A DNA stretch of 63,086 bases, counting the filler, from Globobulimina sp. (Eukaryota): the NCBI GenBank assembly GCA_003354225.1. It is 45 parts of 45 records of this genome, joined end to end, with 100 filler letters (N's around TTAATTAATTAA, not from the genome) between each part and the next. Parts side by side here need not be neighbours in the genome. Positions count along the whole stretch, not along the records: positions 50,560 to 51,862 come from PIVH01019056.1; 44 more parts are not named here. One strand, 5' to 3'. The position numbers and the translations under genes were made by a program. The notes below the pieces were generated by a model. That model was not told the origin of the DNA and searched no databases. It worked only from the letters and a program-made list of their open reading frames with translations. Positions within the stretch are counted from its first letter, which is position 1; the number at the start of each line of letters is the position of its first letter. Positions 1 to 63,086 of this stretch are shown here, piece by piece.

Positions 1-680
1 TTACATGAACGAAAAATTTCTATGTCGGAAGTGAGAACAATATCAAGAAAATTATTGCCACGTGTTGGCTCGGAAACCATTTGTTTTAGTCCCAGTTGGG
101 CAAAACGTGAAAACCATGTTTCTTCAAATTGAGTATTAGAGTCAAAAGTACTGAGGGGCCAGTTGATACCAGGCAAATTAAAATCGCCTACCACTAATAG
201 TGTACCTTTAAAATTTGTACAAATACTAATTAGAGCTCTATATAATAATAAATCATTAGGTTGTGATAAATTGGGAGGTTTATAAACACAGACTAATCTG
301 AGTTTAGAAGAGGCTGGACCAAGATCAATTGCTATTAGTTCAACGAGATTGTATAATGGATCTAACCTGACAGGAACAGCCTTAAGATTGTGTTTTACAA
401 AAATACAAACACCGCCTCCTTCTCTATCCATTCGATCTTTTCTAAACACTTCATAATCAGAATTTAGACATAACATAGCATCAGTTACCTCCTCATTTGC
501 CCAGGTTTCGGTTACACAATAAATGTCATTGACACCTAATATATCATTATGGGTTAGTAAAACACCTAATTCACTCAAGCTATTTTTCAGGCTACGTGCA
601 TTGAATAGAACAAAATTAATATATGAAAAGGAAACATAACTAGTGTCACCTGATTGCCCGCCTACTAAAAACCAGCTTGG
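1..680 (-). mobile_element. LINE (CR1/L2/Jockey-like) ORF2, N-terminal APE endonuclease, 3'-partial; missed by ORF track
   Basis: Manual translation gives FNARSL, CVTETW, FRKDR..GGGVCIFV, VYKPP, VGDFNLPGINW, PTRGNNFLDIV. Frame is open to the window edge. Confidence 0.92.
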
Positions 681-1305
681 TTATTACCTAATTTTGAACG
701 CTTATCCATATCAAAGAAGTATGGATTTCCATTGAAATCATTTCTGACCTGTACATTAGTTCCTTTATCTTTCATTTCTTTCCTTTGACCTAACATTGTT
801 TTCTGTTTCTCTCTTTGTATTCGTGTCATGGATGGTCGTATGAATACTTTGCCATTTTTGTAAGTTTTTAGCGCTTTTCCATTTCTGAGAAGATTGTTTC
901 GGCGAGAGCTGTTGGAAAAACCAATCTTCATCAATCTAGGTCGTTCAGAGTCCCGTTGTCCAATACGAAATGTGTCGGTCAATTGTGGATTGGAATCTCC
1001 CAAAATGTTGCAAAGTTCGATGGCTAATTGATAATCACTTTCTTTGTCTTCAGTTTCCTCAAGACCGGCTACCACCATGAATTTTGCATTCTCTTCTTGT
1101 GCTTGTATAGTGGAGATAATGTCAGGTACGATGGCAGTTATAATCTCCGCCATATTCTGGTTTTTGATTGCGGCCAATTCTCGTCTAAGTCTGTTATTAT
1201 CTGCATAAAGATCATCCAGTTTTTGTTTGATTTCGACCAATGTCCTCGCGACAGATATACTGTGATCAAAATTGTTAATACATTCGTCACATATGAATTT
1301 GAAAT
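665..1305 (-). mobile_element. LINE ORF1, 5'-partial (PHD-finger end, coiled coil, RRM-like C-terminal region)
   Basis: FICDEC at the contig edge, coiled coil, then VVAGLEE, FRIG..RPRLMKIGF, VFIRPSMTRIQR. Lies directly upstream of the APE ORF2. Confidence 0.85.
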
Positions 1306-1405
1306 NNNNNNNNNNNNNNNNNNNNNNNNNNNNNNNNNNNNNNNNNNNNTTAATTAATTAANNNNNNNNNNNNNNNNNNNNNNNNNNNNNNNNNNNNNNN
1401 NNNNN
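1306..1405. other. Artificial contig spacer N44-TTAATTAATTAA-N44 (first of 44 such spacers)
   Basis: The same 100-bp linker recurs every 1405/1404/1403 bp. The 12-mer gives stops in all six frames. Contig lengths sum exactly to 63086. Confidence 0.99.
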
Positions 1406-1407
1406 AA

Positions 1408-1978
1408 AAAATGGGGACTTCGAGTCACGGAAAGAGATAAATTAAACGAAAAGGAGAAAATAGATTTATTATTAATGATATCATCCCCTTCTTTTTGGAG
1501 AATGAATTATTTATTACATCCGAAAAGACCTCGCGTTAAACATTGGATATCTGTACATCAACGATATTTGAATGAAATCGAACCATTGAAAAGTAAACAA
1601 ATTACTGACAGAGAGACAATGAAAACAGAATTTGTTAACTTTGTAAATCAATTAAAAGTTCATTCTGAATTTGAGGATTTAATGTTGTTCAAATTTCTGA
1701 AAGAATATAAGCAATTGGATATTGTGGACGTTTTTAGCATGGAACATGAGGCAATCAATGAACAGGCAATTAATATCATGCAACGTTTGGAAAATGATTT
1801 TGATTCGGATATAAATGATATAAAGGATTTGATTGGAAAATATGAAAAAGATCTTACGCAACATTTTATGAAAGAGGAAGAGGAAATTGTTCATATAATG
1901 TTGAATTTGGATGATAGGTCGTACAGAACATTTCGGTCTCTCCTCTCTTGGAGATATTACTTTGACATTATGTATTAA
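1408..1978 (+). CDS. Hemerythrin/HHE-like domain protein, 5'-partial
   Basis: Helical protein with H, HxxxED, EH and HFxxEE spacing (VHQRY, VHSEFED, MEHEAI, QHFMKEEE). Confidence 0.65.
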
Positions 1979-2154
1979 AGCAAATAAACTTATTTCACTA
2001 TTCTCTTCTATATTTTTTATTGAGTGCAAGGATATCGTAGCAAACGTTACTATCGAATTATAATTTTCAGCGTCAGAAAATAACCATAATTTCCCCTTTG
2101 ATTTCGATCGTTTAGATTTGGCTCAAAAATTTTCACAGAAAACTTGCCAAATAT

Positions 2155-2710
2155 ATGTCGACAATGTATGCGACTTTGCTGAAAACAACAATAACATTAT
2201 TATTAATTATTATTGATACCAATACAACAAATGATATTTGTCTATGGAATGCTACATTTAATGGCGTAGGATCGGCAACATTTTTATACAATGGTCTATA
2301 TCGTTACGTTTCTGAGTTAAATGGGAAGCCATACTATAAAATAGATCGCTCAAATTTAGATTGTACGGATGGTTATCTTTATATATTTTACGATCTCATT
2401 ACAAATAAATGGACATTGGATCCCAACCCTCGAGCTCCTTATCCTCGCGGTACCTGTCCACAAACGTATATTGCATCGCCAACAGACTGTAGTCCCAATA
2501 CGTGGGTAATTGGTACTTCCTTTTTTTCAACAGATCCTGGTATTGCAATATTTGCAAATGTAAATGGCACGCATTCCAATCCATGTCCATCATTAGAATG
2601 CGACTCCATCACTGTGACGGACACACATGACACAATCACGGCATGTGCTGGCATTTTCAGTCAAATCGGTTATAATAAATTTCAAAAAAGTGGTACAGGC
2701 ATCACATGGT
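2155..2710 (+). CDS. Secreted/surface Cys-containing protein of unknown function, 3'-partial
   Basis: Hydrophobic N-terminus, Cys/Thr/Gly-rich, open to contig end. Confidence 0.6.
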
Positions 2711-2810
2711 NNNNNNNNNNNNNNNNNNNNNNNNNNNNNNNNNNNNNNNNNNNNTTAATTAATTAANNNNNNNNNNNNNNNNNNNNNNNNNNNNNNNNNN
2801 NNNNNNNNNN

Positions 2811-4115
2811 TGTCCGTGATGCAATTTCACTCAACAAATTTATCAATAATTCACAATGTTTATTTTTATTCCACCAATCTGAAATCGTATACATTTTGTC
2901 CAAGATAATACCCATTGATTTCAAGCTTGATAATATCACCGAAACATTCTCATTTATCAAATGTTTTGCGATGGGATATGCGGTCTTATTTGACATATTA
3001 TCAATCGGTTTATGGATGGCCCGGAAATCTATCAAATCTTCTTTCATTAAACACAATAATTTGGATATTATCACACCATCAAATAACGTTGCTAAGCATC
3101 GAAATTGCGCCGAAGGATAACCATTAAAATCTATTGGCATATACAATGATAATAACTGTGATGAATTCGAAGCAGTATCAGAGGCTGCCTCAAATTTTAA
3201 TATCCTCGACACAAATACTGCTAATTTGCACAATATACTATTCTCTTCGGTGGTGACTGCAATTCCTTCGATGAGTTTATTACGTTTCTCATCCAACATC
3301 AACCACCATTCTCCATCCAATTCGTCCAAAATATCATCTTTTTTGTCGTCAACTCTCTCTCTCATATTGCCAGTCGTGGTGGGTCCAGTCGCCAGAACAA
3401 ATTTGAGATTTTCATTATAATCCAGTCCTTTCATTGGTGTATATATGCCTGATTTCGTCGGTTGCAATGTATGCGGCATCATTAATGACAGTGAGGAGGA
3501 CTCGTATTGATGATCGTGACTTTTATGTTCATGTTCTTTGTCTTTATCTCTCCGCCTTTTCATAATCTTATTGTTTACGACAATTTCCTCGATTGCGGTC
3601 CACCATGAATTATTATTTTCGATGGACACACAATAATCGACACAGTTTGAATGCGATTTGATGATATCCGTGTTTGCTTCATTTAATTTATTATGTCGGT
3701 CTTCAATTTTATTTAATAATTCACCGCCGGTCTCCTTATCCTTTGATAACAAAACTAATTTTAATTCAATAACATCTTGTGTTCGTTCAGTAATTTCTTG
3801 CATTGAACGTTTGACGCAATTCTCAATGATTTTTGATGATATCGCGCCGTTACTTACTTTGCTGGATTTCCATTTACTATCAGTACAGCCATCAGCTTCA
3901 CCTTTTAATTTATCCATAAATTGCCTCCATTCCGCATTTTCTTTATGAAATCCGCAAACATTCTCTAATATTGATATGAAATCATAATAATTATTTTGCG
4001 TTTCTGTATCATCATCAATATCAACAAAACAATCTGTATTTGCCTCGTACGAATCAATATTTTTATCCGGACCTAAAATAGTTTCATAGCGTGATATATC
4101 CACAATGTTGGCTAC
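2811..4115 (-). CDS. Hypothetical protein, internal fragment
   Basis: More than 430 codons open across the contig; no motif recognised. Confidence 0.65.
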
Positions 4116-4216
4116 NNNNNNNNNNNNNNNNNNNNNNNNNNNNNNNNNNNNNNNNNNNNTTAATTAATTAANNNNNNNNNNNNNNNNNNNNNNNNNNNNN
4201 NNNNNNNNNNNNNNNT

Positions 4217-4762
4217 CGAGGTGGACATAGAGGTGACTATCGAGGTGGACATCGTGGTGGCTATACACGAGGTGGTTACAGAGGCAATCATCGTGGAGGT
4301 AACCGTGGAGGTTATAACAATTCGCATCATCATCAAACTCCAAATCCGAACGCGAATGGAGGTGGATATCAACCATCACAATATGAGCATATGTATCAAC
4401 CATCGCCGCATCAACAACAAAGAAACAATTATCAGCCACCGGCAAAAAGAGGAAGAGCGAATAGTGGCAATTATCAGAATAATAATTATAATCAATCTGG
4501 ATTTAAGCCACAAATTGAGAAAAAAGAGGTGAATACACAAAAGATGCAATGTTATCACGTAAGGAATGGTAATCTTTATGGAGGTCCAGAATTAGTACAA
4601 TATATTTGCAATTATCATGAAAAAGGAAGGTGTTATTATGCACAATGTCATGAAAGATGTGACTGGCATCATATGTGCAGATTTTGTTTTATCGTTGCTC
4701 GACACATTTCAGATAGATGTGATAACCGTGAAAGTGGCAATGTATATGGTAATGGAAGATAA
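4217..4762 (+). CDS. RGG-rich protein C-terminus with tandem CCCH+CCHC zinc finger (retroelement Gag/ORF1-like), 5'-partial
   Basis: RGGHRGDYRGGHRGGYTRGG... in frame with CNYHEKGRCYYAQCHERCDWHHMCRFCFIVARHISDRC. Confidence 0.6.
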   Translation, partial: RGGHRGDYRGGHRGGYTRGGYRGNHRGGNRGGYNNSHHHQTPNPNANGGGYQPSQYEHMYQPSPHQQQRNNYQPPAKRGRANSGNYQNNNYNQSGFKPQIEKKEVNTQKMQCYHVRNGNLYGGPELVQYICNYHEKGRCYYAQCHERCDWHHMCRFCFIVARHISDRCDNRESGNVYGNGR

Positions 4763-5622
4763 TTTTATTTGTATATCACGTATTTTATTGACACATATTA
4801 TATATTTAACACTATTATTTTCTTTTTAGTATTAAAAGTGTATATATTTACTACATATTTTATATTTATATATTTATTTTATTTGTGGACTATATTTGAT
4901 TTGTGGACAACTATTTGATTTGTTATCAATTTATTAAATTTAAACTTTACATTTATCAAATAATGATCTCTGGGGAGGGGTAGTCAATCACATATAACAA
5001 TGTATATTTGTTACAAGGTACTGTAATAGTTTTAGTCTTAGTCACTTTATTTTATTATTTTTAAAAAAACTCAAACTTTCATCAGTCTTTCGGTACTTTG
5101 TAGTTTTAGACACACCAAATAATAAGTTATAATCAGTAATATTAACAAATATTGAATATCATTGTTTACGCCCGCCACGTAATTAGTTACAATGTTTATA
5201 CACAAATTATTATTCAACATCATGTCCGGATGTTTGAATCAATTTCTTTGTTGTTATCAATATATTATAATTTTCAATTATCACTGTATACGTTTTTAAT
5301 TACATTATATTTACATAGAATTCTACAGCAATCCCACTGTTTGGAACAATATTTTATGGGAAATTGTACAGTGTAGATTCAAAAAAGCAATTAACAATTT
5401 CAAACATATCAAAACTAATATTCACATTGATCCTCATCGATCATTTTTAATCAACGCAATTCGACAAATAGACACAGCAAATAATCGTAAATTGAACATT
5501 AAAATAAATCAAACTATAATNNNNNNNNNNNNNNNNNNNNNNNNNNNNNNNNNNNNNNNNNNNNTTAATTAATTAANNNNNNNNNNNNNNNNNNNNNNNN
5601 NNNNNNNNNNNNNNNNNNNNTT

Positions 5623-6866
5623 GGAACAGAATATGGTAAATATAATTTTACATCAGATAATTGTACTTCATATTCAGTGCCGGTTTTAATGCCTGGTTTA
5701 TGGGAGGCTCACGCTCATTTCTTTGGTACCACAGATATTGCGATGAAAGGGCATACTGAATTTATGCAGTGTATGGCCATCGAGCCCTCCGAATTAGCAG
5801 TTACTCGCTGTGCACAACAGGCAAAAATGGCATTAAATGCAGGTTATGTTAATGTTCGTGAAGTTGGCGGCTATGGCGTATATTTAAAAAAATTAATCAA
5901 TGAAGGAACTATTCCGGGGCCAAATATCTATCCGTCTGGAAAAGCATTATCGCAAACAGCGGGGCATGGGGACCATCATAATATGCCATTGAAATATAAT
6001 TGTCAATGTGTTAAATGGTCAAAATTATGTGATGGAGTTGATGAGTGTATTAAAAGTGTCCGCGAAAACATTCGGTACGTTTTTCTCTCGGTATCATTTT
6101 TATAGCTATAGAGCCAAATATAAATTAATTAATATATTTGTATATCAGATTGGGAGCGGATTGCATAAAAATAATGGCGTCAGGGGGTGCGGCTACGATT
6201 ATTGATCCAATGCATGTGACTCAATTTAATACGGATGAATGGAAAGCCATTATAAATGAAGCAAATAGAAATGAAATGGTGGTTGCTGCGCATGCCCACG
6301 GCAGAGATGCTATTGCGAGATGTATTGATTTGGGAGTTACAACCATCGAACATGGTACTTCGTTGGATGATGACTTGGCGCAAAAGATGGTGCGAAAGAA
6401 ATGTTATTTGGTTCCAACTGCCTGGTCTGGTGATTTCATGTTAGGTCAAATGGACACAGTGTCTTCAAGTCCCGACAAATTGATCAAAGCTGTTGAAAAC
6501 AGCAAAAAAGCATTAAAATGTGCAATAAGAAATGGTGTGACAATCATTGCTGGAACAGATGTTGGAATGGTTGGCGATAATTGGGGCGCAAATGCAGGAG
6601 AGTTGCAATTATATGTTGATGCGGGTATGACTCCATTACAAGCAATCGAGTGTATCACTGCCAATGGACCGTTAGCTGTGGGCAAATATAAATGTCCGCT
6701 AAAGGGACAAGTAAAAGTTGGGCATGTTGCAGATTTATTGGCTGTATCAAGCAACCCGTTAAATAATTTACGTATATTGCAAAATGATAAAAATATTGGA
6801 ATCATATGGAAAGGGGGTAAAATAGTAAAAAATTATTGGTCTAAAGTTGCTAAATCGAAATTGTAA
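5623..6866 (+). CDS. Metal-dependent amidohydrolase (Xaa-Pro dipeptidase/ochratoxinase-like), 5'-partial, intron 6075-6148, C-terminal PTS1
   Basis: PGLWEAHAH, IKIMASGG, AAHAHG, TIEHGT, AGTD. Removing the GT-AG intron gives ENIRLGAD. Ends AKSKL-stop. Confidence 0.9.
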
Positions 6867-7025
6867 TCTCTTTAACTCGTATATAAAATTATTATAAATA
6901 GTATTAATTTTTTTTTTTTTTAATTNNNNNNNNNNNNNNNNNNNNNNNNNNNNNNNNNNNNNNNNNNNNTTAATTAATTAANNNNNNNNNNNNNNNNNNN
7001 NNNNNNNNNNNNNNNNNNNNNNNNN

Positions 7026-7429
7026 ATCCTTACAACCACCAACATATTTTTGATGAATAAATATTTGCGGAACAGTCGGAGATCCAGTACATATATATAA
7101 ATAATCCTGTATTGCAGACCCATTTTGTATTTTGTTCAATTCCATCACATTATAATCATCAGAGTATTTGCTCAAAATTGACTTTGCCATCACACAAAAT
7201 CCACACGAAGTTTTGCTAAACATTACGATATCCCCAGATTTTATAAATTCATCCACTTCCTGTTTCTCCTGGAAACAACACCACAAAAAAGAATCTATAT
7301 TTTGAATATCGTCGGAGATGATCAATTAACTGCAGTCTGTATGGATGCATATCGTGAAGACGCCACCAACAATGTATTAGCATTATTTTGATTACATTTT
7401 ATTGCACGCACCAAATAACGACTCATCAT
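7026..7429 (-). CDS. Dithiol glutaredoxin with probable mitochondrial presequence, intron 7269-7330, 3'-partial
   Basis: FSKTSCGFC, TVPQIFI, VGGC. Exon 1 MMSRYLVRAIKCNQNNANTLLVASSRYASIQTA has no acidic residues. Confidence 0.88.
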
Positions 7430-7480
7430 TTCCACTCAAAAAAACTTCCTTTGCGAAAAACAATCGTACACTAGCAAAGC

Positions 7481-8330
7481 ATGGACGATTTAGACACTCT
7501 TCACACCGAATTGCAAGCTAAATTGGAAGCAGTGGACAAAATACGGGATTTGTTGCCCTTCCTCGAGAAAACCATCACTTTGCCAAGTTTAAAAATCCAA
7601 ATCTCGTCCGCCTTACAACAACAATTAAAGAAAGAAGAGGCCAATCAACCTAAGAAAGGTGACAGCAAAAGCAAGCCCGCGAGCGATACCCCAACAAAGA
7701 CAGAAACGCCGCCCTCGCCGTTACCATCCCTCATTCGCGAGATTTATAACATTCTAACCGCGCCAAAAAAAGAAAAAGAAGAGGATGAAAAGGAAAACAA
7801 ATTAATGAAACCTCGTGCGGTTGATGATGATGCAAAATCTGATCATGACAAATCGCCGGTGCCCGACGAGGAGCCCTCGGATAATTATAACCGACCGCGT
7901 CCGTCCAATTATAGTAATTACAGCCGCGGCGGAGGCGGGCCACCGGCATGGAGTACGAGCGTCTGTTATAACTGTGGCGATAAAGGGCATTTTGCGCGCG
8001 AATGCCCCAATAAACGCGGCGACCGCAGATTTAACAGTGGTGGGCGCGGCGATCGTGATCGCGATGGCGGCGGAGGTCGAGGAGGTCGCGGTCGTTATGG
8101 TGGAGGCGGCGGCAATGCCAACGTACGGTGCTATCATTGCGGCAAAGACGGGCATTTCGCGCGAGACTGTCCCGAAGAATCCAACGATGAGTTGAATGAG
8201 AAATGCTTCCGTTGCGGCAAAATGGGGCATTGGGCGAGGGATTGCTCGATGAAACAGTCGAGCAATCGGTTTGAGAATGACAAATGTCATCGATGCGGAA
8301 AATCCGGACATTGGGCGAGAGACTGTGATC
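7481..8330 (+). CDS. CNBP/Gis2-like multi-CCHC zinc-knuckle RNA-binding protein, 3'-partial
   Basis: Four CX2CX4HX4C knuckles with an RGG-rich linker after the first. Confidence 0.85.
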
Positions 8331-8510
8331 NNNNNNNNNNNNNNNNNNNNNNNNNNNNNNNNNNNNNNNNNNNNTTAATTAATTAANNNNNNNNNNNNNN
8401 NNNNNNNNNNNNNNNNNNNNNNNNNNNNNNTTTGTGTGTATTTTTCTTTTCAACAGCACTCTTACTATCAAATGGATATATGCATGCAATATCTGCTTGA
8501 AAATGGCATG

Positions 8511-9727
8511 CTAGGTGACATGGTAATGTTTTCTTAAAAGTTTTCGCTTAATTTTAGTGTAACCATGTCTCCAACATGTCATTTTCAAGGTATTGTCATA
8601 AGTAACTACCTTAAATGTAATAATCAATAACCTACAGCACCTTACAAATGTCAATCCAAATGAAAATATCATAATTGAGAATAATGTCGATGCATTTTTA
8701 CTAAAAACCTGTAACGTATTTAATTTATCATCTAATTCATATACCGGTGTGTTATTATCACGATCAATATCTTTACATCTTTTCTCTTTATTTTTTATCC
8801 ATGAAAATAGTGAAAATCTCTGCTTAAAAGATAACTGTTTATATGACGATTTCCATGCACTTATGGATGCTTTTGTGAGTATTCGCGAATCGTTTTTACC
8901 AAACAATCGTCGTTATATTTTGGTGGGATACTAAAAATACATAAAAATAACAACCCACTCAACGACAAACCAAATGTAATACCAATTGCCATTGATATTG
9001 AATTATTTGCGATTATATCCCCACAGTATACAAAGGCCAATATCATAGCAACATAATTAAATGCATGGCATAAACGCGTGAAATTATTGTGTAACTTAAT
9101 TAAAATATTATCGCTGACAAACTGATGACTACCAACTCGAAATAACGAAAATGAGATTCCCTGACAAAACATCATCATTAACCACACAAAATAGTCTGTA
9201 AATACGCACATAAATAAGATTGATAAGCTGCCAATAAATATTGCTAATAATATGGTAAACGTTGAACCGTAATATCTGTTGCAAATATTGCCAAATATGT
9301 GAAATACTACGTATGCAAAACCATAATTTAAAAATATTAATCCTGTCAACAGTTCGCCTATGTATTTAAATATGTATTTTTGTGCAAGGATATATGTACA
9401 ACTTTGCTTACCTCCATCTAGCGTCATAGCAACGTGCAGTGGAACTATAATGTAAAGAGCATAAGAGACCATAATCTGTGTAAACGACACAAATATCATT
9501 GTTAATAAGTGGCAGCATATGGATGACAATGATCTGCAGAAATTATAAGTTGTTTCAAATTTATTTTCATGCATTTGTTGATGTGAATGGATTGAATCAT
9601 AATCTGCATCAATACCATCGTCCTCATTGGATATTTGCGATAATTCAATATCTCCATCGTTGAAGGAGTCATTGCCATTAATATTATCAGTTTGTGTTAA
9701 TTCAATGTTTTCATTGCGTGGATCCAT
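8511..9727 (-). CDS. MFS-like multi-pass membrane transporter; frame change near 8820-8910 (intron or frameshift); C-terminal half incomplete
   Basis: Six hydrophobic helices including HIFGNICNRYYG; a further TM segment continues in a second frame. Confidence 0.55.
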
Positions 9728-9835
9728 ATCATCTTNNNNNNNNNNNNNNNNNNNNNNNNNNNNNNNNNNNNNNNNNNNNTTAATTAATTAANNNNNNNNN
9801 NNNNNNNNNNNNNNNNNNNNNNNNNNNNNNNNNNN

Positions 9836-9929
9836 TCAAAGAGTTTACAGTAAAAACAGTAATTTCAAACTGAAAAGCAAAAAATTAAATGTTACCTTTA
9901 ACATTTTATTATTAACCTATTTTCCTTCC
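9836..9929. mobile_element. MITE family A, one end (partial copy at contig edge)
   Basis: Reverse complement of about 18962-19049, ending in TTAACATTTTATTATTAACCTATTTTCCTTCC. Confidence 0.85.
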
Positions 9930-9978
9930 GGTGCCTGCCTGGGGTTGTCTATCTGAATATATCGTTAAATCATTCAAA

Positions 9979-11052
9979 ATGGCGATGGCAACTGAACAGT
10001 CAAATGAGACCAAAGATAATGAAAATGAAAGTAGTGAGTTCACACATGTAGGTTCTGTAAATCTTGCATTAGATTTTGATATAAATGATAATGGGCAGGA
10101 GGAAATAAATAAATTTGGCTATTATTTTGACAAAACAGGTTGTTGTTTATCCTTACAAAATAACCAAAGACCCAACAAATTTGAAACAAGCGATAAATTT
10201 GAGGAATTTGGTGCATTGATCGAAAAATATATATTTTATTTATTACGACATCAATATAAACTCATTGGAATACAGCTTAAATCATTAGATAAAAGTGTTT
10301 CTGCCAAAAAAAAGAAAAAGAAAAAAAAGAAAGCTAAAAAAACAACAATTATGTCCAAATTATATTCACCAAGAATTAGTGAATCAAAAATCGAGCCATT
10401 AACCATATTTTTCTCATCAAATTATCAAAAACAATCAACATTATTGTTATTAATACCTGGCTCGGGATCAGTTCGTGCTGCACAATGGTCGCGGTCCGCA
10501 TGTATTAATGACAATTTATGCGTTGGTACAATGTTTCCATTTATCTCTGCTGCGATTAAACGAAAATGGTCAGTAATGTTATTAGATCCAAATGGTAGAA
10601 TGGAAAATAATAAACGAGAATATTCAGATAATCATTTATTATTTGTGTATGATAAATATATTAAGCCACATTTATGCCAACAACAACAGGAAAATAAATC
10701 AGATGAAAAAAATGAGGAAAATAATATCGAGAATATTTTGATTGTGTGCCATAGCGCAGCGGGTATTGCAACCACTCGATTATTGAATGAGAGACTATGT
10801 ATATTACCGTATATTTATGGTGTTGCTGGAACTGATGTTGATTTTGGAAGAGCCAAAAATGAGCAAACTAAGAAAGTATTTGAACACTATGTTGTAAATT
10901 ATAGAGCATCCTATCAACCACTCGATACAATGCTAAGTGAGAAAGATGAACATCCGTTGCGTGTTAGTGCTGGACATATAAAACATGAATATACGAATGC
11001 AAGTTCATTCCATTCAATATTTAAACGTTTCGATCAAAACTTGAAAACTTAA
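9979..11052 (+). CDS. FAM172A: FAM172/ARB2-domain protein
   Basis: LLLIPGSGSVRAAQWSRSACINDNL..GTMFPFI, VMLLDPN, IVCHSAAG, SAGHIKHEYT. First ATG at 9979. Confidence 0.85.
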   Translation: MAMATEQSNETKDNENESSEFTHVGSVNLALDFDINDNGQEEINKFGYYFDKTGCCLSLQNNQRPNKFETSDKFEEFGALIEKYIFYLLRHQYKLIGIQLKSLDKSVSAKKKKKKKKKAKKTTIMSKLYSPRISESKIEPLTIFFSSNYQKQSTLLLLIPGSGSVRAAQWSRSACINDNLCVGTMFPFISAAIKRKWSVMLLDPNGRMENNKREYSDNHLLFVYDKYIKPHLCQQQQENKSDEKNEENNIENILIVCHSAAGIATTRLLNERLCILPYIYGVAGTDVDFGRAKNEQTKKVFEHYVVNYRASYQPLDTMLSEKDEHPLRVSAGHIKHEYTNASSFHSIFKRFDQNLKT

Positions 11053-11240
11053 TTGCAATTTAAATAATTTTTAGCAAAATTCGTATATTTCATATACAAA
11101 TTGATTTCTTAAAGTTTTGAAGAAGTATAGTGTTAATTAANNNNNNNNNNNNNNNNNNNNNNNNNNNNNNNNNNNNNNNNNNNNTTAATTAATTAANNNN
11201 NNNNNNNNNNNNNNNNNNNNNNNNNNNNNNNNNNNNNNNN

Positions 11241-12545
11241 ACCGTTTATGGGCAATTAAAAGGTGAAATAAGACCAAGTGTGGCTTTATTGGACGGGAAA
11301 TATACTGAATTACAGAGCAAATATGAGGCACTGGCATGTAAATACAGGCAGGTTATTACATACATATTGTATCCAAATTGCTTAATTTTATGTGCAAATA
11401 TTACCATATTTGGACAAATTATATGTAAACAACCAAATGTTTTGCATCATTGACAATAAATAATGAAAAATAACACAACAACGGCAATTCAGTATATATC
11501 ATACAAAAAAATATGAATTTTATTTAAAAAATAGCTGAATTTGCTGCGTGTTGTTGTTATTTCTGATTTTTATTTTTCATCCATGCTATTTTTATATGCA
11601 CAATACCTTAAATCTGTTTTTTTTGTTGTTTGCAATAGATTTTAATAGAAAATGAGGAGAATACGAATCGGTCAAATGCAATGAGAGACGAATATGAATC
11701 TGAAAAAAATGATTTACGCGCGAAATATAATAATAATGACACATTTAATGACTTTGCAACCGACAATGAACGCTTAAAAGACACAAATAATAAATTACAG
11801 CAAGAAATAAATAGTTTAGAAATGCAAATGAAAGAATCCATGAATTTGTATAAAAATATGTTGGAACAAAAAGAAAATGAAAATATAGATTTATGCCGGA
11901 ATTTATATACCGTTTTACACAAAAATGGCTTCTTAAAACCAGCAGAAAATGACGATAACGATACGGATATAATGAATGGTAAATATTTATTATTATCATT
12001 AACGAATTGGATTGAAAGCGAAAAAGAAAAAACTATCAATTTATTATCGCAATATAAGCAACAAATAAATGACGTGAATAATGGCAATCAGTTAAAACAC
12101 AACAAATTTATGCATGAATTGGAAAATAATGAAAATTTGATCAGTTCCATACGAGAATCAAACCGAGCATTGACAGATAAATATAAAAAATTAGAAGCGG
12201 AATGGATCAGTGTCTGCAACGAATTGGATGAAATAACAAATATCAAAAACGAATTAGAGACAGAATGTGATGAATTGAGGTACGTTCATAGCGAAAATAA
12301 TGCATTGTCACCAAACAAAAACAAAAATCTGCGTTGGATTATAAAAAAACGACGATTTTTGTCTCTGTTCTGAATATTATGAGAACATAAACATAATTTA
12401 TGTGTTACTGTACGTTAAGAGAGGAAATTGATTCTCATCAAAATGTATTGGAAGAAACGAGAATATCCACGCAAGAAATGATTGATTTGGAACAAGAACA
12501 AAATGACAAATTACAGCAAGAAATGCGACAAATATCGGACGATAA
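11241..12545 (+). CDS. Coiled-coil protein fragment, introns 11352-11638 and 12280-12419
   Basis: E/K/N/Q-rich heptads; GT-AG introns join three exons in frame. Confidence 0.7.
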
Positions 12546-12645
12546 NNNNNNNNNNNNNNNNNNNNNNNNNNNNNNNNNNNNNNNNNNNNTTAATTAATTA
12601 ANNNNNNNNNNNNNNNNNNNNNNNNNNNNNNNNNNNNNNNNNNNN

Positions 12646-13723
12646 CACTTATTGTTGCTGCAATACAGATTAACTGTCCTTTGTATGCCGTATTTATGGT
12701 TTCTTTAAAGGATTGCATTGAATATACAGTTATACGCATATTGTATGGATGCACACGGATTTGCATATTTATTTTAACTGTACCTGCGATAACAACACAA
12801 TATAATAACAACAAACCATTTTTTGTGATTGAAACTCTTTTAATGATTGCTTTCATTGAGCCATTCTCAAATTGATCATCATCGTAGTGACTCATATTTA
12901 GATTTCGAACCACATCCAACAATGACAATGATTCTGTTTCTTGTTTATGCAATGAACATAGATCATAAATTCCATTTAATTTATCATCCATTTCACAACA
13001 TTTGTTGTAATGTTCGATTAAAAAATGTTTTTCTTTTTGCTGATTGTGTTTATTGTAAATATTCCAGCCATTTGTGATCGATATTGGTATAATAAACGGA
13101 TAGAATCTATTTTTTAGATCTAGCTTCAAATTATTTGCAACATTTATTAGTTTATTTTTTATATTTAAAACATAGCGTTTATAATTTGATAAATTATCCA
13201 AAAATAAATCACATTTATTTAACACAACAAGGATTTTTTTAATATTCAATGCTTTAATAATTAATAATTGTTGCAATACTGAACCCATATAATGCTGTTT
13301 TGGCAATTCTTGAATGCCCTTTATATCAAATTGTTGATTGATATCAATTAATAAAATTGCGATATCATTTAACGCACAGCCAACAATCGCATTTTTTAAA
13401 TAATATTCGTAGCCTGAAATATCAGTTATATTTATAGTTAAGTTATTTTCCGGAAATCTCCAACAATGGAAATGATTATGGATCGTTATTCCTTTTTCTC
13501 TTTCAATATCTGCCCGATCAGAATACCACGCTAGATATGCTTCTTCGCGTTGCACTGCTTGTGCTTGTTTGCGATATTCTAATAATGTGGATCCTGATAC
13601 CATGCCCAACTCATATGCTATACGGCCACATAAGGATGATTTACCTGCATTCACATTACCGATTATTACGGCATTGATAAAATGACAACCATTGCCATCA
13701 CCATTTTCACCAGTCTCTGTCAT
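12646..13723 (-). CDS. Divergent EF1A/eRF3/HBS1-family translational GTPase, 3'-partial
   Basis: GNVNAGKSS, EREKGITI, DISG, NKCD, PISITNGWNI, followed by a domain-II-like beta region. Confidence 0.85.
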
Positions 13724-14051
13724 GCTTTGTCAGCTTAGATTAAAACCACTTAAATACGGGAATCTGCACTCTTTCACAACATTTAATCAGAGATAGCTTT
13801 AATCTCAACGACAAACAAGCCTTGGTCAAACAAATTTTCGTTTTAGATCGAATGAGTGCAAAAAAAAACGCGTACAGAGCGGAAAGGTGTGCGGGTTTAT
13901 CTATTGTAATTTAAATACATATGCATCCGTCGGTGATGTAACACAAAACANNNNNNNNNNNNNNNNNNNNNNNNNNNNNNNNNNNNNNNNNNNNTTAATT
14001 AATTAANNNNNNNNNNNNNNNNNNNNNNNNNNNNNNNNNNNNNNNNNNNNA

Positions 14052-15221
14052 CAGATATGCCCCCACTGTAAACATAAAGCAAATTTTAAACATATACACC
14101 AAGCACTAGACTGCCTAAAAACAATAAAACAAAGAAAACTAATTTTTAATAGTATTATAACAGAAATAGTATTCCTAAGACAGAAATTTAACCAAGACCA
14201 GTACCATAAAACAGATATAATTGACAATACATACTACCAAATGTTCCAAGATATTGCAGTAAGTGGAATAAGCGAAAAAGAGTCACATCAGAGGATAATA
14301 GAAATACTCCTAGGAACATACATAGACCCGGATCTCAAAAAATGAGCGACCATGCAAGTTAAGAAAATGTTGGCATCACACCTATACTTACTAACAACGC
14401 TAAATAAGACTATACCTATACCAACACAGCCCGATGCAATAACAACAATGCAAATAGATAATGAAATAATAAAAATATTTAAGCAAGATATAGAAGCAGG
14501 GAAAATAGTAGTAAGACAAATATACAACAACCAAGCACTATATACCAACATAAGAGATATAATAGAAAAACTGACAATACCAGATTTAGAACACTATAAC
14601 TTAGGAATGTGAGCAGCATCAACAAGAACAAGCAAACAAAAGCAGAAAGCCCAAAACTATGCAAATAATATAATACAACAAATTATAGGAACAATGGTAA
14701 ATGTAGATGGATCTATACACTTACCACATATAAAAAATAAGCCAAACTGTAACCATGGATACGGAGGGTATGGAATAATAATAACTAATGCAGCAACAAA
14801 ACAAACAATCAAAAAAAGAAATGGAACCATTGACACCAATGACCAACAATTAGCAGAGCTAGCAGGAATAAGAGCTGTATTAAAAATAATTAAAAATACC
14901 CAAAAACAACAAAATAATAAAAACTATACAATATTATGTGACTGCAAGAAAGCAATATGCTATATAAAAAGCAGAAACCAATTAAAAGAAAAATATAAAA
15001 AAATAACGCAGGAAATCAAAGAATTATTAACAACCCTAAAAAACAAAAACTACATAATAAAACTATACTGGATACCAGGACACATAGACAATATATGGAA
15101 TGACCTAGCTGACAGCTTAGCAAAAACGGCAGCAAGAAACTACAATAACCAACCACCAGGTAACTGGGCCCCTTTGGGAGCACTCCAAGTGCATCACGGG
15201 CATCCAAGGATGCAGCTTTAA
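14052..15221 (+). mobile_element. Non-LTR retrotransposon 3' region with RNase H domain; two in-frame TGA codons
   Basis: VDGS, AELAGI, CDCKKA, YWIPGH..NDLADSLAK. Upstream CPHC..H..C motif. One frame broken only at 14343 and 14610. Confidence 0.8.
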
Positions 15222-15224
15222 ATT

Positions 15225-15355
15225 ATTATTATTAATTATACTGTATATTGTTTATTATAGTCGCCAGTATGTTTTGTTAGAAATCTAAGCGATTAAATAC
15301 AGTTTTCGTTTTTAACATTATATGAAAAACCTTAAAAATGTTCACTAAGAAACCA
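15225..15355. repeat. Dispersed repeat family B (partial copy)
   Basis: 15273-15355 is a near-identical reverse complement of about 42180-42263. Confidence 0.85.
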
Positions 15356-15455
15356 NNNNNNNNNNNNNNNNNNNNNNNNNNNNNNNNNNNNNNNNNNNNT
15401 TAATTAATTAANNNNNNNNNNNNNNNNNNNNNNNNNNNNNNNNNNNNNNNNNNNN

Positions 15456-16331
15456 GATGAGCGACATGCGAGGGGTGGAATTGGTTTGTCTTTTGATAGA
15501 TCACTGAATACTCGGATTCCTGAGAAACAAGCTTTACATCAATCTACTAATACTGGGAATGATCAACAACCAGGAAGTTCCGGAGCAAGTATAATAGAAG
15601 CAGGACAATTTTTTCAATTACCATCACTCGGAACTCAGAGCCTTGCTATCAAAAAATGGAAATACCATACAATTCCAGAACAGGTACCTGGGAGCCCAAA
15701 ACATTCTAATGCTGCTATTATGGAAGCGGTGTTGATGGAAATTGAAGAAAACATAACGGACTCAGTGAAAAGTGTGCCAACAAATAATGGGAATCGCATT
15801 GACTTTCTATCGAATAGAGCTCAAACAGATCAATCAGATGAAAGTGGAGTTGAACGTAGAGACAGTCGAAGAAATAGCATTGGATCAAATGGAATTCTAC
15901 CGAGATTTGATTGGCTTTGCCTGCCAAGGAAACAACAAGAGGAACGTACACAATTTTTAATAGATAATAATAAAGATTGGCAGACATGTAGCATTGAAGA
16001 AGTGATAGAAAAGAAAGAGCGAGAAGAATTAAATGCAATTAGGAATGAACCCATAAGATATGATGAACCAAGAGAATATAAGGCAGCGAAACTACAGGGC
16101 AGTGACTGCGGACAACGAATGCAACAAAAGAAAGAACGGAGCTTGGAAAGACAGTTGACAGAAGATACAAAACAGAAAGACATTATTGAACAACAACATG
16201 AACAACAACAGTTAATCGAATATGTAAAACCAATGGGACGGGATGTGTTTTTGTTATCTATAGTTTTACGTATTTTTATTATACTCTGGAATGACTCACA
16301 ATTATGGATGTTACATTATATGTATTCGTAA
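15456..16331 (+). CDS. Hypothetical charged/low-complexity protein, partial
   Basis: ORF of about 280 codons; no recognisable domain. Confidence 0.4.
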   Translation, partial: DERHARGGIGLSFDRSLNTRIPEKQALHQSTNTGNDQQPGSSGASIIEAGQFFQLPSLGTQSLAIKKWKYHTIPEQVPGSPKHSNAAIMEAVLMEIEENITDSVKSVPTNNGNRIDFLSNRAQTDQSDESGVERRDSRRNSIGSNGILPRFDWLCLPRKQQEERTQFLIDNNKDWQTCSIEEVIEKKEREELNAIRNEPIRYDEPREYKAAKLQGSDCGQRMQQKKERSLERQLTEDTKQKDIIEQQHEQQQLIEYVKPMGRDVFLLSIVLRIFIILWNDSQLWMLHYMYS

Positions 16332-16747
16332 ATGTTTTATAGTTATTTATAAGCCATTTATTTTTGTCTTTAGTTATGGGTATACTGTATATTAACGTTT
16401 TGTTGGTAAATATTGTGTTATGTAAATACTGTGTTTCAGGTGTCAGTATTTGGTCACATTGATAGTACTTTTGTAATATTTCTATTTTTGGTGCTGTGAA
16501 AGTTTGATATTCCTGATTTTGTAATTTCTGCCTGGATAAATAAATAGTTCGTTAGTATACACACACATTTATAACATTATTACAATTTCCCCATTTTAAA
16601 ATTTCAGTATTCCTTTTTAGCTATGATGTATCAGGAACTGTGTTAGCCAACCAAGAGAGAGGAAAGGATGGTGATTATACATTTTGAGTTTTCAGGATGA
16701 TCAGGATGGGTGACGATAACCGACGACATTATATTATTTTCTTTTAG

Positions 16748-16760
16748 AGATCGGAAGAGC
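16748..16760 (+). other. Illumina adapter remnant
   Basis: Exact AGATCGGAAGAGC at the contig end. Confidence 0.95.
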
Positions 16761-17346
16761 NNNNNNNNNNNNNNNNNNNNNNNNNNNNNNNNNNNNNNNN
16801 NNNNTTAATTAATTAANNNNNNNNNNNNNNNNNNNNNNNNNNNNNNNNNNNNNNNNNNNNAAAGTTTTCGTGAAAAAATTGCATTTTGCTATGCATTTTT
16901 GACAATTTTTGAATCATCTAACATTTTCAGATTTTTTGATTGATCTTGCGCAATACCCAGATTATTGGATTTGAAATGTAGGTCAAATTCTGAGATATTA
17001 TAAATCCAAAATGACAGGCTGTGAACACCTCTAGTGTCAACTTTCAGCAGTGCGATAAATTACAACTACCTACATTCAGAGAGACAACTACAGAGACACA
17101 TTACAGTAATAGAGATAGTATAGAAACTAAAGTACTAAATAACAAAATATAAGTTGATTGCTAAACAATTGCAGATTGCTAAATGGGAATACGGCTAGGC
17201 CAGCCCTCTAATGACATATTGGTAGTCTACCTACTTAATATTATCTTTGAATATCATGAAAACTGTAGCAATTACAACAAATGGACCTATTTTGTATACA
17301 CAGTGTGAAATGGTTATCCTCATTTGTGAAAATATACTAATACTTA

Positions 17347-17960
17347 ATTAAGGGGTGTTGTTCATTACAACAGACACTGTTCTAAAACATAACACAAGAT
17401 ACATAAGATATATAACATCATATCGTAATTTCTTGGCAAAGTAAGATCTGCGCAACAATTTGTCATGAACTCTTCTTTGCTCATTCGGTCACCATAATCC
17501 CACCTAAATTATGTGGTTGTAAGCCTTTATTTCTTCATCACAAATTCAAAAATATCAAACCTCAACTCTTGACCCTTTTTAATACGTTTTGTGGCAACAA
17601 ATACCAAGTGGAAATTACCACGTTGCTTCAGAATATGTAACTGTAAATTTTGACGCTTTCCACAAGCACAATGATTTAATAGATTGCCCTTAGTTGGATT
17701 TTTAGTGCCATCCATGCTACAATGATTATATTGTAAAGCCAGATAAATGTTTGGTACACAGATTTTACCACAGTCTTTCACTACGAAAATATAACATGTA
17801 AGTTTCAGATTTGTATTGATTTGCTCTTTCCTTAGCTTGCTTGGCAGTCAGCAAATCACCTGGATAATCAAGAACAACGCTTCCTTTTGAAATATCGTGT
17901 TGAGAAATAACTCCAACATGGTCTTTACCCATTCTGGGCATGTCACAAATCTTGAAGTAA
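17347..17960 (-). CDS. SET-domain lysine methyltransferase, SET8/PR-Set7-like; introns 17717-17768 and 17504-17560; ends uncertain
   Basis: Spliced translation: GVISQHDISKGSVVLDYPGDLL..YMLYF..CMDGT..GNLLNH..HLVFVATKRIKKGQELRWDYGDR. Confidence 0.8.
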
Positions 17961-18266
17961 TAAATGTCAATGTTTTTGTTATATCAATATTCATTCGATT
18001 TCAGTACGCAGAGTGGCAATAAATAATGAGTGAATTTTTCTGGTTATGAGCCAATTACATGTGGCAAACCAACTACATATTAACATGCAAGTTTAACTAC
18101 GACTCTGCACATGCCATGTAAATTTTTAACTTTGTAACTTTGTGTACTTTGTGTTTGAGTTTGTCNNNNNNNNNNNNNNNNNNNNNNNNNNNNNNNNNNN
18201 NNNNNNNNNTTAATTAATTAANNNNNNNNNNNNNNNNNNNNNNNNNNNNNNNNNNNNNNNNNNNNT

Positions 18267-18575
18267 GTCGAAAGCATTGCCATTTATAATCGGAGAAAGG
18301 ATAAATTTGTTGCTTCCATTGTCTTATCCGACATATTTACAGCACATATTTTGCAATGCATTCATTTCATAAATAATAATCGCAATCGATTGGCAATAAA
18401 TGCATTGAATATCGTCTGTGGCGAATTCGATCGCGAAGAAATCCAACTTTATATCTTGCAAAACCAACAAGCATTTTATGACAAAGGGTGGCAATTAAAA
18501 AGAATCTCTTTTAACAGCGCATTTCATCATGCTTTTAATGTCTGTCATGGCACTTTATCTATTCAGAAATTATAA
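18267..18575 (+). CDS. Hypothetical protein C-terminus
   Basis: Open from contig start to TAA, followed by an AT-rich 3' region. Confidence 0.45.
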   Translation, partial: VESIAIYNRRKDKFVASIVLSDIFTAHILQCIHFINNNRNRLAINALNIVCGEFDREEIQLYILQNQQAFYDKGWQLKRISFNSAFHHAFNVCHGTLSIQKL

Positions 18576-18961
18576 AAACTTAATTATTTTTTTTGTTGAT
18601 GCTAATTTATATTATTTTATGTTAATTTTTTAATTTGTTGTTTTTAATTCCTCTGAACTTCGTTTCAAATTCAGTGTAAAATACAAATAGTTTTTGGTTG
18701 CATAATTTTATACGGTCAGAAAGCACAGCACGGTAAAAATAAATCGAAACAGAGAGGATGCAGATGAGAATAATGCAAATAATCATTTTTTTATCAATTT
18801 ATTTGATACGATTCATTTTTACATCTTTCATTTGCAATCATTGGGACTCAGAGTAATAATCAAAGAAAAAAAAGAAGAAAAAGAAGAAAAAATGAATTAT
18901 TTAGATTGTACCAATTGCGTCCAATGTACGCATTATTTATAATAAAATGTTAAATAATAAT

Positions 18962-19156
18962 AAAATAGGTTAATAATAAAATGTTAAAGGTAACATTTAA
19001 CTTTTTGCTTTTCAGTTTGAAATTACTGTTTTTACTGTAAACTCTTTGAATTTACAGATTATTCAAAATAAAAAAATTGAAAGTCAAAATTGAATTCTTA
19101 AAGGTTGTGTTTCATCGGGAACCATTAACATTTTATTATTAACCTATTTTCCTTCC
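18962..19156. mobile_element. MITE family A, near-complete copy (about 200 bp)
   Basis: Perfect 26-bp inverted repeats at 18962-18987 and 19125-19150. Second copy at 9836-9929. Confidence 0.85.
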
Positions 19157-19726
19157 TATTTTTAAATAATTGCATGATATCGTTTTAATTTTTAAATTTT
19201 CTGTTTTACATAATTCATTGATTGTGGCTTGAATTCTTTTTAATATGTCTTCCCGAGATTTGCAGCGAGATGAATAACCAACGAAAAGGATATATAACGA
19301 ACCGCATACACATTGAGGTATTTTGTTGAACTGTATAATAAGAACTCAAATCACATAACATCTTTGTCGATAAGAACTCAAATCACTGCATTAAAATGCC
19401 ACCATTATTGTCTTTCTGCTGGTGAATGCATTTGAAAGTTTGATATTTCACTATGATTGTTCATTAGATGTCAGGTGTTGTACAAGCTGCATGCATAGAC
19501 TCGAAAAGGTGACTGTTGACAAAACGTGTTAGAATTATTTACCTTATATTGCCATGAGTATATAATTGCANNNNNNNNNNNNNNNNNNNNNNNNNNNNNN
19601 NNNNNNNNNNNNNNTTAATTAATTAANNNNNNNNNNNNNNNNNNNNNNNNNNNNNNNNNNNNNNNNNNNNTATAAATTCCGCATCTAACAATAAAATGAA
19701 GTTGAATATTTATTTGTGATGTTTGT

Positions 19727-19741
19727 TAAAAAAAAAGAAAA
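19727..19741 (-). terminator. Pol III oligo-T terminator after tRNA-Ser
   Basis: TTTTCTTTTTTTTT immediately 3' of the tRNA on the minus strand. Confidence 0.7.
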
Positions 19742-19823
19742 CGACACCAGTGAGATTTGAACTCACGCGGGTAACACCCATTAGATTTCTAATCTAACGC
19801 CTTAACCACTCGGCCATAGTGCC
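19742..19823 (-). tRNA. tRNA-Ser(AGA): tRNA-Ser(AGA)
   Basis: 82-nt cloverleaf GGCACTATGGCCGAGTGGTTAAGGCG; anticodon arm TTAGA-TTAGAAA-TCTAA; long variable arm; GTTCAAATC; G discriminator; T-run downstream. Confidence 0.95.
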
Positions 19824-19831
19824 CGAAAGAG

Positions 19832-19903
19832 TGCGTCATCCGGGAATCGAACCCGGGCCACACCGTTGGCAACGGCGTATTCTAACCACTGAACTAATGA
19901 CGC
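19832..19903 (-). tRNA. tRNA-Gly(GCC): tRNA-Gly(GCC)
   Basis: 72-nt cloverleaf GCGTCAT..ATGACGC-A; anticodon loop TTGCCAA; T arm CCGGG-TTCGATT-CCCGG. Confidence 0.95.
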
Positions 19904-20339
19904 AAATACAACTGATCTCATCTGGTATTCCATTGAAATGCATCTCATATATAAACTACTGCACTTTGCACCGACAACACACATTTTTGTTTGTTAGATT
20001 GTGATATTTGTTGTTTGTTGCTTTACTTAATTGTGGATGGTGACATGGTGGTAATTATTAATGGAAGTTTAATTTGCAAACACCAGATTTTTATAGTTGA
20101 ATGGTTGTAATTTTTGTGTGTTTATGATGGAATTAATACAATTGAATGAGTATAATTAACGAATAATTCAATTAGAGATAATACAAATTTTGTTGGTGAT
20201 TCAAAAGCAGTATGACCACATACTGTGTCTGTTCTTATTAATGTATAAATACAAGCAAATACAAGCAAACACAATCAATACCAATTAGCGACATGACGTG
20301 GAACTTGATTAGATAAAATGACTTGTTTTTTGAAGAAAT

Positions 20340-20975
20340 TTACAAAACATAAACTATTAAGATTGCAATCAATGCCACAAACACAGCAAATCCAACTTGT
20401 ACATAAAACATTTGTTTTTTCAATGCGTCAATTTCTTTGTAGCCATTATCCTTTGCCTCAAAAATAACCATTTTTTCATCCAATATATCATATTTTTTTT
20501 GCAACTCTTTCAGTACCTTTGCTAACTTAATAATATGTCCTTTATCGATATCATGCATTCTTTTCAATGCATTAATCTCTGTTTGAAGCCATTTATAATT
20601 ATCACTGCCTTTCACGCCATCATTGAATTTAATTTCCGATATTTTGGTTATTTGCTGTTTATATTTATCATAAACTTGATTCAAAACACCATCATCCGAA
20701 CAATTCAATATCTCACACCATTCAATTTCATGTCGATCGACAATTATTTGTTTCACCATCAATTTCCAACATTGATCTGTTGGCCATAACGTATTCTCAA
20801 TTTTTACTGTCTCCACAATGACTTTTTTCATTTGATCAAAACTCAGCGCACTGTCTTCAAGATAAATCTTCAAATATTTGATGAAATATAATGCTATTTT
20901 TACAGAATCCCAATTCAAAAACACACCAATCATTGTTATCACTTGTAATGATTGCAATTTTGCGCCAAAATGTTT
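20340..20975 (-). CDS. Coiled-coil, tail-anchored membrane protein, 5'-partial
   Basis: Heptads followed by a terminal TM helix, VGFAVFVALIAILIVYVL. Confidence 0.7.
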   Translation of the reverse strand, partial: KHFGAKLQSLQVITMIGVFLNWDSVKIALYFIKYLKIYLEDSALSFDQMKKVIVETVKIENTLWPTDQCWKLMVKQIIVDRHEIEWCEILNCSDDGVLNQVYDKYKQQITKISEIKFNDGVKGSDNYKWLQTEINALKRMHDIDKGHIIKLAKVLKELQKKYDILDEKMVIFEAKDNGYKEIDALKKQMFYVQVGFAVFVALIAILIVYVL

Positions 20976-21075
20976 NNNNNNNNNNNNNNNNNNNNNNNNN
21001 NNNNNNNNNNNNNNNNNNNTTAATTAATTAANNNNNNNNNNNNNNNNNNNNNNNNNNNNNNNNNNNNNNNNNNNN

Positions 21076-21605
21076 TATAAAAATATAATTTCTTTCTTTT
21101 TGTCCACATGTTTCGATATCATTCCATTTGGCGCTTTATAATATAATGAATTTATATATCTCTCTTTAATGTTTTCATAATCAATATTTAGCAAATTGTA
21201 ATTTAAAAGTCCTTTTTGTTTTAATTTATATATTTCGTCTTTACTTAAGTTTGCAAATTTAATTTGATTGTGTTTATGAATGATAGTGATTATTTTCTTA
21301 AATATTTTGTCAAACATTGGATATGTTTGAGTGTATTTTCTTGTTTCTGATAAATTTAGTCTCATAAAATGGCCATAACGGAAACGATTATTTGTGTGTT
21401 TCATACTTTTTTGAGACTTTGACGTCTTATTTTCTGCAACAGATTCAAATATTACACATTGTTCCTGTGCTGTTAATGCATTTTTAATGACAATTAAATT
21501 TGGCTGATAATCAACAATATTTAACCCATCAAACTCATCAAACATTTCAATAAGCTCTATTAAATAATCAATAGTTGGCAAAAGATTTGATTTTGAGTCT
21601 GACAT
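21076..21605 (-). CDS. Putative AlkB-like 2OG-Fe(II) oxygenase, 3'-partial
   Basis: PNLIVIKNALTAQEQ and INSLYY..GMISKHVD (HxD). Confidence 0.55.
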
Positions 21606-21900
21606 TCTCAACTCAACTAACTGTGATATACGAAGACAATTTGCAACCTGATTTAACACTTTCTTTGTTGCAGAATGTGGGAAACTAAGAGTTTAGATTG
21701 GTTTTCTACTTTAATTCAACATATAGACTGTCATAGTCAACATAGATATTAGATTCTACTGAAGACCATAAGAACAACAATGAGCTGGAAAAGCACAAAC
21801 TAAGCGCTTGAAACAATAACCTAAAATTACTAAAAATATGGAAAAAAGAAAAAAATCAAAATTAAACGCAATTGCAGCAAAGTAGACATTTTCCTTTAAA

Positions 21901-22379
21901 TCATATTGCTTTATCAACAGTAATTTGCGTGATTTCCATAGAATGCCTCGTTACAATTTGCTTTGATGCGTTTCGAATGACAAATAAACTGCATTTCCTA
22001 TGACAACATTTGCACCAAAATGTATAATATCTGGCAGCAAAATGATAATTTAAAAATAATGCAATACAATTAAACACAACTTCCATTGGATAAAATATGC
22101 CGCCTAATACTGCATACAATACATTTTGATTCAGTGTTATTTGAGTGCCACTTTTTAGAATTAATATGATAATAAATGAGATATAGCATAATTGAGTAGT
22201 AATAATGGACAAAGTCGACAATATAAACTGTCTGGTAATGACATCCAATCTTTTCTGGTCCGTAGCGTTGATAGAAGCAAATGCTAAGTCGAGCATGAAG
22301 GAACTCGCTCTTTTCATATCTGGTTTTGGCGTTGGAGTGTCTGCGTCATTCGTGTCGACGTCCTCAGACATTGTCGTTT
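21901..22379 (-). CDS. 7TM/GPCR-like protein C-terminus
   Basis: Last two TM helices followed by a Cys-rich tail, YYTFWCKCCHRKC. Confidence 0.65.
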
Positions 22380-22479
22380 NNNNNNNNNNNNNNNNNNNNN
22401 NNNNNNNNNNNNNNNNNNNNNNNTTAATTAATTAANNNNNNNNNNNNNNNNNNNNNNNNNNNNNNNNNNNNNNNNNNNN

Positions 22480-23783
22480 GACATTTTTGTATGTGAATTA
22501 TTTGAATGTGCGGACGTGTGAGCATGTTCCTGTTCGTTTGACAAATCAATGATAGTGCTTGTATCATGATCGTCGCTTAATTTTCTTCGTTTATTTTTAT
22601 TTGGAGATTTTACATTGCATTCGTTTGAGTTGAGGTTGATGTGACTGCGGTTGTTCCATTCGGTGTTGCCTAATGCCCATAATTTTTTCGCAAATGATTG
22701 CCTGATGGATGGTTGCGTTTGGTCTGGAGATAGAGATCTTTTTCGTTTGTTGTTGTGATTGCTATTTGTATTCCTATTCTTGCGTGTTTTCTTAGCTCTT
22801 GTCATGGAACGGGTTTGCGACTCAGTTAATTTCTTATACGCGGCTCTTGGTTGATTTTTATTGAATTTTATCCATTCGATGGATTGGCCGCCGGCGAAGC
22901 CACATTTCATATTCATATCGTCCAAATTCAGGTTCTTTCTAGTACTGATTTGGATTTTTTTCGATACGTATTGTTTACTGTTCGTGTAATTTCCGCAGCG
23001 ACTCATTAAAAAATGTTCTTGCGGGAATATTGCGAATAATCTTTTTTTAATCAATATTAATGTTTTATCGTCTTTACTATCGCGGGACCGATGAAATTTG
23101 GGATGCACGCTGCAATTATCAATGATATATTTATATCCATTATGGATATCAAAATTGCGCTTTACTGGGATTGCTTGGAAGTTAGCTCCAAAAATCTGTC
23201 TAAAGCTGTTGTCATTAATGCTAATATCCGTGATGTTTTTAACCCAATTTGATGTCAAATGGAATAACTGCTCAAAGGTTGGGACGCCGGTTTGCTTTGC
23301 AGCTCGACCGTTCTTTCCATCCCAGGTTAGAGTGATTCGAAAATAGGAGGCTTCGCCATATGGATCGCCGGCAGTAATAAATGGTTGCATATGTTGGAAG
23401 GATTTGGTGTATTGGATGAATGTTTTATAAAATTCATCGGCGTCATCAAACCATGATCCACTGTCTGTGTCTGCAAAGAATTTAATTTGTAGACATAATT
23501 TTTTATTTTTTATTTGAATCATTCGTGCGTCTTCAAACGGTGGTGGTTTGTGCCACGATTCAATTAATTGACGAATATGTATTTGATCCAATGCATTTAT
23601 TTTCTCTCTAAATTTCTGCTCCGATTCTCTCTGTTTACGATTCAATGTTTTCTGCTTTTGTGTAATATTTGGATTGCGCGGATTATTGGTTGCATTGTTG
23701 CTATTATTACCATTATGATTATGTGAATTTGGATTTGTGGCTGCTGAATATGTGCGGCTATTGTTTTGCAGAGTTTGTAAAAA
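22480..23783 (-). CDS. Hypothetical basic protein, possibly a retrotransposon ORF1; internal fragment
   Basis: Intronless frame open across the contig; TYSAA after an N-rich tract; basic low-complexity tail. Confidence 0.55.
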
Positions 23784-23965
23784 NNNNNNNNNNNNNNNNN
23801 NNNNNNNNNNNNNNNNNNNNNNNNNNNTTAATTAATTAANNNNNNNNNNNNNNNNNNNNNNNNNNNNNNNNNNNNNNNNNNNNATTTCATGTAACACACA
23901 CAGGAAAACCATGCTTCTGAGTTCAACCAAAAAATCCGAAAACATTCAGCTTTGTTACACCCAGC

Positions 23966-24964
23966 ATGTCTCTTATAAGTTTCGTTGAAAGTGACTTATT
24001 AGTGGTTGGATACACAAGAGAAAATCGCAGTATTACAGTGCCTATCGTGTTGATAAAATTATTTAAAAGGTATTATGACAATTTCTTACATTGGTATTAT
24101 GACAATGAGCCATTTTTAGAGACGAATTTCCGATCAATTGGAACAAATTATTATCCTCAATTTGATATTTCAAACTTTACCGTTGAATCAAGAAAAGGGA
24201 AATTTAGCGTAGGTATTGCATTTGCATTATGGCCACAGGGTAAGCGGGGTATGCGCATTATAACGACAGAATGTATGTATTTAGAGTTCAAAGTATCACC
24301 GCGATCGCCTGATGCTCTCCCACTCAATTTATTAGGCTATGATATTGATTATGTAATTTCTGGTAATTTAATGAATGAAGAAATCCCAAAAACAGAGAAT
24401 ATGTTAGTAAGAGACCGATATCGGTCTATCGACACTTCATTATCATTTCTAGCATTTTACGATTTAAAATATAACTTTCTTGATTTAAACTATCATTTTG
24501 CAATATCGGCACTCAAATATAATAAAATGAAAACATATTGTTGCTGGACACAGACTTTTGATAAAATTCAATTAAAACAATCCGGTTTGAAAATAAATGT
24601 AAATGATTTTAATAATTGGAATATAAAATCATCGATAACCAGACATGAGAGAGGATATGGAAGCTGTTTAACATTGAATGTATATCCAAACGCATTGCCA
24701 TATCATGTCAAATATTTGAATGTCAGATATTATGCAAAATGTTCACGTGGTGGTCAAACAAAGTCAGAAATTGCAGATTGTGGTAGATCGTATACAGGTT
24801 TCCGATATTCATCGTTCAATGTTAACATGGATTATTATTCGGCATTTTTAGATACAAAAAAATTAAAAATTACATTATCAGTTCAAATACTTAAAATATT
24901 TGACATTTTTAATAAACCAATACATAAACGTGATTGGCCAAAATATGGATTTGTCAAACAATGA
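23966..24964 (+). CDS. GYxR-motif family protein with beta-rich (possibly MATH-like) domains
   Basis: Complete ORF; N-terminal LLVVGYTRE..VPIVLIKLFKRYY. Confidence 0.75.
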   Translation: MSLISFVESDLLVVGYTRENRSITVPIVLIKLFKRYYDNFLHWYYDNEPFLETNFRSIGTNYYPQFDISNFTVESRKGKFSVGIAFALWPQGKRGMRIITTECMYLEFKVSPRSPDALPLNLLGYDIDYVISGNLMNEEIPKTENMLVRDRYRSIDTSLSFLAFYDLKYNFLDLNYHFAISALKYNKMKTYCCWTQTFDKIQLKQSGLKINVNDFNNWNIKSSITRHERGYGSCLTLNVYPNALPYHVKYLNVRYYAKCSRGGQTKSEIADCGRSYTGFRYSSFNVNMDYYSAFLDTKKLKITLSVQILKIFDIFNKPIHKRDWPKYGFVKQ

Positions 24965-24993
24965 AACTTAACTGAACGCGTTTTGAGAGTGTG

Positions 24994-25187
24994 AAAAAGG
25001 AGGGTTTTCGGGCAGAGAAAAAAGGGGATTTCGGAGCGGAAGTAGGAGGGGTGCCGCACCGCGGGATGCCGCACTCGCCTGCCCCCCACCAATGGCCCAC
25101 TGGGTGAGCTGACTCACCAGCACGGATCTTGGACGAAAAAAGGGGTGTCGGAGCCGGGCGAAGGCACCGCGAGGCGTGCCGCCCGCC
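24994..25187. repeat. GC-rich structured segment with a thrice-repeated motif
   Basis: AAAAAGG..TCGG motif at about 24994, 25018 and 25136; hairpins GGTGAG-CTGA-CTCACC and GGCAC..GTGCC. Confidence 0.5.
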
Positions 25188-25287
25188 NNNNNNNNNNNNN
25201 NNNNNNNNNNNNNNNNNNNNNNNNNNNNNNNTTAATTAATTAANNNNNNNNNNNNNNNNNNNNNNNNNNNNNNNNNNNNNNNNNNNN

Positions 25288-25464
25288 GCTCTGTCTGCTC
25301 TTTTGTGTGTGTCGTCTAACCTAAACTCTAAAAATAATTTTTTTCTGATTGATTGACTTGAACATATGTGTAATCACTTTATGACGCTCAGAGCCCACCC
25401 CACACAAAAGAGCAGACAGAGCCCACCCCACACAATGAGCAGACAGAGCCCACCCCAATGAGCA
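25288..25464. mobile_element. Foldback-like element family C (partial copy)
   Basis: Core nearly identical to 35400-35480, with inverted arms built from ACACAAAAGAGCAGACAGAGC units. Confidence 0.8.
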
Positions 25465-25592
25465 AAGTTGCTCGAGCTCGCATATTTAGAAAAAATTAGA
25501 AAATAAATAAAGATGAAATCATATATCAAATATTAGTTTTGTTGTTGACGAATGTCCGAATCCCATTGCTGAAAACAAAACATTTTGAGAGG

Positions 25593-26309
25593 TCAAATAA
25601 ATAACACATTTACTAATAATACAAATACGATGGACATTACAACAGCAAATTGCAGTGATTGACTCCGATAACATTCCTCAATTTCAGTATAAAACGGATA
25701 CTCACTGTCATATTCTTCAACAAATTCACACTGTCCATCCTCAACAATATCAATGATCTCATAAAGAGTGCCAACGTCGCAGTTTGCAACAACATCGCCA
25801 ACTAACTCCATTCCGCTATTTAGCAACGTTGTTGATGTAATAACATCATCATTGCATTTAATCTCTGTGGATGTGCCATAAACATAAGAATAACACCAAT
25901 CGACAGGATATATTTTCTCAAACCATTCATTTGTTTTGGCGACACAGTCATCACTAATTTCAGTGGCATACGATTTAGTTTTTGCATAGTGACAAATATG
26001 CGGTGAATCACAGTTAACAAAGTCATCTCTGGTTGAAATGCCAATGGATTCTACAGATAGTATACCAAGAGATTCTTGACAGTCTTCTCCATCATATTGG
26101 ACTTGAACAACAATGCCATTTATATTGTCACATTTATACATTCTGGATGTTAGTGTATAATTAAAATGCGAAGAAACGCAAACATCAAACACCAAAACCG
26201 GTTTATATTGTTCCTCTTCAAATAAACCTCTGCAATCTGGCAATGAATCTGCAGATAATGATGCATAGAATAATACATTCAAAACAATCGATAGTGAACT
26301 AAACTCCAT
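25593..26309 (-). CDS. Cys-rich cell-surface protein (signal peptide, C-terminal TM/GPI signal)
   Basis: Complete ORF with hydrophobic ends and an acidic Cys-rich body. Confidence 0.8.
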   Translation of the reverse strand: MEFSSLSIVLNVLFYASLSADSLPDCRGLFEEEQYKPVLVFDVCVSSHFNYTLTSRMYKCDNINGIVVQVQYDGEDCQESLGILSVESIGISTRDDFVNCDSPHICHYAKTKSYATEISDDCVAKTNEWFEKIYPVDWCYSYVYGTSTEIKCNDDVITSTTLLNSGMELVGDVVANCDVGTLYEIIDIVEDGQCEFVEEYDSEYPFYTEIEECYRSQSLQFAVVMSIVFVLLVNVLFI

Positions 26310-26469
26310 TTGATAACAATGATTTATATTTTATAAATTAGGAATAAATGAAAATATGACTAGATCACTTCAAGAAAACTTCAACCTAACATCTCACCAG
26401 TTGTATATATCTTGATCAGATCACCGGAATCCGTTATAATTATTAAATGATAGGGCATGATCATTTTGT

Positions 26470-26591
26470 CCCAATAGCCCCACTAATTACAGACCAATAA
26501 CATTACTACCAATAATTTTTAAAGTCTATGAAAGATTAATATTGTGGAAATTAAATGACGATCATAGAATTCGTACAGATCTACATATGGT
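26470..26591 (+). mobile_element. LINE reverse-transcriptase remnant
   Basis: PTNYRPITLLPIIFKVYERLI. Confidence 0.75.
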
Positions 26592-27381
26592 NNNNNNNNN
26601 NNNNNNNNNNNNNNNNNNNNNNNNNNNNNNNNNNNTTAATTAATTAANNNNNNNNNNNNNNNNNNNNNNNNNNNNNNNNNNNNNNNNNNNNGGTTTGTTG
26701 TTTATTGGGCGCACTTAATGGTCTTTCTGTTTTTTGTGTTTCTTGTAAAGTATTACTTTGTTTTGCTGATTGTGGTCGCAAGAAAGATATTGGTAATATC
26801 AGATTTGACGGTGAAGAGTCATGTTTTTCAGTTGTTCGCGATTTGCGGTCTGTTAAAGAAAAGAAAGGATCCGCAATGTAGGTCAATTTAGGCACCTTAT
26901 GTGTTTGTGGTGCCTTGGACTTTGGCTGTCGGGCAGCAGTTTGCCAGTGTTGCAGAATCATCTGAGTAGATTTAAAATATATAGTTGTTGATTATGTATA
27001 TTTTAAGAGTTGTTTGTGTCGTAACTCGTAACATTGTGTACCACTGAAAGTACTTTGTACTCATTTATCTTTTTTGTATGAGAGAATTGAATAATTTTAC
27101 TTGAACATGTGGTTGTAGCTGATGATGATTGTTATTTATAAACTATTATATTATTTCATGTCTATTTAATATCAATATCGCTGTATTTCACCTCCAATAT
27201 TGTATTTTCTTTGATGATGATTGTGGAGAGTTGTTGTTTTTGTGAGAAACATACGTTAGAACAATGACATTGTTTAAGATGGAGCTTTTTGCTTTAATTT
27301 TAAAAAACTTGTACTCAGACTTTGCTGGTTAAAAAAAATCAAATTGGCCAGGTTCTGTCAAACATGTAAAGCAATATATCA

Positions 27382-27995
27382 TTAAATTCTTTCAAATATC
27401 CCAGCAGCACCCATGCCACTTCCAATGCACATACTGACAATCCCTCTTTTTGCGCCTCTCCTCTCCATCTCCTTCAACAACGTAACCGTCATCCTCGTAC
27501 CTGTACAGCCGAGAGGATGCCCAAATGCAATAGCACCGCCTTATCATATTATCCATATACAATCTACAAACACACACAAAAACACATACACACACCGTTC
27601 ACATTTACAATATTCATATCCAGCCCCAATGTATCCACACAATATTTCGCTTGACTGGCAAACGCTTCATTAATTTCGTATAAATCAACATCATTTAAAT
27701 GCGACACACCAATGTGTTTACACACTTTCGGAATGGCATAAGCTGGGCCAACACCTACATACAAACACATATATACACAATCATACACATACAACACATA
27801 AAAACAGACCCATTATTTCCGGCGCCACCCCGCTCACAGCAAACGCCCTAAACCTGGCCATTATTGCCAACCCCAATTCATTTGCCCGACTCCTCTTCAT
27901 CAGCAACACCGCTGCGGCGCCATCAGAAAGCTGTGAGCTGTTCCCAGCCGTCGTAGTGCCGCCCTTTTTAAACACTGCGCGCAATTTACCCAACC
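27382..27995 (-). CDS. 3-ketoacyl-CoA thiolase C-terminal part, introns 27755-27809 and 27540-27595
   Basis: [60 protein letters not shown]. Confidence 0.95.
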
Positions 27996-28096
27996 NNNNN
28001 NNNNNNNNNNNNNNNNNNNNNNNNNNNNNNNNNNNNNNNTTAATTAATTAANNNNNNNNNNNNNNNNNNNNNNNNNNNNNNNNNNNNNNNNNNNNA

Positions 28097-29362
28097 ATAA
28101 TACAATTATTTGATGCTAACATGCCATGTGAAAATATAATATATTCGTTTACTTCGACAGACAGTGTTGACTGTGATGTCAGGTATGTATTTTATGCAGA
28201 TATGGTTGAAAGAAAAATACAAAATGAGTTAAAAGATTACGTTGCATGTTTCGAGAGAATATATATTGATGATATTTTTGATTTTGATTGTTATGGTACT
28301 TTAAGTCCAACCTCTGATCCAACAATGTTTCCTACTTTTAATCCGTCATTGGAACCAACAATTGACCCAACCACAGATCCAACAATGTTTCCTACTTTCA
28401 ATCCAACATTGAATCCAACAATCAATCCGACACTATCTCCAACAAAGCGACCCACGCGAAAACCGACAGCAATTAGGCCGTATGATCATTATTTTGAGAT
28501 TACATATTTTTTAGGACAGTTATTCGATGATAATATATTACAAATTTTAGAATCTGCGGTGTTTGTTTTTAAAAATGTGACATCTTTAATTGAGGAAGCA
28601 TACGTTTTTGATTTGTATCCTTTTTTAGAATTTGCAGACTTTTCATTGATTATCGAGAAAGTGAATAATATAAAAATAACAAAAATTAACAAAAAAAATA
28701 TGGATTTAATTGGTTCAAAAAGTGAATTAACTTTAAGCGGGAGAATATTATGTAATAAATATATTTGTAATTTTATAATAAGTACATATAATGCGACAAT
28801 GTTTGAATTCAATGCACAAAATGAAATAAGAGACTATTTCAATTCCAATTTGACCACATTTTCTGTGGATAATTTAGATACATTGTCTGTCCTAGAATTA
28901 TATCCACAAATTCCATCATTGTGGCTTGAACCAATTGTAATGGCATTAATGATATTTATTTTTTTAATGACAATTTTATCCATTTTAGCATTTTTACACA
29001 ATAAACAAAAATTGTGCAGGTTGCCGGCAACCTATATCGTTGATAATGCAGTTTGGGTTTGTTTTATTGTTCTAGCTTTCCAAATATTTGATTTTATAAC
29101 GGATATAAATCTTTCCTTCGAAATGATTGACGCATACAATACAAATAAAAAGAATGGATTACTTAAAATCTGTGCCTTTTGTTCAGTATTATTTATTGTA
29201 ATTCCATATGTTGCAAATTTGATCATGGCATCAAAAGTAAAAAAATTAGTATCTCGAAATGAAAGCGCAGTCACATATTTCACAGATTATGGATATGTTT
29301 TTGTTTTAATTGTCTGTGGTTGCGGCAGTTGCTATACATCATTGCGATTAGTGTCATTTTAA
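28097..29362 (+). CDS. Multi-pass membrane protein with extracellular PT-repeat stalk, partial
   Basis: TxxP repeats at about 28300-28470, then TM helices (LAFQIFDFITDINL, FIVIPYVANL). Confidence 0.8.
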   Translation: MIQLFDANMPCENIIYSFTSTDSVDCDVRYVFYADMVERKIQNELKDYVACFERIYIDDIFDFDCYGTLSPTSDPTMFPTFNPSLEPTIDPTTDPTMFPTFNPTLNPTINPTLSPTKRPTRKPTAIRPYDHYFEITYFLGQLFDDNILQILESAVFVFKNVTSLIEEAYVFDLYPFLEFADFSLIIEKVNNIKITKINKKNMDLIGSKSELTLSGRILCNKYICNFIISTYNATMFEFNAQNEIRDYFNSNLTTFSVDNLDTLSVLELYPQIPSLWLEPIVMALMIFIFLMTILSILAFLHNKQKLCRLPATYIVDNAVWVCFIVLAFQIFDFITDINLSFEMIDAYNTNKKNGLLKICAFCSVLFIVIPYVANLIMASKVKKLVSRNESAVTYFTDYGYVFVLIVCGCGSCYTSLRLVSF

Positions 29363-30575
29363 TATTGACGTTCTGGATGTTAAGTGGCAGCAAGGCAGAN
29401 NNNNNNNNNNNNNNNNNNNNNNNNNNNNNNNNNNNNNNNNNNNTTAATTAATTAANNNNNNNNNNNNNNNNNNNNNNNNNNNNNNNNNNNNNNNNNNNNA
29501 AAATAAAACATAAAATTAATATTTTTTGTCAAAATTTAAGAAATGGCTTGGAAATTTATTAGAAACAAGTGGATCAGGTAAATTTTCACTTAAAACATGT
29601 TAAAGCAAACACAAAAAGTTTACCAAATTATCAAATAAAGTGAAATACTTATCTATGGTTATTAAACCAATTGTCCAATAAGACTAAATTTTAAATACAA
29701 GTAATAGTCTAGGGAACAGTTTTGTTAGTTGGTGATAGATATAAGTATGATATCTTAGTAATATAAGTGGTCGAAGGATTTAGATCTAGATCTGTAGGTC
29801 GATTGTAATCCGATTGGAAGCTTACGTATCTGAATAATAAAAAACGCACTATTAACTTTACCTGGTTTGCACGAAAAAATTAAACAAATCTTACGCTTAA
29901 CTTTTAGTTCAGGACTTTGTTAGAAAATCTAGTATATAGTAGTAGAATAACGCTAACAAAACGAATAATCAAGGTATGAAAATTTAGTAAACCAATCAAT
30001 AGGAAAACTCGTTATGTGCTGCACGTTCATTGATATGTGTAGTACAATCTAAACCGGTGTATAGCGCACGCGTCAGCTGTTATTTGGCCGCTGGATTGGT
30101 TTTTTTCAATCTGTCATTTTAACGTTATAGATAACAGTTAAGAAATGTATGTACTTGTAACATTTACAATATATTATGTAAGTTGTAATAAAGTAAAATA
30201 ATTTAAGTATTAGTATTTTGTGAATATGGGTATTTTTATTTATGTATAGTCTATTACTTAATCGTTGTTTTTTTTTGGGACACGACAAAGTCATAATATG
30301 ATTCAGATCGGGGAAGGCACATTATTTGAAATTGTTTGTTTTGTTTTATTTCAAAAAGGGACGACATGTGGTATCATAATTACATTTTTGTATTTAATTT
30401 CGTGAATAAGAGTACTGCCACACTATAATATGCTAATTTTCCACCTAACCAAGAGGGCGAAGATAATCATTTTTTTACATACGTTTAAACGGCAAAAATC
30501 GTTAGAATAATAGTCAAAGTTGGTTAGGCTAACTAATTAAGTAACGTTGGCGATGTGGGCTAGTTTCGAAACTTT

Positions 30576-30770
30576 CTGTCGTCTCTGTCTCCTCCGGTCA
30601 GTTTCTGTCTGTCTGTCTGTGTATACGTTTTTCTCTGGTTCCGTCTGTCTGTTTATATGTCTATGTTTCTGTCTATGTTTCCGTCCGTCCGTTCGTCCAT
30701 CCGTCGATGCATCCGCCGTTCGTTCGTCCGTTTGTCCGTCGGTTCGTCGGTCCGTTCGTGCGTCTGTGTC

Positions 30771-30803
<33 letters not shown>
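30576..30803 (+). repeat. Degenerate (TCTG)n/(TCCG)n microsatellite
   Basis: Visible tetranucleotide runs up to the contig end. Confidence 0.9.
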
Positions 30804-30903
30804 NNNNNNNNNNNNNNNNNNNNNNNNNNNNNNNNNNNNNNNNNNNNTTAATTAATTAANNNNNNNNNNNNNNNNNNNNNNNNNNNNNNNNNNNNNNNNN
30901 NNN

Positions 30904-31854
30904 ACCCTATTTCGCGATTTCTGAGCTGTTAATTGCCCAAACCTATCAACACGTACTTTCCTTACTATTGTATCAAACGTCTGCTGATCAATATCTTCCA
31001 ACTGCTCCGGATCAGTAATATTATTTGCCATTAATTCGTCATACAATGCGATTTCCCAAACACCATTCTTTCTCATCCAACCTTTTAATGTGGCTCCACC
31101 TGACGCCATATCTTCATTACGCGCTGATTTTGGATCTTTTTTTTTCTTTTTGGTTTTATGTTTTTTTTTGAGCGATGTTTTTTTAACACCAGTTTTATTT
31201 CTCCATAATCTCTCAAATTTTGTCATTTGTTTTTCCATTCGAATGCGCGATGAATTATCTTTTAAGTCTTTAGTTCGTAAGACTCGAACTCGTCGATAAA
31301 TCTCGTCGAAGGCGGCGTTACTTTCAATGGATTCAATGTCGTCTTCGGTACATATTCCCATAGAAACACAAATCGTAACTAAATCCGTACTGAAACATTG
31401 ATTTTTTTTCAAAAATTTCCTTAAATCTGCACCATCGGATAATGCTTCATTTTTAGCGGCAGCTGAATTTTGGACTGGTGGCCCTTGATCTTCTCTGGTC
31501 GTTTTACGTTTAATTGAAGTTACTTTAATACCTGATTCTTTTCGCCAATGTTTCTCCAATTTTTTCATTTTTTCTATGGTGTTTTTGTTGTATATAATTG
31601 CATGGTATACAGAAATGTATGGCAATATGGTTGAATATATATTAACTTTCTAATCGAACTTTAACTTTTTGGTCTTTTAATTCTTTTGCTCGTTCAACCG
31701 CTCCTTTTCTCCATAAATGATCCCAGTCACTTTGGGTGTAATCTTTAAAATCCTCTGTTGGGTCTTGAACACCTTGAGATATTAGTATGTCATATAGGTC
31801 GTTGTCATAAATGTTTTCTTTTCGCATCCATGATTTTAGATTGTGATCTGCCAT
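30904..31854 (-). CDS. Protein of three or more tandem helical (SAM-like) repeats of about 110 aa, intron 31574-31646, 3'-partial
   Basis: Units begin LKSWMRKE, LRKFLKKN and LKGWMRKN. Splicing gives RLEKKMKKLEKHWR, matching RMEKQMTKFERLWR. Confidence 0.8.
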
Positions 31855-32309
31855 TCGCTTTTAGAGTTTTTACTTTAGCAAAGTAGAGTGTCTGAAAATT
31901 GTAAACCTGATTTTGATTTTGCAAGCATACAATAATATTGTACATAGTACATACTTTATAATATTCAAATTTGTAATCTAAAGAGATAATAAATAAATGT
32001 GTACAATTGCAAGGATAGGATAGTATTAGTATAGGATATGAGCCATCTGATAACGTACTCTGTTTGTTTACAAATAAAAAATAAGCAAACAGAGTACATT
32101 AATTCTCAGAATGTACTTTTTGACTACAAAACAACACTGTTGCTGTTATGAATTAGCATCAGTGTCTGCATCAGTGTCTGCCTCAGTGTATGTTGTAAGC
32201 GTTGCTGNNNNNNNNNNNNNNNNNNNNNNNNNNNNNNNNNNNNNNNNNNNNTTAATTAATTAANNNNNNNNNNNNNNNNNNNNNNNNNNNNNNNNNNNNN
32301 NNNNNNNTT

Positions 32310-33472
32310 ACTATTGCAATACTTGCCCAAGAAGACCATGATCATGACCACGATTATGACCATTTCACGAGCACAGATCTGGAAGATCATCATCACGATG
32401 ATATGGGTGAAAATATATTACCAGCATTTTTAATTACAGCCTTTGCCGGATTCACTGCCTTCATTGGCGCACTCTCCATATTTTGCATTAAAAAAGACAG
32501 CGTTAGCATCATTCCCGCAACATTAGCATTTTCAGCTGGCGTTACCATTTATTTATTATTTGTTAATTTAATCCCTGAATCCGTCACAGAATTCCAACGT
32601 GCGACCGGCGACGAAACCGGCGTAAAATCAAATATTTATACATTATTATGTGTTGCCGGTGGCCTATTCTTTACGTTTGGAATGGAAATGTTATTTGCGC
32701 GGCTTGGTGTTGATCCGCATGACCATTCCCTTCAACATGCTCGCCATTCGCGTACGAGCGAAACCTCGACTTCAAACACTGAAAGTTTAAATATCGCGAC
32801 AATCGAACTTAATCCACCAGACAGCGACACTGATGATGAAAATCACGAAAATAAAAAATTAGCACTCCCTGGACCTGAAGCAAACAATTTGTCGCATATA
32901 TCCTATTCAGTGGCATTTGCGCTTATATTGCATCATTTTCCTGCAGGTATAGCAATATGTCATGTCATATATTTTATGATTTCTATCTGGTTAACTTTGC
33001 AAACTAAATAGGAATAGCAACATTTGTGTCGTTGTATCATGATTTAGAATTTGGTTTACTCGTTGCGCTGGCTTTGGCGCTCCATGACATTCCATCGGGT
33101 GTTTGTATTGCGGTGCCAACATATCTGACAACAGGGTCTAAAACCAAACCATTTCTGTTGTGCTTAATTGCGGCAATCACGTATCCGATTGGCGCGCTTG
33201 TCGGATGGGTTATTATTCAAACTTCGACAGAGGCCGTTGTTGATCTTTTTGTTGCCACATTGTTTGCCATTATTGGTGGTGTCATGTTATATATATCCTT
33301 TGTTGAATTATTGCCAACGGCTATAATTGCTGCCAATGGATTGCATGTATCAAATGGTAAAATTTTAAATGAAAACCGGAAAGGTTTATCCATTGCTCTT
33401 TTGTTTGTTGGCTTTTTAGTGATGGCAGTCTCAAATATTGCGTTAAAAGCTGTTGGTGGTCATAGTCATTAA
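32310..33472 (+). CDS. ZIP (ZupT/GufA-like) metal transporter, 5'-partial, intron 32947-33011
   Basis: His/Asp-rich N-terminus, LAFSAGV, LHHFPAGIATF, LHDIPSG, GGVMLYISFVELLPTA. Confidence 0.9.
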
Positions 33473-33860
33473 TATATAAACGTGTCATCGTGATATTTAT
33501 TTTATTAATATATTTTTTTTTTGTTTTTTTTTTTATTTTAGTTATATTTTTTTTTTTTATTTTAGTCATATATTTTTTTTTATTTTAGTCATATATTGTT
33601 TTGTATAATACNNNNNNNNNNNNNNNNNNNNNNNNNNNNNNNNNNNNNNNNNNNNTTAATTAATTAANNNNNNNNNNNNNNNNNNNNNNNNNNNNNNNNN
33701 NNNNNNNNNNNCATGTACGACGGATTATTTTGCGCAATATAAGAACAACCCCTAACAATACCTGAATTAGACAGTTATTCTTCTAATACCCAATCCATTA
33801 TTCTTCTAAGGTAAGTTTTTTCTGAGCATAATTTGAATAATAAGTTTTTTAAACACCTTC

Positions 33861-34525
33861 ATGGCAATATTGTGTTACCAGCTTATCTCTGCATTTGCGT
33901 TGACCGCAGTATTATTAGCAAACAGCAGTGGTCATTCAAAATCAAAAGACAAACCGCATTCATTGGATCCAAGCAGCTTACATTTACGACGAGATTTGTT
34001 GGATGTAGCTACAGAATTTTTCCAAGGGCTGAAGAACATGCTTGTTGATGGTGATTTGGATGAATATAAAACTTTTGCATATAATCTGTATGTACTAAAA
34101 ATTATACATTGTTATTATATACTAATTTAATGCAAGATAAATAAATCTGTGTGCACAGTTTGGATGATTCATTTGTGTTTCCATCCGATGTGAGCGGAGT
34201 AACATTTTATGGATTGGACGAGTTTTTAGATGAAACTGATGGTTGGCATGTTAATATTATTGGTACATTCGATGTCGTCACAAGTACAATGGGTTCAAAT
34301 ATCATTTATCGAGGCATTGATAAGAAAACAGTGGAAATGGAGTTTCCTGTCAGAACCTTGTTGTGGCGAAATGAATGTCCACAAAATGGTGGTTTGCAAG
34401 GAATCATTGAGGAAGAAATTGATATATTAAGATTACAATGGTCAGAGTCCAATCATCGATGGAAAATACTTTCATTTATTAATCAAGGCGGCAAACTCGA
34501 TAAAATTATATGTTCTGCTGAATAA
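33861..34525 (+). CDS. Secreted protein, possibly SnoaL/NTF2-like, intron 34088-34158
   Basis: Signal peptide; intron joins YNL-LDDSFVFP; ends in a WKILSFIN strand. Confidence 0.65.
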
Positions 34526-35350
34526 CATTTTGCTTTTTTTATATAAATAAGTTAATATTGTATTATAAAAGGGTTATTATCTGTATTTTGTCTAAAACAA
34601 AAGACGTGTTACATACTTACAATAAAAAAACCAAAAAACTACAACATAAAAAAGTAAGTCACAACATGCGCAAAACCAAAAACTGAAAGACAGAAAGGAA
34701 CAAAATAGAATAATAGGTCATAAACACACACACACGCACACATATAACATATATCTCTATTGTATTTATCATATTGTAAACATTTGTTGCACGAAATTAC
34801 ACAAACACACTCACAACAAATCGTTCATAAATACGCATTACTACAATCACTAAAATTATTTTTTACAATAAATTCGTTTTTGAGTCCGCAGTCTCGTACT
34901 TCTTCTTATTTCCCGCTTGTGCCTCAATGGGGGTTATATTTTCCATCATTTCCGGCGATTCCTTCATAAGCGGTTCCATTTCAATTGCAATTGTGTCCGT
35001 TTTTTGTTCCGCTTCNNNNNNNNNNNNNNNNNNNNNNNNNNNNNNNNNNNNNNNNNNNNTTAATTAATTAANNNNNNNNNNNNNNNNNNNNNNNNNNNNN
35101 NNNNNNNNNNNNNNNTTGGCCATATCACCCTTTGTTTGAAGTGTATTCATTTTTTTTCGATGCGCCATATGAAATGAGTGGGATTTCATAGCTTTTTTTT
35201 TCTTTATTTTAATGATCTTTAATTGCTTAAACAGGAATAGGCGTTTGTTTGTGTGGATATATATATAATTAATATATTATCCTTGCACACATGTTTTTGT
35301 TGTGGTTGAGGTATATATTATCCTTGCACTCCTACCCGTGTTGCTATCGT

Positions 35351-35590
35351 TGTGCTCTGTCTGCTCTTTTGTGTGGGGTTGTTCTGTCTGCTTTTGTGTG
35401 TGTCGTCTAACCTAAACTCTAAAAATAATTTTTTTCAGATTGATTGACTCAAACATATGTGTAATCACTTTATGACGGTCAGAACACACACCACACAAAA
35501 GAGCAGACAGAGCACACACAAAAGAGCAGACAGAACACACCCCAGAAAAGAGCAGACAGAGCCCACGCCACACAAAACACACACACAGAG
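35351..35590. mobile_element. Foldback-like element family C
   Basis: Perfect 26-bp inverted repeat at 35351-35376 and 35491-35516, extra tandem arm units, core shared with the 25288 copy. Confidence 0.8.
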
Positions 35591-35718
35591 TTTTCTTAGT
35601 TCGAAAAATATTTGCGCCATGCAGTAGTTTCCACATTTCTGCAGAAATGTACTTATTAATCAACACAATATGTGATTATTTGGAGTCAACCAGACACACT
35701 GTCTCGGTGAATTATGCG

Positions 35719-36321
35719 TTACTTTACAAAATCGTCGATGATTTGCAGTCCATTATTTGTAGATTTTGTTGTAAATGCCAGCTTATACGATGCAGGTTCA
35801 ATATTATCATATGCATTTATCCAGTGATTGCTATTTTTTTTGATACATATTTTATAGTTAACAAGATCCAATTTAATTTGATAAATATCATTCATTTCAC
35901 AATTTGAGCCAATAATATCACTTTTTATCAAATCAAAAACATATTCCAAACTAAAATTATCCGATGAAACAATTTTAATTACCATTGTTTTATAATAATA
36001 ATAATACCGACTGTTAGTATCAAAAACGATGGTTTTTAATTTCCAAATATAAATACTGCCAATATCAATGACCAGTGCACCTAATGCCACACCAAATGCT
36101 GTTTCAAATGAGTTATTGTTTCTGGTGGCAATTTTTCTGTCTGTACTAATTGAATATGTTAAACATGAATATGTTTCATCCCACTGCTCAGATTCTGGTA
36201 AAAAGAATCCACATAAATATATAACATCAAATGGTAAGAAACATTCAGTAAACATTCTACAATAACCAAATACTAATATCTCCACAGTTTCAGCTAATTT
36301 CTTCCTTTGCCTTTGAGCCAT
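35719..36321 (-). CDS. GYxR-motif family protein with SPRY/B30.2-like domain
   Basis: ILVFGYCR..LPFDVIYLCGFF, then IYIWKLK, DIYQIKLDL, YKLAF. Confidence 0.75.
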   Translation of the reverse strand: MAQRQRKKLAETVEILVFGYCRMFTECFLPFDVIYLCGFFLPESEQWDETYSCLTYSISTDRKIATRNNNSFETAFGVALGALVIDIGSIYIWKLKTIVFDTNSRYYYYYKTMVIKIVSSDNFSLEYVFDLIKSDIIGSNCEMNDIYQIKLDLVNYKICIKKNSNHWINAYDNIEPASYKLAFTTKSTNNGLQIIDDFVK

Positions 36322-36519
36322 GCACCGAAACTTAAGTCTTTTTTTTTAATTTTCAGTTTTGAACAATGGCAACAGCTACGTCTGATATCATATGGAGGAA
36401 CTTCAATGATACCCATTTGNNNNNNNNNNNNNNNNNNNNNNNNNNNNNNNNNNNNNNNNNNNNTTAATTAATTAANNNNNNNNNNNNNNNNNNNNNNNNN
36501 NNNNNNNNNNNNNNNNNNN

Positions 36520-37823
36520 CGAAACGCCATATTAACACGTAGACTTAAACACAAATTCCCTGAATCAATTCCAATTATTCTTAATTCTGAAATAATAACC
36601 CACATGGAAGTCCCTGAACGCAAAAATACCTTAAAAGCTCTTCTTGATTTATCACATCTCCCAATCAACCGACAACAAACAGTTTATAACTGGTTGTTAG
36701 ATCATCATGAAAATTTTTCACTTTATAAAACTGATTTAGGTGATTGTGATCTTATCATGCATGAAATCGAAACTGGTGATACTAAACCCATCCACATGCC
36801 TTTGCGACGTCTTCCTTTTGCTATGAGAGCGAGAGTTGAAGAATCTATCAACAACTTATTAGCTGCAGGTATTATAAGACCATCTCACAGTCCTTGGGCT
36901 TTTCCAATTGTCCCTGTCGTAAAAAAACACAATAGCCTAAGACTCTGTGTCGATTTCAGAGAACTTAACAAACATACCAAATCCGACCAATTTCCCCTGC
37001 CACGTATAGATGACCTCATCGATACTGTAGGCCGTATAAAACCTGTTATTTTCTCTACCACTGATATGGCTCAAGGTTTCCATCAACAACTTATGCACCC
37101 TGAAAGCATTGAGAAAGTTGCATTCGTGACTCACAAGGGATTATTCGAGTATGTTCGAATGCCCTTTGGAGTTAAGAATGGCCCAGCAACTTTTCAAAGG
37201 CTGATGCAACAAGTCCTAGCCGGTATAGATGACGAACGAATTATCAACTACCTTGATGACATCATGATTATGGCCGAAAGTGAAGAAAAACATAAAGAAA
37301 TCTTAGAAAAAGTACTACGCAGATTACATGAAGTAAAACTCAAATTAAATCCCAAAAAGTGTAGCTGGTTCCGATCTAAAATTATATATTTAGGATTTGA
37401 GATCAGTGCTGACGGTATAAGAACTGACCCCGCCAAAATTAACACAGTTAAAGATTGGCCAGTCCCAGTTGATTTAAAAACTTTGCGATCATTTCTCGGT
37501 TTTGCTTCATATTACCGACGATATATCCATAATTTTGCCAAAATTGCATCCCCTATGTATGAATTATTAAAACTTGACAAAACATGGGAATGGACACCAG
37601 ACTGTGATATTGCATTTAAAACTCTACAAATGCGATTGATAACAGCCCCTGTTTTAGCCTACCCTGACTTCACGCGTCCTTTTCGCATGGAGACAGATGC
37701 CTCAAAAGAGGCGGTTGCAGCAGTTCTGGCCCAAAAAGACCAATTTGGTAAAATTCACCCAATTGCCTATGTTAGTCGCACCACCCCACCTTATGACAAA
37801 AACTATACAGTAAGCGAAATAGA
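36520..37823 (+). mobile_element. Ty3/Gypsy LTR retrotransposon pol (RT and start of RNase H), uninterrupted fragment
   Basis: IRPSHSPWAFP, RLCVDFRELN, DMAQGFHQ, MPFGVKNGPATFQR, YLDD, TDAS. Confidence 0.97.
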
Positions 37824-37923
37824 NNNNNNNNNNNNNNNNNNNNNNNNNNNNNNNNNNNNNNNNNNNNTTAATTAATTAANNNNNNNNNNNNNNNNNNNNN
37901 NNNNNNNNNNNNNNNNNNNNNNN

Positions 37924-37974
37924 CCAAAAGACATGCAGTTGGCCCGAAGGATCAGAGGCGAAAATAATCAATAA
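37924..37974 (+). CDS. H3: Histone H3 (or variant) C-terminal 16 residues
   Basis: PKDMQLARRIRGENNQ-stop. Confidence 0.9.
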   Translation, partial: PKDMQLARRIRGENNQ

Positions 37975-38050
37975 ATTAGATTATATTATATTACTTTTCT
38001 TAATTCATGATTGTTGCGTAGTTATTTTATTATTCAACCTTCATAAACCA

Positions 38051-38066
38051 GGTGTTTTTCAACACC
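38051..38066 (+). promoter_or_regulatory. Histone mRNA 3' stem-loop
   Basis: AAACCA-GGTGTT-TTTC-AACACC-ACCA: 6-bp stem, 4-nt loop, 76 nt after the H3 stop. Confidence 0.88.
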
Positions 38067-38207
38067 ACCAATATTTATTTGTACATTAATATTTTCCAAT
38101 TGGTTGTAATTGTGAACCGTTTCTGCAGCAGTAACTTCTAGTGGTTTTTTTATAAATTACTTTGAACATTTTCTTGTGTTTTCCATCGTAGTGTATCTGC
38201 AAAGAAT

Positions 38208-39227
38208 ATGAGCTTTTCAAATTGGCTACAAAAGGCTGGCTTGAATTCCATCACAATTGAGTCCCTTCAGAATTCTCATTACAACTCTATGTATGCAAAT
38301 ATATTTAATTATATTTTTGTCATATTATTATCGTTTTTAATGTTGATTGATACATTTGTAATAGTGCTGTTTTAAAAGAATGTCGCAACGATGATATCAA
38401 TGAAATTGCAGCATCGTTAAACATTCATACACTGCAAAAATTGAAACTAAAATCAGCTTTAAGCCAACTTCATGAAAACGAATCTAACAAACACGTTAAG
38501 TATTTTATATTTATGTATGTGTGGAATAGCAACTTACGCAATTTGACAAATATAAATTGAAGAAAATGATATCGAATCAAGAACAAAATGCTATTTTAGA
38601 TTTAACGAATTTGTCAAATACATTACAAGAATATATTATTGATATCGATGCTGAACACAATGATTACGACAAAGAAGTAAAAACATTTGAGAAACAAATT
38701 GATAATGAATTTGATTTATTATTTGAGGAATTAAAAAAGAAAAAAGAAATAATCAAAAATAAACTTTGTCAAATGGTTAAACAAAAAATTAAAACCTTTG
38801 ATTCAAAACGAATGCAATATGAGTCACAAAAAGAGGATATAAATAAAACAAAAACAGAATGTCATCAATTATTGAATGATGCCATTAAACTCGAAAAATT
38901 AGATAAAAGAAAACAAAAAATATGTAAAATGACTAAAAACATTTTAAAAAATACTCAAAAAAACAAGATAATGATAGAGCGACGTAAAAAAATGCCATAT
39001 TATAAAGCAGCTCAAAAAATACATTTTTTTGATTTATTGTCTAAAGAAACATTGACAGCAATAAAAAATCTTGATATGATTGGAAAAACAATCGTTTCTG
39101 CGAAATTATTATCGTTGACCAACAGTGGCAAAAATCATTTAATTTTGGTACGATGGTTTATTGCAGAAACAAGCGATGAACAAATAAAAATTGAATGGGT
39201 AAAAATAGACGATATGGATGAAAAAAA
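38208..39227 (+). CDS. SAM-like domain plus long coiled coil, two introns, 3'-partial
   Basis: MSFSNWLQKAGL..DDINEIAASLNIHTLQKLKLKSAL spliced to the 38557 ORF. Confidence 0.65.
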
Positions 39228-39327
39228 NNNNNNNNNNNNNNNNNNNNNNNNNNNNNNNNNNNNNNNNNNNNTTAATTAATTAANNNNNNNNNNNNNNNNN
39301 NNNNNNNNNNNNNNNNNNNNNNNNNNN

Positions 39328-40591
39328 ATGAATGAAATGCAGGAGAGGATTATTGCAGAGAAGAACTTTAAACGTAACCCGGTGTCGCCGCGAATAAACC
39401 CGACTTTGATGAGGGCGGCAATGATGAACCAAAGGAAGCAGTTTCACAGTGCCAGATCGCGGCGAGGCAGCAGTTTCGTGGATGAGTACAACTTAAATGA
39501 TACGCTGTTCTTTGATGGCGATGAGGAAACTGATACGGTGCAAAATAGTGAACAGTTTTATGTGGATGAAATGGGCTCAGATAACGAGGATAATGAGGAT
39601 ATCGAGGATATCCCAGAGGAGAAAAAAGGTATTTTATATGTTTTTAAGTGTTTTTGAGTGTTATATCATAGTTTTGCGATGTCAGAGGAGAGTCCGACTG
39701 CAGAGGATGCAGTGGAGGAAGACGAGGATTCGATGACAGAGACAGAGCCAGAGACGGAGACAGAGACCGATGTTGATCCATTGTTGGGCACTATTGATGA
39801 GGATGACGATGAGGAAGAGATGAAAATATTTGATATTGAAAAGGATGATGAAAATGAAAAAGTGCTGGTATTTTATGAGAAATTGAATAAATTTTTAGTA
39901 TGGAAATGTGGAGAGAATGGCAATGGAATGAAAATAAATAAAATCAATGACAATGATTATGGGAATGCTTTATTTGAGGAGACTGGAATCAACACAGAAT
40001 GGGATATCTGTATAATAAATGATGACGATATCAGTGCAATGGGCAGAATGTATATTAATATTCAGCTGAGACAATGTAAGAAAAATGTTGTGAATGGCTA
40101 TAGTTTGACATTTCGAAGGAATGTGCGTGATATTAATGATACAAATAATTTAAAACCGAGTGTGTATATGAAAACAAAAAAGAAATAAGTGAGTGTTTTT
40201 TTTTGTTTGCTGATTTTGCGATCTCTATTCGTTAAATACGTATTATATATGCAATAATTGCTTGTATGATATAATATGTGTTGCATATATTTGTATGTAT
40301 TGTTTTGACATTTTCTTTATTTTCCTCTGTATTTTGTATTGTTAACCTTTTTTTTGATATATTTTTCCTGGTTTATATTAATGCAAAGTTTAATAGAATA
40401 AAAACATGCCGAACAATAAATATGATTTGGACATTACATTGTCCAATGAATACTATATGACAAAGAACATCCATAAATCTAAAACAACGAATATCATCAA
40501 ACTCACCAAAATCTATCGATACAAATTTCTGTCTGACATTAACGATCCAAAAACGTCAATTTTGTCCGATTTGCGTCTGTATACTTCATAA
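39328..40591 (+). CDS. Acidic hypothetical protein, multi-exon, partial
   Basis: D/E-rich ORFs separated by AT-rich intron-like segments; exact junctions not resolved. Confidence 0.5.
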
Positions 40592-40733
40592 ATTCGGTTG
40601 CCATGCTTTTCGTAAATCATGACCTGAAAGTNNNNNNNNNNNNNNNNNNNNNNNNNNNNNNNNNNNNNNNNNNNNTTAATTAATTAANNNNNNNNNNNNN
40701 NNNNNNNNNNNNNNNNNNNNNNNNNNNNNNNGC

Positions 40734-41357
40734 TATGGATGTAATAAATATGTGGTTGGTGATATGGTATCTGATAAATTAACATCATTTTTATCCGGCA
40801 TCAATGCGTCAAATAAAGAGATTGAATTGGTTGAAATTGGAAATCAGAAACAATATTTTGTACATCACCAAGAAGGAAACAAATGGACACTTCCCTCAGA
40901 ATTATCTGATTGGTTTAAGAATAATAAATCATCATTTACCTCGATATCATTGTACATTGAAGAAGAAGATTCATTTGAAGAAAAAAGCATTTTGGATAAA
41001 TGTCTTACTCAAAAAATAAGATTGCGAGACAAAAACGATGAAATGAAGAAAAAAATAAAAACGTTAAATAAAGAAATGAATAGGTTGAAAGGTGAGGATA
41101 TTAAGACAATGGATTTGAATGATTTATATGAGTTCAGACAATTGATTGCGACGACTGCCTCAAATATAGAAAAAGAAATCGAACAGAGACACAAAAATTC
41201 GGTATTATGTATAACTTGTTTGGATAATAAAAAAGAAATCTTATTTCAGCCTTGTCATCATTTATTAATGTGTCAGGATTGCTCAAATCAATTAAAAAAT
41301 GATAAGTGCCCCATGTGTCAGGCGCAATTTCATAATACAATTAAAATATTTTATTAA
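40734..41357 (+). CDS. Coiled coil plus C-terminal C3HC4 RING (IAP-type) E3 ligase, 5'-partial
   Basis: CITCLDNKKEILFQPCHHLLMCQDC..CPMCQ..IKIFY. Confidence 0.9.
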   Translation, partial: YGCNKYVVGDMVSDKLTSFLSGINASNKEIELVEIGNQKQYFVHHQEGNKWTLPSELSDWFKNNKSSFTSISLYIEEEDSFEEKSILDKCLTQKIRLRDKNDEMKKKIKTLNKEMNRLKGEDIKTMDLNDLYEFRQLIATTASNIEKEIEQRHKNSVLCITCLDNKKEILFQPCHHLLMCQDCSNQLKNDKCPMCQAQFHNTIKIFY

Positions 41358-41801
41358 ATTATATGGTGAATTTCAAAACTTATCATTATCCATAAATTAA
41401 GTACACAATCCGTGTAAATTTTTGTATACCAAATCTAAGAGAAAACAAAGGTGAATAAATAAATCCTATTCATTTGACTTTTTATTACGGATTTCACACT
41501 TTTATCACTTTTATTACGGAGTTTTCATGATTTCCATACATTTTAACATTTCATCAAATTTTTACTTTTACAACTTTTGATACAAAAAAAAGGGTAAATC
41601 AATTCGAAATCCGTAATAGGAAACCATTTGATTTTTTAGGTTCACACTTGTTTTGTAGCAGTGGTACAAAATTCAATCAGGACGTAAGTCCGATTCCAGA
41701 CTCACAGATTGCTGAAACAACCCTGTGAGGTATTGTGATTGACTAAGTTTTTTGCAGGCGCCACCCTTAGATTTGATTCTTCTTCTTCTTCAAAACTTTA
41801 A

Positions 41802-42035
41802 GAAATCCTTGGGTTTCTTTCATGTTTATTGGTTACATCAAAACGAATTGATAAGTATTTGAACAAAAAATCAATAATTAAAGCAAACAGACACAGCAAC
41901 AGCAACAGCAACAGCAACGGTAACAACAGTGATATTATGCTCCAAATTAACAACGCAATGTTTAAATGGTCATCAGCGGACATTCAACATCGACATGAAT
42001 TTAGGTTAAAAAACATATCTCTCAAAATAGAGAAA
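41802..42035 (+). pseudogene. ABCC-type transporter fragment (TMD1-NBD1 junction)
   Basis: VTSKRIDKYL..INNAMFKWS..LKNISLKIEK. No room upstream in the contig for the TMD. Confidence 0.6.
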
Positions 42036-42135
42036 NNNNNNNNNNNNNNNNNNNNNNNNNNNNNNNNNNNNNNNNNNNNTTAATTAATTAANNNNNNNNN
42101 NNNNNNNNNNNNNNNNNNNNNNNNNNNNNNNNNNN

Positions 42136-42340
42136 GGAAGGAAAATAGGTTAAAAGAGTCGCCCATCTGGTGAATTGATTGGTTTCTTAGTGAACATTTT
42201 TAAGGTTTTTCATATAATGTTACAAACGAAAACTGTATTTAATCGCTTAGATTTCTAACAAACAACAACAGCAACAGTATAGTAATAATATACAGCAACA
42301 GCAAAAATATACAGTATAGTAATAATATACAGTATAAATT
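42136..42340. repeat. Dispersed repeat family B, starting with the MITE-A terminus
   Basis: Begins GGAAGGAAAATAGGTTAA; interior matches 15273-15355. Confidence 0.8.
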
Positions 42341-42343
42341 AGA

Positions 42344-43105
42344 ATGGCTGTGTTAATTGCACCAATATTGCTGTTATTATTAGAATGTACATTGGCAGCT
42401 GTAACTCGGCCAACACTTTCATTCGCACCCAATTTCTTAATTATTGTAGTGGATAATTTTGAATATACTACATATTGGGACCATTCGTATCCAGAAGGAA
42501 CAACCTTAGCAAATAACAGAGTCGTTTCTTATTTAGACGTTTACCTTCCAACCATTCAATCTTTCATCGATGAAAGTATTGTATTTCCACGTTCCTACGC
42601 CAATCCACTATGTGCAGTTTCAAGATTTTCAATATTCCATCAGTAAAACATTAGGCAGCCCCACTCAAGATTTAACAGAAGGAGTATTAGCTACTGTATC
42701 CCGTACGAAACTATACGGTACAGATGATACTATAAATAACATGGTGTGTCGTGGATTGATGATGTACTCGAAGGTGTGTAACCGACAGGAAATGGGTGGC
42801 TCGATAATCCGTCGTGTTGTGAATACAGATTTAGTGATATTCAAAATTCGCATTCTATTGTTAGTAAAGACTGGAAATATATTTATAGAGCAAATAGTGG
42901 CTTAACAAATGTGGGCATTGCAGTGAAATATGCAAATGCTAATGACGTGGAACAATTATATAATTTAAATACAGATCCAAGTGAGCAGGATAATCAAATC
43001 AATAATGCGTCGTTAATTGGTACAATAAATGGATTTCAACAGATGATGCGTGAATATATTACAGACTCCTGTACAGAATTAAACGTAGTGTGCAAAATGC
43101 CATAA
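42344..43105 (+). pseudogene. Sulfatase, internally deleted and frameshifted
   Basis: Signal peptide, PNFLIIVVD, CAVSRFSI, then C-terminal DWKYIYR and EQLYNLNTDPSEQDN within only 760 bp. Confidence 0.75.
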
Positions 43106-43539
43106 TTATTATAATTGCCATATTAAATTTTAATTTATATATTATATATTTTTAATTTTTTATTGTTTGCTTTAGTTTTTATTGTCAGATATTATGGTAT
43201 TCCTTGAATAATGAGTAGCTTGAGGCTATAATACTAATTTATAATTCAAGGGGCTTACATTAGGGGGCTATAATATGGTCAATTTACCACATTACTCCCT
43301 TTTTTAGGAAAATGTGAAGTCTTTATTAGAGTTTTCCTATTTGACCTTGATTTTGCTCATGATCAACTTTTTTAAATCATTTGTGAATTGTTAGAGAAAA
43401 AGATTAAGTAAATGTTCGTCTCATGTTATCGTATCGATTNNNNNNNNNNNNNNNNNNNNNNNNNNNNNNNNNNNNNNNNNNNNTTAATTAATTAANNNNN
43501 NNNNNNNNNNNNNNNNNNNNNNNNNNNNNNNNNNNNNNN

Positions 43540-44031
43540 GCAGCTTTTGTTGTATCGTACCGACCACGATGTTACTCCTATGAATCTGTAATGATGTCTC
43601 GGCGTATTGTACTCTTATTAGTTTATGCATTTCCGTGGAATAATTTCATTTTTATACGTGGAACAATTTCATTTTTTTGTACGATTATATTAGCGATTCA
43701 TGTCAAAGTACAACCATTTTTAAACTCCTTCAACAATAGTTTAGAAACTGCTTTATTGTTATTGTTGTGTTTAATTTCTACAATATCCACTATTTCAAGC
43801 AAATCAGCTTCAATTTCAAGAGCAATAAATATTACCATTTCAATTTTATCCGCTTTACCATTATTACCATTGCCACTTTTAATGTATACATATTGTAAAC
43901 GGAAAGTTGTAGCATTTTCAAGAGAGAGTGGGCCAGAACAAGAACTTGTCTCTGCATATGCACCGACCGTTGCACAAACCCGTGTTTATGGTGATGTTGA
44001 CAATAACACAGGCCCTACTTATGATGCATGA
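43540..44031 (+). CDS. Multi-pass membrane protein C-terminus (TRP-like C-terminal family)
   Basis: SYRPRCYSYESVMMSRRIVL..HVKVQPF..NNSLE. Confidence 0.7.
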   Translation, partial: AAFVVSYRPRCYSYESVMMSRRIVLLLVYAFPWNNFIFIRGTISFFCTIILAIHVKVQPFLNSFNNSLETALLLLLCLISTISTISSKSASISRAINITISILSALPLLPLPLLMYTYCKRKVVAFSRESGPEQELVSAYAPTVAQTRVYGDVDNNTGPTYDA

Positions 44032-44180
44032 CTGGTTATAATACCATGTTAATTAAATTTCTAAACTTTTTAAATATTAAAGACAAGTTTTCTTGAAGTG
44101 AGCTAGTCAAATATTATTTAAATTCACTTGCTCGCATTGTTTATTGTAATTTGTAAAAGCTCTCTAAGAGATATGACTCA

Positions 44181-44843
44181 CTATTCGTCCTCTTCGTGTT
44201 GCATGAAAGCATCTGGATACATAAAATGAGAGACCGGATGTACCATTGTATTAAAAATGAAGAACATCATAACAATCCTAGCATATCTCCATAAAAAGCC
44301 TCGATACCATCCTTGTATTCCATCTCTTTTTGCAATAAACATTAATGACTTCGTTGCACGAAAATAGGTCTTACATTCAACATCTCCCTGCATGCACTTT
44401 ACAAAATATGTCAACACTATCAATAATTACTAAAAATAGAATAAAATGCAAGCAGTACGTACCGTTTTCACAGTATCAGCCGGCTGCGACAAAATGACAG
44501 AAAACAAACCAGCGCACAGTGAACAGCCAAATCGCAAGACTGGCAAAGGCACATTGAATGAGGCAAAGGTTGGATCACCGACGATTTTCTTTTCTAAAAC
44601 AGGTGTAATCCCCAAATATCCGAAGGTAAAAACACTTTCTCTCACCACACTTGGTAACATACCACGTGTCATGCCCAATATTCCACGCTCTCTCATGATC
44701 TTTGCTGGAACGCTGACTATAGTCCCTCCAAATAACTGTTGCTGAATCATTGTTAATTCAAATGGACCGCATGCAATGCCTGACAATGCGCCGCCGGCCA
44801 ATGCTGAGGCCATGAATTCTGTGCTTGTCAATTGGCGCCAAAT
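44181..44843 (-). CDS. Mitochondrial carrier family protein, 5'-partial, intron 44397-44462
   Basis: PFELTMIQQQ and PADTVKTCMQ signatures; ERGILGMTRG and RDGIQGWYRG. Confidence 0.92.
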
Positions 44844-44943
44844 NNNNNNNNNNNNNNNNNNNNNNNNNNNNNNNNNNNNNNNNNNNNTTAATTAATTAAN
44901 NNNNNNNNNNNNNNNNNNNNNNNNNNNNNNNNNNNNNNNNNNN

Positions 44944-45502
44944 TAATCGTTGACGGATTAATGTCGATTAGTCCACATAATGGGAATTTCCTTATAAATA
45001 TATACAAACTTATATAACATATATACTTTATATATATATATTATATATACCTGCTCCAATACTCATACTCGCCATTGGATATAGCACTGATCCATGCACT
45101 TCCTGTCATATTTTCTTTGATACGAAAAACTCTGACAAATGTAATCTGTTTTATATTTGATGGCAGCTCAAAATATAAATGAATAACAAATGAGCCTTTT
45201 AATTCTTCCTTGTTCCCATTTGGATAAACTATCAATTTGCATTTTATTCTGCATAACGTAAATATTTTACTTTCAAATTTATCCCCACATTTTGCCTTCA
45301 ATATTTTATTCACTAATGATGTATTATCAATTTTCCATTCGTATGTACCATTATTATCAAATAAATTGCCAATATATGACAATATAATAATCGATATTGG
45401 CGACGGAATATTGTAATATGGATAATGTTTGGTGTCAAATAGCAACTCAACATGTCTAACATAACCCAATAATATGGTTTGTGTTGTTTGAATAGCATCC
45501 AT
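44944..45502 (-). CDS. GYxR-motif family protein with MATH-like domain, 3'-partial
   Basis: ILLGYVR..IPSPISIIILSY, then YEWKID, FESKIF, LIVYPNG. Confidence 0.75.
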
Positions 45503-45562
45503 GATGTTTCAAGTGCACGCAGATGCACAGTTTTTTTTTAAGTGTTTCTTTGATATCACATA

Positions 45563-46247
45563 ATGCTCTTACAACCTGTCCGTGCTGTGTTAAGTTGGAT
45601 TATCTGTATCTTAGGATTTATATTGGAAATAATAATCGGATTATATCATTTAAAACATGTATTTAAAAATCGTTTCAAAATGCATATGTCCGTATATTGT
45701 TCGTTTGCTTTGATCATTTGTGGGATTATATTGTTATTGGATAATTTCTGGCTAACTACAGCATTTCATAGATATTATGAAAACACATTTGAATGTATTT
45801 TATACAAAGATATTACGGGTATTTTATACCCTTTATCTAAATTTATCTTTACATTATATTCGTTTTACGAATATGGGAAGCATTTAAAACATCAAATATA
45901 AGCTATTCCAAAACACCTTTAATTTTATGGATTATATTATTACTTTTATGGAATATCTCAAATATGATAATGAATATTAAAATGAATACAATATATTTAG
46001 TCGGTGCTGGTGAATGTCGCTACAATTTATCGCTATCAGCTGTTGTCAATACAATTTTATTTGTCAGACCAATTATTATTTTAAATAAAAGATTAAATCA
46101 ACATAATTCCACATAAAACCGTGGAGATTTTGAGTTGAAAATAGTTGCAATTAAACAATTTATTCTATCATTTATTGCTGTAATGTCGTCTGTTTCTGTT
46201 ATTATTTTGGGAGGTTTATTTTTTATGGCACCGGCCTGGGCTGCCTT
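45563..46247 (+). pseudogene. 7TM/GPCR-like gene with frameshifts and stops
   Basis: TM helices continue across frames (FVLRIWEAF.., IVAIKQFILSFIAVMSS) with in-frame stops. Confidence 0.55.
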
Positions 46248-46347
46248 NNNNNNNNNNNNNNNNNNNNNNNNNNNNNNNNNNNNNNNNNNNNTTAATTAAT
46301 TAANNNNNNNNNNNNNNNNNNNNNNNNNNNNNNNNNNNNNNNNNNNN

Positions 46348-47487
46348 GCGAAAACATTGGATTTCGGACAGGACGATATTGTCATCCAAGTAGATAAAAC
46401 GCCATACCCGCAAAAATTACGAGGTGTTATCAGTTGCAAATCATATAAAAATGACGGTATACTTGTTTTTGGATTTTGTACTGGAGAAATGAAAACAAGA
46501 TCTTGTTACAAATACTTAATTAAAACACAAACATTTTTAAAATTATGCTCACCACCACGTCCATTGTATGGCTGTAACCTGTCAATAACACCAGATAATA
46601 AATATGTATTTGTTGGAGGAATTGCAGGGATTTTGGAGAAGCCAATTTACTTTTTATATGATGAAGATGTGAATCAATGGATAGATTTAAATGAATCAAT
46701 TGATGTCAATAAACAACAAAACCGCATATATCATTATGGCTGCATTTGTTTTGATGAAATAAATCATAATTTGCATATTTTCAATGAAAAAGAACATTTT
46801 ATGGTTGATTGGCATTCAAAATTGAAAATAATGAATAAATTACAAGATACATTTAAAGACATAGGTTGTGACAATTTAAATTTTGAATATCCATCAATGT
46901 GTTACAATAAACAGCAACAAAAATTGTATCTTTTTGGTGGAAAACAGAAAAAAATGTATTCATATTCCTGCATTTCAAGCGATGATGCAAATAATCAATG
47001 GATTGAATTAAGCAACAAATCAAATTTACCGCCTAAAATTAATAAATTTGGGAGTTTAGTAATTGATAATAAACAAATTATTGTTATTGGTGGTATTGAA
47101 TGGGGTTTATTTGATGCAGTGGATACAATTTTTATTTTTGATTTTTTTACTTCGATATGGAGCAAATCAAAACAAACATTACCTTTTAAATTAGGATATA
47201 TTTCACCGGTTTTGATCAATAATGCAATACATTGTTTTGGTGGTTATGATAAGTCGGGAATTGAAAAAGGTGGAGGCTGTGATTATCATTTAATTATTCA
47301 AACAAGACAACAAAAAGAAGAACAAGATCGACGAACACATCAAATTAAAATGGAAGCACTGAAAAGAAAACAAATCAAAGAAAGGAAAAGAAAAATTGAA
47401 TTGACAATTTCTGTTTCAATCACTGTTGTTTGTGTCGCCTACATTGTATATACACTTGGAACAAAATTTAAAATATTCCGTAATTAA
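46348..47487 (+). CDS. Kelch-repeat protein with C-terminal TM anchor, 5'-partial
   Basis: VFVGG, LYLFGG, IVIGG, IHCFGG with downstream W; hydrophobic tail. Confidence 0.88.
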   Translation, partial: AKTLDFGQDDIVIQVDKTPYPQKLRGVISCKSYKNDGILVFGFCTGEMKTRSCYKYLIKTQTFLKLCSPPRPLYGCNLSITPDNKYVFVGGIAGILEKPIYFLYDEDVNQWIDLNESIDVNKQQNRIYHYGCICFDEINHNLHIFNEKEHFMVDWHSKLKIMNKLQDTFKDIGCDNLNFEYPSMCYNKQQQKLYLFGGKQKKMYSYSCISSDDANNQWIELSNKSNLPPKINKFGSLVIDNKQIIVIGGIEWGLFDAVDTIFIFDFFTSIWSKSKQTLPFKLGYISPVLINNAIHCFGGYDKSGIEKGGGCDYHLIIQTRQQKEEQDRRTHQIKMEALKRKQIKERKRKIELTISVSITVVCVAYIVYTLGTKFKIFRN

Positions 47488-48021
47488 TTAAACTAAACTG
47501 TAAATTACACGTTTTGTATACACAAAGCTCCGCATTTTATATGTAATTTATGTTGTTGCGGTTGTTTCCATTTCTATGTTGCCCGCATCTGCGGTTTTTT
47601 CATGATCCTCAATATGTTGTTTTGTTTGCAACACTCCATTTCTATACTCAANNNNNNNNNNNNNNNNNNNNNNNNNNNNNNNNNNNNNNNNNNNNTTAAT
47701 TAATTAANNNNNNNNNNNNNNNNNNNNNNNNNNNNNNNNNNNNNNNNNNNNGAAATATTCTAACGTATTAAATAATGTTTTAAACGAAATTGATAAATAT
47801 ATTATTAATGATCAGTCTGTAATGCATCAACAATTATCATATCAATTTTTATCGAAATATAACATGTCAAAATCTGAATTTTATCGAAATATACAAACAC
47901 AAAAATACAACAAAATCAAAAATACAAACACAGGACATCTCCGTTTTTCTTTTTTTGTTGATAACATGTTTCTAAAAACCAAGTTTTTTAAAAACCTTGC
48001 ACCACATCTTTTTATTGTTAA

Positions 48022-49055
48022 ATGTCAGCACATATCAGCGGCGGTTACGCTAAAGAGCCACCAACATACGGCAAGGTATTGTTAAAAACGACTGTTGGTG
48101 ACATTGACATTGAGTTATGGCCAAAACAAGCACCGAAAGCCTGTCGAAACTTCATGCAATTAGTGATGGAAGAATATTACAATGATTGTATATTTCACCG
48201 AGTAATTCCGAATTTCATGGCGCAAACCGGTGACCCAAGCGGCACCGGACTCGGTGGTGAGAGTGCGTACGGCATTCCGTTTAAAGATGAGTTCCATTCA
48301 CGACTAAAATTTAGCCATCGAGGCATAATCGCAATGGCAAATTCTGGCGTTAAACATGACAATAAATCACAGTTTTTCATTACATTGGATAAATGCGAGT
48401 GGTTGAACAGAAAACATACAATCTTTGGCAAAGTGACTGGGAATACAATTTACAATATTTTAAAATTCAACGATTTGGAGATAAATAAGGAAACTGATCA
48501 TCCTATGATTGAACAGAAAATCTATTCCATTGAGATATTATTAAATCCTTTCGATGATATCATACCGCGCGAAATTATAAAAAGTAAAACAAAAACAACA
48601 AAGGATTCAAATGATAAGCAAGCGGGTAAAAAAAATAAGTCATTGAAACAAATGGGAGCTAAGAATGACACTCAATTGTTAGCATTTGGTGATGGTGAGG
48701 ACGATGAGGAGGAAACATTGAGTTTGATTGAGACAAATAATAAATTGAAAAATGATAAAAAAAAAACTAGTGATATGGAATCAGCAAATGATGGGAATGT
48801 AAGTGGTGAAATGATGGATATTATTCGTAGGAAATTAGCGGGGAAATCTAAATTGAAAACAAATAAACGGACTTTTGCGGAGATTGCTGGTGAAAATGAG
48901 AGGGATTTGGCGCCAAAGAAGCGTAAAATTGATGCGGTTAATAATGAAAATACTGAGTATGAAATGTTAAAGAAGCAGTTATTGGAGAAACAGAGGGATA
49001 ATAATAATGAGGCTGATTATGGAGATGATGAGGACGAAGATAACAAAACGGAATT
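48022..49055 (+). CDS. CWC27: Spliceosomal cyclophilin CWC27, 3'-partial
   Basis: EPPTYGKVLLKTTVGDIDIELWPKQAPKACRNF, DEFHSRLKFSHRG, GNTIYN, NPFDDIIPR. Confidence 0.95.
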
Positions 49056-49156
49056 NNNNNNNNNNNNNNNNNNNNNNNNNNNNNNNNNNNNNNNNNNNNT
49101 TAATTAATTAANNNNNNNNNNNNNNNNNNNNNNNNNNNNNNNNNNNNNNNNNNNNG

Positions 49157-49297
49157 TGTGAAAATAAATTCTTTGAGCAGAAGTCACACCTCTCCATGGG
49201 AAGTCCATTATCCACTTTCTTAGCTGGAATATTTATGGAAATTTTGGAGAAGGAATATTTGAATCAAGTAGATTTTTCACCAATTTTATTTTATAGA
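49157..49297 (+). mobile_element. Penelope-like element RT fragment
   Basis: FFEQKSHLSMGSPLSTFLAGIFMEILE..PILFYR, cut just before the expected YxDD. Confidence 0.8.
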
Positions 49298-50459
49298 GTT
49301 CCTGTTGGTCGACTACTTACTTCACTAGAAACAACTTATAATATTCCACCAGGAGCATTGAATTGGTTAAGATCTTATTTATCAGGACGAAAACAAATGG
49401 TTCGTGTTAATGGTTCTTTATCAACTATTCGTAACGTCATCTCTGGTGTGCCACAAGGCAGTGTTTTGGGCCCAATGCTTTTTAATGCTTATTCGGCTCC
49501 CGCCATGCAACTCATTCTTTCATCAGGTGCCACTTGCATTGGTTATGCTGATGATTTATGTTATGTTAAGAAGGCTGAAACTGTTCAGGAACAAACTGAT
49601 ATAATTCGAGATGCCAATGCCATTGTTAATTGCTTTTCTTCACTTGGACTGTCTATAAATGTGAACAAAACTCAAGCCATGATGTTCTCCTTATCCAATA
49701 TTGAAGTTAATTTTGATATTCAGCCACATATTAACGATCAAAACCTGAACGTTGTTACAAGTGTCAAATATCTTGGTATCTGGTTAGACAAAAGCCTTTC
49801 TTGGTCCATTCATTCAAAAAAAGCTGCATCAAAGTCACGACAAGCGATTGGAGCATTCTCACGCCATTGTCGAAATTTTGTCCCAAAATCGATATTCGAT
49901 AATGTGTATAAATCTGTTATTCTGCCATCTTTTCTCTATGGTCTCACTGTTGCATATCCCATCAAAGTAAATGATCGTTCACGTTTAGAACGAGTTCAGC
50001 TTTATGCAGCACGAATTATGAGCAACAATTTTGAAATGCCATCTGATGAACTTTTGTCACATGTAAGATTGAAAACAATTTCTAAGATCATTCAAGAAAG
50101 GAGACTTATTTTATTACATAATTATCACCATGGACTTAGATTTGTGCCTGAAGGTGTGCTTGTTTCCCAAACTGATTTTGTGGGAAGAAATACCCGTAGG
50201 AGAACCGAAATTCAAAACGATTTTCTGTACAACTGTCCATTTCCAACGAGGGGTCGTTGTGGTCATGGTTTCTTCATGGACTCTATAGGTTATTGGAACA
50301 ATTTATCTAATACGAATATTTCACTTGACAAAGAACGTTTTAAGAAATTTGTGAAGAGATCTGTAATTAATTGATATTGATTTTATTTTGCTATATTTTC
50401 ATGTGTACTAACTAATTCCTATATTAACAAGTGCTGTATTACGGTCTCTTTGGATTATT
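49298..50459 (+). mobile_element. 5'-truncated CR1-like LINE (RT C-terminal part and 3' UTR)
   Basis: WLRSYLSGRKQMV, SGVPQGSVLGPMLF, YADD, KYLGI, LERVQ..AARI. Confidence 0.93.
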
Positions 50460-50559
50460 NNNNNNNNNNNNNNNNNNNNNNNNNNNNNNNNNNNNNNNNN
50501 NNNTTAATTAATTAANNNNNNNNNNNNNNNNNNNNNNNNNNNNNNNNNNNNNNNNNNNN

Positions 50560-51789
50560 GATCTGGAAAATGATAAAATTTGCATTTTAATCCATATCTA
50601 CATTCTTTGCCGTGTTTACATTTTGGTTTATATCCACCACGGCCACCACTACGATCTCCGCGATGTTGATCTCCGCGATTTTGATCTCCGCGATTTCGAT
50701 CTCAGCGATTTCGATCTCCGCGATTATTATTATAGCGATTGCTATATTTATTAATTCCGTTTCCTTGTTTTAATGCATTTATTTCTACTCTTAATTGATT
50801 AATTTCGTCATGATGACCAATATTAATCTCATTGATACTGTGAGTTGTTGACTCAACAGCAGATAAATAATTTTCTTGCTCTATAAATCGAGCTAAAATA
50901 ATTTCTAATTGGTTTGTATTAATTGCTGGCGTATTATGTATATGTACCGCTTTATCGATCACTCGCGATCGTGTTCCAACATTTAAACCTTTAATAAAAC
51001 ATTCTGCTGCTTCATATTCATTGATATCTTGATAATTATAACCATTCGCACGTTGTATTTTTATTTCAATGGGTAATGTCTGTCTTAATTCCTTAAATCT
51101 CTCTAAATGTTTCTTCAAGGAAACGTTTCCTTGTTTACTTTGTTGGACTTTCTTTTTATAATAAATTACTTGATTTAATTTACCATATCTCTCAATTAAT
51201 ACTGTCCAAATTAATGCTACTTTATCTGAGGCATTATTTAATTGACTGAAATCTAAATCTCTTTGTTGTAAATAAATATAGGCGGATTCGCCCAAAATCT
51301 TACCATATAATAATAATTTCAGTAATACGTCATTATTAATCTCATTATTCGCACAATATTTATCTATGCGTAATTTAAAATGATTAATATTTTCTGTCTC
51401 TTTTCCATTAAATTTGAACGGAATGCTTGTAATGGCTAATTTTGCCAAAGCATTCTCAATTTGTCGCTGAATATTATTATGTCGAGGCATATTCTCTCGA
51501 TTTTCTTGAGGTAATACATCATTTTTTTCTTCATCTTCGCGATTAACAATAAAACTATCAATAATAATAATAGCATCTTGTATTAATTCACGAAAATCCT
51601 GTTCATTGTCAATAATAATATGAATATATGATCATTATCTCTATTCAACGTATATTCGAGACGAACGACGACGGCAAAATCAAATTTTTCAATGATTCGC
51701 TCTTTAAACGATTCGAAATCACCTAAATCTTCTTGGCTGAATCGTATTCTTCTTGTTTCATTTTGTGATTTTACTTTAAACCAAGTCAT
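50560..51789 (-). pseudogene. PB1 domain - Gag-like capsid - RGD repeats - CCCH finger; one frameshift (about 51625) and one TGA (50702-50704); 3'-partial
   Basis: FKVKSQNETRRIRF..IIIDNEQDFRELI; PFKFNG..KQGNVSLKKHLERFKEL..FIKGL; CKHGKECRYGLKCKFYH. Confidence 0.72.
50652..50725 (-). repeat. 15-bp tandem repeat x5 encoding NRGD[RQ]
   Basis: AATCGCGGAGATC[GA]A units; unit 2 has GGA changed to TGA. Confidence 0.9.
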
Positions 51790-52222
51790 CGTTTGATTCG
51801 TTTCTGTATATTATTATTCTTTTAATATACTTATTTCTTTCGATTGATTCAATTGAATTTATNNNNNNNNNNNNNNNNNNNNNNNNNNNNNNNNNNNNNN
51901 NNNNNNTTAATTAATTAANNNNNNNNNNNNNNNNNNNNNNNNNNNNNNNNNNNNNNNNNNNNCAATATCAAGACCTAATTCAACTAAATGTTTGTAAATT
52001 GATGGTGATTTTTGTTTTTGTTTTGCTTGTTTGTTTTGTTGTGTTTTCTGTAAAGATAACAAGCAGAAAAATCTCAGATTACATTTGAATTTGAATAACA
52101 GACAAACAATATTTGGGAACCATACACTCAGTTTATTTCCCATATTCAGCGTATATACGTACTGACACTCGAACTTTAAGGCATCGGAAGGATGACGGAA
52201 AAAAAAGATTGAAAAAACCTAG

Positions 52223-52579
52223 TTGAATACTACTAACTTCTACCATTTGTTGCATGGTTGGTTGAAGACAAAAAAAAAAGAAACAGCGTCATGTCATCGA
52301 AAAAAAAAAAACCCTAAAATCACGCCTAAAAAAAAGCTGCCAACCAAGATGAAAATTTCTGGGCAACGGCTGCCGCCGTCGCGTGCCCAGCCATCACCAA
52401 CCACCAAATCCAAAAAAGCAGAGAAAAACAAGGGTGGCAATGCCGACGTCGTCCAACGTCTTCAAAAGCTCGTCCAACAAAAAAACACCACCATCGACCA
52501 ATTGACGGAGAGAATCAACACCTTAGCTATGAAAAACAAATCACTTGAAACCAAATATATGCAAGAGCACAACAATTAA
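52223..52579 (+). CDS. Small basic coiled-coil hypothetical protein (start uncertain)
   Basis: Lys-rich region, then heptads VVQRLQKLVQQKNTTIDQL. Confidence 0.35.
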   Translation: MNTTNFYHLLHGWLKTKKKETASCHRKKKNPKITPKKKLPTKMKISGQRLPPSRAQPSPTTKSKKAEKNKGGNADVVQRLQKLVQQKNTTIDQLTERINTLAMKNKSLETKYMQEHNN

Positions 52580-52739
52580 AGCCCGATTTTAAGATTAAAG
52601 CAAAGGCATCGTTCGTTGACGATAATTTTTCATTAATGTCCATAGCCGACGCTAATTTATACATTAGGCCCTGACGCTAATTTTCTAAAATAATTAGGCC
52701 CTGACGAAGGCTATTTCCTGAACAACAAAAAGAGTGTCA

Positions 52740-53265
52740 TTACTTTGAGCTGTGCGTGGGAGGACGTTTTTCATTCTCACTCGAACTCAAATTCTCGACC
52801 TCATTCTCATTCCCAATGCCATTCTCATTCGCATTCTCATTCGCATTCTCATCATCTTTATAAAAACGATAATTGCCATCACGATCATAAACATCTAAAT
52901 CTGGCAACAATTTTAAAAAGCCCAACTGATTTTCATCGATTACTTCATCATTTTCAGACATTGGCGCATCATCCACTGACATCGACGTTATCATCCACAG
53001 GCATCGATATATTATTGGCTGGGATCGATATATTATTCGCTGGCAACGAGGTATTATTGGCTGCGATCGATATATTATTAGCTGGCATCGATATATTATT
53101 GGCTGGGATCGATATATTATTGGCTTGCATCGATATATTTTTGGCTGGCAACGAGGTATTATTGGCTGGCAACACATTATTGTCTGGAAACACATTATTG
53201 TCTGGCACCACGTTATTGGCTGGTAACACATTATTGGGTGGAAACACATTATTGGCTTGCAACAC
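52740..53265 (-). CDS. Protein C-terminus made of 18/21-bp tandem repeats (NNVLPA / NNISMPA) with a 1-nt frameshift near 52990
   Basis: Repeat register continues in the second frame (TSMSVDDAPMSEND), followed by an acidic tail. Confidence 0.55.
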
Positions 53266-53365
53266 NNNNNNNNNNNNNNNNNNNNNNNNNNNNNNNNNNN
53301 NNNNNNNNNTTAATTAATTAANNNNNNNNNNNNNNNNNNNNNNNNNNNNNNNNNNNNNNNNNNNN

Positions 53366-54668
53366 TCGAAAGAAGAGGCGCTTTTACATCTGGACCATTT
53401 TGGGAAAACTGCATTTATGGCTAGTTTTTGGAAGTCTGGTCAGGCGGGAATTGCAAATGCAAAGATAATGTTGGATAACATTGGAAATATCGAAACAAAA
53501 CTAAAGTTAATCAATCCTTCCTTTGATATTCTATCATTAGCATCGAAATCATATTTTTTTAATTGTAAAAATTGGTTTAAAAATGCATTACAAAATATGA
53601 GTGATAAATATATCGATAATATTGAATTATTAATACCATTATTTCGTGTAGCTGCACATCAAAATGATTTGCAATTTGCACAGTTAATTATCAGTAAAGT
53701 TGATGCTAAAAATTCAAATAAAATTTTACAATTTGTAACAAGAAAAATATCATCAATAAATGAAGAATGTTGTTTACATTTTGCTGCATATTGTAAGTTT
53801 GCAGAAATGTTGCAAATGTTATTTGATTTAATTACAAATAACATTAATAATTATGATTTAAATAAATTATTATTTGTTGCCAATAAGTATAATGAAACAT
53901 TATTAACAATTGCGTGCAAACAAAATAATCCACAAATTATAAATTATGTTTTATCAAAAATTAAAAATAAAAATGAGAAATTAAAATTAATTGAAATGGA
54001 ATCAATCTATGAATTAAAAAAAACAAAGGAAAATTATAAAAACAAAAATGATCATCAAATTGGTATTAATTCGGTGTTGATGGCTTGTATGAAATGTACA
54101 GATATATATTGTATGAAAGAATTATTGTGCCATTATGATAAAAAAAATATACAATCAATCATTAAATATTCAAATAATAAAAATCAAAATATTTATCATT
54201 TTGTACAAAATATCAAACAATGTGAATATTTAGAAAATACTTATAAAGTTCGCTTTGGATTGAAAGAGTTTAACAGCGCCGATAGTGATGGAATGACACC
54301 ATTTATAAAAATACTTTTTAAGGGTGGCTGTGAGAGGCAATTTATTGAATGGATATTGCAGAAATGTTGTAAGAATAAGGAAGAACAATTAAAATTAATG
54401 TATAATTATAATGGTGATGGCGAAAATGCATTGGATACAGTTCACCAGAAAGAGATTCAATTTTTATTGACACAAACTATAAGAAATATAATATCATCAT
54501 TTAAAAAGATCAAAGATTTACAAAATGTAATGGTTCCAATATTTTTATGGTCATTAAAAATGGGTAAAATAGGTTTGGCGAAATGGTTGCTATCAAAATT
54601 AAATAATGACTCTGATAAACGAAAATTAATAAATTGTTCAAATAAATTTGGTTTAAATACGGCTTTTG
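53366..54668 (+). CDS. Ankyrin-repeat protein fragment
   Basis: GKTAFMAS, ECCLHFAA, NETLLTIAC, DGMTPF, DGENAL, GLNTAF. Confidence 0.85.
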
Positions 54669-54768
54669 NNNNNNNNNNNNNNNNNNNNNNNNNNNNNNNN
54701 NNNNNNNNNNNNTTAATTAATTAANNNNNNNNNNNNNNNNNNNNNNNNNNNNNNNNNNNNNNNNNNNN

Positions 54769-55003
54769 CCTGTATCATTTGATTTAAACATTGCTTGCAA
54801 TATAAACATATTTCTTCATCATTATGATTGCAGCCTAATTCCACCGCATCACAACAAACTGAGCCACAATCAGCACATAAATATTCTCCTTCAAATAATT
54901 GGCTATTCCATCCTTTATTATGCACCTTTAGCAATGAAAGTACTTCATTCATGTGACTGGAAACAGGAACGTTAAAATGCGCATGGTCACCACTCAAAAA
55001 CAT
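54769..55003 (-). CDS. N-terminal RING-like (TRAF-type) protein, 3'-partial
   Basis: CADCGSVCCDAVELGCNH..LYCKQCL. Confidence 0.7.
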
Positions 55004-55185
55004 TTAACAAAAAAAAAGCAGTTGGATTTGTCGTGAATAAAGTTGGATTTGCTTATCACCGAAATAAAATGGCTCACAATATGCTTTATTTTATGTTTTA
55101 ACCTTTGGATTTTGAGCTATATATCGTTCAAATGCAAAATAATGACGGACAAATAGGGTATACTATAAATGTTTAAAGAAAAACA

Positions 55186-55530
55186 CATGTAATTACATGT
55201 AATTTTCATGTAATTTTCATGTAATTACATGTAATTTTCATGTAATTTTCATGTAATTACATGTAATTTTCATGTAATTTTCATGTAATGAAATAATTTG
55301 ATAATAACTATATTTTTTTCATTTTCATTGCCGTTTTTAATGAAATTTACATGTAATTACGTGTAAATCCTTGAAATAATTTGATAATAACTATATTTTT
55401 TTCATTTTCATTGCCATTTCCATTACCACGTAAATCTATGAAATAATTTGATAATCATTATATTTTTCTGTTTTCATTTCCGTTTCCGTTTCTGTTTCCA
55501 TTTTCATTGTCACGTAAATAAGGCATGTAA
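55186..55530. repeat. Compound repeat: CATGTAAT x10 in a 32-bp higher-order unit, then three units of about 70-80 bp
   Basis: (CATGTAATTA CATGTAATTTT CATGTAATTTT) x3; GAAATAATTTGATAAT at 55290, 55373 and 55440. Confidence 0.88.
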
Positions 55531-56171
55531 TTAACGTATATTTCTATGTAGATAAAGCCTTCAATTGCATTCAAAAGTGATCATTCAAAAAAATAAAGAT
55601 GAAAAAAAAAAAAATTACTTTAAACAATCTAGTTCAATGTTTTGAGTATTATCTCATCAGATTCGTTCCATTCCAATGCTTCTTCATTCCATAATAAGGC
55701 CCCATCAAAATCCCTCACTTGGCTCAAAAATATAGCATAGTTAATGTTTATTACATTTTGAAAAGAAGCCGTCGGAACTAATAATACCGGAAATATAAGT
55801 TATTGCAACAACTCCCATACAACCATCAATATTGCAAAACAAAAAACAAATCCAAATAATAATACACCACAACGACATCAAACACTGTTACATCAAAGTG
55901 ATAATAATACATTAAAGTATAACAACAATCATAACTCTCCAATTCGGTTTGTCCGCAAGGACAGGAAAGAAAATTGTACGTATCACAGTCTTGTGCTTGC
56001 GATCCTGACGTTTATAAATTCAAATTCAATTCAGATAATCATTTACATTTTCATTTACCTCAACCAAGTGANNNNNNNNNNNNNNNNNNNNNNNNNNNNN
56101 NNNNNNNNNNNNNNNTTAATTAATTAANNNNNNNNNNNNNNNNNNNNNNNNNNNNNNNNNNNNNNNNNNNN

Positions 56172-57474
56172 TTGTTTGTATTATTTTGATTGTCATAGTT
56201 ATAATTATAATACTCATTTTCTTTATTATTTTGGTAATGTTGATTGTTATCATTATCGTATATATCATTATTGTTGTTATTATCATAACTATTCTCATTA
56301 TTGTTGTTATTGGAATTATTATCATTCTCTTCCTCCTTATTACCGTATATATTATTATTATCATTATTGGAATGAGTGTCATTTTCTTGCGTACAGTCAA
56401 TCTGTGCAGCAGCTGCTGGTAATTGGTTATTATTATTATCATCATCATCATCATCCGATGAGTCATCAGATGACGGAGTTCCTGAACTTCCTGGGCTTCC
56501 TCCTAAACATATTGTTTTTTGTTTTGCTGGTTTTGATTGCAATGGTCCCACTCTCTGTAATTTGCTATCATCACCATCTGTATTTATATGTTGTTTATTA
56601 TTATTATTACTTTCTTGCTCTGTTTTATTTTCAGAGTCAGTGTCATCTTCATCGTCATCGTCAGAAGATGGTGTCTGTGGTGTATTGCCGCTTGTTATCG
56701 ATTTATTATTCTCATTATTCTCATTATTCAACATTAAATGTTTTGGAAATAATCCAGTTTGATCTTTATCATTATTTATATGTTCTAAATCACTCAAAAA
56801 ACCCCCATCATCATCCACATCCATTTTTGTATCTTCGTCTCTCGTGATTGCAGTTGGAATGTTTGGATATTGATTGGTCACTACTTCATTTCTATAGATA
56901 TACAAATGTCAAACTATAAATGTAAGATATAATAATAAAATAAACGTAACATTTTTCGTCTTTTTCTCGGTTGGGTTGGATAACAAAAAGCATTATAATG
57001 CCTTTCCAGCGGTTGGTTGCAATGCCTCTGCCTCTGCCTCTTGAGCGGCAATATTCTCTTTTTGGGTTTACAGTTGATTCCATACACTTTTGTCTTTGGT
57101 TTTAAATGTTGCTGCACCTTTTCATAAAATGTAAGTGGCGCTTTCTTTGGTATTTTAGTCAAAAAGTCTTTGACAATCGGCTCATTATCACTGTCATCAT
57201 CTGACATATCTTCCAATTTATCATTATTTATTTCATTGGTACTTGTTGTGGTGGCCGTGTTTGTCGATGATGATGGCGATGGATTTTGCTGTGTTTTTGA
57301 TTTTGTATCAGTATCGATATCAATATCTGGATGCGAAGGAAACAATGATTTGGGTGATGACACGATTTCTTTTGATTGCATATCATTTTCTTTTTTTCGG
57401 TTTTGTTCAAATAATATGAATGCATTTAAATGCTCGATATATTCAATTGGTTCCCATGTAAACTGATCATGTTA
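56172..57474 (-). CDS. Low-complexity Asn/Asp/Ser-rich protein fragment with an intron near 56890-56950
   Basis: Two long ORFs flank an AT-rich intron-like segment; (AAT)n and (GAT)n coding repeats. Confidence 0.6.
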
Positions 57475-57575
57475 NNNNNNNNNNNNNNNNNNNNNNNNNN
57501 NNNNNNNNNNNNNNNNNNTTAATTAATTAANNNNNNNNNNNNNNNNNNNNNNNNNNNNNNNNNNNNNNNNNNNNG

Positions 57576-58679
57576 AAATCCATATCTTGGAAATCAAATG
57601 TTATATCATTAAAAACAAAGAAAATAACAGAGTTAAACAAATGGACTGCTGATACAGCTCTATGTTGTACGCCATATATTCGATTATCAACAAAAGTGAG
57701 GCAACAAATTTTCAATATTACAAACATCCAAAATAACCATAAATATAATGCTGTTTTTAATTGTGATGCATCAAATTGCCATTCCATTATATTCGACAGA
57801 ACACAGTTTGCGACGATACCGGAGCAATTTGGTTATGTTGTTATATTGCAGATTTTGTAGAGAATTTGCCCATTTTTTTGATTGTATGATAATTTCCTGA
57901 GAATACATTCATAAAAATGGTCAAATTGTAATATGCGTGTTGAGCATATACGTACTAATTATAATTTACATGCAGCCATCAGTGCTTTTGAATGGACATT
58001 GCCTAATTTACCGGAACGGATTAGTTGCGCTACTTGTGCATATTCGAAAAAATATGGTTTAATCACAATTGGAGTCAACAAAGAGAGAGAAAAGAAATTT
58101 TATAGATTGGAATTTGATTCGCATGAATATTATCAATCACATAATTGGAACTGGAGAGTCATAAAAAATGTGCCAAAGCATTCAATTTTACATTATTCGT
58201 CAAATGTTTTTGATGACAGATTATTTGTGATTGTTGGGGATAAAACCATGTCAATGTATGATTTGGAGACACATAAATGGCATGAAACATTAGCTGCACT
58301 CAAATATAAAAGAGCTAAATGTGCAGTGTTATGCGATGCTTTTACGTCAATGATATATGTTGGCGGCGGCGAAAGCAATCCCGCATATTATCATTATGGT
58401 AATTATGACAACCTTTCATCGCATATTGAATATTACAATATGGTGAAACAAGGGTGGTTTCATCATTTGCCAGAGACTTGGATGTCGCACAAAAATTATC
58501 CTATTTTATGGAAAGATCATTCAATTTTATATATTGCGTCTGCTTGGAATGATGGAGCTGAATATTTGGATTTGAGAGAAAATGCTAAAATGTGGACGCG
58601 AGTATATATAAATAACATGCAATCATTGTCAAATGTATTTTGTAGAAAAATAAATAAATTTACTAGACTGATTTGTTAA
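57576..58679 (+). CDS. Kelch-like protein, 5'-partial, with an intron starting near 57832
   Basis: LFVIVG..MYDLETHKW, IYVGGG..EYYNMVKQGW, EYLDLRE..W. Confidence 0.75.
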
Positions 58680-58977
58680 TGACTTGTTTGCTGCATGTTT
58701 GTAAACAGCATTTTATTGAATTGATTTCTTAGAGTTTTGAATTAAGAAATTTATCACTGTGAATCTCAAACACGTCATTGCCAAATTTATATGGCCATGA
58801 ATTATAAAGCATTGATTGACACATACGATATCAGCTCAATTAAGAATGATATTAATGCTGAAAATTTAATTCCATTCNNNNNNNNNNNNNNNNNNNNNNN
58901 NNNNNNNNNNNNNNNNNNNNNTTAATTAATTAANNNNNNNNNNNNNNNNNNNNNNNNNNNNNNNNNNNNNNNNNNNN

Positions 58978-59968
58978 CGGAAGTTCCCGATAACCACGAA
59001 TCATTCCTACTTTTTTTAGGTGAACGACTTCCACCATTTGAGGTCGTATTTTTCCCACCATTTCGACCCAACGATGCATTATTCGTCATAGGATTTGGTT
59101 TATTAAATAGTTTCTCAGTCATTATATAATAACTAGATTTAGCATAATTTGCATAAAAAATCAACAAATCTTGTGTGGACAACGGCTGTTTTCCCTGGGC
59201 TTCTTGGTTGGGAATCCACCATAACTCATGGAACAAAACACCAACAAATGCCCAAAATCCTACAATGGAGATGGCCATAAAAAATAACTTATAATCAATC
59301 CAGCTCATAATCGAAACCGTATCGTATATATTTATGGTCACATTCATAAACTTATACTTATATTCAATCGGTAATCGCTTACTTTCCGTTTCTTGATTGA
59401 TTACTAATTTATAAGCAATATCACAGCTAAACACATAATCGACAGATGGCAATTTTGACCATGGAATAAAGCGATATTCGACACTGATTTCGCTATTGGG
59501 CAATAGCACGCTGTTTAGCCTCCGAACTGTGCTCTGTACATATTATATGTTGCATTTTCTTGAATTTTCTCATTGTGTAAGGATATTTATGTCATGTCAA
59601 TCACATACATTTTGAACATAAAAACTGAAGCGATGTGCGGCATGAATATAGCCGGTAAGAGATGTGATATTAAATGTGGATTCACCCAAATTCCGTAATG
59701 ATAATAAGATGGAGGTGGATTCGCGCAGTGGTACTTTGTAAAAATCTTTGGTTGGGGATAATTTTGGCGAAGCAAATGGTGCTTGCTCGATTGGTAAAGA
59801 ATTGCGGTTTAAAAAACGCCATTTTGCTTTGATATCCGAATGCGATTTGTATCCTTCTGCCCGATTATCATTAAAATCATCCATGTCATCAGGTTTTGAG
59901 GTGTCAATGTCTGCGATAACATTGTAAATAAAGAAAAATAGCAGACACAAAGACCAAAAGTCGTACAT
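58978..59968 (-). CDS. SSR1: Translocon-associated protein alpha, intron 59534-59608, 3'-partial
   Basis: Signal peptide, acidic tract, LRNLGESTFNITSLTG..FSFYVQN, EISVEYRFIP, one TM helix, DSWL near the end. Confidence 0.8.
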
Positions 59969-60031
59969 GATAATCTGTAGTACAGTAGTAGTTTTTTGGT
60001 ACTCTCAACATCAAAATATCTAGTTTAAATA

Positions 60032-60280
60032 ATGGGCGTTCTGTTGCCACGAAGAAAAGGCCATAAAGGGCCGCAAATATGTTTGGTACGTCGTGGATCC
60101 AAGAATTTCGCAGCTTGGCAGCTGGTTGTCAGACATCCGTGGGGGAAAAGACGCACTCGAGTCAAATATATTGAAGACTTGGGATATTACCAGGCCTATA
60201 CTGATGAAAGAGGTAAAAGATACATTCGAGTCAAGACGGAGAGAGTAAAATATTGGATAGGACATGGTGTACAAATATCG
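60032..60280 (+). CDS. MRPS16: Mitochondrial ribosomal protein S16 (bS16m), 3'-partial
   Basis: ICLVRRGSKN..LVV..IEDLGYY..ERVKYWIGHGVQIS. Confidence 0.85.
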
Positions 60281-60380
60281 NNNNNNNNNNNNNNNNNNNN
60301 NNNNNNNNNNNNNNNNNNNNNNNNTTAATTAATTAANNNNNNNNNNNNNNNNNNNNNNNNNNNNNNNNNNNNNNNNNNNN

Positions 60381-61415
60381 TATACTTCGCAAAGGCACAC
60401 TTTCGTTGCTGCTCTGTGGCCAACGCCGTGTACCGCGGATCCCGCCGCAATTTATGCTGCATCGCATTCCACGTCGACGCCGAACCAATGCCTTTATTCG
60501 CCAACAACTCGTAAAACGCAGCCAACGCTTCCTCAGCGCTGTCGTACCGTAATTCTTTCGTCTCCTTCACCAAACTCACTTTGCTCCCACTAAAGCCAAA
60601 GGCGACCGTTTTCTGCTCTGGCTCCGTCGTACCAGGCTCCTCCGTGAATGCATGGGACGCTTTCACCGTGATTTCGATGTTACAACTCGTGCTCCCATGG
60701 CTATTGCTGGCGGTGATGGTGTATAGCTGCGATTTGTGCGTACATTGCATGGGGTAGCCAGTGATGGCACCGCTGTCTGGGTCGAAATCCACGCCTTCGG
60801 GCAGTGTGGGCGAGATATGGAAGGAGCAGCAGCCGACGTTTTTGCTGCCGAGCTTGGGCGCGAACTCATGGATGGTGGATTGGAGTAAGAGCTCGAGTTC
60901 GTTGGCCGGATACGTTAAGCGTGCCGGGGGGATATTGCTGTTGTAGTCGGGGTCATGTTGCAGTTGTTCGTCGACTTTGTCTCTGTCGGTTTTGAAAAAG
61001 TCGTCGATGTCGATCGGGACGCGTTTTTTTGTTTTGGTGTGCTCTGTGTCTGAGGCGTCGTCGTCTGAGGAGGAGTGGTGAGTGTGGTGACTGTGGAGCT
61101 GTGAGTTGGGGAATGGCGTGTTTCCGAATGGTATGGATTCCAGGCGGTTTGGTTGGGTGTTGGTGGTTAGGTCTATGTCGTCGTCATCTTCCTAGGATTT
61201 GGAGTTTGAAATCACAAATTATGTTACATGCATTTTCAAAATTAAGTTGAAAAATGGATTCAGTTTCAATGTTTTTGGTACTAAACGTGATCGGATGATG
61301 GCGGGGAAGGTATGATATCACGGTATGGCCGGTCCCATACTACTTTCTTTGTCCTTGCATTGAAGTAATAAGGTATTCCATTGTCGGTTGTGTATAGATA
61401 CCATTCTCCGATTCG
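60381..61415 (-). CDS. WW + putative Ig (He_PIG-like) + FF domain protein, PRP40/TCERG1-like; intron 61192-61286; partial
   Basis: WYLYTTDNGIPYYFNARTKKVVWDRP; ISPTLPEGVDFDPDSGAITGYP..YTITASNSHGS; EEALAAFYELL..STW..DPRY..RKCAF. Confidence 0.8.
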
Positions 61416-61783
61416 CTTAGTAATGCCAAATAGTCACAATGCAATAATATTATTTTGGTTGAGTGCAAGGAGTGGAATATTTTATAAATATTATTATTGT
61501 TTTAATAATCTTTTGAGTTTGGATTTGAGCAATTCAATGGAAATAATGCCATGGGATGGTTAATTTGGACAAATAATGAGAGGATCTTTATATATAAACA
61601 TCAACTTTTCTCCTAAAATCCAATCGTTTATCATATTCATGCATAGTTTTTTTTTGTTTTTTTTTTCGTAGATCCAGTGTTGGNNNNNNNNNNNNNNNNN
61701 NNNNNNNNNNNNNNNNNNNNNNNNNNNTTAATTAATTAANNNNNNNNNNNNNNNNNNNNNNNNNNNNNNNNNNNNNNNNNNNN

Positions 61784-62430
61784 TGTCCCGCACGTACACC
61801 GCCTTGGGCTGATATTGCAATGATTCCTATGATCAGAAAAGCGAAACAATGCATTGAACACATTTTGATTAAAAATGGAATGAAAATTTATCGCGACGAT
61901 TTAACTATGATTTGGAGAGGAAAATTAGATTCAGCTCAATTTATCACATGATTCACATCGACATTGAATTCAATTAATAAAAATATTCAATTCAAAATGG
62001 AGAAACCGAAGGAATTGACAATTGGGAAAGAAATACATTATCTTAACAGTACGGTGAAGGTCACGGAGAAGGGATTGCAGTGCAAACATTATATAAAACC
62101 GATGAAATGCACCAATCCGCTCGACCCGGATAGCCATCACAGCAAAAGAATATTTTATGCGATGCCGATTACATTATTACAAGAAGTAAGAATTGTTTCT
62201 GACGATGAATTTCTACAAACCGCTATGAGCAGAATTGTATAAGAATTATTACAAGCGGGATACCCTAAAAACGTAGTCATTAAAACGTGGATGAAATATA
62301 CAAATATGTCGAAATTGGATTTATTATTACCATCAAAAGATAGATATAATTTGAAAAAGATGAGACAACAATACGTTTTTAATCTTTGGCATTTATCTGA
62401 CTCTGAACTAGTCAGAGTTCACATGAGCTG
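61784..62430 (+). mobile_element. Decayed Penelope-like retroelement RT/thumb region
   Basis: WADIAM, YRDD, IQFKME, YIKP..SHHS, GYP; in-frame TGA and TAA. Confidence 0.8.
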
Positions 62431-62910
62431 ACATGATTTCGAGTGCGGTGATCGAGTGTAAACTTTTTAAAGGGGTTTTGTTGCTAAATCTTTTTTCCCT
62501 ATCGAGTCAACGATCGAGTCAAACTGGTACGTCGTCATAACCTTTATACATCATACAAAGATCAAATACCAACCATATAATATATATATGAAAGCTGTTT
62601 ATAATATATACTTTTTGTTGTATCCTTGCACTTTAAACTATTTCAACTATCCTTGCACTTCAATGACTTCACACAAACAATAGAAAAAGCTGCAATTCAA
62701 ACAAGAGAAAAATAGGATTGAAACAAGAGTTTATAATATAATTGTTTCTTTCTTTTCCATCACCTTAATCCAATTCATTTGCTTTAATTCCAATTCAGTT
62801 CAATCATCCATGCCTTTCTCAATTTAATTCCAATGAATCCAATATAGTCGCAATTCATTTTAATATTTCTCAATTTATATCAATCAATTCATTTATTTGA
62901 ATAGGTTTGC

Positions 62911-62981
62911 TGGGGCCGCCTCAGGCTTTGAACCTGAATCTTCTGGATTAGCTATCCAGTGCTCTGCTTGAGCTAGGCGAC
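62911..62981 (-). ncRNA. tRNA-like structure (pseudo-tRNA or SINE head), nominal anticodon GCT
   Basis: GTCGCC-TA-GCTC-AAGCA-GAGC-A-CTGGA-TAGCTAA-TCCAG-AAGAT-TCAGG-TTCAAAG-CCTGA-GGCGGC-CCCA. Confidence 0.7.
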
Positions 62982-63086
62982 AGTTTTAATATCAATATAA
63001 TTAATAACCATATACTTTTCGCTTTTCTTTCAATCATATGAACTTATCCATGCCTGTTTATTATGTTCTGGTTGGTATTTGATCTT

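Follow-up and report, generated by a model that had tools for sequence, protein, structure and literature searches.

A PB1-type domain ahead of a Gag-like capsid in an interrupted open reading frame from Globobulimina sp.

The window analysed here, a stretch of 63,086 nucleotides, is made of 45 unrelated contigs of Globobulimina sp. (1303–1305 bp each) joined by spacers of the form N44-TTAATTAATTAA-N44. One of these contigs (50560–51862, 1303 bp) is filled entirely, on the minus strand, by a Gag-like open reading frame (ORF), which stands there without genomic neighbours and of which tblastn found no further copies within the 45 contigs. This ORF is split between two frames. Frame A begins at an ATG (51789–51787), reads MTWFKVKSQNETRRIRF... 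and is closed by a TAA at 51583–51585; frame B is open from 51631, contains ...IHIIIDNEQDFRELI... and reaches the contig end at 50560 without a stop, so that the C-terminus is missing. All the features listed in a preliminary description of this DNA were indeed present on this strand, and the order of the parts, which can be read directly, is given in Table 1.

Table 1. Parts of the Gag-like ORF, with their positions in the window.
Feature	Position	Strand	Basis or remark
ATG that opens the Gag-like ORF	51787..51789	-	Aligns close to the N-terminus of relatives
PB1-like N-terminal domain (MTWFKVK...FIVN), interrupted by the frame break	51542..51789	-	Colinear with P0004 residues 18-98
Frame break, A to B	51620..51631	-	P0004 alignment passes from A to B at residues 72/73
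Acidic low-complexity linker and helix into the capsid core	51431..51541	-	Helix 103-127 in the model of P0004
Capsid N-terminal lobe (AKLAIT..IPFKFNGK..ENINHFK...)	51182..51430	-	Corresponds to P0004 residues 127-210
Capsid C-terminal lobe	50861..51181	-	Corresponds to P0004 residues 210-316
MHR-like KQGNVSLKKHLERFKEL in the capsid C-terminal lobe	51086-51136	-	Sequence
FIKGL in the capsid C-terminal lobe	50984-50998	-	Sequence
Post-capsid long helical (coiled-coil-like) segment	50756..50860	-	Helices 298-327 and 333-355 of the P0004 model; placed by alignment
RG-rich tract	50633..50731	-	NRGDR / NR*DR / NRGDQ / NRGDQ / HRGDR, then RSGGRGG
In-frame TGA within the repeat	50702..50704	-	GGA in the other four units
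CCCH zinc finger C-x5-C-x5-C-x3-H (CKHGKECRYGLKCKFYH)	50570..50620	-	Motif; PDB sequence matches
ORF still open, C-terminal tail absent	50560..50569	-	Intact relatives run 40-140 residues further

The Gag-like feature is more than a product of chance. An exhaustive HMMER search of 1.84 billion representatives recovered 29 unannotated relatives at E ≤ 1e-3, including 16 at E ≤ 1e-10 and five at E ≤ 1e-30 (best E 1.8e-52). These relatives measure 129 to 705 aa, P0017 being the longest (705 aa), and none of Gag-Pol size was found in this search. A word-index search for homologues returned no match near the length of the query, and the family profile returned only two self-like matches; longer forms were likewise not found by this approach, which is weak evidence; low-complexity words probably crowd the index. 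P0003, P0027, P0005 and P0019 are encoded on contigs of 12.9, 9.2, 6.8 and 5.1 kb, respectively. Seven scans of JGI metagenomes, IMG/VR and GTDB genomes found no DNA encoding relatives. All four relatives with a named organism are foraminiferal: they belong to EukProt sets, which we take to be transcriptomes, made from two foraminifera. The family is so far known only from foraminifera and from environmental or NCBI contigs. Conservation within the family can be observed directly, with the capsid N-terminal lobe as its most conserved block. Moreover, at least 100 residues precede the capsid core in 22 of the 29 relatives: the linkage of the N-terminal part to the capsid is found in other copies. 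In a protein-language-model search, a 309-aa ORF of the window fell among the gag, PNMA and DUF1759 clusters (0.87–0.92).

Folds were read directly from the AlphaFold2 model of one intact relative, P0004 (mean pLDDT 79.3; 73–91 in the N-terminal domain and 93–98 in the core), and were assigned to the window copy by colinear alignment. The P0004 core (model residues 122–318) is composed of two all-helical lobes, CA-NTD and CA-CTD, in accordance with the capsid-like middle region proposed from the sequence. Capsids matched over both lobes were those of Copia (Z 10.7, 163 residues aligned), dArc1 (9.3–9.9), Ty3 (9.2) and PNMA2 (8.7), and PEG10 (9.3–10.1) and Ty1 (8.7) matched by the C-terminal lobe only, the CA C-lobes of PEG10, MOAP1, Ty1 and Arc spanning Z values of 7.7 to 10.1 overall; the search tool itself warns that, for helical models, a Z below about 13 can be due to a common arrangement. 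Among 48,161 PDB representatives, 16 matched the P0004 model with Z ≥ 8, namely nine retroelement capsids or Gag-derived proteins and seven PB1 domains. At the sequence level, the gathering cut-off of Pfam Retrotrans_gag (PF03732, 24.1 bits) was exceeded by P0005 (30.0 bits) and P0006 (26.2 bits), the window copy remaining under it (P0002 residues 144–188; 17.9 bits, E 0.0037), and 17 of 31 rows matched this family at E ≤ 10. A BFVD fold search gave weak rows only, with caulimovirid coat proteins and retroviral Gag first and none at E ≤ 0.001.

With the Gag proteins of Ty3 (Metaviridae) and Copia (Pseudoviridae) elements, the family shares the two-lobed all-helical capsid with its Retrotrans_gag match across the lobe junction, an MHR-like Q-x8-[YH]-x3-F followed by F-x-K-G-L, a nucleic-acid-binding zinc module behind the capsid, and CCHC knuckles in four of the 29 relatives (P0017, P0023, P0027 and P0029). 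It differs from them by the folded PB1-type domain ahead of the capsid, and by a CCCH finger (C-x5-C-x5-C-x3-H, x7 in some) which replaces or joins the CCHC knuckle. It also differs in that, within what is known of the family (Gag proteins and the 1.3-kb, gag-filled contig of the window), neither pol or protease genes nor LTRs or target-site duplications have so far been seen in any member, which counts against a retroelement.

Behind the capsid, a 15-bp tandem array (50652–50725; 4.9 copies, 91% matches) encodes the 'NRGD' repeats. The preliminary description read these as RGD repeats; the five-unit array is there, but an RG/RGG-rich low-complexity tract is to be preferred and an integrin motif was rejected, because the relatives bear RGG tracts adjoining their fingers at the corresponding place. 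The C-x5-C-x5-C-x3-H finger noted earlier is also in place (Table 1), and the window copy encodes no CCHC knuckle (C-x2-C-x4-H-x4-C) before the contig ends. Compared with PDB sequences, this finger matched those of ZC3H12C (E 0.0044), ZC3H12A (0.0052) and Roquin-1 (0.0061), within a range of 0.004–0.012, and it is modelled with a pLDDT of 89–95 in P0004; the Pfam CCCH models stayed under their cut-offs for the window copy. The finger was detected in 13 of the 29 relatives by the regular expression C-x4-8-C-x4-6-C-x3-H, and a C-x5-C-x7-C-x3-H variant was seen by eye in four more. Its C-x5-C-x5-C-x3-H spacing is that of Regnase-1 (ZC3H12A) and Roquin-1, and a helix with an EE..F motif follows it as in Roquin-1, whereas the family has neither a PIN nor a ROQ domain and carries the finger in the nucleocapsid position of Gag. 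P0017 extends past two CCHC knuckles into a 133-residue tail. This tail matched neither Pfam nor the PDB, and a protease is therefore not claimed there; an FMDIGAD motif, seen by eye, was the sole ground for such a reading.

The stretch was also found in one public sequencing run (X1), in 12 contig pieces, of which two were at least 99% alike to it, four 90–95% and six less than 90%. Ten of these pieces were 85–95% alike, which indicates diverged paralogues observed directly in the same sample, and one piece differs in repeat length. We consider it probable that the ORF of the window is a decayed copy of a multi-copy retroelement Gag gene, with a PB1 domain in the matrix position. It is unlikely, in our opinion, that we are dealing with a Gag-derived host gene family (compare Arc, PNMA and PEG10) that acquired PB1 and a CCCH finger and has since taken on a cellular role, such as the formation of RNA granules or of capsid-like vesicles, the contig being a pseudogene. 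A host gene would accord with the stand-alone nature of all 29 relatives, none of which is a Gag-Pol fusion; gag and pol are however commonly carried as separate ORFs by LTR elements, so that a stand-alone Gag is no strong argument against mobility. It would also accord with a C-terminal Phe in nine of the 29 relatives, mostly after Asp or Asn (one more ends in Phe-Gln), which suggests a defined protein end, with the presence of the domesticated PEG10, MOAP1, PNMA2 and Arc among the closest structures, with a Regnase/Roquin-type CCCH finger as a cellular RNA-regulator module, and with the four relatives presumably found as foraminiferal transcripts. Several diverged copies per sample and the decay of the window copy argue against it, as do the CCHC knuckles of four relatives, P0017 extending past them, and the very deep divergence within the family, in which P0024, P0028 and P0029 are among the divergent members. 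The capsid-core tree is indeed star-like (only five of 23 inner branches well supported), and is silent on whether CCHC or CCCH arose first. Domesticated Arc/dArc1, PNMA2, PEG10 and MOAP1 resemble the family by their capsid fold (Z 8.3–10.1) and their stand-alone, Gag-only form, but the present family is multi-copy with decayed copies, and neither PB1 nor a CCCH finger is known to us in any of these proteins. Either reading, mobile or domesticated, is one that we infer.

The retroelement Gag that we favour would carry its PB1 domain at the N-terminus, where the preliminary description had placed it, and the model of the intact relative points in the same direction. In P0004, this domain follows the beta-beta-alpha-beta-beta-alpha-beta order of the PB1 beta-grasp (strands 16–23, 26–33, 61–65, 74–75 and 92–97; helices 40–51 and 79–87). 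Its best match among 48,161 PDB chains is the PB1 domain of Par6 (Z 10.3, rmsd 2.3 Å, 82 of 82 residues), and those of NBR1 (9.2), p67phox (8.5) and TFG (8.4) also match it. Foldseek, used with the same model, ranked the NBR1 PB1 first and the Copia capsid second. The gathering cut-off of Pfam PB1 (PF00564, 23.6 bits) was passed by P0003 (25.4 bits); P0030 matched at E 0.011, and the window piece reached 12.7 bits (E 0.13), half of the domain being absent from that frame. A generic ubiquitin-like beta-grasp, similar to PB1 in its fold but not working as a PB1 module, seems to us quite improbable. Such a domain would be consistent with P0003 as the sole passer of the Pfam cut-off among 22 N-domain-bearing relatives, with a family-profile sequence search of the PDB that returned CCCH fingers only, and neither PB1 chains nor capsids, with the doublecortin and TBCE ubiquitin-like domains (Z 7.4–7.6; doublecortin 7.6) scoring above the PB1 domains of p62 and ARF7 (6.6–6.7), and with a language-model score of only 0.85, a mere lead. 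Conversely, among the 48,161 representatives every beta-grasp match with Z ≥ 8 (seven in total) is a PB1 domain, these matches extend over the whole domain, and PB1, with four of 31 rows at E ≤ 10, is the only family that recurs on the N-terminal domain among the 25 families listed.

Residue conservation also tends to favour a PB1 module. Arg is found on beta2 in 18 of 23 N-domains and Tyr or Phe on beta3 in all 23 aligned N-domains; Asp occupies the beta3-beta4 turn in 16 of them, and the start of alpha2 is acidic at two positions, in 18 and 15 of 22 aligned N-domains, respectively. We take these kept residues to map onto the basic cluster and OPCA positions of canonical PB1 (p62), which argues against a generic beta-grasp. 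The window copy reads FKVK, RRIRF, RDND and DNEQDF..E in this domain. The claim that both PB1 faces are present stood in part: the beta2 Arg is well kept, but a Lys or Arg on beta1 is seen in only 12 of 23 N-domains, a point in favour of the generic fold. Like the PB1 scaffolds p62/SQSTM1, NBR1, TFG, Par6-aPKC and p40/p67phox, the family has a beta-grasp fold and, in part of its N-domains, basic residues on the beta1 and beta2 strands together with an acidic Y..D..D/E..D/E stretch at the OPCA site; it differs from them by the fusion of PB1 to a capsid, by a loose OPCA and by a marginal sequence likeness.

The two lesions of the window copy were both observed directly. Frame A residues 10–62 align to P0004 residues 18–72 (E 1e-7) and frame B residues 4–357 to P0004 residues 73–393 (E 6e-61); as these segments of an intact protein are abutting and colinear, the two frames represent one broken gene. 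The break was first described as a probable slip of two nucleotides (AT) near 51625. It is confined to 51620–51631, in agreement with that position, and is compatible with two surplus bases or with one missing base. The proposed GGA-to-TGA change was confirmed, GGA being found in four of the five repeat units. This, together with the standard-code ORFs that span many whole contigs of the window, led us to reject TGA as a sense codon. In contigs of run X1 produced by another assembler, both lesions were recovered with no differences, record 6 (51151–51841) spanning the unchanged frame break and record 4 (50618–50770) the unchanged TGA, and the copy does appear inactivated, as had been suggested. 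That both lesions are read or assembly errors in a truly intact gene is very unlikely: the depth is about 3–5 at either site, the frameshift falls within an AT-rich run ('catatattcat'), the TGA within a tandem repeat, and X1, the only run found with the stretch, may be the source of the assembly itself, but records 4 and 6 show no difference at the two sites and two independent lesions within 1.2 kb are better explained by decay. No RNA run carrying the stretch was found among the sequencing runs listed.

Gag is the assembly engine of retroviruses, of LTR retrotransposons and of capsids that hosts have domesticated (Arc and PNMA2, for example), and its accessory domains set the place and manner of particle formation. 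PB1 domains make p62 and TFG polymerise, and link NBR1, Par6 and aPKC. An intact member of the family begins with a PB1-fold domain, which stands where retroviruses have their matrix, and continues through a helical linker into a capsid of the Ty3/Copia/Arc type whose two lobes meet at an MHR-like motif; behind it come a long helix, the RG-rich tract and finally, in the nucleocapsid position, a Regnase/Roquin-like CCCH finger. The capsid core would assemble particles, and the RG/CCCH end would hold the RNA of the element within them. The PB1 domain may lie on the outer face of the capsid, by analogy with the N-termini of the Ty3 and dArc1 capsids, where a basic face, formed by the beta1 Lys and the beta2 Arg, and an acidic, OPCA-like one could provide either an added head-to-tail self-association of Gag or a contact point for PB1 proteins of the host. 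A use of PB1 for assembly or for engaging autophagy receptors, as proposed in the preliminary description, is again what we infer. A more specific scenario, which we put forward tentatively and regard as possible rather than likely, is that a foraminiferal retroelement lineage captured the polymerising PB1 module known from cellular autophagy receptors and polarity scaffolds and set it outside its capsid. There, it might make Gag polymerise head to tail and form assembly condensates, or connect the particle with the PB1 networks of the host (p62/NBR1-like receptors), hijacking or blunting selective autophagy, while the CCHC knuckle would be in the course of replacement by a Regnase/Roquin-type CCCH RNA finger.

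The preliminary description knew of no PB1-Gag architecture, and none was reported in the literature searched, as far as the available portions of these sources go; within the same bounds, a folded PB1 domain in the matrix position is undescribed. The only transposon-derived PB1 protein that these portions mention is MUSTANG-B (MUG7/MUG8) of plants, which derives from a Mutator-like DNA transposase and is a domesticated single-copy host gene (PMC8616336); unlike the present family, it is not Gag-derived. If the PB1 domain works as usual, it would offer a second, charge-driven interface for oligomerisation or host docking on a capsid, and would constitute a natural case of a mobile element borrowing a cellular scaffold module. 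The family would also help to fill in the mobile elements of foraminifera, about which almost nothing is known, and its intact proteins of 400–500 aa (such as P0003 and P0004) are compact and suited to expression and imaging.

The Gag-like ORF is most likely a decayed Gag gene copy of a multi-copy retroelement family. It lies on the minus strand, with its ATG at 51789 and a protein start reading MTWFKVKSQNETRRIRF..., and is interrupted twice. A first reading frame (frame A) stops at a TAA at 51583-51585; a second (frame B) is open from 51631, reads ...IHIIIDNEQDFRELI... and then a 309-residue stretch, and contains one TGA (50702-50704), beyond which no further stop occurs before the contig ends at 50560. 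This TGA sits in a tandem array (15-bp unit, 4.9 copies, 91% matches) translated as NRGDR / NR*DR / NRGDQ / NRGDQ / HRGDR, the other four units having GGA at the corresponding codon. The motifs quoted in the preliminary description, which proposed a PB1 domain fused to a Gag-like capsid with RGD repeats and a CCCH finger, were all found in the sequence. Frames A and B abut on a single intact relative of 479 aa, P0004, whose residues 18-72 align with frame A residues 10-62 (E 1e-7) and residues 73-393 with frame B residues 4-357 (E 6e-61), so that they form one broken gene rather than two ORFs, with the break within 51620-51631.

Both lesions were unchanged (0 differences) in another assembler's contigs (records 6 and 4) of run X1, the one public sequencing run matching the stretch, which has a depth of only 3-5 and may be the assembly's own source. 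Ten of the 12 contig pieces of this run on the stretch were only 85-95% alike to the window copy, and one piece differed in length across the repeat tract, so several diverged paralogues are present in the sample. Two paralogous contigs of the run lost all likeness within 0-5 bases upstream of the ATG (loose ends at 51789 and 51794), so that similarity between copies is limited to the coding part. No copy of the ORF was found by tblastn on the other 44 contigs of the window.

From the N-terminus, a PB1 domain takes the matrix position and is followed by a linker helix, the capsid lobes CA-NTD and CA-CTD, a long helix, an RG-rich tract and, in the nucleocapsid position, a CCCH finger. P0004 was modelled by AlphaFold2 with the 31-row family alignment, at a mean pLDDT of 79.3 (see table). 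In a Foldseek search of the PDB the top row was the NBR1 PB1 domain and the next the Copia capsid, with 0 rows at E<=0.001. When the model was compared by VIA-align with 48,161 PDB representatives, without Foldseek pre-selection, 16 chains reached Z>=8, namely nine retroelement capsids or Gag-derived proteins and seven PB1 domains. Capsid matches included Copia (Z 10.7, 163 residues aligned), dArc1 (9.3-9.5), PEG10 (9.3), MOAP1 (9.0), PNMA2 (8.3-8.7) and Ty1-derived Drt2 (8.3); a re-examination of Foldseek's list was concordant and added Ty3 (Z 9.2). The Par6 PB1 domain matched over 82/82 residues (Z 10.3, rmsd 2.3 A), followed by NBR1 (9.2), p67phox (8.5), MEK5 (8.5), TFG (8.4), AtNBR1 (8.2) and Cdc24p (8.1). 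Doublecortin was the top non-PB1 beta-grasp fold (Z 7.6), and ARF7 (6.7) and p62 (6.6) were lower-scoring PB1 domains. Language-model look-ups, taken as leads only, were consistent with this and returned gag, PNMA and DUF1759 clusters for the core (0.87-0.92) and PB1-bearing clusters for the N-domain (0.83-0.85). By sequence, Regnase ZC3H12A/C and Roquin-1 have fingers similar to this one (E 0.004-0.012).

With frame B as query and the TGA as X, HMMER was run exhaustively over 1.84 billion cluster representatives and returned 29 relatives at E<=1e-3, of which 16 are at <=1e-10 and five at <=1e-30 (best 1.8e-52). They came from ENA metagenome contigs (18), NCBI (7) and EukProt (4), and none of their database entries bears a functional name. 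Only the four EukProt proteins bear a eukaryote name, and both species are foraminifera: P0017 and P0020 are from Nonionella stella, P0013 and P0025 from Bolivina argentea. P0031 is listed in NCBI as a hypothetical protein, labelled partial, of a Planctomycetaceae MAG; since the relatives with a eukaryote name are foraminiferal, its contig is probably eukaryotic and came into the bacterial MAG through binning. At least 100 residues precede the conserved IPFKF capsid motif in 22/29 relatives and 2-62 in the other seven, most of them encoded on contigs about 1.5-3 kb long. A regular expression recovered the CCCH finger in 13/29, and reading by eye a C-x5-C-x7-C-x3-H form in four more; CCHC knuckles occur in 4/29, three of them also with the CCCH finger, while P0017 has two knuckles without it. 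Per-member Pfam searches of the 31 rows at E<=10 gave Retrotrans_gag in 17/31, PB1 in 4/31, CCCH models in 7-9 and zf-CCHC in four. The Pfam cut-off was exceeded by P0003 for PB1 (25.4 vs 23.6 bits) and by P0005 and P0006 for Retrotrans_gag; the window copy's own pieces scored under the cut-offs (PB1 12.7 bits, Retrotrans_gag 17.9 bits).

The reading as a mobile element follows from the several diverged copies in one sample together with the decay of the window copy, from very deep divergence among family members, from the CCHC knuckles of some members and from one transcript-derived protein that extends past its knuckles. That the family is instead a Gag-derived gene family with a host role seems unlikely; in its favour, neither pol nor LTR has so far been seen and no Gag-Pol-sized relative emerged from the exhaustive HMMER search or from a search for longer forms. 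Domestication would also accommodate the Phe-terminal proteins, 9/29 (P0003, P0004, P0005, P0008, P0010, P0021, P0027, P0028 and P0031), mostly ending in D-F or N-F, with P0023, ending in F-Q, as a tenth. One candidate role for this conserved end is a terminal binding motif; another is a Gag/Pol junction, with read-through, frameshifting or protease cleavage at that site. The sequence of the window copy stops short of it. Scans of JGI metagenomes, IMG/VR and GTDB genomes found no DNA encoding the relatives. In P0017, a tandem peptide repeat (NEPLRLQTNDSLPLQT...) at about residues 470-560 separates the CCHC knuckles from the tail, and a FMDIGAD motif further on looks by eye like a retropepsin active site; the tail gave no Pfam or PDB match.

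The analysis shows how the parts are ordered, folded and conserved; as to mechanism, we infer that the capsid core may assemble shells, like its structural relatives, with the RG tract and CCCH finger binding RNA on the shell interior. In Ty3 and dArc1 capsids, the N-termini face outward; PB1, joined to the CA-NTD N-terminus, would decorate the exterior, where charge-driven head-to-tail Gag-Gag contacts or docking onto host PB1 proteins are predicted. Both faces of the domain were followed in 23 aligned N-domains (22 relatives and frame A). On the basic side, the beta2 Arg is present in 18/23 and the beta1 Lys/Arg in 12/23; on the acidic side, Asp occurs in the turn after beta3 in 16/23 and acidic residues at the alpha2 start in 18/22 and 15/22. 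The beta3 Tyr/Phe is found in 23/23. The window copy has FKVK, RRIRF, RDND and DNEQDF..E at positions which we take to be the canonical PB1 sites of the basic cluster and OPCA motif. Judged from these residues, a two-faced PB1 is plausible for the window copy and P0004, not for every member.

No architecture combining PB1 with a Gag, retrotransposon or capsid was found in the literature searched, nor anything relevant on foraminiferal retrotransposons or on CCCH fingers in Gag. Among transposon-derived proteins, these searches found a PB1 domain only in the plant MUSTANG-B proteins, which are of DNA transposase origin (PMC8616336).

Features of the P0004 model (residues) and of the window (nucleotides)
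Feature	Position	Strand	Remarks
P0004 N-domain	strands 16-23, 26-33; helix 40-51; strands 61-65, 74-75; helix 79-87; strand 92-97		pLDDT 73-91
P0004 helix	103-127		AlphaFold2 model
P0004 all-helical core	141-327		pLDDT 93-98
P0004 further long helix	after core		AlphaFold2 model
P0004 finger and helix	370-410		modelled with confidence
P0004 tail	C-terminal		disordered in model
CCCH finger C-x5-C-x5-C-x3-H	50570-50620	-	
AP-endonuclease domain	3-680	-	adjoining coiled-coil ORF, 668-1303, minus
ORF, RGG/RGD-rich start (RGGHRGDYRGGHRGG...), Cys/His-rich end	4217-4759	+	
Protein with four CCHC zinc knuckles and RGG tracts	7475-8329	+	E 3.8e-30; open at contig end
RNase H-like RVT_3 domain	14613-15218	+	
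RVT_1 and RT-RNase H, Ty3/gypsy kind	36520-37823	+	Pfam, RVT_1 E 5.8e-32; contig is one open frame
LINE-like reverse transcriptase	49157-50371	+	
Long ORFs over tandem repeat (GIDILLAGIDILLA... on plus strand), after His-Ser-rich stretch	52694-53265	both	

The window consists of 45 contigs of 1303-1305 bp, sorted by length and separated by N44-TTAATTAATTAA-N44 spacers (e.g. 50460-50559 and 51863-51962); as these are joined contigs and not a single locus, side-by-side placement has no genomic meaning. The Gag-like ORF occupies one entire contig (50560-51862, GC 0.30), so the sequence next door is uninformative about it. Elsewhere in the window lie ordinary eukaryotic genes (cyclophilin, EF-Tu-like GTPase, Kelch, ankyrin and MATH proteins) and further retroelement pieces (Ty3/gypsy-type RT-RNase H, LINE-like RT, AP endonuclease). 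The RT-RNase H contig may be a piece of an element like that of the Gag, but the two contigs share no link. The RGG/RGD-rich ORF had neither a Pfam match nor tblastn similarity to the Gag-like ORF. The four-knuckle protein is a candidate nucleocapsid or CNBP-like host protein, and the long ORFs on both strands of the tandem repeat are probably a translation artefact of the repeat, rather than two genes.
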